The notes under the pieces were generated by a model. It saw nothing but the letters and a program-made list of their open reading frames with translations. It was not told the origin of the DNA and ran no database searches. Position numbers and translations under genes: made by a program. Below, piece after piece: positions 1-64,000 of a DNA stretch of 64,000 bases. Source of the DNA: Enoplolaimus lenunculus. Lineage: Eukaryota. Position 1 is the first letter of the stretch; every line of letters begins with the position of its first letter. Location of the stretch: assembly GCA_030248215.1 (NCBI GenBank), contig JASANG010000295.1, positions 496,001-560,000 on the forward strand, read 5' to 3'.

Positions 1-554
1 CAGGGGATTTTGGCTTTTAAAAATGGCGTTTCTGTGTGTTAAAAATGTTCTATATTGTGTGTTTTTGTAACGCGGTAATTTACTATGGGTTTGAAAATTC
101 TAATGAAGGAATATTAAATTTTCATAAAATAACGTATTGTTAAGGGAATGCTGGGTTTGAAAGATGATTTAGTCTTGGATAAACTCGCGGTTTGTATTTT
201 CTTTTTGGTGGAAAGTAACGCTCGTACCGGGGCAGCCGGTACAAGCGCTGTACGGGCTGTACCGGTGCAGGTGGCTGTACATGGTTTTCTGATTGAAAAA
301 TGTTGTAACGTGCGTTCAGGAGAAAAATTATTCGTTAGCGCGATTTTGAGTTGGGTTAGTCTCCGGTTGAGTCTAGCTCGACTCAACCGTGGTTTTAACC
401 CAATTGCATTCAAATCATTGTAAATAACAAGTGAACTAATATAATATCATTATTTTGGATAAAGAGATTTGACTGGTGCAATTTATACGCCAAAGCGGAA
501 CAAATATTATTGTGAATCTACTGCGGAGACGAAACTCACGAACTTTGCTAAAAC

Positions 555-842
555 ATGGACCGAAATGCCGGGGAAACTCCGCCACGAACTCCTCCCCCTA
601 CGAAATTCGCGTCGTCTATATCGGAAACGATTCCTGTGTCGCCTAAAACGTCGACTCAGTTGAACCCACTCGCGGAGGAGTTTCGTCCGTCAACTCCGAA
701 AGGGGGCCGGTGGGCGGCAAGTCCACCGGCTCGGGAAGATCTTGCAGCATGGGAGACCACGCTACAACGAGAGGCGGAACAGGTAAAGAGCCCTGTTTTA
801 GTTGAGTCCATAGGTAAAACCCAGAAGAATAGGTTCTACTAA
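555..842 (+). CDS. Small Pro/Ser/Thr-rich ORF or first exon with a PAM2-like motif (LNPLAEEFRP)
   Basis: ATG-initiated 95-aa ORF in a GC-richer patch; motif at about 660-692; possible donor CAG|gtaaag at 782/783. No downstream exon identified. Confidence 0.3.
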   Translation: MDRNAGETPPRTPPPTKFASSISETIPVSPKTSTQLNPLAEEFRPSTPKGGRWAASPPAREDLAAWETTLQREAEQVKSPVLVESIGKTQKNRFY

Positions 843-2208
843 AATTTCACGCATAATACGGACATAATAAATGTTGTATAATGTGTTATCGGATTTTTGA
901 CTTTCTAATAAACTACAGGTGTCCAGTTCTGTAAGGGATAATAGCCCAACGATTTCCGGGTGTGTTCGAAATTTTGTTTCAGTATCAATTTTGAGATTGC
1001 TGTTTTACCAGATTGGCGCGCCATTATCCTTGTTAGATCCCCGCAGGACGGGGTTGTTTTTGTTATTTCGGACTCAGACTTGCGCGATTCACGACCGAGC
1101 AAGTCTGGGTCGGAATTTGTTATCGTGTCCGTACTGGGGATGGATATATTTCTTTTTCCTTGTTCCTTTTTCTTTTCCCGGTTGATTTTTGGGCCCTGAG
1201 CATTGAACGGTTATTGCGTATAGTAAAAATTTCTACAGCCCTAGAAATGGGCGGTGCGGTCCCCGTATTTGTTTTTCCTTTTTGACCACACCCTTTTACC
1301 AAGAACTTATTTTTCCCCGCACTCCGAACTTTGCCTGCCCACCGGATGGACAATATAATTTTGCCACGATGGTCAGAAATTTTATCTGGGGGCAGGAATG
1401 CGCGAGGATAAGAGTCTCCTAGCCCCAAATTTTTTTCGGGATAAGTGGCGTTTTGGAAGCATTCGCCGGCTTGCGGCCGGCAAGTAATTTTTACCAAACG
1501 GAATTGTGCGCTACGTTTTTATTCAATAATCCGGTGGCGATAAGTATTTGCATTCAGGTGGTGAATACACTGCGAGCCCGAGATGGGAAACCCATCCCGG
1601 ACATGATCGAGCGGAGTAGCATAACTAGACACAGCAGCCGGCTTCGATCAAACCATAAGGGGTACCCGCCAAGGATGAGTGGCAAGGACTTTCGATCCAG
1701 GGTAACCTACCTTATAATTGTAGCAACAACAAAACCAGGACAATCCCTGTCTGTGTCAATATGTGCGTTTTTGTAATAACCTCCACAAGAATTTATTAGG
1801 TTAAAACTAGAATTGTTATTTTTATTAGCAAATTTATTTTTTTGCCAAAAATTATATTTTCGTTTTTGTTTTTACAATCAAAAACCCCATATATACAGCC
1901 AAACCTTCTGCGTGTAATCCATTCAAAAGTACCCTGTTCATTCATTAGCATTGTTCGTTCGCTTTGGACACACTCTGGAACGTTTCTTTGGAAAAAATTA
2001 AATAAACTATTTATTTTTAAAAACGTTTAAGCATTTTTTAAGATTTAAAAATTGTTTCCGTTTCTCACGATCAACCTCAGCGTACGACAACAACTTTCCA
2101 TTCGAGCGCAACTTGGATTTGTTTCTTTCTTCTTCTTCTGTTGTTTCAATTCGTAAACCAGATCTGCTTTTTTGAAAAAAAATTAATCAGTTAAGTATTA
2201 ATTTTCAA

Positions 2209-2992
2209 TTAAAAATTAAAAATTTGTTTCCGTTTCTCACGATCGACCTCCGCGTACTGCCACAATTTCGACGCGTGCGGATTCCATTCGAGCGCAACGC
2301 GCATTTTGTCTTCTTCTTTCGCTTCACGCCATAAATATTGTACAAATATGCGATTTTTAAAATTCCACCGCGGTGACTCGGTAACCGGAGCAATTACAGT
2401 AACGATCCGATGAAATTTAGGGCACGATTTCCAAAAACTATAATATCGACTAACTTTAAAAACGTTCGCTAGTGTCACTTCAGATTTAGCGTCTTTTTGC
2501 ATCCGCGCTGATATTGGTTTACCGCGTGCCATTACCAGTTGAACTTTATGAAACGTTTTCAAGTCTTCGCTATAGTAGTATTTGGTAGGACGTCCCGTAG
2601 GTCGCCACAAATCTTTGGCTTCAGCTAAAATTTCGGCAATTTTCACCTTATCGCCGTCGACAACAAAACAAAAGTTTTCCGTCACTAAACTTGGCGTTTC
2701 TTCAGTGATATAAGTGTCCGGACAACTGACAGCGCTCAATATCGCTTCTTCGCTATTCACAGCGTGCGTTGTTGACGTGTAGACTGGCATGTTCCGGTAA
2801 AACGTTTTAGGTTCGCCGTTGTTTGTATCTGAGGTTGATGGGATATCGTTATCCGTTACTGATAACCGGTCATCGGTTTCCGTTGAGCATAGACCCGAGT
2901 CACAGGTTGGAAACGCATCAAAGTCGAGAACGCTTTCACTTGGAGATGACATTATGCTCGACAATGAGTTGCCGTGTGCGTCTTCGAGTGGA
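2209..2992 (-). CDS. Uncharacterised protein exon: acidic Ser/Thr-rich N-terminus plus a globular domain (NFCFVVDG..WRPTGRPTKYYYSEDL..RYYSFWKSCPKFHRIV), recalled as resembling a nematode DUF7747-type domain (unverified)
   Basis: Part of a 302-codon open frame (2209-3117) with protein-like composition; TTTTCAG acceptor at 2993-2999; in-frame ATG at 2952 (also 3048/3045). Confidence 0.65.
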
Positions 2993-3271
2993 CTGAAAAT
3001 ATTATCGTGTAGTCGATATATAAGTTTTACGCGTCGTACTAGCATCATGCAAGGAAACGGTTTAGTTTCAAAATTGTATATAACTATAAATTTATAAGTT
3101 GCCGTTATAATTTTCAAACCAAATTTTAAGTATTACTTAACCCATTCTGCGTCTGAGAGTTTGTTTACTTTTAGCGGATGCAAGGGGAGGCTATAAAATT
3201 CGCTAATTAATACTTAATATTACTTACTGACATATACACGAATAACAGTTTTTGTTACAATATATAGAGTG

Positions 3272-3730
3272 CAGGGTGCAGCCGGAAGTGAAAAATGCCG
3301 GTGCCGGAGCCGGTGCCGGAGGTCGTCGAAACTTGCCGGAGCGAGAGCCGAAGCCGGAGCCGGAGGTGAGACGAAATTAGGTAGTAAAAATAATGGTTAA
3401 TTAGTTAATTTTAGCCAATATTTGCAATGAGACGGAGCAGGAGGTGAGGCGAAATTAGGTAGTAAAAATGGTTAATTAGTTAATTTTTGCCAATATCTGC
3501 AATATGGTGTTAAGTTGTTTGGTTTTACGCTAATTTCCTGCGAAAGTTAGGAAATTCTCTAATGAAAATTGTGACAAAAGCAAAACGATACGCGCTAAAC
3601 AGATAAATTTTGCAAAATGATGCAAAATTTTACTACCGAAATGTCCGAAACCTCCGACAAAAGTTCTACCGGAGTCGTAGCCGAACGCGGATTTTCTGCT
3701 GGAGGGGGGCTGATCTCCGGTTGTATCCTG
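3272..3730. mobile_element. hAT-like MITE
   Basis: Terminal inverted repeats CAGGGTGCAGCCGGA / TCCGGTTGTATCCTG; degenerate 8-bp flanks atagagtg / atagaaag; internal gccgga repeats. Related termini near 22035, 33630-33680, 44445 and 57005. Confidence 0.65.
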
Positions 3731-4102
3731 ATAGAAAGGTGTTAAAGTGCAATGCAACTACTACGTTCAACAGCAGTACAAAATTAAAAAATAAAAATAA
3801 AGTATAAGAGAAAGCATGCAAGCAATCGACAAATTACGAAATAGATTATCGTAAAGAAATTAAAGTTAATATTTTCAGCTCAAAGCTAACTGCGGGAACT
3901 ATTCCGAACAACATTTACAATTCACGTTACACGCAAACAATTCCTGAAAACTTGCAAAAATAAAATAAAATAAAATTTATACTTTTCACATTTAATTTGC
4001 GAAAATATTTTAAAGTGAAATTTTCCTAAGTTCAGTAGAGAAACATTGCTTCCGTAACAAAAAGATTAAACAGCTAAAATAAGTGTTATGGAGTTTCCAA
4101 AA

Positions 4103-4356
4103 CAGAGGCGGATCCAAAAATATTTGACGGGGGGAGGGCTGACAAATGTTATGAAACGCAAAAATTGTAAGGTAGGGAGGGACCTTATCATTTTATATCA
4201 CCAAAAAAATTTTCTGAGGGCGAAAAACTGTAAGGTACTTTACCATGTTATCAGAAAACATACTGCGGGAAAAATTGTAAAAAACTGTAAGGCAGGAAAT
4301 CTTACCATTTTAATACAAAAAAAATTGTAACGAGGGACGTAGCCCCCCCGCCCACT
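4103..4356 (+). mobile_element. CAGAGGCGGATCC-family MITE copy
   Basis: Shares its terminus and internal 'gaccttatcatttt..caaaaaa' repeats with copies at 18221, 36123 (inverted) and 43064. Confidence 0.55.
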
Positions 4357-7300
4357 TTGAAGATTTAAAGCAATTTGAGTTTAATGCTCAGCTCATATTG
4401 TAAATACTAGTCAGAGAGCTTACCGTAATGTGCAAAAACTTGGCAAGGCAAATACACAACAATCTGCATGCAAAATTTTCTAGAACTAGGCTCGAAACCA
4501 AAGCAACATATCATGTAGAGACCAAAAATGTATAAATATTTACACTCAAAGTTAAAATTTCGACTGGGTAGAATATAGCTAGGAAATATAAATTGTATTA
4601 TGTTCTACGTACATGATTGGTAGTAGTTTACGGGAAACATGAAACCATAAAAATTGATTCACAAGTATAATAATGTTTGCTGTATTAAGAGTAATTTTAG
4701 TGATAAATATCATCTTACAAAAGTGGAATTTTAACACTTATACACGCGTCTTGCACAACCACACAATATAGCACAGCGAATAAAGTTTTTAAGGTGATCC
4801 GAACGTTTGAAATTTTATTGCAAATTCCTATAAATTCCACGGTACACAAGCAGATGTACAAGAAATTGCACAAAATTGTATCAGATATAAGCACACTGGT
4901 TAAAGGTTGAAGAGAGATTAGAAGTAGTGTAAGCACATGATACATGCCTACTCTCTAAAAACTTAAACTTAATTATTGCTTAGCTAAACTTGATTATTAG
5001 CTTAGGTAGATGTGAAATGTCACATCAAACTAACTAAATCAGTATTTCTAGTTTTATCTATCAACTTCATATTTTTAAGTCTAACTAGATTTTAAGTTAA
5101 GCTTATTTTGGTTTTAGGAACAAATGCAGCAAAGAAATTATGTGTATCTAAGAATTTATTTTGTTTAGCTTAAACTATAAATATGTAAGATTTTAAAACA
5201 GTGTTAGCGTAAACCTACCTGTTGGCTTTGCTAATCTAGAAAGTTAGCTTAATGCTGCTGAATTAATTTAAACTTAAATCAAGTTTAGTTTAAGCTTCTA
5301 GAGAGTGATTTGCGCTGAAACTGTTAGCCACGTCGTGCATGGTACCTGAGTAATTTCGGGGGATTTGGTACAGTGTTTGGATCACATACAGGCGCGGGCA
5401 GAGGCGGGCTCACTTCGATCACTGTAATATTTGGTACAATGCTAAAAATGAAATAAGACACTTTAAAAAACTAAGTAAACCCGATATTGAATAAAAAAGT
5501 TGAAACTGAAAAATACACACACACAGGCCAATAGCCAGGGTTGTCGTTGACAAACAAGCATGGTTGAAAATTTTCTAAGAGGCAACAGTTTTAAAAGGAA
5601 TGGAGAGACTAAGCACCTCCGCTCTTCCTTGGCTACGGTCCCGTACCAAAAGTGCTAGTTTGCTACAAGTGCCAAGTCACACTGGTTGCAGTACCTAAAG
5701 GTGCAAAAACGAATGTGCGCTAGGCAATACACCACAAATCCTATTTGGCCTGACCTCTCCACAAGATAATTTACGACATACAAAGGCGAGGGATTAATTA
5801 AAAGATGTGAGGAATTTTGCTATACGAAGTAAATTTTGTGTTTCTGAACTTATGCATTTAACTTTTTAATAAATACCAGATGAAGCAAAAATTTATGCTA
5901 CATACAGTGTGAAATCCGCTAATCCTATTTAGGGCTCGAATTCAAAGCTATGAAACTAAACAGACAATGAGAGTGGGTGAATTGTAGAATATTTATAAAT
6001 TACGATCATATTAAAGACTTAAAATGATTTCTACAGAGCATGAGCATTTTATTTTTACTCAATTAAACGTGGATCTGCTTTATCAAAAATTAAAATTGAA
6101 ATAAAAACTTGAACACGGTATAACACTCACGTTTGCTTGAAATTACGTTTATGTGCTGATTTAAATGCTGCTGAATGTTAATATTTCGGCGGTTTGTTGC
6201 ATATATTATGTTTAAAAAAATTAAAAATTGTGACACACAGCGATTTGAAAATGGTTATGCTGTGAGTACTTTTGTTTAAAACAACTCCTGAAGCAACTGT
6301 TTCTCATTGAATTTTATGTTTATTTCTGACAAACCACCAGGGTTGAACTGAGCGACCACTCCCATACATTACAGCTGGCGGGCGGCCTAGAATTGCTCTG
6401 AACAGGGTGACAATATCAATTTTAAAAATTATATTTGGTCCAAAAATGTAACTAAAAATAATTTACAATAAAAACTGGTCATTTCCGGTTAAGTGCTTGT
6501 CAGTTTTTATGCGTCCAAAATGGTCGGCATTAAATTTTTTGTGCATATTTATACTTCTCATCACCTCCTTTAGTGTTAAATTTATCGCTATTATGGTCAA
6601 ACCGTTGGCCAAGTGTCGAATGGCTTATTTCACCATAAATCATTAATGACGGTATGTTGATACATTTAACACCACTCGACTCAACTCGGCAAGCAGCGTC
6701 GAATGGTATAGAAATTATTGAACTTTTTTGCAAAAAAATTTTAGTCCCAGAGAGAGGCTTAAGCAGACCGAAGAAATCGAATTTTCAGAAATTTCAAATT
6801 GCGATGTGAAATGATTACATAGATTATGAGCAGCTTACAATATGGGAAAAAATTTCAAAATCCGACCATTTTTACGCATCGCCGGCTGGTGGTCACTTAA
6901 CGAAAGAGACCATGATACGCCTAACTTCTCGCTCGCGAAATTCCATTTGAAAATAGCTACTGTTACTATTAAACAATCCACCGCACATGGCGCACTATGA
7001 AAGCTATTTGGGCTAAAAACAATTTTATTGATTCATTTCGAGCTCATAAAGTAGTCAAATGTGAAATGGTGGAGTGTAAAGCGGTGATTAAACTTAAGTA
7101 AAAAAACTACGCAAAACCCACGTGAACAGTTTTCTTGTGCCTCATAGTTGGTCAAGTATTTACGCATTTACCATTAGATTTATAGCCAGTTGAAACCACG
7201 AAATGAGGACTGGGGTAGAAGGTTAAACATGGAAGGGCGGGACTAGCAATACATTCGTCCTTGGCATTTATAAACCAGTTCACCTTTTGCCAATTTAGAG

Positions 7301-7709
7301 AAATATTTCAAAGTTCGCAAGCGCAGCGAACAGGACGCATAACTTATTATTTCCAGATCAGTGGATTGCCGGAAGATCTAAAACTAATTTTTCAGTTCCT
7401 CAAATTTCAACCAGGTTAAAGGGTATTTATCCTTTGCGCTCTAATGTATGACCACCCTTCTGTGAAGTACGGGTTAGATTTTGCCCAGACCTTGAACGAT
7501 ATTCACAAATTTGTGCCAGTGAACATTTGTAACGAATAAATAGTCAACACTTCATGAACGCTAAATCTAATAATAAAAATACTTTTATATTCTATATATT
7601 AACCAAATAACTAAACAAAAACGTAAACGTCAAAAATAAGATAAAATAACAAAATAAAATCAAAAAGTATAAAAATATTATATACGTCCAAACTTTGTTG
7701 CGTTCCTCT

Positions 7710-8012
7710 TCAACCATCTGCAAGTACGATTCCCAATTTTCCATCAATGTCATACCAAATGGCTAAAATATAAACCAAAAATTTAAATGACTGGCTCCAA
7801 GGTTTACGCTGCACTCGCCGCGCGGCGTCAGACGCAAACGTACGCGAACAAATAGATTTTGCGTATATTTTTGTATGCAGCGGTGTGCGGCAGCGTCGAG
7901 CAGACGAATGCGGCAATATCTGGTTTGACGAATTATTTCTTAAACATCGTATTTGCGTCGGTACTGGATATTTTATTTTTCCAAATATCAAGCTGTAATA
8001 CATGGTTCTTGG
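7710..8012 (-). CDS. K2P/TWK channel gene: putative terminal exon (PRTMYYSLIFG...LGIVLADG*)
   Basis: Acceptor ttttatag at 8013; phase 0 matches the previous exon; open to TGA at 7710. The preceding intron is only 38 nt, so this exon is uncertain. Confidence 0.4.
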   Translation of the reverse strand, partial: PRTMYYSLIFGKIKYPVPTQIRCLRNNSSNQILPHSSARRCRTPLHTKIYAKSICSRTFASDAARRVQRKPWSQSFKFLVYILAIWYDIDGKLGIVLADG

Positions 8013-8050
8013 CTATAAAAATAAATTTATGAATTATAATCAAAAAATAC

Positions 8051-8121
8051 CTCCATAGGAGAATGAACAGGAATAAGTCCTGGACACGAATCTCGTTTAA
8101 AGGCAGCTTTGATGTCGTCTT
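8051..8121 (-). CDS. K2P/TWK C-tail exon, 71 nt (KDDIKAAFKRDSCPGLIPVHSPME)
   Basis: ttttatttttag acceptor, GAG|gtattt donor, phase 1 in / 0 out. Confidence 0.65.
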
Positions 8122-9044
8122 CTAAAAATAAAAAGACAATACAAGTCTTGGAATTATTGCGAGCCGAGAAAAACAAGGCAAATTACGCTAGACTTAGAAT
8201 TTAAAAATACTATAATCATAAACAGTGTAATCTTTAAGGATATTGATGGCTCCGCCAAAAATATCCGGATATGAAAATTAATGAGATATGTATCTGAACA
8301 AAAACATGATATCCGGACATCTATGTATCTATATATAGCCGAATCTCCGGGTATCCGCCGGATATCCGGATTATCTTTGCGCAACATTGAAAAATTTACA
8401 ATTTTTACCGATAAGAAACCTTTAGTTAAGTTCGAACTATATTTCAGAAATCCTTAAACGAAGCTGTATCTGCTCTGAAAAAGCTGTGTAAATTAACTAT
8501 AGATCTCATGTGTTTTCATAGCTGATTCCGTGCCTTGATTTTGTATTTTGGAAAATTATATTTTCTACGATTTACAAAGGTTTCCGTTAGTTTCAATAAG
8601 TGTTTTTCAACGCAGTTAAAAATGCTGAGTCGAATGGTTGTAAGTTTGCTTTCACGTGGTAACCAGTACTCGAGGTAAGGTAAAAAATCTTCTGGCACTA
8701 TACTCAGTTTGCTCGAAAATTGAATCTTATAACTCAAGAACCAGTTATCAGAACGCAAGATATTTCGCATCTTTCAAATTTACAAAATATTTGAATTTAA
8801 GCGTGAAACAAATGGCGGAAGTTTTAAGAAATCTAAATACGAATTAGATTTTGAAAGGCGAACACCGACTGTAAAATAATGACGATGCGTTCATAACAAA
8901 GTACGTGTAGCGCGTGTTCAATTGCCATGTTTGTCCGGATGCTAATTTAAATGTTAAATTTTTTACATTCTCAAACTCAAACAGACAATCTTAAGCTCTT
9001 TAAAAATATTTGAAAAACTCAAATTGAAGCGCAACATAACTTAC

Positions 9045-9079
9045 TGATTTTGTCATAGTCAGGTGACGGTACTCTTGGT
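9045..9079 (-). CDS. K2P/TWK C-tail micro-exon, 35 nt (PRVPSPDYDKI)
   Basis: gtttcag acceptor, gtaagt donor, phase 2 in / 1 out. Confidence 0.65.
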
Positions 9080-9335
9080 CTGAAACAATCACAGTAAACC
9101 AGCGGTGAACAGGCTACGGGGTTGCAGTTTCCTAGCACAAAACTTTATCGAAATAGAGCGCATGGGAGGTATATGCAGTCGCAGCAAAACTTAGGCCAAC
9201 TTAACATCATTAAACGCTATTATTTTACAAGCACCTTTTTCGCAGCCACCAAAGAACAAAGGTTTTTAACCATAATGAATAACGTTACTAACGAAGACAA
9301 GCAAGAGAAAGCAAAATAATAATGTTACAACTTAC

Positions 9336-9357
9336 TCAATCCATTCCACTTCGAAAT
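9336..9357 (-). CDS. K2P/TWK C-tail micro-exon, 22 nt (DFEVEWIE)
   Basis: T-rich tag acceptor, gtaagt donor, phase 1 in / 2 out, exactly bridging its neighbours. Confidence 0.6.
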
Positions 9358-9691
9358 CTAAAAAAATGTTTGTTAAATAGGCACACTAAGGATCATAAGC
9401 AATTATAAAAACCGTATTCAACATTCTGCATAATGGTATCACGGCTGTAACCTATACATTTAAAACATTTGCTTGCAGCTAAAACCTAATCGTAAGGTAG
9501 ACACCTATGATAACAATCTATTATTCATTTGAATACAGATAGGAAAAATATACAAAAAATTCTCATCGTTTTTAAATTTTCGAACGTAAAAAACTACCAA
9601 ATCGATAACTTTTTTTACAAATTTTTTTACAAAAACAGACAGACTGTGGAAGTTTGTAAACGCTATAACATAAAATATTAAAGTACGGTAC

Positions 9692-9738
9692 CTTGAGATT
9701 CAGACCACGATATCGGAGATGGAAGACGTTCGTATATG
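9692..9738 (-). CDS. K2P/TWK C-tail micro-exon, 47 nt (IYERLPSPISWSESQ)
   Basis: attttag acceptor, AAG|gtaccg donor, phase 2 in / 1 out. Confidence 0.6.
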
Positions 9739-10059
9739 CTAAAATAGAGCAACAAAACTATTGGTACAGTTTGCAATTATGCAAGTAAGCACAGGTTGTA
9801 GCATTTTACAGTTAATACAACGGGGATTTTTGTATTGAGCTCCGGTCGAAACCGCTTCAACTTATACATTGCAAATTTGCAAATATGCCATAGAAAAGCT
9901 AAGATGAACTTAACCACTGCCATGAGGGATATATCACTTGATTTGAAAGTGGTTGTAAACCTTTTGCATGGTGGTGATAATTTTTCTAGAAAAAGTTGCG
10001 CTCGTCTGACCATGTGTTTATCAAACTGAGATAAATATTAAACTAAATTTAAAACTAAC

Positions 10060-10114
10060 TGCATTCGCTCGTAAACGCTTGAGTTTGTTGCAAGTGAGCA
10101 GTGAAATGAAGGAT
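10060..10114 (-). CDS. K2P/TWK C-tail exon, 55 nt (DPSFHCSLATNSSVYERMH)
   Basis: gtttcag acceptor, gttagt donor, phase 1 in / 2 out. Confidence 0.55.
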
Positions 10115-10193
10115 CTGAAACATTGCTGCCATTAATACATCAAACGACTTAGATACCTCATGCTGAACATTACCTTCATTCGCAGCTTACAAA

Positions 10194-10354
10194 CAGGCCC
10201 GTAGCCAGCCCATCTTGCTAAGGGGGGCTAAAAACGTTTTAGGAGGGACATACAAGGGTTTTCGTTGACATACAAACAGGGTTGAAAATTTTCTAGAGGG
10301 GGCCAAAATCTTTCCAGGCTGGCTAAACCCACCCCCCTTGGCTATACGGGCCCG
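10194..10354. mobile_element. hAT-like MITE with 8-bp target-site duplication
   Basis: Termini CAGGCCCGTAGCC / GGCTATACGGGCCCG; flanks cttacaaa / cttacaag. Related copies at about 5524-5643 and 12664-12834. Confidence 0.7.
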
Positions 10355-10814
10355 CTTACAAGAATGTTGTTTAATGCTTACGTATGCTAAAATATCTTCT
10401 CTGTGTCTGCAGTTTTGTTTTCAAGCAAATTAACATTTTGATTTTCTAGGACCATATTCTGCTAGTGCTAAGCTGAATATTGTGTTAAAACTTAAATATA
10501 TTGGCATAGTTACATTTTCAAGAATCATATCGCTTTGTACGAACTTTATCAAACGTAGTGGTAAAGAATGGAATAAAACCATTGTAATGGAAGATCATAA
10601 ATTTTCAACGCAACAAAAAAAGATAAAATCAAATTTTTTAGTTATATAAAAAAAAAGCACCTAAAAAGCGTTCACTTAATGGTGTCTTCATACTACACTC
10701 GAGATTCATTATAGTTTTTCTGCTTACATGAAAATATTTTGAAAAACACTGTGTATAATGCGAGAAGTGTTTGAAATAGCGTTTAATTTTTGATGCGCGT
10801 GTTAACTGACTTAC

Positions 10815-10867
10815 CAGGACCTGATGGACCATCTGAAGTTCGAGACTGTTGCCGCAGCGTGTGTAAG
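10815..10867 (-). CDS. K2P/TWK C-tail exon, 53 nt (LHTLRQQSRTSDGPSGP)
   Basis: ttttttcag acceptor, CTG|gtaagt donor, phase 2 in / 1 out. Confidence 0.7.
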
Positions 10868-12255
10868 CTGAAAAAATGACGTACAATTAATAATAATTGG
10901 TGCAGCGAAAATAGGACCACACAGAAAAATATTGCCTTAAAATTTCGTGACTCCTATTGTCTCAAATTTATGACTGTCCATCTCACAAATGGTTGAAAAA
11001 TAAATGTCTTATATTCAAGAAATTATTGTTGAAAATTTATAAGAAACAAATATCCTCTTTATGAGAAAAGTATGCAAACGATCGGCTCTGTTTCTTTTCT
11101 TTAAAGGGTATTTACGGTAACAAACCTTAAGTGTATTTCTGAATGACCTCAGGCTCCCTCCAACCTGAGTTTACGTATTGGACATATCTCAGGTTGTAAA
11201 ATTGAAGAACTTGGATGAGCTTTCGCGGTCACCCTGGTAAATCTTTCTTTATATGATTTATATGACTGGAAAATCAGTAAAATAAGTCTTTTATTACAGA
11301 TAAATTTGTGTTATATTTCAAAAATGTTCGTGTTTATTGATTATAAAACCGTCATAAATGCCAGAGTGTTCAGTCTAAAAATTTCTTTTAGATAAACTCT
11401 GGAATTCAAGACATATGTCGGGAGTTTGTATTAAGATAAGATTGCCTTAAATTTCATACAATATTTCTTGAATATCAAACCATTTGTTTTGTGTATAACG
11501 CCTAGACATTAGCGAGTCAGCTGAAATGGTACTAAATTTTTAAAAGATTCTACATCAACTTGAAAGTGCTTGAATTTTCAATTATTATTTGATGCTGCCG
11601 TAAACTTGTGTGGTCAGCCAAGTGTAAATAAAGTAAAGATAAAATGCAAGATGAACAACTTACAGTATCCGCTCATAAACACTTGCGGTCGTTGATAACG
11701 ATATTGATGGTGTCCTGAAACCACATAAAATTCAAACAGCAATAAAATATTTTTCACACTACAGCCGAAGACACGAAGTTTCACGGTGCAGTATAAAATT
11801 TGGTTTTGGCAATTTCAAATTATACAAAGTGATAGACTATATTGTGGATAATGCATAAATTATATCGAAAAGCTCTCGACTGTGTAATCTATTCAGTAAA
11901 AAGATTTCACAATTAATGATCAATTTTTTGGTAAATTATGTGTCGTTGTTGCGGTAATGCGCTGTTCATAATAATTTTTAAGGGATTGCGACCGACTTGC
12001 ACGGTTGTTGGGGTTGCCTGATGTGTAAAGTTTCGAATATACGCTCGTTAGCACCCGCCTAATTCTAGTTTCTTCGTTAGGCCCACATTAACACATACAA
12101 AAAATACGACCCTAGCCAGCTACATTGCTGATAATTCTGAATTTCAACGATAACCGCGACATGGATAGATAGTGCAACATAATACTGAGGTGACAGAAAA
12201 TTCAAGAATGAAAACAAAAAATCGTTGACCAATTTGTTTGTATCAAAGGACTTAC

Positions 12256-12328
12256 GGCACTTGTTCTTGCTCTTCGTCAGATTCCTGAAATTTCGTCCAC
12301 GACGGAACACTTGGCAATGGTGGTGGCC
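12256..12328 (-). CDS. K2P/TWK C-tail exon, 73 nt (GPPPLPSVPSWTKFQESDEEQEQVP)
   Basis: tgtttaag acceptor, gtaagt donor, phase 1 in / 2 out. Confidence 0.65.
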
Positions 12329-13002
12329 CTTAAACAGGCAAGCAAAATTTCAAAGACATAACTGTTCGGCTACCGATCTGTTAAAGGTAATTTGAGTACA
12401 ATATTTGTTACATTTTCTCAATTTATTTATTTTTTCAGCATTAGCAAATGGTGAGTTATGTTCAATGAGACAGTGTTTCTACAAGACGCACGTCAAATCG
12501 TATTGCAGAAATACAGCTCTCAATCATTTTTTCCTTCCCTCAAGTTTTCTTGTTAAAATCAAAATCAGAGATCATATGTATTTATCTTCATTCCACTCAT
12601 TATCAGGTGGCTCTAAATTTTTTTAAAATTATACCACACGCGTATTAACGCGCTTGCTGTATGCACGGGCCTATAGCCAGAGGACGGGAGGCAGAGGGGC
12701 TCAGCCCCCCTCATGTAAATTTTTTAGCTTCATTAGAAAAGTTCCAAACTTGGTTATAAATCACCGCAAACCCTACCATGCCCCTCGTAAAAAATTTCAA
12801 TCTCCACCAGCAAAGTGAGCTGGCTATGGGCTTGCGTACGCAACGATAAGGGTTCACCCGCAATCAAATGTGCTCAAAGCAAAAGTATATACTAGCCGCA
12901 GATGCAACAACATCCTTACAAAATTAATTGGGATACAAGCCATATTAAAACTTAAATTTCACAAAAAGCGAACCTTGTTTTAGCATAAAACCCACTAATT
13001 AC

Positions 13003-13037
13003 CTGGTGATTCTACTGTAATCGTTGGCGTGTCACTT
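13003..13037 (-). CDS. K2P/TWK C-tail micro-exon, 35 nt (SDTPTITVESP)
   Basis: tttttcag acceptor, CAG|gtaatt donor, phase 2 in / 1 out. Confidence 0.7.
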
Positions 13038-13838
13038 CTGAAAAATTAAACCAATATTTTAGATTTTATAACGTAAAATTGCTAGCGCCTATCATTGGCA
13101 GGCTTCGTTTAAAAATTGTAAATTTCAAAACACAAAAACAACTTTATCCCTGCGGACATACTGAATCCGATCCTACTTCATCTGACATACAGAAGCTGAA
13201 CAGTACGTGAATATTCCTCCTGCTTTAAGTGTCGACTTCTTGTGTTTTGGCGATTTTAAACGACTCGCAGTATATTTCGATTCAAGGATCAGGGTATCTT
13301 AACGCACCACATGTCAGATGGAGTCCCCTGCTAAGGTTTCTTACAAAGGTGCCGAAACGTATCCAGAAACAATGGGTACATGTGTGGGGAGCAATATGTA
13401 ATGGAGGTATGAATCTTGCGAACGATTTTCCGCAATCGCATCGTGGAATGCATTTGTTGCCTTCTAGGGAGTAAGAGGCGACAGCCGTGGCACTGTTTGA
13501 TTTAAATATATGCACGTCTATGACTGTCGGGACTTTTGACTTCACCTAAAACTTAAACGCTCCTAGGGTTGAGCTATACTTTACTAAGCCAAGCGTGGCG
13601 GTTCGGTAATTTTTTATAAAAGTTCTACAGCGGCGTGCGGCAAAAATTTTCTCGTGTCGAGCGCCGGCGTCCGGCGGCGTGCATGCGTGGCAGTGTCCAG
13701 CAGTGCACGGCGAGTATAGCGCAACTGTAACATCTGGCAGGTTATGCGCCTGAAATAAAATATTTGCTACGTTCCCGTTGAGGGGACTAATCTTCTATCC
13801 ATATCCACCCAAATTACAATTACGAGGGCGAGCCATAC

Positions 13839-14114
13839 CTGACCGAAGGCAAATCGGCGACCCAAAAATTGGTGTCAATTTGTTGAGCAGCGAGAACAAG
13901 CTTTTCTTCCATTTGTCGGCGTCGTTTCAATAATGTGAGCAAATCAACGCCTTGGAATTTTCGACCGAAATAATGAATCTTTTCAATGTATTGAATGCCG
14001 ACCAAATCAATACACATCGTTGTCACAGCGAGACCAACACCCAAATACAAAAGCATCACAACAAGATATTGAGTTTGAGAAGGCACTAAATCGCCAAAGC
14101 CGACAGTGGTGAGT
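13839..14114 (-). CDS. K2P/TWK exon: second selectivity filter (LTTVGFGDLVP), M4 and proximal C-terminus (TTMCIDLVGIQYIEKIHYFGRKF)
   Basis: GFG filter and a motif typical of nematode TWK channels; ttttttcag acceptor at 14115; AG|gtatgg donor; phase 2 in / 2 out. Confidence 0.93.
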
Positions 14115-15230
14115 CTGAAAAAATACTGGGAACAAACAACAAGATATTGAGTTTGAGAAGGCACTAAATCGCCAAAGCCGACAGTGGTGAGTCTGAAAAA
14201 ATACTGGGAACAAACAACAAGATATTGAGTTTGAGAAGGCACTAAATCGCCAAAGCCGACAGTGGTGAGTCTGCAAAAATACTGGGAACAAACAACAAGA
14301 TATTGAGTTTGAGAAGGCACTAAATCGCCAAAGCCGACAGTGGTGAGTCTGAAAAAATACTGGGAACAAACAACAAGATATTGAGTTTGAGAAGGCACTA
14401 AATCGCCAAAGCCGACAGTGGTGAGTCTGCAAAAATACTGGGAACAAACAACAAGATATTGAGTTTGAGAAGGCACTAAATCGCCAAAGCCGACAGTGGT
14501 GAGTCTGCAAAAATACTGGGAACAAACAACAAGATATTGAGTTTGAGAAGGCACTAAATCGCCAAAGCCGACAGTGGTGAGTCTGCAAAAATACTGGGAA
14601 CAAACAACAAGATATTGAGTTTGAGAAGGCACTAAATCGCCAAAGCCGACAGTGGTGAGTCTGAAAAAATACTGGGAACAAACAACAAGATATTGAGTTT
14701 GAGAAGGCACTAAATCGCCAAAGCCGACAGTGGTGAGTCTGCAAAAATACTGGGAACAAACAACAAGATATTGAGTTTGAGAAGGCACTAAATCGCCAAA
14801 GCCGACAGTGGTGAGTCTGCAAAAATACTGGGAACAAACAACAAGATATTGAGTTTGAGAAGGCACTAAATCGCCAAAGCCGACAGTGGTGAGTCTGCAA
14901 AAATACTGGGAACAAACAACAAGATATTGAGTTTGAGAAGGCACTAAATCGCCAAAGCCGACAGTGGTGAGTCTGCAAAAATACTGGGAACAAACAACAA
15001 GATATTGAGTTTGAGAAGGCACTAAATCGCCAAAGCCGACAGTGGTGAGTCTGAAAAAATACTGGGAACAAACAACAAGATATTGAGTTTGAGAAGGCAC
15101 TAAATCGCCAAAGCCGACAGTGGTGAGTCTGCAAAAATACTGGGAACAAACAACAAGATATTGAGTTTGAGAAGGCACTAAATCGCCAAAGCCGACAGTG
15201 GTGAGTCTGCAAAAATACTGGAAACAAACA
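14058..15230 (-). repeat. Tandem array of 15 x 78 bp; each unit is 21 nt of intron 3' end (acceptor) plus 57 nt of exon encoding the P2 filter
   Basis: gagtctg recurs every 78 nt from 14111 to 15203; units differ essentially at one base (TTTCAG x5, TTGCAG x10 on the minus strand). Confidence 0.97.
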
Positions 15231-15925
15231 TTTAAGTTGCCATGTTATCAGGAAAATTTTTCAATTATTACTCTCTGAATGTGTAAACTAACTCGCATTC
15301 AAGCTTAACCTAATCTGCAGTAGTGATTTAACTTTCGAGATTAACTAAACATACTGATAGACTGTGCTTCGCATTATTTGAAATCTTACATATTTCTTGT
15401 ATAATTTGAACTTAATGAAATCTAAAAGGCGTATAATTTCTGAGCACCACTCGTAACTTAAAATAAAATAAGTTTAGCTTAAACTAACGTTAAACTTAAA
15501 AATATGTTAGTTTATGTTAAACTCAAAATTCTAGTTCAGTTAGTCTGTCCAGCCATTTATGTTTTACTTAATCTAATATTCAAGTTTAGTTAAGCTATTA
15601 TTTAAGTTTAAATTTTTTAAGAGTACGTATACATTACCATTTTTCGGATACAGTATCCTGAGTGCAATACCGCGCTCTGTGCATGAAACAACACAGAAAG
15701 CTTATATCTAACGGTGATCGTGAGCTTCGTTCGTCTTAGGGTCTCTAAATCAAATCCTATCTAATTTTAACAGCGTAATTAAAAATTAGAATCGAAATGT
15801 CTGCAACTATTAACATATGTGTTAATATCAGCTATCTATTTAAGACCAATTAAAATCAACAAAATATGATTGGATTTGAAGTTGCAAGAACCACTCGCAG
15901 CTGCAAAATACGCGATTCGACTTAC

Positions 15926-16428
15926 GAAATGAAACAAAAATAAAACGCTTCAATGTATTCCCAGCCTTCCAACGCTGAAAACAGTACGCCACCAAGCGCT
16001 GTATACGCTATCAGTATGCTAAACACCATCATCACAGGGACTTGTTTCGAATCAAGCCCTGCAAATTCCGATTCTTCATGGTTCTCATCATTCGCGTGGT
16101 CCACTTTGCCACCTTCAACGTCTCCTGTCACTTCGCCTGCTGGTTTGGTCACAGTAGTTGTTGTTGAACCTTCGTTTTCAATTACAACTGTTTGTTCAAC
16201 TTTACTTGGTACTGTTGCTGTATTATCATCCAGTTGAGTTGAACTCAACGTATCGTTGGCTCCAGTAATGTTGTTATTGTTGTTGTTGTTGTTGCTACTT
16301 GATTTAGGAGCAGTCTTTGAGCTTCGACGAAATAGCCGGGACGCGACGCTACCACGACTGGCGGTCAGATATTTTGACAAGCTCGGTAATGGTCCGAAAC
16401 GTGCAACAAATCGCGATCGAACATAATT
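15926..16428 (-). CDS. K2P/TWK exon: long M2-M3 loop with poly-Asn, M3 and pore helix 2 (EGWEYIEAFYFCFIS)
   Basis: aattttag acceptor, TC|gtaagt donor, phase 0 in / 2 out; canonical EGW...FYFCFIS motif. Confidence 0.92.
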
Positions 16429-16655
16429 CTAAAATTAGAGTGACGCTGTTGTTTTTCAACGGTACTTTTCACTTCCTCCTCACGAGGTTAAGCTTGCTAA
16501 ACATCAACCGCAACGTTGAACTAAGCGTAACCGTAAAGATCTAAGCCTGATACTGTACGGCGTCAGAACGGACTTTGCAAACAAAATTTGAGTTCAATGG
16601 TACAAAGATTCGTTTGATTCAGGAACTATTTGAAAAAATTTAAGCTTTTGTACGC

Positions 16656-16853
16656 AGTAGTTACTGATAACAAAATTGATGCATACTAAAACTGGGGCGC
16701 GAACACCATTTGCATTCTGTTATAACATAATCATCCTCAATAAACTCCGATAAAGTAGTTACTGATAACAAAATTGATGCATACTAAAACTGGGGCGCGA
16801 ACACCATTTGCATTCTGTTATAACATAATCATCCTCAATAAACTCCGATAAAG
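16656..16853. repeat. Perfect 98-bp tandem duplication in an intron
   Basis: agtagttactgataac...ctccgataa starts at 16656 and again at 16754. Confidence 0.9.
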
Positions 16854-17238
16854 CACACTTGGGATCAATTGCAATTTAAACACTAGTTTAAACTGAACGA
16901 AATACATAAAGACCGATATGAGACGAACTGAGGTATCTAAGTAAATCACACATAGGTACAGCTGAAATATACATTATGTTGGGGTGTGCACGCAGATTTC
17001 AGCACAAAAATATAAAAAAACCACTCTTACTGCTCAATTTCCAATCTCTATCCATTATTTCATTTACGTGCTTTCCTGTATAAAATTCCTTAGGGTACGC
17101 AGAGGTTTCAGGCTACTCCGTCTTGCGTCTACCTGTCGCTGATAACCTTGCGACAACTTGACAACCCCAAACCTGGTCAGTTCTAAACTTAAGCCAGAAA
17201 AATAACAGCCAGCCATAACTCGATGACGAATGACCTAC

Positions 17239-17396
17239 CGCTGCTAATTTGTATTTTTCGTACAACAGGATTGTGTACTCGGACAAAAATTTGCCAACGT
17301 CGCCAATAGTTAAAATCGCTAACGGTGTTCCAAGAAGTGCGAAGAAAAAACACAACAGACGGCCGTGCATTGTTACTGGCACAACGTTTCCGTAAC
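17239..17396 (-). CDS. K2P/TWK exon: GYGNVVP end of filter 1 and M2 (GRLLCFFFALLGTPLAILTIGDVGKFLSE)
   Basis: tatttcag acceptor, GCG|gtaggt donor, phase 1 in / 0 out. Confidence 0.93.
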
Positions 17397-17588
17397 CTGA
17401 AATATAATTTAAAAATTATTCTCTGGTCAAGAACTTAAATTCGTTTCAATTCGACGAGCGGTACCACAACGAACTGTATTGTGGTTACTGTTGGTTTTTG
17501 GAACCAACGAACTGTATTGTGGTTACTGTTGGTTTTTGGAACCACACGGTCTGCACGACACCTGTTCGAAGTTTTGTATAAAGTAAAG

Positions 17589-17661
17589 GACCACGCCGGA
17601 AATCGAACCTCGGTCATCTTGGACTCAAGTCAAGCGTACTACTAGAACATTCCATGTGGTC
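17589..17661 (-). pseudogene. tRNA-like 73-nt sequence (tRNA pseudogene or SINE head)
   Basis: GACCAC/GTGGTC acceptor-like stem, B-box-like GGTTCGATTTCC, imperfect anticodon arm; adjacent short tandem repeat at about 17468-17543. Confidence 0.45.
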
Positions 17662-18220
17662 ATTACAGCAACTTCTTATACCGGTAAATGTGTACATGTG
17701 TAGCAATCTTTTCTTTTTGCTTCACACACTTTACCGTACACATATGCCGACACTGATAATTGGTATAAGTTTTGAAACAGTTCGTAAAAAAACTTCATCA
17801 CCTGAGTTTGAATTCAGATTTTAAGCATAAACCGTCATTATCATGACTTAAAACTGATCCAAAAGATAAATTCATTTAATGAAAAACTTTGGTGATTTTC
17901 CAATAATTTATGTTTATTTTACTGATAACAAATAACAATATTTATTATTTGCTTTGAAACGTGAGCAACCTTTTGGATGAAATTCAGAATCTGCGTATAA
18001 TAACACTTGGCCAATAACAACACTGTTGCTCAATGCACATAAAGTTGAGTCCTGAATGCACATAAAGTTGAGTCCTGCTTGTTCCGGGTCAAATTGTAAT
18101 AAAAGCTAAACAATGGAAGCCAAATTTGAGTAATGTTCATAGATTTCCTGTACTTTCAAGTGAGATATACGTGTAGAATTGGCATTTAGAGAATTAAGGC
18201 ATGGCAAAAGTGGCAGGTAG

Positions 18221-18439
18221 CAGAGGCGGATCCAAAACATTCCGACAGGGTCGGGTGGTCAAATGTTATGCAACGCAAAAATTTTAAGGTTGGAAGTACC
18301 TTATCATGTTATCACCAAAAAAATTCCTGGGCGGAAAAATTGCAAGATAGCGATCTTACCATTTTATCACACAAAAATCTGAAAGAAACTTCTGACGGGG
18401 GTCGTACGCTGCCCGCCGCCCCTCTGAATCCGCTAGTTG
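18221..18439 (+). mobile_element. CAGAGGCGGATCC-family MITE copy
   Basis: Termini cagaggcggatcc / gaatccgctagttg; similar to the 4103 and 36123 copies. Confidence 0.6.
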
Positions 18440-18605
18440 CGGCTAGATCAACTATATTGTCCTTGTAACAAAAAAATGGAAAAATCAGTAACAATTTACT
18501 ATACTGGATTCACTTCGTAAACTAAAGATACTGGCTTTTTTGGCGGAGATACGAAATACAATTAACCTTAACGAACCCATGGAGTCTGCTGGCAAAAATA
18601 CATAC

Positions 18606-19230
18606 CGACAGTAGTCGCTGTCGAGAATAAGAATAATACCGACACATCAAAGCCATCATCAAAGGCTGCCGCTGCCCAATGAAAATCGTTGGCTATTCGC
18701 GTGCGATACTCGCTTGCGTTTCGGCCAGCGATTGTAATCAAATCGTTTGCTCGCATTAAATCGACTCCCGTCGCTTTAATGCGAGCGAACGCACGTGTAA
18801 ACTCGCGTAAAACTGTGTCGCTTTTGGCGTAAAACACGTTTGAGCTCCGAGCGACACGTTTTACGTCGAGCAGTGACTCGAGTATCGAGTCATACTCAAG
18901 TGCTAGTTCAGCGATCAACTCGCGCCTCCGTTTTGATTGGGATCGCATTTCGGTGGCGTGAAATATTGCCGACGTTATCAGGATATACGACCAGAAGCCG
19001 GTTAAAATTAATAAATGAATTCGGGCACGGCCCACACAAGATTTAAATCGGCGAAGTAAAGATTGTGAATTTTGGTGCTGTTGTTGCTCTATTTCAGCGA
19101 CTACTTCTGCAAAATCTGGCAGCTGATTTTGACCGGGAGGTGAGACAACAGGTACTGGTGGATAAATTGTTGTTGCTGTTGCGTCAGTTGTAACAACGTT
19201 GCCGTCTGCCAGTGGTTTCGAATTAACCAT
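18606..19230 (-). CDS. K2P/TWK alternative first coding exon B: N-terminus, M1 (IHLLILTGFWSYILITSAIFHATE), cap, pore helix 1 (SVLFLFSTATTVG)
   Basis: 625 nt open from ATG 19230; G|gtatgt donor in phase 1 at the filter glycine, completing TVG-YG with exon 17396. Confidence 0.8.
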
Positions 19231-19484
19231 TGTTCGTGTCAAAAACGTATGTGTCACCACACGATATGCTCATTTTATTTTAACAAAATGAATTGTTTTT
19301 TGTTTTAAGGAATTTAAATTTTAAGGTTAAATTTGCAGTGTTGTCTAGGTTAAGGTTTTGCCAATATGATATACATTTCAGTATTGTTGTTAAATTGACA
19401 GTGGCAGAGTCAGAAATGAAGCGAAACAACGAAGCGAGCGAACCAAGCTAAACGCAATTATAGTGGGTCAAAATTAAAAATAAG

Positions 19485-19899
19485 TACTGTAGAGACCCGA
19501 ATAATAGAGAGGTAATAAAGAAAGGGCCCCGATTTTGAGTACTAATCAATAAAACTCTATCAAGAATCCGTAAGCAAATAGAGTACTTAAACCTTAATTA
19601 GAGTCCATAAAGGTCAATTATCTCAAATTGCACCCATAGCACCAAATATATACAGTTGAGTGCGAAACTTTAAAGCATACTTAGTTTTGAAAGTACATTC
19701 TCAAGTATAACCTTGCACTATCGCTCAAGAATTTTACACGAGACAAATTAAAACGTTTAATTCAACGAATAGTTGTAATACCGGATATATCAGTAACGAA
19801 AGGTGGAGGATGGCGGGTTGAAAATAAATAATAGGAAGGTACCCTTTTTTAGAGGCCAAATAAATATTAGTCCCCCTTCTCATTCGGGCCACTACAGTA
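19485..19899 (+). mobile_element. Tc1/mariner-type MITE (TA-flanked, TIR consensus CTGTAGTGACCCGAATAAG)
   Basis: tactgtagagacccgaataa ... attcgggccactacagta; homologous to copies at 36490, 39063, 50948 and 62614. Strand gives relative orientation only. Confidence 0.8.
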
Positions 19900-20499
19900 A
19901 CGCAGCAACCTTCAAATATTACAAAATTCGGATCTCGGCTACCGCCAGCAGCACCTCTGTATCTGCCGATACAAATGTGACTTTGCCTCAAATCATCTCA
20001 ACAGGATCTGCGGTCAAAGTGCAACAAAATGTCATTTTATGTTAACGGTAAAATTCAAGATTTGTTTTCTCGACTTTAGGCAATGGAAATTTTTGTATAT
20101 ATTTTATACTGATGGTCAAATAACTAATTTTGTACATATTCAATTTTTCAAATTTTTGCAAATGTTTCGACATTTTTAAATAGAAATTGAACATAATTTT
20201 TCAAAAAGCACAGGGAGCCAATTTTCGCGAAAAAATAAGTAGGATAACGAGGATTTAGAAGACATAATATATTTTTCGAATTTTGCATCATTTTTCTTAG
20301 TTGTTTTTATTTTATATTGCACTATGTTCTTAAAAGTCGAATTTAAATGCAAGAGGTGTTTTAAATTTTTAACCTTAACAGTTTTAGTTTAAAGCGTACA
20401 TTACCTATACCACTTAGCCAACCTTTCAAGGCTAACACGTACGACGCACATTCAAGAATAATGACCTGATAAAGCTCCGATTCAAACAGGGTAAACAAT

Positions 20500-20916
20500 G
20501 TTCACACGTGCAAGTTTTGCAGCGAGAACTCGCGCTCCAACTCGCATGAGTAGGTTGCAGCTGCAAGGATTTGCAAAGAAATTTTACGCAAAATTTTCAC
20601 TTGAAAACGCTTTAATATTCCAATAATTTCTATTTAATGCTAGAAAATTAGAAAGCTAGTATACTTGGAACTTCTGTATGAATTAATCTAGAAGCGCTTA
20701 GTAACACAATTTCGGATTGGATAATCAAAATGCAGGTACAATAAATTCAATCTGTTGACAACTGCGTTCAAAAGTGCTTATTTAATTTAGTGGCATTGAT
20801 TTCTTGTGAGTTATTTGCAGCTGCGGCAACTTCAAAGCTGTTACGTGACCGAACCTGCACATGCAAGCTACACGTGCAAGTTTTTGCTGCAAAAGCTGCG
20901 CGTGTGAATAGGGCTT
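20500..20916. mobile_element. Palindromic MITE, possibly PIF/Harbinger-like
   Basis: ttcacacgtgcaagttttgcagc ... gctgcaaaagctgcgcgtgtgaatagggc; similar to 51650-51944. Confidence 0.5.
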
Positions 20917-23900
20917 AATTTGCTCTGCGTTTACGTTGTTCATTGAAAAACAAAGTATTTTGTTTCGTCGTGTCAGGGTCACCTATTATATGCAACAATA
21001 AAAACTGAGCTAATAGACTACTACACTTTAATAAATAGCACGTGTCACATTCATAATTATTTAGAAAGCAAATTTAATTAAAAACTCTTGGTTCAAATAT
21101 CAAACAGGTGCTTTAAGGCGAAACAAACCCGCTTACGACCTCGCATTCAAAAAAGCAATGAGTTAAAAATGTATAAAATAGCAAAATCAACTTCTTCTAA
21201 CTATAACACATCTGGTTTGTCTTGTTCACAAAGAACTGGCATATATGTAGTGACGTATCAAAGTAGCCAATGCTAGACAGCGAAGTCTAAGCGGCGCCAG
21301 AACAATTCTGGCACGGTTGTATGTTTTGTGAATTCCCACGTATGGCTTTTCGAAAATTGTTCAGCGTCCAAAGAATCGTAACCGCACCGCCTGAACCTAT
21401 ATCTCGTCTAAGGCGCGTTAAAACTGTAAACAAAAAGTTCAAAATTGGTAAATTAAGAAAGAATAATTCAAATTTTTTACAAGCACTAAAACTATACAGC
21501 AGACAGTGTTGCAGTCAAGCAGTCTTCATAAGGAGTAAAATACGAAGTTTGGTGTTACATTGCGTACAGTCAAATGCCGAAAATACGGGTTGAAACGAAA
21601 AAATCTAACAAGAGTTAGGGTGGCCCTACACTTGTCGTACGGCGCTGCGTACGATACCATACCGTGAAGAACGGTGACGAACGGCGCTGGACGTCATCAA
21701 ACGTATAGCACCACCTTGAAGTGCAACTAAAGCTGAATGCGACTATTAGATCTCCCTAGATTAGTCCTTGATAACAGAACTAAAGTTAAGCAGTTTTGAA
21801 GTCAGGCGTAAATTTTTGAAGATATAAACCAAATGTCATAAATAAGTTTTGGGTAAATGATAACACTTTTATGTATTCGATCATTCAATTCGAGTTATCG
21901 ATTGCATTGACCGATAAAGGTGTTTGTTTGGGTTTAAGATATAACGAAAAACACCACAGTGGCGGATTCATAATCACATAATGAGACGTAGGGTGAAAGG
22001 GCACACACCTAATTTAACCGGAAACGAATATCCGGTTGCACCCGTCTATATTTTAACGGTGACAGGCCTGCGTAAGTGGGTAGTAAAAATAACTGAAACG
22101 GAAACACGCCAAAATTGTGCCAACTGTAGTATATGCCGGCCCATGTATAGATCAGGAGCGGAACAATTTTCTGCGGGACTGCAATACAGTAAGCAAGCTT
22201 AAGCTGTAGACTAAATTTTTTTATTAGAATTTAGGGTTAGCAATAAGCTCATTTGTACGCTTAGGGTTTGGCATAGGCTTAGGAACTTGCTTATACAACT
22301 GTTACGTTTCTTTTCTATACATTGGTCCATGTGCTTCAATATTATTTATTGATTAAAAAGCAACGTCAAATACATCAATTTCGACACAACAATGACTCGA
22401 AAATGCAGTAGGCAAAAACCCAGAATTCATTCTTTAAATAGAACTACAAACAGCTTCACGCGTTCTAAAAAGTATTAAATTCGTAATAGTACACACCTTA
22501 TACTCGTATCTCTTGTTATCTTATCAAAGCTCGCATTAAAATCAAGCGGGATGACGTTCGTTTTAAGCAGTGGTATAACCAATAAAGCAAGTAAACGCGT
22601 GTTTCAAAAAGTCTGTGTAAGCCAGTGACAAATGCAGGATAATGAGGTATAGGTATATCCGATCAGCCGTTCCAATGTCAAACATTTTTGCGATGAAAAT
22701 TGTTCATCTGAAGCCACCTATGTGTGTTCTAGCTAAATAGTTGAAAAACGTTATCCAAGTATTAATGTGAGTTTGAAAACGTTTTTCGCTCTTTGGTACT
22801 ATTTATCAAAATCAAAACATCTAAAATAATTGATAAACACGTTTTAAAACTGGCAAAATTTTTGAAACACAAAAGTATTATCCCCAGTGAAAAATTAGGT
22901 ATCCATCATTGGTGAAAACACGTGAGACTTGCTGGTCTAAGTGCAATACCATTCGCTTATTAAAAATGTGTAAACTGTAAATTCGACATCGTTTCATTCC
23001 TAACTTATCTTGCCGACCTTCAACTGGAAGCGGGTATCAAATATTTTTGGCTATGCTGAAGAATCATTGCTCAAATTCTATTGGTCAACTTGACTATTGA
23101 TGCCAGTATTTATGTTCAAATGCAAAAAGAATATTTCGATATATTCTAATGAACTTTTGCAAACTGAGGGTCTAGCAGTGTTTTTTGCCTTTTATACCGA
23201 CCGCGGGACTGCAATACATAGCCAAATTAAATATTAAAAATACTTTTTGCTAAGTATATTTATGTATAAAAATAAAAACGCTTGCTTCGGCATATCTAAT
23301 CAGCATCTATTCAGGATAACATTGCTTGCTTAAATATTAGAATATCTGATTTTAGAACAAATTTGAACTGTACTCGTTTAGGCAAAAAATCTGACTTTAG
23401 GACATGTCTAAATTCTGCTCGTTAAGGTGATTTCATTATACACCTGTGGTGCGGTTGTATTGTTGTAAATTATATTAAGTTTTAAATACTAATTAATTTT
23501 GTTTCAGTGTTTGCAGTAGCCCGAGATTTGATTTTTCGTGCTCTCAAGCCACGCTACCAAACACTCATTTATATTTTTGGTGGTTAACTATACTAGAGCA
23601 CGGTGGTGCCTGACCGCGCCGGATGGCGATGAATAGCCCCAAACGTAGTCAAACATGATGATGATGTATCACAGCGAAAAAAGTTCGCGAGCGACGCCAG
23701 CGAGAAACCAAAGCAATTCTAATACTAAATCCAAATTTTCATACAAGCGTTGGCTTTGATTTCTTTTGTGAGCAAAATTTTAAGAGCGCTCCACAACTAT
23801 AAAAAATAAAATGATTTAATAAATTTTTACCAGACAAAAATTATTGTGTTTTTAAACCCTATTATATTTACAGCCTTGTTCCAAGGTTATGCAACTGCGC

Positions 23901-26900
23901 AAGTAATGGATGCTAGAACCTAATTGAAATTTGGCTCAGGTAAAACGTTTGAAAACAGTACTTTAAAGCGAAATTTATATAATATCCACAGGTGGCTGTG
24001 ACATTGCAGTGAAAAATGGTTCATTAACTAATACTTCAATTAAAATTTTTTAAGTTGCCACCCTTGTGATTGGTCCTATCTTGGCAAATTTTTGAGATCG
24101 AAAAACTAACTCGGTTCAGCTATTTTAACAGCAAAAACATTAGGTATCTGTTACTCTTACCAAGAAATATTTAATTGAAGATTTTTGTCCTAAACAGATT
24201 TACATATTATGTTGTGAAACATAAATCGCTTGCAATCTGGAATTGTTAGTATTGGGAGTAGGGAGACTAGTAGTATGGTGTAAAATCTTACACAATATTA
24301 TAATAATGCTATCGGCAACTTCATCTGCCGGGGGGAACAAGATAACCGTATAAAGCGTGCATCTCCGCCCTCCCACACCCGTACCTACTTGTGGTCGTAT
24401 AAATAATAAAAAGCAATACTTTGGACAAAAGATAAATTAATTCAACAACCAAATTACCGGATGCTTTTTTGATTTAAAATTCAACTAGAGATGTGAAAAC
24501 TTTTTTTCAACAAATTATATATCGAACTCACAAAAGCCCGTTGCAATAGCCCTAGCATTGTTTGCGTAGCGTAACAATCAGTGTATGATTTTAGTGCCAA
24601 TCACAGTACAACCGAAGGTCTGGTTTCGAGTCCGGGTAGAGCACATCACTTCAGTCTTTGGCTCCAGTTGAATTCTTGGCCGGAGGTTTCGACAAGTTCT
24701 GTAGTAAAGCCTTTTGTATTTTTAAAGCAACGTCATTCACTGAGTTTGTTGTGACCAATAATCAAATTTAGCCACATTCTAACAAGTACCTAATTTTCGC
24801 TTCAAATTCTGTGAATTTTATCGATTCCGATTCCTCTATTTGTACATCCTGTTGATTTCTAATAACTCCGTTGTTTTTGTGTCTCCTTTGAAGTCTTTAC
24901 TGCACTGCCTAGTGTTAGATCTAAACATGTAAACATTAACTCATGTTCATTTCATACTATTGCAGTGTTTAAAAAACCTAAGAAAGCTTTAACAAAAACA
25001 CGGACCGCAGGCCTATAACGGCAAACATTGCTTATTTTCAACAGTTTAGCTTCGAATTCAAAGCCAAAAGAACTATTGCTGTTTGTGTGACACAGCACAA
25101 TGGCACTATATATATCGGGTTAAAAAGCCCTTTTAAGTTACTTTTGAAATATATCCGGTAGTTTATTCACGGGCGCCAAGGTTCAGCTGAAAAGTTTTTG
25201 AAATTCTTTTGGTCGGCTGGAGGGGGCATTATCGCATATATGCAGGTTCAATCAATGCGTTATATACCTACCCACTACTAAGTACCATTTCCGAACCGCA
25301 GCAAGCTTGTATTTGAAAGTTGCCGCTAGCGGAAATCGAACGAAAACATATATACAAGAAGTAGTTTAGAGCTCACTGGCGCATCTTGGAAACAATGGGG
25401 GATGTATCCTATACCTTAAGAGTTGAGAAAAAATTGTTTATATTATTTTTTAAGGTGAAACAAATAAAGTTGTGTCTCAGACACAATTACTACATTTAAT
25501 CAATTAAAATATAACCGGTAAATTTGAAGTTTTGAAAGCAAAACCAAGAAACATAGCGGAAAATTTCTAACATATCCGATATCATTGCTACTTCTAGCTT
25601 CCCCCAGCTTAAACGAAAAACAATCCCTCCCCGCTGGACATCTTAAAATTCTTTTGATTTGGCTGTAAAAAAGTTGTATGGTGCCAAATTCTTTAATCAT
25701 CTCAAGCCAAGCAGCCCGGCGCCAGAGGGTCTACGAGGCAACGGCGGAAACCTGTGGTTCACACCAGCGTTTTAGCCCAGCCTACGGTGCATTCTTGGGG
25801 CTATGTATCATTCTCTACAATACGCTTTATCCGACGGATCAAAGTTTGCCACGGTTTAGCTTAAGAAATTGAAGACCAAGTTTTTGGCCGCCGCATATTG
25901 TTTTAAGCATTAGGTCAACAAACGTAAAAACATACCCTACAAACAAGCGTTGCGTAAAAGTCATATTTGAACCAAAATTTGAATTGAGGTGGAAGCGTTA
26001 AGATTTCTTAGCTAATAATAAAACATTAAAATCGTGCTAACAAAACTTAATCAAATATCCGATTCACGGGTGAAAATTAGCTAAATTTTCAGACGATCCC
26101 TACACCCCCGTAATATGGTCATCTTCGTCAGGAACATTTTCGGGGGGTACCAACAGTTTAGTTTTAGCGGTTCGTGGTATGCTTTGTGACGAAAGCGCTT
26201 GCCGTTTTCAAATACTGACTACAAAAGACGCGTAGCATGAAAGCATTGAAATTCTCAATGGAATCAAGAAATCGCTCCGAATTGAATACGGCTTATCTCT
26301 CTGTGTGACGTTTTTAGTGGCTTTGTGCAAAGTCCGAAACAGTGGCAGCTCAACTGTGGGTTGGCTAAACGCAAAAAAGGTAGCAAAATGTATAGTTCTA
26401 GGAAGCCCAAGCATCTATTGATGATATACACAATTGCTGGTTTGTGAAGCTTCGTCATCCGCACGAGCGTAAACCAGGATTTCATTTCGGAAGAGTATAA
26501 TATTAGAAAAGTAATTTTGACCACTAGTATTCAGGTTATTATAAATCTTATTGAAACTGACGTTTTCGTGTCTCTTAATATTTCGAATGGAATATATCCC
26601 CTCTATTTCCGCCACGTATGCGCCCTGTTGCAAACGCAGTTGAATCTGTGACGTACGACATACTTATTGAAATCCTGACTGTATCTATGTTTAAGTTTTG
26701 ATCGAGGTTTCAGGATTATTTCACAGCGGTAACATGAACGTCTTTGAAATTCTTATACAATGAGGCCTTTTCTCTAAATCCTAATCGTAAAATAACAAAA
26801 TCAGTTTTCCAATATAGAAACGTACAATAATGTGTCCGGTCCATCAATAAATCAAGTCTAAATTAAAACTAGAGAATTATAATAGTCGTAACTCTAAATT

Positions 26901-27550
26901 ATGGCTTGGAAGTTATAGCAGTAGCGTGCGTTGAGGATTACGTTGTTTATAAACTTAAAGCAAAATTTTAATTCTAACGTTTGGTGTGTTAAATAAGTTG
27001 TATTATGATTAGGAAATAAATTTTAAGGAGCTTAATGTAGCTAAAATGAACACGAGTTTAAATTTTTTACAACATGCAACAGTGTGCAACGTCCCTTAGC
27101 TAGAGCGGACCGGAGAGGGAGGGAATCAGACCTAGTTAATTTTTGGCCTCCCTAAACATTTTTAACCCAGCTCGTAAGTCATCGAATCCCTTGTATATGG
27201 ATACGATTCTACCACTGTATGCATATACTTTATTAACATTCTTAGACTCTTATATGGCGAGATATTGTAGGGTCCAAAATGGAAATAGTAAACTACTAAA
27301 AATTTGAATAAATAACAAACCGAATATTTAAATTTACAATTGACAATACAGAACCTACCGATAGCTTATAATTTTTAAGACTCGGGGCTGCGTCATACTT
27401 TTATGTGCCACGCAACACCACGTGGCGGCATCCTCCGGTGCCGCGCGGCAAAAGTAAAAACAAATTTACATATGCCGCGCTGCGCCGTGCAGCTAGTATA
27501 GCACAACCCTTACCCCACTTTCGGAAAAGGAGTGGCAAATTGTCACATTG

Positions 27551-27746
27551 CACACTGCAAAATATGGTGAGTCAAATTGACTCTCTCCGAAATAGGCTTT
27601 CCGGAACTACGCAATTTGAGGCAAAATTCGACTCTGCCAGAGTCCATTTCGACACACTGAGACGCAATGTTTATTGACTCAGTTTCTGTAGTCCGGAAAA
27701 TCCTATTTCGGAGATAGTCAATTTCACTCACCATTTTTTGCAGTGC
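27551..27746. mobile_element. Fold-back element with arms of about 80 bp (CACTGCAAAA termini)
   Basis: cactgcaaaatatggtgagtcaaattgactctctccgaaatagg pairs with cctatttcggagatagtcaatttcactcaccattttttgcagtg. Confidence 0.75.
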
Positions 27747-28619
27747 AGATGAATCTAAAAACGAACGACGCACAAAATTCAAATTGTTTTCTACTGTATA
27801 CAACAATTGTTCAAGCTTTGCGCTGCTATATTTTCTATACGTCAAATAAAAAAGTCGAACGTACGTATTACTGTTCAAACTTTTTACTGGAATCGTAGAT
27901 TCTTGAGCCCCGCTTGGTGACAAAATATACGGTTTTAACGGTACATCGAATATCAAAAGCGATTTAAAAACCAACCATTCTTTTAAACCAAAAATCATTT
28001 ACTCCAGACATCAAAGGGTTTAGTTGAATGATATGGTAGTAGACATGTCATACAATTCACAGGCGGTTATATGCATTTTGCAACCTGAACCGGCCCAATG
28101 GCGGAATTCACCTCGAAGTTTTACCCATCCGGCAAATGAAACGTGCTGAACAATACCCCTATTAAAGGAAAACGTTTCTGGTTTCAAAATGCATTAAATC
28201 AGCATAGACAGCACTAAAAATCTTTACTACGTTTCTAATCAGGCGAAAAATGCAATATTACACGGGTTTAGTAGAAAATTTTGTTCGTTGAAAAGTTGCC
28301 TTTCACAGAACTGTGACTTTCAGAAAAAATTATTTAAAACTTAAATTTGAAAATATGTATATAATTGTTAATTATTTGAATTCAATTTACAGTAAAATTT
28401 ACGCAGAACAACGCTGCTGTCGAATTCAAGGGAGTCTCACTTTTCGCCGAACTGAAATAGCTTAGGCTTTCACTCTTGACTAACCTTTTGCTTAGTCTTA
28501 GGCTTCGGTTTAGTTTTAGACTTATCTTCTCATAGTGTATAATATAAGCAACTCAACAGCGCATACTGTACTTTATGCGAAATATTAATCCACAATGTAC
28601 TGTGCTGAAATGTGTAGTG

Positions 28620-29352
28620 ATGCGGGGTTCACGTTATAAATGGTGCAGCTGGGCCACGTTTTGTCACGTTCTATGGGTAACATTTTGTCCGCGACGTAAC
28701 CCAATATGATACTCCAAAAACAGTGGTTGTCTGCTAACATCACGTGTCACGTTTTGTCTTTCAATATCATATGATATTCCCTACATTGTCTGTCAATATC
28801 ATATGATTATTTTAAAAATGTCTACTGAGTCAGTTGCATAACTAGGTTTGCGTGTGGCGGAATGTCAATACTAATATGGCAGAAATTTAAATTTTGGCAG
28901 AAAAATGTATAATTTGGCGGGAAAATTATATTTTTGGCAGGAAAATTCAAATTATGGCGGGAAATTAACATTTTGGAGAAATTTAAATTTTAGCGGGAAA
29001 TTAACATTTTGGAGAAATTTAAATTTTGGCGGGCATATTCAGATTTTGGCGGATTGTCTTATGATACGTCTTAAATGATATTCCAAATTCGTTTTGCTGA
29101 TTATCATATCATATTTGCTGTTAATTTGGAATATCATATGATATTCACCAATATGTCTGATTGTGTCATGTGCCATTCGAACATTTGTATGTTGAGATAA
29201 CCTGTGTATCCGTACTTTGTATAGCAATATCACATGATATTCGACTTTTGCCTGTCCGTATCATATGATGGTAACAAAAATTTATGTTGATGTCAAATCA
29301 ATATGTGACAAAACGTGACCCGACTGCCCCAGTTATAACGTGAACACCGCAT
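28620..29352. mobile_element. Non-autonomous element with TIRs of about 48 bp, internal atcatatgat repeats and a nested ~20-bp minisatellite (28880-29050)
   Basis: atgcggggttcacgttataaatggtgcagctgggccacgttttgtcac matches the reverse complement of gtgacaaaacgtgacccgactgccccagttataacgtgaacaccgcat. Confidence 0.75.
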
Positions 29353-29444
29353 GTGTCAGCACTAAGATGACATTATTTTGTTCGTTCTCACGAAACGGCG
29401 AGCAACAAGAGTAAACAACAAAACGAATAAATAAATATTCACAA

Positions 29445-29668
29445 AACAACAACAACGGGAGCAACAACAGCAGTAGCAACAACAACAACAACAACTACTA
29501 CAACTGCAACTACAACAACAACAACAATAGCAACAACTACAACAACAACAATCAACAACAACAACAACAACAATAGCAACAACTACAACAACAACAATCA
29601 ACAACAACAACAACAACAACAACAATAGCAACAACTACAACAACAACAATCAACAACAACAACACAAC
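29445..29668. repeat. Imperfect (CAA)n microsatellite
   Basis: Direct reading. Confidence 0.95.
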
Positions 29669-32600
29669 ATGTTCAGATTAATCCTTGACCATTTCTGATT
29701 TAAAAGTTTCAGTGACGTTTTTTTCCTCTGCGCAATCGTTGAACACAACTACAAACCAGTTGAACTTCATAATGAGTACCGAAAAACAACCAAACAGCAA
29801 TCGAGCCTTTAACTTTTCCGCCAATGTTAGGGGTCCATTAGCATTTAGGAACCAAACTAATACGAGCGCAGTGCTGTAAATGCCCATACAAATTTTACCG
29901 GTTCAATGTGTTTGACGAATGAGGTTGCTGTCAACGGTGCATTACGCCTGAGAGTCCATTTTGCCGTAAGGATTTGTTCGGCAAATTAAGAAATAAGCAG
30001 ACAGAAACATTTGCTTCGATTTTTAATTTTTCGGGGTATACGAAATTCAAATCTAAACAATTCTAAAGTTGTGTTTTCGACAAAATATTTCAAATTGTTG
30101 CAAAACGTAATGCGGAAGCTGGAACAGACCGGAAACAAACTGGGGTCTTTACCGTTATCCTCCAGTTGGTGTTTTGTCCAAAAATGGTCGGAGTATAAAT
30201 TTTTTATATATTTGAGCTTCGCGCGACGTCATCTGATCATTTCACTTCCAAAATAGAATTTTTGATACAGCCGATCTTCAAGGTTCCCAGGCTTCAAACC
30301 AAGAGACCCAAAAAGTTTTTGTCAAAAAGTTTGACAATGTTTCGATTCGAATTCCGGATTAGTGGCTGAAGGTGTTTATCATCAACATTCAACGAAAGAA
30401 TCTTGACACTCGAGCTCAAAGGTGGCTCACATTTTGCAGAGATGACATACCGCTGCAGTTAGCTGTTCTTGCTTTTATAGCATGCTACTGTATATGAGAA
30501 GGGGTTATAGTATGCACAATGCAACATTTCCGCATGATACCTGATGAAATACGCTCCTAAAACATTAAGGATTGCGGTATACTTTCCTGTGCCGTAGGGC
30601 GCCGCATGACGCTGTGTTGCTCACAAAGATACAGGCAAAATTTATTTGGTAGCGTACGGTAACGCGCGGCGACGTGCGGCAATTTTTAATATAAAATTTA
30701 CCGTATTGCGCGCCGCCAGTATAGCGCAAAAATGTGCCTCGTTGTAGTATGAAGCTCACAAAGCTAGCTGACGTATTGTAAGCTAAACATTTTGCTTGTA
30801 AAACAGTTGCAAAATAGCACTAACTCGTTTACCAAATTGTGCGTAGTGGCTTAAGCTGAGCTTGATCCGCTGCCATTAATTTACTTATGTGAATAAATAA
30901 TGATTTAAGATAATTTTTGAACTTTAAGAAAAAAGGCGTATACAGTGATTTATGAGAAAACATCTACACAAACTGGTAAAAGTTTATATTTTATTGGTTT
31001 AATTGTACTAAAGGCTCACAATTCGGTTTGAAATTGCACTTCCTTTTCCCAAAACTAATGCGACGCCGCCGTCATCCCGTAGTGCGACCCATTTTAGACA
31101 AATATGTTCGATGAAGCCAAAAATTTAAGGAGAATAGCCAAGTAGAAATCTTGACCGGTAAACCTGCAAGATTTCATTGCAACCTCAGACTCAACCACAG
31201 ATTTTGTGTTATGATTGAATATGTTTTTAACGCATAAAATAGGTTCAATTTATTGCTGGCTTCGCTCGCGAACTTACTTTTCATGGGCTATATCTGGTTT
31301 GGACATAGTAAAACATTAGTAAGTTCTAAGCGTAAAAAAATCAAAACTACAGCTACGAGGCCCTGAACTTAGTCGGTTAAACGACCAAGTTCGCTTTTGT
31401 TTAGCTATAGATATTTGATATCCAACATACGAAAGTAAATATTAAAATTTAACGCCCAAAAAGCGCTAAATTGTTACAAAAGTTGGTCTTTTGTGAAAAG
31501 TCGTAAGCTATTATCAAGGTCGACGACTATCGAATGAAGAGGTGTTGGAGATAAATCTGGGGGCATCCTCGCTTTGAAAATCATCGCCGAATCCCGGTTT
31601 GAAACGTTTATTGGCAGCATTAAAATAATTTTATTTTTGAAAATTTATCTTGCCCTCTCTGTAACTTTTACATGCCAGCTTTACTATAACAAAATCTGAC
31701 TGTACGCCTGAGGTAAGAGAATTGATTTAGATTTATTCGTAACAGCAAGAGGTGCCCACCAGAATCACTTTGGATTCACTCTTAAGAAGGAAGTAAAGTC
31801 GTTTCATATAATTTGTGTCCATGTCCATGATAAATTAAACTACAATTCAAGCAGAACTAAGATTTTTATAGGTCCGCAGCCTGATCATCTTACTAGGGGC
31901 TAAGGAGGGTTATAGAAACGATTTCAGTTACTTATACAAGACAGGTTGAAATTTTCTAGGAGATCAAATGCTTCCAGGCGCTAACACAAGAGGTTATACT
32001 GTAGTGACCAGAGTAAGATGTTGCAATAACCCAGAATTAAATACAGAAGTCGACTTACACGGAAAATCGGCTCTGGGATTTTCATACAAACCGGTTCACC
32101 ACCGATTATTTTTTAAAATGATTAAATAACCAAGATTTGTTTATTTTGTTAGTGGCCTTAACTCCAATTGGCCCATCTTGCATTTGCACTCGATGCCAGA
32201 CGGCCAGCCAAACCCCTTCGTAAAATTACGAGTGAGCGTAGCGATAAAGAACATTTTTTTTTGATTGAGCTCAAGAAAATATTAATAAATTAGCGTTTAA
32301 TCAAAACATGCTGTGAAATTTCGAATAAATTCGAAATTCTTACGCGGCAGAACTAAACCAACAAGACGACCATTTTTTTGCGTTCTCACACAAATTTAAA
32401 TCATTCATTTTGAATGATAATGGTCAAAAAACTTCAAATTGAGATGAAAAAATGTTAGACAGCTATTGCTGAAGGTGTGGGCCTGGAAACGATTTTGAAA
32501 GGGAAGGGGTCACGTTCATGTTGACCAAAAATATCGAAGGATGTGGTTTGTTGTGTTTTCAGCCTGTGCCATGCCTAAAGTGTGAAGCCCTCTTAGTTAA

Positions 32601-34783
32601 TGTGACAGGTTCATAATTCAACAACTTCTGTCCCGCCATTTGAACTTAAGCTCAATAGTAACGAAGACCCAAATATTTTAGAAATCGCATTACGGATCGG
32701 TATTGCTGGGGCTCCTCGGGTGATCAGTCGCCTTTGCTGAGGAGAGTGTATGGAGCAGTACCGTGTGCACTGACCAACTAAAAACAACTATTTCGGTGTA
32801 AAAAATCCTCATTTTGTACCGTTGACAGTAAATATGACGCTACTAAGAGTATGGATGTGGCCGAATCGTTTGCGTTAAAGAGAATAAATTGAAAAAATTC
32901 GCCAACACAGCGAGCAAGAAATCAGATGTTTTTTCAGCCGTGATTACATTGCATTCAAAATTGGTATTCAAGCAGTAAGGTTGAGAAACTAACAATTAAA
33001 AACAACAAGATCACAATAGTGAAGAAATTTCGCGAGCGAAGCGAGTGAGAAAGCAGACGATATTTATTCGGAAAAATTTAAATGTTTTATGCAAAAATCC
33101 TTATTTTAATATTTTGTAAACGGTCCCCCCAGTTGTCAGAACCCCCGAATTCGGATTATGGGGGACCCTAAAGCACGGCACTGTAACCAAGTTAAAAGTT
33201 CCCAAAAACAAACCTTAGACAAAAGTCTTAAATGACAATACGCCTTAAATTTAAGTATCTTTTCCTAAAGTTTTGAATATTTTAATTACATTCGCATTAT
33301 TGTGAATGTTTCAAATGAAGCTACCGCATTGCAAGCAACACTTCTTCGTATGTTAACAAAACCCAGGTCAAAGACAGCATTTGATTTTGTGTCTGAGTTG
33401 AAGTAGGTCTCAGATCTCTGGTTATTGAAGTATTAGGTTGGCATTTTTTTGTTTCCCAATATCATTTTCATTAACATGCCAGAACTGTGATGTTAGTAAC
33501 AATTTAGTTCCATGTTGTCTTAAGGAAACATTAACGACAATTCGTCGCCTGACAACTCGCCGCCCGACGACTTGTAATCCTAAACTTTACCAACTCAATA
33601 ATTGGTCGCCAATCGTTAGGATTAGCGCAGGGTGTAAACTGATGGTAAAAATAACGGAAACGAATATCCAGTTACACCCTGGCTCAAGGATAGGCTCAGG
33701 CTTATGTATTCATAGCTTTAGGAAACAGTTGAGTGACATGTTGCCGAGCGACGAATTGTCGTGAATTCAGATTATTGGTATACTTGTAATAAAGCAGCGG
33801 CATACTCAGAATTATAATTAAAGCTGGCCGACGCTGATAAACGACTAATAATTTTCCTATTTAATTGGCATTTAGCGGTGATTTAAAAAGGCAATGAGTT
33901 TAGCAGACAAAAAATAGATTGGGAGCACGTCACTCATTGTTCCATCAGAGTACGTCATTGCAATGAAGAAATGAGAACAAGTGATCGGTTTAAATGTTCG
34001 AAGACTTTCTTTGCTTTCATTTAGCAGGCTTTTTACTACAAAAGTGCTGGATTTCAATTTACCTTTAAAGTATACTAAGTCAAGTCTAGCCAACATTCTG
34101 GTCAATGGCCGGTTTCGTCTGAATTTAAAACCACTGCGTCTGATTATCTCACAAATTGGCCACAATTTTACACAAAACATACTTGAGTGAATAGCAATTA
34201 ATAAATTTGAGCAGACACTCGTGTTAATGTGGATTCAAACGTAAGCAGTAGCGCAATCAGGATTTCATTTCGTGAAGGTATAACCTTATGTAATAGATTT
34301 TTTGAGAACGAGTGCAGAAACTGAGAAAATAGCTTTACGCTTGTAAACAGCGATTTTTTCTTGTTTCACAACATGTTTAGGGACGGAACATATTCCAGTA
34401 TCCCACTCAGCCTGCGTCGAAGAACATAGGCCAAATAGAGTAAACACTTAAACCTGTAGCAAGTCCAGATGTTTGAAACAACAGATCATGACCACAACCA
34501 ATCCAGCACCTGAACCATGCAGAACACAGGTCCCGAAGAACCAATTAGCTTAGTTCAAAGCACAGACTTAACCACAACATTACTGGGGGCCTGATTTAGA
34601 TATATGCGTAGCGCCAACTATTGGATCCAAGGGGTAGGGGCACCCAGGCCTGTATTAAACTTGCGCTTGGCTTCTCGTTCGTTTTGATCGTGAGGCTTTT
34701 CGCTATTATCATGTGACCCTGGTAAAGAATTTCTAACCCAGCCACTGACAGCACTCTTTTCCACCAGCAAACTTTTCACTTAC

Positions 34784-35525
34784 CGATTGTTGTCATCGCA
34801 GTCGCTGAGAAAAAAATCGCCGAAGGAATCGACCAAACCGGCGAAGTCGCCACTGCAGCTGCAAACTCAGACGCTTGAGTTAAATTTGAAGCGGTCGCCG
34901 CTATAAACAACGCCTTCTGTTGCAGCGAGTCGCTTTGTTGCTTTTCTGTTCCGGATCTGTGTTGGGTTGAATGCAGTGACGACAATAGCGACCCGATTGG
35001 CGACTGCTGTTGCGTTGCTGATTGCAATACTTTTATACTATCAAACGTCACAAAACACTGTGATTGAGCACGATAAAGTGTACTAGTTAGTTGCTGAAGA
35101 TCACGAGCACTACGAGATAGAAATTGTTGCTTATGAGTATCAGAGCGAAAAGTAGACGAGAAAACTCTAACTCGCTTAGATAAACTGTCTGAACTAGCTA
35201 CCGAGCTGTACCACCATAAGTGCTCGTGGGGGGTAACTTGTCGGGATTGCCTCCTGCCTACAAGCGATAGTCGCTTCTGATGAGATGAAATTGCCAACGT
35301 CTGTTGCGAAATGGATCGTGATTGTCGTAGCGAGTGTTGCGTAGGTAAAGTTGTCCATAGTTGCGCAACAAGTTGTTCGCGTAATTGAGCAATTTCCAGC
35401 AACGATGCGTTGCGTGTTCGCCACTCGTGCGGCGATTCGGCGACGTAAAACATCAGCGCCCCAAGCACTGCGTACAAGAACGACGCTCCAACAAGACCGA
35501 CGTGCGGAAGGACGAGTTTCAGGTA
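34784..35525 (-). CDS. K2P/TWK exon A: M1 (YLKLVLPHVGLVGASFLYAVLGALMFYVAE), very long cap loop, pore helix 1 (WSIPSAIFFSATAMTTIG)
   Basis: catttcag acceptor, G|gtaagt donor, 742 nt, phase 0 in / 1 out; LPHVGL is typical of the nematode TWK M1. Confidence 0.92.
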
Positions 35526-36122
35526 CTGAAATGAAACGAATTTGGCATAATTAAGAATTTAAAATTTCTCCAAATCCCATGGCAACAAAAAAATTTAAAC
35601 ACCTTTCACTCATATCAACGATGGAAGTACTGTAAGTTTTTCGTTGCAGAGTTCAACTTTTTTTCCTAAAGTAACCAAGACGTAGTTATGAAGTGAAACA
35701 TTGATGTCCTACATGTAAATACAACATTTTAGTACATGGATAAACACAAAGTGGGTACACTGCTATATCGAATATAGCTAAAAATTATATAACACAAGCC
35801 TCACTTTGCGAAAAAACGTATTTAGTTTTGACGAACACTTGACAATTTGAAAATCGTTATCTGGTATCACCATAATATTATCAAAAAACACTGAAGCTGC
35901 GCATTGTTGAAATGAATGTAAACATCGTACAAAAATTTGAATTTTTAAAAATTAAATATTTCAATATACATCAATTTGTTCTACATCGCAACACCGTGCT
36001 ACGTTTGATTGATTGATACAGAATCAAAGAAGTTTAAACCAATGTATAGAAAGAACAGGGTCGTTACAGTAGTACAAGCATATTTCTAAGCCTAACCGTA
36101 TGAGCTTATACGAACGTAAACC

Positions 36123-36403
36123 CACTAGTGGATCCAGAGGGGGGCGGAGGGTGGGCGTATACCTCCCCCATCAGAATATTTTTGTGATAAAATGGTAAGG
36201 TTCCCACTTTACAATTTTCCCCCTCAGAAATGTTTTTTGTAACAAAACACAACTTGTATTCTCAGGAATGTTTTGTGATAAAATGATAAGGTCCTTCCCT
36301 ACCATGCAATTTTTTCCTTAGAACAATTTTCGGTGTAAAATGCTTGCGTTTAAATAACATTTGCCAACCCGTTTCCCGTCAGAAATTTTTGGATCCGCCT
36401 CTG
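36123..36403 (-). mobile_element. CAGAGGCGGATCC-family MITE copy, inverted
   Basis: Ends ggatccgcctctg; reverse-complement similarity to the 4103 and 18221 copies. Confidence 0.6.
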
Positions 36404-36489
36404 TCTAAAGCTCAGCCGAAGCCTAATTATTATAAAGCTTAAGCTTGCTCTATTGCAGTCCCGCAGAAAAACGGTCCATCCCTGATGTT

Positions 36490-36935
36490 TACTGTAGTGA
36501 TCCGAATAAGAGGGGGACTGATATTTATTTGGCCTCTCCAGAGGGAACCCCCCTTGTTATTCGGTTACGGATTGTTATTTATTTTTAAACCACGCTCCGC
36601 CGCCCTTCGTTACTGATATATATCCGGTACTGCAATTACCGTTAAATTAAACGTTTATTTCTCTTGTGTCAATAGCTTGAGCGATAATACAAGGTTATGC
36701 TTAGGAATGTACTTTCAAAATTTAAGCACACTTTAAAATTTCGAACTCAAATTATTTGGTCTTGGAGTTATTTATGCGCTACAATTAGGGTTAATTGACA
36801 TTTATGGACTCTAATCAGGGTTTAGGGACGCTATCCGCTTATGGACTCTTATTAGGAATACGGACTCCTATTGATTCGGACTCAAAACGGGGACCCCCCA
36901 CTCTTATTACCCCTCCCCCTCTTATTCGGATTATT
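36490..36935 (-). mobile_element. Tc1/mariner-type MITE, inverted relative to the 19485 and 39063 copies
   Basis: tactgtagtgatccgaataagagg ... cctcttattcggat; interior is the reverse complement of the 39063 copy. Confidence 0.8.
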
Positions 36936-39062
36936 GTTAGAAATTTCCAGGATGTGTATAAAGTGAGCACAGAGTTGAAGCAAGCTTGAGCCAATGACCT
37001 CGCACCTAAGCAAGTGGTCAAGACCTCACGCAAAAAAGTATTTCTGGATTTATTCAGTAAATTATATGTAGCCATAAACCTGAAACGTTTTTCTGCCGCT
37101 TAAGACAATTTTTCTGAAAATAACGAGAAAACCTTTATTTCTTTCCATAAGACTATATTTCATATTTTTCCAAAATTTTATTTCTGTTACAACACAAATA
37201 CTTTTCAAATGTACCTTGCTAATCGTATTTTTCAAATGTAAGAAATTTCTTCTTGAATATCAGAAATGTTACTTTGGGTGTTTATGCGTATTAAATGGGC
37301 TTTGCCGTTTGCTTCTGGAGGCTTTGCGGCAAAATAAAGGTGGTTTTATATAAGCGGTGTGGATGACACCCCTTACTTTAATTTTTTTCAACAGCCTGCC
37401 CAAACTTTTTATATTTCGAGTAATTTCGTTCAGCTGCAATTACAAGTGTAAAATTTAGGTTCAATATAATCGTAAAATCGTTGTCTCTATATACTTTAAA
37501 GGACGTCCATCTTCTAGACTATGCTAAAATCAAGCCATGTTGCTAATAAAAACATGTTTTAAGTCAATAAGCACAGGCACAACGAATGATAATTTCGCAA
37601 ATTTAATTAGCAAGGTTACGAACGACGAATGATAACACGCATATTTTACGGTATAGGATTAATGTAATTTGCTCAACGTTGCGGCACTTGATCAAAACAC
37701 AGTGCCGGAGCGAACAGGGGTGGTGCTACCCCCAAACTCCCGAGGGAAGCGAGCGAGAAGCCAGACGCGTTTCAAAACTGGCGGTTTTTGTTTTAACTGT
37801 TATAGGGTGCGGGTCTATTTAGGGAAGGGGGCCCCAAGTGGGAGGTACGGGGAGGGGGTGGCTGCTCCAGCTCTGTCAAAACCACCTTACACATTAAAAT
37901 TGCAACGTGAGGCTAAGAAATTTATGTTTTTCATCAGTACTGAGAAAAATTTAGCAGTTTCAAAACTCGAAATCAGGAAATTCTATAATTCTTTCCATTT
38001 GTACTTACATGATCAATCACGTATTAGTTTGTAGTAAAGATAACAAAGCATCTGTATGCAGATATAGCAAAAAAGTTTGTGTTTCATTCGGTGAAAATAC
38101 CGCTTATATTTAACACTTGGAACAAATTTTTTGCTAAAATTCTAACCAAAAACAGCCATTTTTTATAAAGTTACTGTTAAACAATTCATTAATTGCGCAA
38201 AAACTCAGCAAAAATCGTCTGAAAAGAATTTTATTGAAATTAAACCATAATTAAAATGTACGCACTGCAATTGCAACATTTACTCATTCTGAGTTGCAAA
38301 ACAGCAAAATGGCACGGAATATCAAACATTGGTATATAAAATATTACGTAGCTACAACAAAATAGAGATCGTAATAAATGAAAAATGAACAGGTGAAAAA
38401 CAACTGTAGAACATAGGGCGCCACGAAAAAAATACGGTCAGGTTCAAAGGGTCCAATATAACCATTGTATGTACATGAAAGAGTGAAACGCGAAACCAAA
38501 TGTGACAGCTTTAATTCTATGGTAGGCAGTTCTTATGAAAAGGCGCTCAGTGTGCCTTTAAGAACGTACCCTGTCTATGTGTGTATTATAGGTGAACACT
38601 AGAGTCTATGTTGATCAGGGGAGTCGCTAGGGTTTTTCGGCAGGGTATCATAACCTGATGCAACATTTTTTTGGCGGCCGAGCGTAGTAAACCAAAAAAT
38701 TTAATTTTGATCTCAAGGATCGAGAAGCTTATTTTATTTAAACAATGTGAAAAGAACCATTCTGGGTATTCAAAAATTTCGGCAGGGGAGATTTCCGCAT
38801 ATTCTTCCAATTGTATACACCCGTGATGCTGATATGTTTAAGGCAAAAGTCACAAATATGTCATAAAAACAGTATACGGTTGATACGTCTTATTATCGGT
38901 CTAGTAAACTTACAGGGCATACAGCGGGGAATTGTTAGGTATGGTAAAAAATATTACTTAGCTATTTAAAGTTAAGGCAATAAAATTGAGGTTATATAAT
39001 GTTGGTTCAAAAGCCTAAAAACACTACCCAGTGACGTAATGTTAGTTGATGCTTTTTATTCG

Positions 39063-39513
39063 TACTGTATTGACCCGAATAAGACAGGAGGTAATAAAAG
39101 GGGAGGGGTCTCCATTTTGAGTCCGAATCAATAGGAGTCCGTATCCCTAATGAGGGTCCGTAAGCGGATAGAGTCCCTAAACCCTAATTAGGGTACATGA
39201 ATGTCAATTAACCATAAATGCAGCGGATAAATGACTCCAGGACCCAATAATTTGAATTCGAAGCGTTAAAGGTTACTTAAATTTTAAAAGTACATCCCTC
39301 AGCATAACCTTGAATTGTCGCTCAAGCTATTGACACAAGACAAATAAACGTTTAATTCAATGGATAATTGCAGTACCGGATACATATCAGTACCGAAGGG
39401 CGGCGGAGCGTGGGTTAAAAATAAATAACAATCCGTAACCGAATAACAAGGGGGGGTACCCTCTGGACAGGCCAAAAAAATATCAGTCCCCCCTTATTCG
39501 GGTCGCTACAGTA
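39063..39513 (+). mobile_element. Tc1/mariner-type MITE
   Basis: tactgtattgacccgaataag ... cttattcgggtcgctacagta, TA on both sides. Confidence 0.85.
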
Positions 39514-40612
39514 GCCTATAATAACGGCGTGTACTTTATATCTGACAAAACAAAACTGATGCATATGCAAGTCGTTGACTGAGGTAGAAGACTTTCAACA
39601 AAATTAACTCAGGAAACTAAAGTCAGAACGCAACAATCAAAGTTTAACTTTAGGTTAGACACACGGGTTTAAGTTTAAGCAAAAACTGAAGGCTCACATT
39701 TCAACCTTGAGCCTCAGTCTACCGTTGAGTAAAAAAATTATTCAATTTAAGTTCTCGCCAGCCATCAATTGCTTAACAAATGTTGGATTTTAAAAATTTA
39801 TGCTTATTTAAGCGTCTCACGACCTGCTCTAATAATTTAACGTGAAAATTTGAAATTTCGAAATATCTCATGTTTTTGTCCAACGGTACCGTTTCTAGGA
39901 GCAAAAAATCTTATTTTTAAAAGTTCAAACTTTAATAAAACAGATCATGAAGAGCTTAAATGCGCAAAAATGTTCAAAATCCGACCATTTTTTGGTAAAT
40001 GCCGGCTTGCGGGGACTTTAACGGACCAGAGAGACTCATATTTCAATATTGGTAATCGCGAAATTAATTTTCAGGTATAAGTAACCGTTTACAATTTTAA
40101 CTTTTTCAAAAGTTCGGCATATTGTTTAGGGTAATTTAACCCTTTCTCACATGAATATTTTCAATTTCATATGAGATGCACTTTCAATGCAAGATTCGAT
40201 CCCCAGTCTCTCGGATGGGAGGCGTTTACGATGACCACTCAGCTATAAGAGCTTAACGCTCGAGCCCGAACGGGGCTCTCACGTCTTGTAAAGATTTTTC
40301 ACTGCATATATATGTTAGAATTATTAAACGCTGCTCACAGTGTCTGTGTTGCTCATATATTACTTGTATTTAGTTGCTCACAGTATACTCTAGGAGTTAA
40401 AGGGTTAATTGAGCATTTGGTTTGGTGGTGAATGATAATGGAACTATTTACATTTGATCCACGTAGAGAAGAGTGCAAGCTCAGACAGTCAAGGGGTATT
40501 CCAAGAAAGGGGCTATACGAGCTTAAACCCTACTATCTGATAAGCCCGTTCTATACTGTCCGGTACTCTGATTTGCTCACCATCGACTCTTGCACATGTT
40601 CTTTCTCTGTTT

Positions 40613-40740
40613 ACGCTTAGGTTTACACTTAGGGTTAGGCTTGAGCTTGGGACGAGGCATGCTTAGGAGTTTGCCGAAACCTATGCCTAAGCCTGAGTTC
40701 TTGCCTAAGTCTGAGCCTAAGCCTAAGCCTTAACCTTAAG
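40613..40740. repeat. Degenerate head-to-head TTAGGC/GCCTAA telomere-like repeats
   Basis: ttaggg/ttaggc variants followed by gcctaagcctaagcc. Confidence 0.55.
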
Positions 40741-41328
40741 GATGGCGGAATCGCGAGAAATGTCCTCCACCGTGGTTAACACTTTGTCAACTCTATATGA
40801 AAAATTTATATTTTAGTCATTTTGAGCGCCGGCAGCCACAATTTTCAACTTCTCACTCCACCCACTGCTTCAAGGACTACTTACCCTTGTATAAATTTCA
40901 ACTCAAAGTTGCAAAACATAACCTCATTCAACTCATTCAACGCAGCGTTATCGGTTATCACTATAATAAAATATATATACCACATGATACTCTACCTAAG
41001 TTAACAGCTGGCACTACACATTAACCGAACCATATCCTATTAAACACAGACCAAAAACACACCAATTCACCAGTTCAACGTAAATTTCGGTATCTTGTTG
41101 GCCAATGAATTAATATTAACAAAAAAATATACATGCAGCGATATCGTCACCTTTTCACTCTTATCTTATAAGAACTCTGCATTTAATACCGCCATACTAC
41201 TAAAATCTGGTTCACGCGAGACACCATGGAAATGCGCGTGAGATGTGTTCTAATGATAACAACGAGACTAAAAAATAATATTGTCGTGGAAATGGACTTT
41301 GGTTTTAAACGGGAAATACTACGCCCAA

Positions 41329-41420
41329 AATATATATATATATATATACACATATATACATATATATATGTATATATATAAATATAGATAGATATATATA
41401 CGTATTATACGTACATATAT
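41329..41420. repeat. Imperfect (TA)n microsatellite
   Basis: Direct reading. Confidence 0.9.
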
Positions 41421-41929
41421 TGTCAAGATGGCAATAATACACAACGTCTGGATGGTAACCGTCTAAGACTGCGAGGCCGATAGTGACATTATAAAAAGAC
41501 AATGACGGAAACAGCTGAGACAATTTAGAATGCCTCGATTTCATAACTGTCCTATATTGGTTTGCTGGCTTCGTTATGACTCCGTATGAGTGATGCAGTC
41601 AGGATGTCTGCGTGAAATACTGGCGTAGCCATAGAGGTCCTTGATTAAAGGGACAATGGCCCCTACAACGGCTTCACAAATAATTTCAGATTACTGCTGT
41701 TTGCAGAAAACAGTTCATTTGCACACGCACAGACTAAATTATACATTTGAAGTGGCATCCCCAACACGAAATTTTAGCAGCGCCTTTGGTTCGAAATGTT
41801 GCATTGCACGGTCACATTGTGAAGAAACAGAATTAATTTGATTATAGCGGATGGTAGGCTGAGTTAAAAACCTTAAACAGTAGTCTATCATGTATAGCTA
41901 GGATTTTATTTCGATAAGGTATATATGTA

Positions 41930-42426
41930 GTGCCCCAAACAGCTATTTAGCCCAGTTGGCAACTGGGACGTCCCTAATGGCAATTGCTGGCCTGGTTATT
42001 CAGGCTTGATTGTGTTCGAGGAATCGGTCTTGCACAATCATTATTTGGCTTCCCATATTCGAAAAGTATAAATTAAACAAGGTTTATATATGTATACAAA
42101 CGAAGCTGTGTGAGCGTGTTCCGTAATGTTTAATGAAATACAGCGTTATGTTTGAGTAATACTGTTTTTATTTCTGTTGTTTTGATTAGCCAATCAGACA
42201 GCGCCCCTGTAATTCTTCATCTCCTATAAACAAAGCATTTTTAATTTATAGTTTGCAAATATGTTGAAGCCAAATAATTTGCGATTTAGTTCTCGTATAT
42301 AGTCAAACCTGAACAATCATTCAAAATTAGTTTGCTTTCCAGTACTTGTCTGGGCTGCCTCAAACAGAAATTGTCTGTTTGGGACGTCCCAAGTAGCCGA
42401 CTGAGGCAAATAACTGGTTGGGGCAC
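41930..42426. mobile_element. MITE with TIRs of about 45 bp
   Basis: gtgccccaaacagctatttagcccagttggcaactgggacgtccc versus gggacgtcccaagtagccgactgaggcaaataactggttggggcac. Confidence 0.65.
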
Positions 42427-45400
42427 GCCAAATGTATATATAATTTTGACATATGTCGCGATTACGTCAACTATTGAACATGTAAAAATAAAATATAGAT
42501 GTGCAACGCTCATGGAATTTGAGGGAAGATATATTTTCCAACATTCACACATGCATACTTCAATGTCCCAATGAAAGGTCGAACGAGCTACTGCAACTTT
42601 TTGATAATTGAATTAAAACTTCGATATTTGGATATTGGCTGGGTTCAAGTCGCCGAATTAAGTAAATACTTAAATTTTCGAGCAAAAAGAAATAAACCCC
42701 AAAGGTCAGCCATTGTCATAAGAAGAAAGTAATAGTTTTGCTTTATATTGAGGATGGACCAGTAATCTACATCTACAATTTCAATTTGACATATGTGAGA
42801 ATGCCTGATCGGTAAATTTGTAATCTATCAAAATTAGTCAGCGACTTAAGTATTTACTTGACTTTAGTACGCTCTTAAAATGGCAAATTGATTAATTAAC
42901 ACGTACTTAAGTACTAACTTGTACTTAAGTAGGGTTTTGGAAACCCCCTTAACAGGTCAAATTCAACGATGGCTTTTATTTGCGATTATTGCAAACATTG
43001 CAATGCTTTGAAATTTACTTCACACGTGGATAAATTTTGTTAAATCCGCGAATACATCATAGCCAGCGGCGGATCCACAAATTTCTGTCAAGATGGGAAA
43101 CGCTGGCACATGTTGTGAAACGCAATTTTTTACTGTTGCTATATATGCCATTAGCAGCGAAAAATTGTAAGGTAGCGACCTTATCATTTTATAACCAAAA
43201 AATTGGGGGGTGGCCAAAAATTGTAAGGCAGGGACCTTACCACATTATCACAAAAAACAGTCAAAATGATTTGTGACCGATCGGTTATTTTCACCTACGC
43301 AGATGTTAACATAATAGAAGTACGTTTAACACATGAACATTAAAATGAAGAAAATTTAATGACCACCCGAATTTTTGTACACAACAGTACATATTTGCTG
43401 GCTTAAAAGCATGCTTTATAAACGTTTCAGCAAATTTTGAAAGCCTTTTTTTGCTTATTAAGCTAGCAAAATCAGTTGCAGGCATTTAAAATTTAACTCT
43501 ATATTTGGTTTTAAAAACAATTACCAGTAATGTAGGTGCAATTATCTTATTTATGATTATATAATTGCTAGACGCCTGTAGCCAGCAAACCAGCACAACA
43601 GACGAGGGGAACAAAAATTCTGGAAGGCTTACGGTTAAAGGGTGGCGAAAATTCAGAAAAGCTGGTGCGTGGCAAGCCGAGAAATAAGGATATACAATAT
43701 ATATTTTATATATGTATATATGCATATATGCATTAGTTGAGACAAATTGATTTAAAGACAATCAAAGAAAACATATGCAATGAGTATTGGCCCTGAACTA
43801 AATTCAGCTATACCCATAACCAATAGTTGACGTTCTTTAAAACTTGTAATGTTTAGCAAGTGCTTTTGATTGAAGAAAAGTTGAAGCTAAAATCTGCTGC
43901 ACGCGTAATATGACTGCTATAATGAGACAAAATTAGATGTATTACTAAACTAAATAATATAAGCCGACATCGATTTCCGCAGAAAATCAACACCGGCTTA
44001 CAGTATAATTTTTTCCGAAATTCAATGCAAATTCGGTGCTGAGATATTTGGTGTATTTGTATAAGTTTTGCAGTTCAATGAGTTATGCAAGCTTGGAAGA
44101 ATTATTAAACTTTAGTTACACTAAATTGTCAAAAAAGAAATTTATAACCAATCTTTTGACAACACTTTGAAAATTATGGTCAAAATTAATTAGGGCGTTA
44201 ATTTCGTCACATTCCGAATTAGAACTATTAACCATAAGTTGGAAAATAATAGAGTTCCTGGTATTTCCATAATGGAAACGAACACCGATTTTTACCGGAA
44301 ACTGAAACGAATTTCCGGTTACACTTTAAGATTATCCAATTCAACACCATTTTATAGCCTAATTTTGGCACAACTACAGTTTCGGGTACGGCTGCGGCAA
44401 AATTTCTTGACCCCCCTACTCCGGTTTTTCACCTTCGTTTGCACCCTGGTTATCTCGCTAATTCATTAGTACTACATCTACGAGGAGTATTTTCATTCTT
44501 ATTTTAATTTCGAACTTTTTGGCATGCAGCTTCCTCAATTTGTTAGCAAATACACTTTAAGTAGTTATTGGTAAATCACTATCAAAGAAGATGGCAACCA
44601 GAATCACGTCCCATCGACTGGTTTGCCTCGAAAGTTTTTGAGTCAAAAAGTACACGATATTCCAATAGTATTTTAAAGAACTGCAAAATGAAATGAATTG
44701 CGCTATACCAACTATAATTGATATTATTTATATATGGGGTGGCGCCAAAAAAGAGGAACTCGGAACGTTAAAAATTCGTATTCTTTAAAAATTCAAATTT
44801 TGGCGCGAAATGATCACGAGAAGCCATAGGAGGCTCAAATATGCAAAAACTTTAAAAAAACAATCTCTTTTGGGTAAAAGGGGGCTGTAGGAGGGTAACG
44901 GAAAAGACCTCGCGTTTTTAAACGTTAATTTACACTACATTGGATTTATTAATTTTAAAAGCCAACTGTATATAAGTGTTGCCGAAAATGAGTTTTACAG
45001 CTTTCTTTGCCAAACCTCAGGAACTCAAACTTCTAAATAGTACCAAAGTTACAGATAACTCGCTTTAACGACAAGACTTTTTTAAAAATCCAAATAATTC
45101 GCAACTAAAATTGTCCTGGTCTCCGGCGAAGATTCTACTGAAGCCGAAACCGTATGTAGATACTCTACCGGACCCTGACCTCTGATTGTGCCCTAGACGT
45201 TAACAACATTATTTACTGAGTTTCTCAGTCCTTCATAAAACAAGTTTCAAAGATGTGCTTGCATGCATGTGAGCACTATTTTACACCGTTCGCTTAATAA
45301 TTTCAATTTTCTGCTAACCGGTTCAATTTAATAGACTCCACTTTAAAATTTAAAATTTCTTTAAACAAATAGAAGCACTTTAAGAACTCGCAGACCGCAA

Positions 45401-45958
45401 AGCGGATGTCATACTTTGAAGACGAATACTAGTGTCCCAAGTACGACGCTTAATAACCAGCCAGAAATATCGAATTACACCCTTTGTTAAATGCATTCAG
45501 CATGCAAATTACTACAAATTGCACATACAGTTTAAGTACATGGTGATGTTAAAAAATGCGAGCGAGTTGTTGTTAAAAGATTCGTATCGCAACGTTCAAA
45601 CAGGAAACACTCCTAAATCCTATTTTTGAAGACAGACGCTTCAGACAGATTTAGTGATTAAAACAGTTTGTGGTTGGCATGTTGCCATCATGTGCACATA
45701 TCTTAATTTATACGTGGGCAATTTGGTAAAATGCAAAAATGAGTAAAAACAGTTTTTCGTCAACTCGTCTAAAGCCCCATCAATGCTGACATTGTTATTG
45801 ACCAGACGGTATTATGGAATAGAATACGCTTCTGTTATTTTATTACACAAACCCTATATGACAGAAGCTGGTTCAAAATAAAAATCAGTTAGATAGTTTA
45901 GTTATTTAGGTAAGTTAATGTTTAGTTTGTGTTAGTCCGGCAAGCCAGCAGAACATAC

Positions 45959-46106
45959 CTTTTTCCATTTTGGCTCTGTGTCTCTGCTTCCGCCGGATGT
46001 GCTGCGAACACGGCCGGCACTTCCACCATCAGTATCGCGTTGAGTGGTTCGTCCACTGGCCAAGTCCAAAAGGCCTTCTAGCTCTTTCAGTTCCGTATCT
46101 CCCATT
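45959..46106 (-). CDS. K2P/TWK N-terminal exon of isoform A (MGDTELKELEGLLD...EPKWKK)
   Basis: ttttcag acceptor at 46107, ATG at 46105, AAG|gtatgt donor in phase 0; the join gives KWKK-YLKLVLPHVGL. Confidence 0.8.
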
Positions 46107-48428
46107 CTGAAAAGTAAAAAATACCAAAAAATATTTGTGCAAAGATAAATAAATTGCTTCAACAGAAACCTTGAAAATCAAGTTAATTTTTCCTAAAGCC
46201 GGCGTTTGCAGAAAATGATCCGATTTTGAAAATTTGTAATAAGATATCATCATCCACACTCTAGCGACTGTTTCTGGGCAGTTGCTAGCTGCAGCGAAAA
46301 AATAATTGGAAAATTGAAATTATCAGAATTCTTTGAAATCTTAACTAAAAATGAATTATAGTGATAAAGTATGTGCGTTAGGGCGGCGCTATACTTGTAG
46401 TCGCACGTGAGTAATTCGCGTACGATACCACGCCGTGACGGATGGTGACAGATGGCACGGAACGTGGTCAATAGTATAGCGCTACGCTAACTCGGCCAAC
46501 TTCTACAACATTGAGCAACGTAACAGTCCAACCTAAAACCGATAAAAACAGAAACAAAACCAATTTTAAATGTATCAATACGTCCTCAGAGTACGTTAAT
46601 CCTGGCTGAGGCCCCCTACAAAAATTTTGGATTCCCTGACAAATGTTTTAACACCGCTTCTGGGTTATCTAAAATAACAGAATGCAACTAGAAAATTTGT
46701 TAGTTCACAGCTGGCATATTGGGCTGGCTACTCGGGTTCACGCTACAAGTAACGGGTTTGCGCAAATCGATAACGGAAAATAAATATCAATAGTATTTTT
46801 ACATTTGAGAAATTTTAAATTTTAAAAACATTACACACTGTGATCACAAACCTTTGTTATGTGCCGAATTTTGTGATGCATACGGTATTATTTAAAATGC
46901 TTGTAATCATGATAATATTTATACAAATAATACAAAAAATTTTCTTAACTAATACAGTTATAGATAAAGGAAATTCAGACACTTTTGAAGCTAATTTCTC
47001 GTTGCAAAGAATTTTCGAAACTCGAGTTTGAAATAAGCGTCGCCAATGTCTACATACGGGGCACGGCACACGATAAAATGGATAACGCATTACTTCAAGC
47101 GCAATCATACCATTTAGCTGATGTATGACTATAGGCTTCTCATATCATTGAACTAGAGAAACGCGGAATGTTTTTGCTTAAGTCAAAACGTTGAGATAGT
47201 TAACACAATACTGAAAACCCCGGAATTGCAGCATGGCAACCACATTTAGCCGGAATGGAAATCGTAACATAAAGTTTGCAGGGATTTCCGCCGGAATCAA
47301 AATTCCGATGGAACACGTTATATGAAATGCTTTTTGGATCAAACCAGTTCCGAGTTTCGACATCAGTATGTTTGCTGCGCACAATTTGAAGCGTTACTGA
47401 GGGTCGAATTTAAAATGCGTAGCTTTTGCAGTTCACTTGTTTAGGACCTACTACCAACCGTGGATGATCAGCTTTTTAGACAAGAGTATGCAACTGAATA
47501 CATTTTTTGTAGAAAAAAGTGCCCACCGCGCGTTGCGTTTTTGTCCGACCTCGCTCATATTGCAGGCACCAAAAACACTCACTGTTTGAGGTAAATCAGG
47601 CTTCAAAGGTTATACCAGCAAACATATTAGTACACGCGAATGTTCAAAAAATATTTGACACCAAAGACTCCATAGTTGCACCCTATTATCACAACAAAGG
47701 TGCGTTATAGTTGCACCCTATTATCACAATACAGGTGTGTTAGATCATCTGTGTACAAGCGTTCGATAAAACACAAATTTCACTGTGAAGAATATGCCAG
47801 AAAATGTCAAATTTAACTTTTGTTTTCACATTTCAACGAAGCATTGAACCGATAAAATAAACGCTTTGCCTAAATTTTCCCTGTCAGGTTTATGTCGAAT
47901 AAGTTCTATTTAACCCAAATGCACTCCAGTGACTATAGTGACACTTCGTGGTTAAATTTTCCAACAAATTTAGTGACATTTAAAATTCTAAAATTATTCA
48001 GCTTTATAACATTTCAAAACAATATTATCGTGCCAGGCGCTGGCAAATGCATACGAAGCCCACTCAGGCCATAACCCTCCCACGAACAGGGATTGAAACC
48101 GGAATTTAGTATTACGATTTAGTGCTAAACTGGGTTTGGCTTATGTCGCTCACACGTTACCATACGTGCACTCCGCATATCCATCGTCCCCCTATACTGT
48201 TTTACAAAGGCTGGCTATACTGTTATTGCGTAACTGTGTGCGGAAATTTTATCTCTAAATATAAATGTCCGCATAGAGTTTATTGCATTGATTGACATTT
48301 CATATTACTATTTGCGCATTACATTAATATTAAATATAGAATTGCGTGAACTGTCGGACTTTGTCGTTACAGTGTAAAAAATGTCGCCAGAAAGCTCTAA
48401 ATAACATAATTAATTTACTGTGCTTACT

Positions 48429-48760
48429 CCAAAATTTGAATTTTCCTGCCAAAATTTGAATTTCCCGCCCAAATTTCAATTTTCCCGCCAAATTTTTAAT
48501 TTTTCGCCAAAATTCGAATTTGCCGCCAAAACCTGAATTTTCCCGCCAAAATTTGAATTTCCCGCCAAAATTTGACTTTTCTCGCCAAAATTTGAATTTT
48601 CACGCCAAAATTTGAATTCCCCCCAAAATTTGAATTTTCTCGCCAAAATTTGAATTTTCTCGCCAAAATTTGAATTTTCTCGCCAAAATTTGAATTTACC
48701 GCCAAAATTTGAATTTTCCGGCCAAAATTTGAATTTCCGGCCAATGAATTTCGCCGCTAA
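48429..48760. repeat. 20-21-bp minisatellite (ccgccaaaatttgaattttc)
   Basis: About 15 degenerate units; reverse complement of the repeat at 28880-29050. Confidence 0.9.
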
Positions 48761-50947
48761 GGTGTCCCTAATGCGTCTATCATATAAAAATATTGTCCAC
48801 TACACTGCTTTTCAACCATTTCAATGTCCTAGACAGTGTCATTGCAAAACAGTCTTGACCGGATAGAGTTTCCGCGAAACTCTATGTGTCCGCGAATGGC
48901 TGTTATACTACTGGAAAATGAAGGGTTTCGATAAAACATAAGCCGGACAAGCTATTGAATTTCTTTTGGGAGGGGACATTTTGTGTGCCGGTTGCACGTA
49001 TAGTATCGTGTGAGTGACATTAGCGCTTGTGTTGATTGTGATTTTTTAACGTATTGTATATCACACGGCCCCGTTTCAGATAGTTCTAGATACGCTACAG
49101 CGTGCAGAATCAGCGGGCTGGTTAGTACCGGAAAAAATTAAAGCAAGGTGGTATAGTTTATGGTTTTCAGATATATTAAAACATCGTGCATTCGCTTGCA
49201 AAAATGGAATCGAAGTCAAAAAATTCCACTCGCGCAAACTGTCAACACCTTTAAGGGTTTGTGTATATGAAATTTTGTCGCGAGTAGTGTTATCCGTACC
49301 CTAACGACTAGCACAGAGCACATTGTGATGCGCATGAAAGAGGGATAAGGAAAAAAGAGTGTTTGGGTAGGGTTAACGAACGGCACATTTCAAATTTGCC
49401 CACGCAGAACTTCTTTATTGTGAACGGCGCATAAGCATCGCAGAAGTAATGTCCGTGAAACACTTGAAATCCAACGTTAGAAACAAAAATGCCCGACAAC
49501 TTTGAAGTATTTGCAAGTTTTTGCGTGATAGCAGAGCATCGCTCGTCGTAATCGGGTATTAGGAAAGCGGGTGATAGCAACTGAACTGCGACATCATCAA
49601 CAGAAGGTACCCGTATAAAACTTAAAAAATGTTTTCATTCGTTAAGTTCTTTTCCTTTCGGTTGTAAGATAACCAAATACACTTTCGTCCCTTTTTATGC
49701 GGTTGCCAGTGCCGGAGCCGACAGGGGTGGCGGACCCCGAACTCGCGAGCGAAGCGAGCGAGAAGCCTGGCGCATTTTAAAACTTCGGCGGTTTTGTTTC
49801 CTCCGGTTAGAGTGGGGCCCCTTCAAGGGTTCGGCCCCCCAACTGGGCGCAAGGGGTGGCTGCTCCGGCCGTGCCGGTTGCCACCTATGCCGAAGAATTG
49901 GCAGGCGTGTAGCCAGGATTTTATTTCGAGATTAAATATTCAAAAAAATTTCAACGAACGAGCTTGGCGAACGAGAAAATTTGATTTTACTTCTGGTAAA
50001 TTTACAGCACATAAATGTGCGTTTTGCTAATATTTATACGAATTTTGGTGGGATATATTCCCCTATCGCTTCCTTTATACGTTCCTGAGTATTGGGTTTT
50101 TCACCCACCGGCACAATAGCGGCTTTGCAGCTTTAAAGTATACGCTGATTAGGGTTAGTGGCAGCTTCTATGCGCCTTTAAATACGACTTTTTTGTGTGT
50201 AAAAGCGGAAAAAACATTTGAAACAAATCTGTCAAAAATGTCATAAAACGTATACATAAAAGTATGGACGTGAACGTTTTTCGTTTAGTTTGGCTGACTT
50301 CAAACCAGCTATATATTCCATACGCTAATGAGATATTATTTTTACCGGTGATTCGTAGAAACCAAGGAATGCCAAAACACAGCAACCGCTACGATAGCAA
50401 AAAGGGGTCGCGATTCATGGACGTCTTCAAGGGCATCCCAACGGGGGGCATTGGGGGCCCGTGCCCCCCAAATTTAGCTAATGCCCCCAAATAGACTCGG
50501 TCTAATAGCAAATAATTTTGAATTGCAGTTGTAGGGTCCCCCAAAACTATCCGGTGCCATCCGCCTCCAAAAAAATAATTTTCTGCGGACGCCCGTTGAG
50601 TGTGGACATTTTCAAGCATAGATAATTTAACCAATCTGATCATGTTAGTTAATAGTGTTCAAAGTGTGACCCAATCTTTTGAACAGACATTTCTGGTTCT
50701 GTTTCAATAGTACTTGATTTAAAGTGCGATCACGATCAAATTACCGAAAAACTGCTTTAAAGACAGCTTCAAATTCGTAGTTAAGCTGCAAAATCACATC
50801 AATCAAACAGTGTTATGGATGAAACTGTGGGTTGTTGCTTCAAACGCCGGTTATCATTAAACGGTAACGATTGAAACACACTCATCTAATTTTTACGTGT
50901 AACCGCAACCAGCACCCGGAACTAAACCGTCCGGTTGTGAAAGCACA

Positions 50948-51393
50948 TACTGTAGTGACACGAATAACAGGGGGATACTGAAACTTTTTGGCCTCTCCAA
51001 AAGTATCCCCTGTTATTTGGTTACGAACTGTTTTTAACACGCCCTCCGCCACGATTTATTACTGATATATATTCGGTAGGTAAAGCTTGCCACTATCCGG
51101 TTAATTAAACGTTTATTTGTATTGTATCAAAAGCTTAAGCGATAATGCAAGCTAATACTTAGGAATGTACCTTAAAAACTTAAGTACGCTTAAACTTTTG
51201 ACAACAACTTTATTCGGTCCTGGATATATTTATGCACTACAATTATGTATAATTGACACTGATAGGCTCTAATTAGGGTTTAGGGACTCTATCTGCTTAC
51301 GAACTCTTATCAGGAATACGGACTTCTATTGATTGGGAATCAAAATGGGGACACTCTACTTATTACCACACTCTTATTCGGGTCACTACAGTA
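50948..51393 (-). mobile_element. Tc1/mariner-type MITE
   Basis: tactgtagtgacacgaataa ... ttattcgggtcactacagta; same orientation as the 36490 copy. Confidence 0.85.
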
Positions 51394-51649
51394 CTGCTAA
51401 CTATAACCATTTGCAAGTACGTTTAGAAGAGACGGGATTGAGTGGATATACCAATCGCGAATTTTTGGAACAACGACAAATAATAACATTTTAACAGGCT
51501 TTAGAATAAACAAAGGGCAAATAATTCACTGCAAGTCATACGCATCCGTACAAAATCTTAGCAACATCCCTGGTGATTTTCAAAAAACAAATTGAAATTT
51601 TTGATCATGCGTGTCTCATAACAACCAAATTTGCTTATGCAAACCTTAT

Positions 51650-51944
51650 CCCCATTCACATGTGCACGTTTTTGCAGTGAGAACTTGCCGCTGCGACTTG
51701 CACGAAATACTTGCAGCTGCAAGTGTTTTCACAGGAACATTCCAACTGACCAATCAAACTGCAGGTGCAACAAATTCAAACGACTTGGAACTGCGTTCAC
51801 AGGTGCGAATTAAATTAAATAACATGAATTCCAGTCAATAATTTGCAGCTGCAAGAACTTCAAAGCAGTTCTGTGTCCAAACTTGCACATGCAAGTTCGA
51901 AGCGCAAGTTTTCACTGCAAAAACTTGCACTTGTGAATAGGGCT
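51650..51944. mobile_element. Palindromic MITE, possibly PIF/Harbinger-like
   Basis: cccattcacatgtgcacgtttttgcagtgagaacttgc versus gcaagttttcactgcaaaaacttgcacttgtgaataggg. Confidence 0.6.
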
Positions 51945-54900
51945 TTAAGCATTGTTTTGGAAAGCTTTAAACCGAGATACACAAAATGACCGTCCTATTA
52001 AATCATTGTTTCAACAATAATTTAATAAAAACCAATTTTGTTGTAATGTGACATTTTAACTCCGTTACCGTTACCCAAACACCTGTTTGAAAAAGCTAGT
52101 AGAATTTCTACTTGCTCAACTCAAACAAATATATCTTTGCGAAATTTCCCATGTCTGAACAAAAACCATCCCCTGCCTTCTCTATTTTCAACCCGTTCAT
52201 GGTTTTACAAAGATGTTGAGATGTAAGATTTGAGTTGAATAGAAGTAAATGATTGATAACAATAAATTAATATTACATAAAGCTTTCAAACAAGCAGTAT
52301 ATTTTTACTTGAAAGCCTATTGCTAGGCATTGAGAGTTGGAAGTTTAGCAATCTAAATTAGTGTTAAAAACAATGAAAAACATTAACTTTCGCGGATTTT
52401 TGTAAAACGATCAACTAAACGACTAGATGTTAAAATGTGAACCTTTACACACAGTTGAAGAGTTGACTACGCTGTAATAGAACAATAATATTTTTGATTC
52501 AAAAGTATTGCAGTGACGGTGTCCCAGGCCACAGTTTCCGCCTTCCAAATTGTCCCGCACCAGAAAAATTGGCCTGTGATGCCAGGTGCTGTTCCTAAAG
52601 TTATAAACACATGAAATTTCAAAGTTGAAATCTGAAATACACTTGTTTTTCAATCCAACAGGCGTGCACACCGCTAGATATGCAGCTTTGATACTCTGTT
52701 CAGTATTTGTATTCATTAGCATAAATAAGCACAGAACACAAACACAAATTTTCTGGTCAAGGAAAAGCAAACTCACCAGTTTAAAACAGCTTGAAATTAT
52801 TTTATCGGTAGCTGAACTGAAATAGTGAAATCTACAACTGCCTACATTGCTATAATTTCTTTAAATCAAATTTATTAAGCTCAATAATTCGGCTACTTAT
52901 AGTAGAAATAAAACTGTCCAGCTGCACTCAGAGTGGGCCCAAATTGATAGTTTGATCCTATACCATTAACACACCTGTTATTATTGCCAAAATCGCCTTA
53001 AAACTGACTTAGTTTAAATAAAGGTATAAAATATATAATTGAATTGAAAAAACTTGGCATTAAATTTCTACTGTTAACCCGAAATATAGCAAGCAAAAAA
53101 CTCATTAATATTACACACGGGATTAAAAGATAGTCTTAATTCCACCAAAATGACACAGTGTCTTGGTTTTTAGAATGACTCGTCTCTAAATAAAATTCAA
53201 TATCAGCGAAACTAAAATTTTCTCATTCGCCTAAATCTAAATATTGCGTCATATCATCCATCATAGCGTATCATGGGCTGTCTTTCAATCAATATAATGC
53301 CGGTGCACATACGTAATTTGGGCATGATTTCGGCTATTTTTTCTGTATGACGAAATGCAACCAGTTTGTCATAGTTTGGTGGCAAAAATTATTTATTTGT
53401 CGGAACACAACCCGAAACAGGCGGATGCTGGAAAATTCAACACAGCATTATATATTTTCAGAGAATTTGATGTTGTTATCAATAAATGACAAACGCCTAA
53501 TTTTTCTAGCGGGTACCTTTAATGTTAACTATCTTGCCTGGTCCGCAAACACCGGCTTCAGATGGCCAACAGTTTAGTATGCATTTGTAGCAAACCATCA
53601 TCGAACAACTTTAGAAAACAATCGTTTGCTGAGAGATTTCTAGAGATAATTCTATGTTAGGACAACTTTTGTCGCCCCTAACTATGGCTGGCCTTGCGGT
53701 TCCTAGTATCATTTCCCGGTTACGTTGCTGTAGGTTACAAAACCGGACGCAACCGCATTTAAATCCACACATACAAGCAAGTAATTGGCACAGGGAACAT
53801 AAGCCATTTCCATAGTTTTTTTACTTCATTTTTAGGAAGCCTAACAGTACTTCACAGTTATCGGCATACGGCGTGCACTGATATTTCATAAACTTGGCTT
53901 GATTGAATTCTAAGAAAAATTTTAACAAAACTTCCTGCCAAAGTCTAGAATGATGCTTTCATATAAGCGCGAGTCTCACGCAAGTATGCAGAAGAGTATC
54001 AGGTAGTTGGCAGCGTCTGTGAAATTAATAGCGTGAAAACGAACAAAAGCAAGTCAATTTAATTTGCTGTAAATATTTGAACATGGAATGAGGCCGGGTA
54101 AGCAGTGACTGAGTGACTAGTCGCCCTTCCCACATTCGGAGCGAACACTTGTACTAACGTAACATTTCTTCAAATATATTCAAACTATAGTTCTGACACA
54201 GTCTCACGTGGTGATATTTTTCAGGTTCCGTTATACATCTTTACCAACGGCCCATGTTAGTTTTTAGGGCCATCACGATTTCTGGTGGTTCTGTTAAAGA
54301 GTAGGCGTACATTCTAGACTACACTTTTTTGCTTACTGTTACGGCCGTTAAATTAACATTGGCCTTACCAACCAAAACTGATTATTGCGCTTTACGAACA
54401 TCATTGTATTAGATTTTGTCACAAAACTGAGTAAGTTTTAAAAATACTCATCAACATGGTTCCAAACACTGTGGGTCGCGCTATTTGACTACAAGTATGC
54501 TCAAAATCGCTTGAAGTATAATTTGCATTTCATTGATTTTATCAGACCTATCGGTCCCGTATAAATTTTTGGTGTCGAAATAAATTTAAAAATAATGACT
54601 GTCATCATTCTTATTTCCGTCGCCAGGTTTTTTATTCACCATATGTTTTGTGTTTGTCTCCAGCATTCGTTTCAGAAATATACGATTTTTACAAGGGTGC
54701 AAAGAGATTCCGATTTCGATAGCATTCCGATTCAAATCCAATTCTGATTCCGATGGCGTTTGCCGGTATAATTGCAATCTATTTAGACTTTTTTGCTGCC
54801 AAAATATATCTTTATATTGCAGTATCCTTTCTGTGATTTACTACTAAAATTGCGTTTGATGTTTCGCTCGCATGCATTACCCAGGTGTCCGTCGAAAATT

Positions 54901-55490
54901 TCATAGCTACCAGTGAATAGTTCCGTGCAGTACAGTAAATATGCTGAGCTAATGTTGGGATCAGCCTGGTACTACCTGCTTATACGAAGGTGTTGTACAA
55001 GTATATATTTTTAAACTAGCGAATACATCATCGTTCTATGCTGCCAAATATCTACTTCACCTACGCCACTAGTTGTCGACCTTCTGCTCAGGCTCCGATA
55101 CATGTCCCATTCAAATGCACCTTGCTATTCACTATAGAGTTTAATACACAATATGCATCCTATCCTAGTAAAACTTAAAAGTACGCAGAAACTTAACGAG
55201 GCGTGGCAGCAGTTGTGGCCCACCAACGCTAGGGTTTCACTGTATACAGCATTCTTTGAACACCATATTTTAACTAATATATATTCAAAGTTCGCACCCT
55301 AATATATCGGTAAAGTAAACACCAACTGTGATAAGTACATGCACTGAAACGAGTTTTTGAGAAACTTTCTCTATACAGTTGCATACGGCTCGTTCAAGCG
55401 ACTAAAGGCGCAATGTTGTAAAAGAAACATAGGTTTTTGTAGACTCCCCCACATTTTAAAGTTAGGCGTAGGCTTAACCAAACGCTAAAG

Positions 55491-55684
55491 CCTACACTTT
55501 AAACATAAGTTTAGGCCCAGGCATTTAAAACAATTATAAATGTTGGATCGTTTTCCAGCGAAGTATTCCAGTTTCGAAAACCTGGAAGCCTACACCTTAA
55601 ACATAAGTTTAGGCCCAGGCATTTAAAACAATTATAAATGTTGGATCGTTTTCCAGCGAAGTATTCCAGTTTCGAAAACCTGGA
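55491..55684. repeat. Near-perfect 98-bp tandem duplication
   Basis: cctacac..aaacataagtttaggcccagg...cctgga starts at 55491 and at 55589. Confidence 0.9.
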
Positions 55685-58600
55685 GAACAGTCTATTTGCG
55701 ATTTTGAAAATTGGGGAATCAACATCTCTGGGCATTCGCTGAGTCGCAGCTGTGTGGGGGCATCAGCCAAGGGCCTTCATGTTCACAACCGGGGTTCAAT
55801 TTCTAAGTGGTGGGCTGCAGAATTTTCAATAAAGCGTCAGTTGCACTAGCCAGTGTTTAGTTACGCCTACAAATAAGCACAGAGTCAAAAACAGCCATAT
55901 CAGTAATAAACACAGATCAAATATATAAGACATATGATCAGAGGAGATGGTATGTTTGTTTAATTCATACTGAAGATGTTTTTTCGCAAAAATGTAAGGA
56001 ACGTAAAATTAACCGGGGCAGAAATCTTGAGTAAAGGCACTGAACCTGTGGGATCTTATGTGGGGGGTGGCATTTGATAAATGGCGGCATGTAGCGAACC
56101 CCCACCATATTGGACTAATTAGGGATACTCCCCTACACTGGTTGATGGTGTAATTTGCGGTTCTGTCTGGTCAAATTTCGCTCAAAATAATCATGACTTA
56201 GTGTAGCTTCATTCGAGTCAATGGCCGTAACTATACAGAAACGTGTCGTCTTCTCAGCATCAAATTGTTTTACAGCATTAAATGAATTCTGTTTATACGA
56301 ATATTTTCACCGCCACCTTATAAATCTAGTTACCACATCCGCTAACAATTTATACTTACGCTGGCCGTTCAAGCGTAAATATAATATTTTTCCCCAACTC
56401 GAACTCGTTACGAATCAATGCCTGGCCGACGAGTTAAACTTGAATGTTGTGCAGCTGCAAGGCTTTACCGCTACCACAAATTTTACTTCCATATCTATAA
56501 CTGTCAGGGGCGTAAAGCAGGTAGAAACGTACCCTGGGCACAGACAGGTTACCCCACCTGAAACTGGGTTTGCTATAGCCCTTAGCTGAATGAGGAGCTG
56601 AAACCAAACGGAGCCACCCATCTAAACCAAACGCTGTATTAGGGTTTCCGGAAAAATGTGACTAGCTACTCGCTCGTTTTGGTCTCGTCTTGTTTACTCG
56701 GCTTCACGGTCCAGAAATTCCTGGATGGGACACTGCTCACACAAAACTGCGGTGTACACGTCTCAAAATTTTTCTACAATTGCCGTCAAATACCTCTGGA
56801 AACGTGTCTCGATGAATAAATGTATACGTGCAAGCCATTGTACGGTAAGCATGTCACCGTCCTAATAAAGATGCAACCATTTCAATTAAAATTATTAAAA
56901 TGTAGAAAAACAATACTATTAATCGTTATCGAGTCTAAAGAACGTACCATCTGTCAGTAAAAGTATATATGACTGTGAATGAGTTAAAAAGCCATACTGT
57001 GTATCAGGGTGCAACCGGAATTCCGGTTGCGGTAGGGAAATCCAGTATTTTTCGCTATCTGTTTTCGGTAATAAATCCGGTATTTTTTACCTGAATTTTC
57101 CTGTATTTTCGGTATTGAAAATTTTTCTCATTCGAAAATTTAAAAAATTGGCATCTATTGTCTGAGCGGATTTTGCCAAACGCACGCTGTGTTTTTGGCC
57201 TCCATCTCCCCTTATTTAGGAGGTGAGTACAACTTGTGCGCACCTTAAAATTTTATGGTACTTATACTCGCTTCAAAAACACAACGTTTATATTTGAAAG
57301 CGGCAAAACTTCTTCGGTCGTATACATTCCATATGATATTGACCCCCCTATATAAGAAGGGGGTCGGTTAAAAACGCAACGTGTGCTGGAACGTTTAGTA
57401 CCACGCACAGCTCACATAGTTGCCTACTGTTGTTAAATATCATGCACTCTTGCTAAAACTCATTGTTAGCGATTCGCAGATAGCATTCTATGAACAAACA
57501 AGCCTTTGTTGTTTATATCAAATCGGTCGCCAGTAATCCTTATACATGCTTATGTCATTGGCTTGCTTTAGAATTAAAAAAGTGGCCAACGAATAAATCG
57601 AAAACATCTTCGCACGCGTCGCGTTCAATCACAAAAAGTTTCTTGAAAATAGAAAATAGCATCCTTTCAAAGTAGTATTCTTCAATGTTTCCTGAAAACG
57701 TGATACACAGCCGAATAGTCTGTTTTAAAAATTCATTAACTTTGTATCGTTCACAGAAAACTTCCTTGCTAACGTCCACTATAGCAGCAAAAACGGTACA
57801 CGTTTCCATAATGATGTAACAGTCAGCAATCGGTCTTCACCAGGGCTTATGTTCAGTGGCAGATCCAAAAAATTTCTGACAGCGATCACACTTGTATTGA
57901 AAAAATCTCGCGAGCGAAGCGATCCAAAAGACTATAGTATTTTAACAACTATAAATATTGAAACTCAATTTGATTTCTGATAACTGTTCGGTGCACATGG
58001 CCTGGGTTTGGACTCATCCCTATAAATCCGCCAGTGCGCGTATTCAAAAGATCATAAACAAACCGCCGGACACCGGAAAAAAGCTATACTGGAATCTGAA
58101 ATGCGTGAAATGTGACACCGAAAAATTATATATCTATATCATGTGCTTGGAAACGTACGGGTCCACTTTAAAAGTACCGCGACAACCGTTTAAAATATAC
58201 CGCACACCGACTCTCTTGGTGAATTGCCTTTTATCGTTTGTCGTGCTGTCATGGTCAAAGTGATGTTTATTATGATATTGTATAATATATAATAATAGTC
58301 ATAGCGGTTGCAATCAGAGGTGTACGTGGGTAGATTTTTTACTTGGTACCAGCGGATGTACCCACGCCAAATTTTGCCTGACTCATGAGCATGTGACAAT
58401 AAACAAAAATTTGAATTTTAAGAAATTTTCTGCTCGACTGTCAAAAGTTGCTTTTTAACTGTTTTCCAAAAAAATCTCAACAATTTAAACGTCAAAAATT
58501 GCTCGAAAGCAACAAAGGCATCCTATTATAAAAGTAAAACAACGTAACACCGGGCTAATACACGTCTTTCAGGGCAACTAACCGTATTAGCTTAATAAAC

Positions 58601-60695
58601 CAAACAGCAATTTAAAGATTTGTCCGAATACAAAAAAGCAGAAGTTTCTATGCCAGAGTGCAAACCTATTCAGTGATATATCCTTTACTGTCCTGAAAAA
58701 ACTGATATGACGCGTAGAATAAAAAGCAACGACTTCAGAGCGTCAAATATCGTCAGCTGGACAATGGGTACGACTGTACATATTGCATTTTAGTTACGAA
58801 AAACTACCGAACCTAAAACTCAAATATGGCTTAATATTTTTGTTTATTCCGGCATTTGATTCACAGTTTGAACGCTGTTAAAGTTTCAGTGCTATTTATT
58901 TTACCTATAATAGCATTATTTTGATATATAATCACTATATAAATAAATGACATACGCGTATAGAATCATTCTGTGGCCATTGCATACCGATACCAGGGTT
59001 GGTATCATCGGGCCCATGGAGCCAATTCAACATGCTAGAGGCCGGCAAAAAACGTTTCAGGAGGTGTTCATACAAGGATTTTAAATGGCTCACAAATGTG
59101 GGCTACAACTTTGTGGGAAGGACAAAATTTTGCTGTGGACGCTAAAACGCCCTTTGACCCCAACTGGTTTATACGGGGGTTAAACACCTTTATCAAATAT
59201 ACACTGTGAGAGGTGACTAAAGGCCTACGGCCAAAATATGTCAACCGAAAATCAGGGTCACATCTATGATTAGCAACAGCTGCGTGGGTGTCCAGCACTC
59301 CCTGCTAAAGTCATCGTCGCCCAAACCAAACGTTCTTTTGAGGTTTAAAATATTTTATGCCTCGCAAAATTATTTCCTTTTGCACCTCAAAAAGTATTTT
59401 GAGAGATCGGAACAAATAAATCGGTAATAACCCATTAACCAGCTATTTCATAGTGCAGCGGTGTTGTTTCGAATGTTTCGGTTATACTAAAATACCGTCC
59501 CCCTTGATATAAACCATATCTGCTTTTTTAATAACAATCGCCCGCAATATGAAAAATATTCACTGCACTCTGGCGCTAGATTTTTAACTTTTTTAACCTG
59601 GTACCGCCCGTCGTCGTCCAGTACTGTCAACGCTACTGTGGATGAGCACCGGATATCCGGGTATCTGGACATGAAAAATATCCGGATATGTTTCCGAAAT
59701 AAAATTATATCCGGATATACAGATGTGTATCTGAACAGATGTATTTAGATATCCGCAGAATATCCGAAATGCATTTTTTTCACGAAAGGTTTTACAATAA
59801 TGTCACAATTTTAATCCGATAAGGCACCTTAAAGTTGTAACATCAAACGACACCCAAACTACCCTGAAGATATTTTTGAGGGCTAATCTAACTCAGCATC
59901 TATCGTACCTATAATTTGTAAGTATTTTTGAAAACGTATTAATGTTAAGTATAAGTTTCAACAAAGTGAAAACGTTTCAATAGGTATAGCTCGCTATTTT
60001 GCATCCACTGATGTATTAATATTTTCCAAACGCTGAAGACAATTTCGTAAGCTTACTTAAAGCTCCATCAGACCGTTGAAAAATGAAATTTTCAGATGTA
60101 CGATTTTGAGAGTTATATAAGCAGTGGAAATCATAACAAGCCAAAATATACATTACGTTTCGTAAACAAATCATTTTGTCAATGCATTAGCTAAAAAGCA
60201 ATGAAAATGAGTTTAAAGCGGAGAGCGCATAACACGACTTTAATAAACACGTTCAACTGATTTTTTCAATTACTAATTGGCTATTCAGCTCGTTTTGAAG
60301 ACGTTCTTAAAGACCTGGTTCATTTCATTTTCAATATAATAGCATGCGAGCGGTTCGCGCAGGTTAGCGTTGTAGTTCAAATTAGTTTAGTAATTTATTT
60401 GGACAATTTCTTCTATCGGAATTTGACTTATTTGCTGCAAGCTGGATATGAAATATATCCGATGTCCATCAATAAACGCTACCCTAACTGTATTTACCTG
60501 AAGTTCGCCGTGAAGCGTATAATGCTTTTGTATCTGCACACAAGAGCTAACTACGATTTCAAAAATTCAAATTTAACAAACCATTGGATTAATGGAATAC
60601 ACACGAATTTACAGATTTATGGTTTTTATGTATGGCTTGCAAGTGTTTTTAGTAAAAAGTAAATAACAATTAGAACTGTTGCGTTAATAACTTAC

Positions 60696-60754
60696 CTTGT
60701 TGTCAGCGCAGTATGCGTTACAACAGTGGTACGAAATAAACTACTTGACAGCAT
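60696..60754 (-). CDS. Candidate upstream first coding exon of the K2P gene (MLSSSLFRTTVVTHTALTTR)
   Basis: aaccATG start, ideal AG|gtaagt donor in phase 2; joins the single base ahead of the ATG in exon 46106 in frame (AG|A ATG). Confidence 0.35.
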
Positions 60755-62613
60755 GGTTAACTTTAAAATTTAATTAGAATATGTAATAAACTAAAACTTT
60801 TTTATAATAATAAGGTATCTAGAAAACGTAGCGTTGTTTGGTTTTTCCAATCCGTGTTTGCACTAAAATGGTCGTACGGTATTTACATTCTTTACCCAGT
60901 ATTTTGTAACACCAAAGTGACATAGCTAATAATATTTTACTTTTTTAACCCGAAACGAAAATAACCGCGATTTTTACTGACAGTTTGGAACAGGATACAA
61001 TTACAGTTTTAACAAAATGGTTAGTTTCATTATATAATAACTGAAACGGCATTCTCATGTTAACACTACTCAGAACTATATGAAAAATGTTACGACGTTT
61101 CTAATAAAATTCTTTTTAAAGAAAAATTTACATAGCTAGTAGAATTTTACCTTTTAACTCAACGCACACATCACATTCAACAAAAATGATGATAAAAGCG
61201 TCCAGTTTTATCGCTAAAAAACTCCAACCGCAACGTTTTACTGTTGCGGACGGGTTTTAATCATTTTTATCTCGTTTTTAAAAGCCTGGGCGCGTCGGAA
61301 CAACACAAACTAGGTGATTTAAGCTAATCAGGTTTGTCACCGCTGCAGCCTTAATGACAGAGATAATTTTGTCGTCAAAATTGCATGCACATGAGGTGCC
61401 TATGGTTGTTAAACCTTGAAGCGCTCGCCAGACAAAAATAATTGAGTTCGAAGCCAAAAAGTTAGCCAAAACCCTCTATAATGTCTGTGATTTGCTAACG
61501 GTAATTGGTGGAACTACAATTTTAATATTTAATCTTAGTAAAAATATGGTTTTGAGCCCGATTCCTAGAACGTGTTGGAACCCATTGGATCCACTAGTGC
61601 AACAGGTTGCAAGGCAAAAGGCAAAAACGCTAATCGTCAGTAGTATCTTTTAAAGTAATGGTTATAAGGTGCTTGACGCTGGTATTTAGAAATTTTGAGA
61701 ATTGTACAATTCCATTTTAGGTGGTCGTATAGAAATGGTATAGATTCACAGTCAAAGAAATACGAACTTAACCTCGACGGCAGGTCAAAAAGTAGTATAA
61801 AATTTTAATACGAAATTTAGATTTTGTTTTCGTTCAGTCAAGCGGCATTCAGTTCTTGTTACCGCACCACCTCAAGACTACAGTATGTGATATCGGATGT
61901 AAGTGTTACTGAACATAATAACGAACGTTGTTCAGTATTAAAACATTCATGGATATTCCCTAAGGTATTAATCAAAATAAGCGGTTGTCGATTTTGAGCT
62001 GTCGCCAGTTAGTAGTATACTAGAAAAAAATTGCTCAGCACTTGAGCAACATGGGATATGCTTCATATTCCCATTAAAAAGATAGTAACTAGACCAGCAC
62101 ATTCGGTTTATGGAACCTGGGAAAATATTAACGAACAATGGCGTCCAAAATCTTATTAGCTATTAATTCTTGTGAAACATATTGCTGACAGGAAACTTAT
62201 TTTTACGTTGAAAGTTTTGGCAGGTTTGATTCGAAATTTTCAGAAGTTTTTTAGATACTAGCAGGTTGAAAAGACATGATTGAAGTATAGCGATCTTCGC
62301 TGCGGCCAGATATAATCGATGCTGCCAAAATGCGTTGTGATTTTTGAGCTTCTAGTCATGACTGTGCACTGAAACAAATATCTCGGCGCGGAAATATGCA
62401 GTTATAGAATTTTTCTACCTGTAAACTTGTGTGTTTTGTCACTAAGATTAAAAATCGAGTAAAGACAAAGTTCACATCAGTTGCACCGTTTTAAAGCATC
62501 AATTGCGTTTCGTTTTGTGACAACGCCTTGTTCAAGACAGTACCTTACAAAATTGATCATCAGAACTCAAACTCAACAATTACGTTTCCATACAATGCTC
62601 TCATAAAATTCAG

Positions 62614-62948
62614 TATTGTAGTAACCCGAATAATAGGGAGTAGTAAGAGGGGTCCTTATTTTGAGCCCTAATCAATCGGAGTCCGTATTTCAAATAAATG
62701 TCCGTAAGCGAATATGGTCCCTGAACCCTAATTAGATCCCATAAAAGTCAATTATTCTTAATTAGTGCATACATTGACTCCAGGACCAAATAAAAATGAG
62801 TGACAAACTTTAAAGCATATTTAAGTTTGTAAGGATCGCTCACGGTTTTGATACAAAACAAATAAACGCTTAATTCAACGGATAGTTGCAATACCGAATA
62901 TATATCAATAACGAAGAGGGACGGAGGGCGGGCTAAAAAATAACAGTA
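62614..62948 (+). mobile_element. Truncated Tc1/mariner-type MITE copy
   Basis: Left TIR and interior match the 39063 copy; right TIR is missing. Confidence 0.7.
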
Positions 62949-62951
62949 CAG

Positions 62952-63104
62952 TTGGAGTGAAACCAACCGCTGGGATGAAAACAAGCGTTGGGGTGAAACC
63001 AACCGTTGGGGTGAAATCAACCGTTCGGGTGAAACCAACCGTTGGAATGAAACCAACCGTTGGTGCGAATCCATCTGTTGAGGTGACACCAACCGTTGGG
63101 GTGA
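62952..63104. repeat. 18-bp minisatellite (ttggggtgaaaccaaccg)
   Basis: About 8 degenerate units; explains the SPQRLV repeats in ORF 62748-63224. Confidence 0.85.
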
Positions 63105-64000
63105 AGAAAAATTTCGTGCTGTTTCTGTAAAGAGTTTTTGACTGTAACTACTGAAGGCCACAATCGTTTGGCAAATCCTTTGGCACAGATACTTCTTCAT
63201 GCAGATTTTATTTTCATTGAGCAATCACGTTTTGTGTTACGAATTGATTGTAAGCAAAGTAACGCTGGACCGTTGCCCAAAATACGTACGTGAGGCGTTC
63301 CAGCTTTAATATATAGATAATAGTAATTATGATGATAAACAGAGTCTTTTCCGTTATCCCCAGCCCGCGTTTGCGCAAAAATGGATCGATTTTAAAATTT
63401 TTTGTATGTTTGAGCTTTTCACGACCTCTTCTGAACATTCCACGCCTAAATCTAAATTTTTAAAAAAGTATTTTTAAGGTTCCAACATCCCCCAATTGGG
63501 ACCCAAAATTTCTTTGTCAGAAGTTTGACAAATTATATATCATTCGATGTAGCTTGCAATACGCGCTGAGTTGAATGGTGTTAAATTTTCCGTTTATTAT
63601 TGGTTATCGAATTATGGCCAAATAACAGATTTGACGCCGTTCCAAATTGTTGGCAGCGCGCCAAATCAGTTATTTGACAATAACTCGTTAACCAATCGTC
63701 CGATTGCGAAAAATTTAACACCAAAACTCAGCTCCACAAGCTGCACGACCCTGCAAATATGCGATGATGATGCCGATGATGATGATGATAACAGTATTAA
63801 CAATAATAATGCACATTAATAACAGTTACAATAACAAAACAATTATATTAGTAGTAAAACAAAACACTGTCTCTAACAAAAGAATAAACGCAAAAATTAA
63901 ACTTGGGCTTAAGGTGGATTTCGGTTGTGGCGAAACTTTAACAACCTCGCTGAACAATCAATGCCGCACACGCTTACAGGCTTATCGTGGGCTAAAAACG

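Follow-up and report, generated by a model that had tools for sequence, protein, structure and literature searches.

A tandem array across an intron/exon boundary in a nematode twk-2-type K2P channel gene: a candidate acceptor-side mirage minisatellite

In the nematode Enoplolaimus lenunculus, the end of an intron and the start of the following exon, which encodes the second selectivity filter of a predicted potassium channel, are repeated in tandem. Which of the repeated splice acceptors would be used, and what would the choice mean for the channel? We addressed these questions in a stretch of 64,000 nucleotides (assembly GCA_030248215.1, contig JASANG010000295.1, positions 496,001 to 560,000 of the forward strand), referred to here as the window, whose own coordinates are used throughout.

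Anatomy of the array and its presence in sequencing runs

Tandem Repeats Finder, applied to the window, reported an array at 14058-15230 with a period of 78, 15.0 copies and 99% matches (Table 1). Each unit comprises 21 terminal intron bases and 57 initial exon bases, or 24 intron bases when a TGT microhomology at the unit joint, present in the native intron as well as in the native exon, is counted. The 15 acceptors lie on the minus strand at a spacing of 78, with first exon bases at 15206, 15128 and onwards to 14114, and the upstream donor falls directly after 15926 (TTCATTTC/GTAAGT; slashes mark splice boundaries). Read in the channel frame, all units give LTTVGFGDLVPSQTQYLVVCSQYF[C/F]R and are stop-free, and the array is open in a second frame as well. 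The original prediction of 15 in-frame acceptors 78 nt apart, reachable from the donor at 15926 and separated by stop-free units, was thus confirmed by Tandem Repeats Finder and by the sequence itself.

Only two columns vary among the 15 units, -4 and -16. Column -4 is G in 10 units and T in 5, in the order GGTGGGGTGGGTGTT, and at column -16 a T is private to the first unit. The splice signal, a CAG with its T tract, is kept in 15/15 units. Three features of mirage minisatellites are present in the array: tandem units that straddle an intron/exon boundary, splice signals preserved in the copies, and concerted evolution that spares an edge unit, visible in the two variable columns and the private -16 base. 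The native upstream intron precedes the first acceptor only (15206) and the full native exon follows the last only. Between them, the internal acceptors read TTTTCAG in four cases (15050, 14660, 14348 and 14192) and TTTGCAG in nine.

Every unit also holds an extra AG that precedes the main acceptor by 11 bases (TTTCCAG/T in the first unit, TTCCCAG/T in the others), the use of which would shift the frame. The private -16 base is position -5 of this extra AG, which is weaker in the repeat copies.

Table 1. The array, its acceptors and the host gene in window coordinates
Feature	Position	Strand	Basis
Array, 15 x 78-bp units	14058..15230	-	Tandem Repeats Finder, sequence, repeat loop contigs
First acceptor, TTTTGCAG/A, putative exon start 15206; G at -4, T at -16	15207..15230	-	sequence
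13 internal acceptors, exon starts 15128 ... 14192	14193..15135	-	sequence
Last acceptor, TTTTCAG/A	14115..14121	-	sequence
Exon with M1, cap and pore helix 1	34784..35525	-	homologue matches
Exon with filter 1 (GYG) and M2	17239..17396	-	tblastn, Pfam
Exon upstream of array: M2-M3 linker, M3, pore helix 2; end FYFCFIS, phase 2	15926..16428	-	tblastn, Pfam
Intron, unique part; 719 bases to first acceptor, 1811 to last	15231..15925	-	sequence
Canonical 276-base exon: filter 2 (TTVGFGD), SF2-M4 loop, M4, start of C-terminal tail	13839..14114	-	homologue matches
Donor GTATGG of canonical exon	13838	-	inferred
TWK-2-type C-terminal domain; 5' boundary approximate	2209..2931	-	homologue matches

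Three public runs cover the window (X1, X2 and X3, from two samples, S1 and S2, of one study), and we examined them as short-word contigs, which are independent of the assembly path. A 108-base contig (78 + 30, one complete unit turn) occurs in 3/3 runs with zero differences to the array and includes the novel exon-to-intron junction. The depth of this loop contig is 325.9, 110.3 and 176.3 in X1, X2 and X3, compared with flanks at about 24, 8-13 and 16-35. Ratios of loop to neighbour depth are 7.5-13.5 in X1, 8.2-13.5 in X2 and 5.0-11.2 in X3, whereas the window allele would predict 10.8-12.6; on the cleanest single-copy baselines of sample S1 the ratio is about 13 and 12-13.5. In two of the three runs (X2 and X3) the contig of the left flank breaks off at 14087, after 30 bases of array sequence, which is the behaviour expected at a repeat branch. 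No contig of the three runs spans the array and the contigs leave some parts uncovered, so the copy number of 15 rests on the assembly and on rough depth; the uncovered parts were not counted as evidence.

The flanks in S2 differ from the window at 16/1088 and 12/1437 bases (~1%), yet the loop is still present; the array has thus been retained on haplotypes that have diverged. Loop-to-flank depth is about 12-13.5 in S1 and 5.0-5.4 in S2 (11.2 on the other flank); depth is not a copy number, and the S2 array possibly has fewer units. It is extremely unlikely that the assembler expanded a single unit into an array. The units are 99% identical, no contig bridges them and the assembly may derive from S1, all of which would suit such an error. 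However, the novel junction is found in the contigs of all runs, including those of the diverged second sample, the loop exceeds flank depth by a factor of 5 to 13.5, against an expected 10.8-12.6 for the window allele, and the two unit variants are interspersed. An assembly artefact, the outcome named beforehand as fatal to the idea, was looked for and not found: contigs built from the reads of both samples contain the repeat. We conclude that the repeat array is real and occurs in two samples of one study.

The host gene and the predicted product of each acceptor

A search with the last unit plus M4 gave 132 protein matches, of which 120 are listed; those with names are K2P channels of nematodes, with identities up to 79%. 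Homologue matches place the exons of the gene between 35525 and about 2200, a conserved C-terminal domain among them. With tblastn, Pfam (Ion_trans_2) and a tree we recognised four membrane helices and two pore loops in the proper order, as well as the TWK-2 C-terminal domain. On these comparisons the host of the array is identified as a nematode twk-2-type K2P channel gene. In the C. elegans protein P0038 the filter-1 glycine is at position 181, and G181 is the filter-1 glycine named for TWK-2a (PMC9049526). The tree held 30 rows chosen from the 120 listed homologues plus the window's core, and placed the window gene and C. elegans TWK-2 in an 18-row group with support of 100/100. The window gene lies outside a 13-row Rhabditida-type subgroup (99/96), on a long branch, and its exact place within the 18-row group is unsure; its position points to a nematode that probably does not belong to the Rhabditida. 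It thus has its K2P clade and C-terminal domain in common with C. elegans TWK-2; unlike TWK-2 and the other homologues found, it carries the repeat.

No Pfam family matched the TWK-2-type C-terminal domain (minus strand), and the C. elegans isoform P0047 apparently has two copies of it. A further exon-like frame lies in the 17-kb intron at 18606-19230 on the minus strand, with an ATG at 19230 and an M1-like hydrophobic stretch. Its end resembles a pore helix (FLFSTATTVG/GTATGT) and has the phase of the main M1-P1 exon (35525-34784). This frame could be an alternative 5' exon to the GYG exon (17396), swapping M1, cap and pore helix 1. It matched one of the 120 listed homologues at E 5e-5; there was no Pfam match, and a database search returned no match at E <=1 among 4235 longer candidates.

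The distance from filter 2 to the M4 motif MC[IV]DL is a useful measure of each acceptor's product. It is 31 residues in 101 of the 120 homologues listed out of 132, and the remainder of that set has spacings of 30 (one), 33 (two), 50 (two) or more (six), or no recognisable filter (eight). In the six with larger spacings the pattern probably caught the first filter only, and the two with a spacing of 50 were rejected as real inserts, as they look like intron read-through in predicted proteins. In the array gene the 31-residue spacing results from the last acceptor (14114) only, which bears out the earlier claim that this acceptor alone leads to a canonical subunit. The companion claim for the other acceptors, that each adds 26 residues per copy behind a correctly placed filter, also holds in the sequence; the predicted addition reaches 364 residues, and the exon grows from 276 bases to as many as 1368. 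A doubled TT[VI]GFGD occurs in 0/120 homologues (120 listed of 132; predicted proteins of distant species), and within that set the alternative products are not conserved in relatives. The two top-scoring homologues, P0001 and P0002, were dismissed as parallels: what they double is an M4 segment, not the filter, and this is unrelated to the array.

The 14 extra units would bring 23 cysteines, and their best 19-residue hydropathy is 1.03 vs 2.36 for M4. Since they contain no segment of membrane strength, topology would be kept and the extracellular SF2-M4 loop would become longer. This loop is reported to be central to C-type gating, and its shortening blunts gating in TREK-1 (PMC7608817). A single-sequence AlphaFold2 model of three repeats with the last unit and M4 (mean pLDDT 50.9) gave a fold with two strands per repeat, which we discarded as unreliable because the known M4 helix came out partly as strands.

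Choice among the acceptors

We consider the array to be probably a tolerated passenger, removed for the most part during splicing owing to a likely preference for the last acceptor. With long introns on either side (719-1811 and about 800 bases), the exon is probably recognised by exon definition, and human data on long introns indicate that exon-defined exons favour the sites nearest across the exon (PMC9225289). The last acceptor would be favoured by its 276-base exon, by the whole native exon that follows it and by its consensus TTTTCAG. TTTCAG is the reported 3' splice consensus of C. elegans (PMC4484395), and T is found at -4 in the last acceptor and in 7/7 other acceptors of the gene, which were inferred by hand and partly chosen for their acceptor-like look, whereas the first acceptor has G. 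Preference for the last acceptor is weakened by the finding that human 3' sites overall favour the upstream copy, a tendency that long introns merely reduce (PMC9225289).

Local features gave little separation between the candidates. The four internal TTTTCAG acceptors equal the last in sequence and upstream context, the nearest being 78 bases away, and a CTCAA branch-like motif is found at -34 of every repeat acceptor. Predicted accessibility is about equal for the internal TTTTCAG acceptors and the last (0.72 vs 0.74) and lowest for the first (0.52); the last acceptor did not stand out in RNA folding. A bias of the T units towards the 3' end of the array was not significant (P 0.082), and selection for T at the last acceptor found no support (P 0.33 for the last acceptor and 0.095 for the last two). 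Some minor use of the nearest copies is to be expected, with messages in frame and 26 residues per copy added to the SF2-M4 loop.

A larger and unregulated leak, with more than 1/10 of messages arising from upstream acceptors and most likely from the TTTTCAG copies near the end, is rather unlikely but by no means negligible. The in-frame messages would escape nonsense decay, which cannot hide slips when all acceptors are in frame, and would encode a long, cysteine-rich SF2-M4 loop with poor folding or gating. The allele would then be hypomorphic but tolerated, and the severity of its effect may track copy number. The likeness of internal and last acceptors in local sequence and accessibility argues for such a ladder, and the donor arrays of IFI6 and CBS are reported to leak to their nearest copies (PMC1557585). 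The protein would plausibly suffer, given that SF2-M4 governs C-type gating and that a change in its length blunts TREK-1 gating (PMC7608817), and given the cysteine-rich units devoid of a membrane-strength segment. By contrast, mirages and CBS 844ins68 are described as yielding normal mRNA, and the array persists on diverged haplotypes. The latter is weak proof of normal splicing, because loss of twk-2 in C. elegans causes mild movement defects only (PMC9049526), a point in favour of the ladder, and a poorly spliced allele could for the same reason also persist. Several K2P nulls are likewise described as mild (PMC2115697 and PMC11513965). If the ladder were true and the longer subunits conducted or interfered, a polymorphism in repeat length would adjust a K2P channel by way of its gating loop, for which we found no case in the openly accessible literature.

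Scanning to the first suitable AG past the native branch point would instead select 15206, placing 364 additional residues in most of the protein and creating a near-null allele. We regard this as quite improbable. The native upstream intron, with its CTGAT and CTTAA motifs, adjoins the first acceptor only; by the classical proximity rule an upstream 3' site is preferred (PMC9225289); and most introns of C. elegans are short (PMC4484395), which would fit intron definition. Yet this acceptor has G where the seven hand-inferred acceptors have T, shows the lowest predicted accessibility and requires the 1368-base exon, and the homologous exons in the rest of the gene appear intact. With fifteen near-identical acceptors in two sequence variants, the locus would provide a natural test of scanning against exon definition in a long-intron nematode.

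The original prediction also raised the prospect of a splicing-tunable length dial, for which no positive evidence emerged. That acceptor choice or allele length is regulated or selected, setting the length of the SF2-M4 loop and thereby tuning gating, is very unlikely indeed. The case for such a dial would draw on the in-frame status of every acceptor, on the position of the insert at a known gating hub (PMC7608817), on tissue-specific shifts to proximal 3' sites in C. elegans, where the sites are <=18 bases apart (PMC4484395), and on the hint from depth of a copy-number difference between the two samples. However, chance alone would account for the frame about once in three. Among hypothetical duplications of 30-150 bases across the array's acceptor, 926/2782 with <=30 intron bases and 1299/8697 with <=100 intron bases are both in frame and stop-free. 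The open frame is thus weak, hardly meaningful evidence and selection is unneeded for it; we ruled out selection for the open frame as needless, as about one third of the hypothetical duplications with <=30 intron bases pass. Moreover, the units differ at two columns only, with no sign of age or of protein-level divergence, and none of the 120 homologues listed out of 132 has such an insert or a doubled filter. A related proposal treats the copy-variable array as a heritable setting for a neuronal leak channel: upstream acceptors would be used at appreciable frequency, their messages would evade nonsense decay, and subunits with one or two additional filter-bearing units of 26 residues in SF2-M4 would arrive at the membrane with altered gating or would suppress wild-type TWK-2/TWK-40 partners according to allele length; this too is a distant prospect.

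Precedents and origin

By its sequence features the array is classed as an acceptor-side mirage minisatellite in a nematode, a described class in a new host. Amphioxus mirages are reported as tandem copies of an intron end and an exon start, with units of 10-160 bp, unstable length, edge units outside homogenisation and normal splicing undisturbed; they occur in the genes for Adh3, the globins BflGb6 and BflGb9, troponin C and PGBD5 (PMC3087553, PMC3902484). The nematode array resembles them in its head-to-tail joining of an intron 3' end to an exon 5' part, in a unit of 78 bp that falls within their size range, in its unhomogenised edge unit and in the retention of the AG signals, and like them it may vary in length. 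It differs from the mirages described there in its nematode host, in having 15 units at 99% identity, in that all acceptors are in frame and stop-free and in that a channel selectivity filter makes up the exonic portion of the unit. For the amphioxus mirages normal splicing was established by RT-PCR, whereas for the nematode array it is a prediction. We found no nematode mirage in the openly accessible literature, coverage of which is incomplete; effects of repeats on human gene structure in general are treated in PMC2812944.

In human CBS 844ins68 a 3' splice site is duplicated and splicing occurs at the distal copy (PMC2630376, PMC1802585). As in the nematode, it is an acceptor-side intron/exon junction that is duplicated, and distal use there restores the normal message. 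There are two sites in CBS 844ins68 against fifteen here, and the G runs between the sites that are reported to promote distal choice have no counterpart in the nematode unit, which is without G runs. Human donor-side arrays are also minisatellites with an end unit across an exon boundary, but they lie on the donor side and are subject to mammalian splicing. In F7 (intron 7), LMNB2 and PDGF the authentic site alone is described as used, while in IFI6 (6-16) and CBS intron 13 the two nearest further copies are used too (PMC1557585). The mirages and CBS 844ins68 together favour the third option of the original prediction, a duplication absorbed into the intron. If the array is indeed a passenger spliced mostly at the last acceptor, mirages would extend to nematodes and the case would otherwise be ordinary. 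New in comparison with the known cases would be the nematode host, and slips that are in frame and aimed at a K2P gating loop.

The array may have originated in a single 78-bp head-to-tail duplication at the TGT microhomology, followed by expansion and homogenisation through slippage or unequal exchange. The edge unit would have escaped homogenisation, hence its private -16 base.

Two-copy tandem duplications in the window, of 23-98 bp and 90-100% identity by Tandem Repeats Finder, include an exact intronic duplication of 98 bp at 16656-16853. This is present in X1 and X2, where its loop contig has twice the flank depth, and absent from X3, where a contig joins across. Small tandem duplications are thus polymorphic in the host species. 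Others are at 17467-17544, 18032-18077, 55488-55684, 3355-3503 and 47672-47742, none of them seen across an identifiable exon boundary. As small duplications are frequent in the window and one is absent from S2, a duplication spanning a boundary needs no special cause. The array's own intron also contains, at 15465-15620, a very high-copy dispersed repeat whose contigs together reach a depth of tens of thousands and have many loose ends, probably a small transposon-like element. A lower-copy dispersed repeat lies near 13560-13730.
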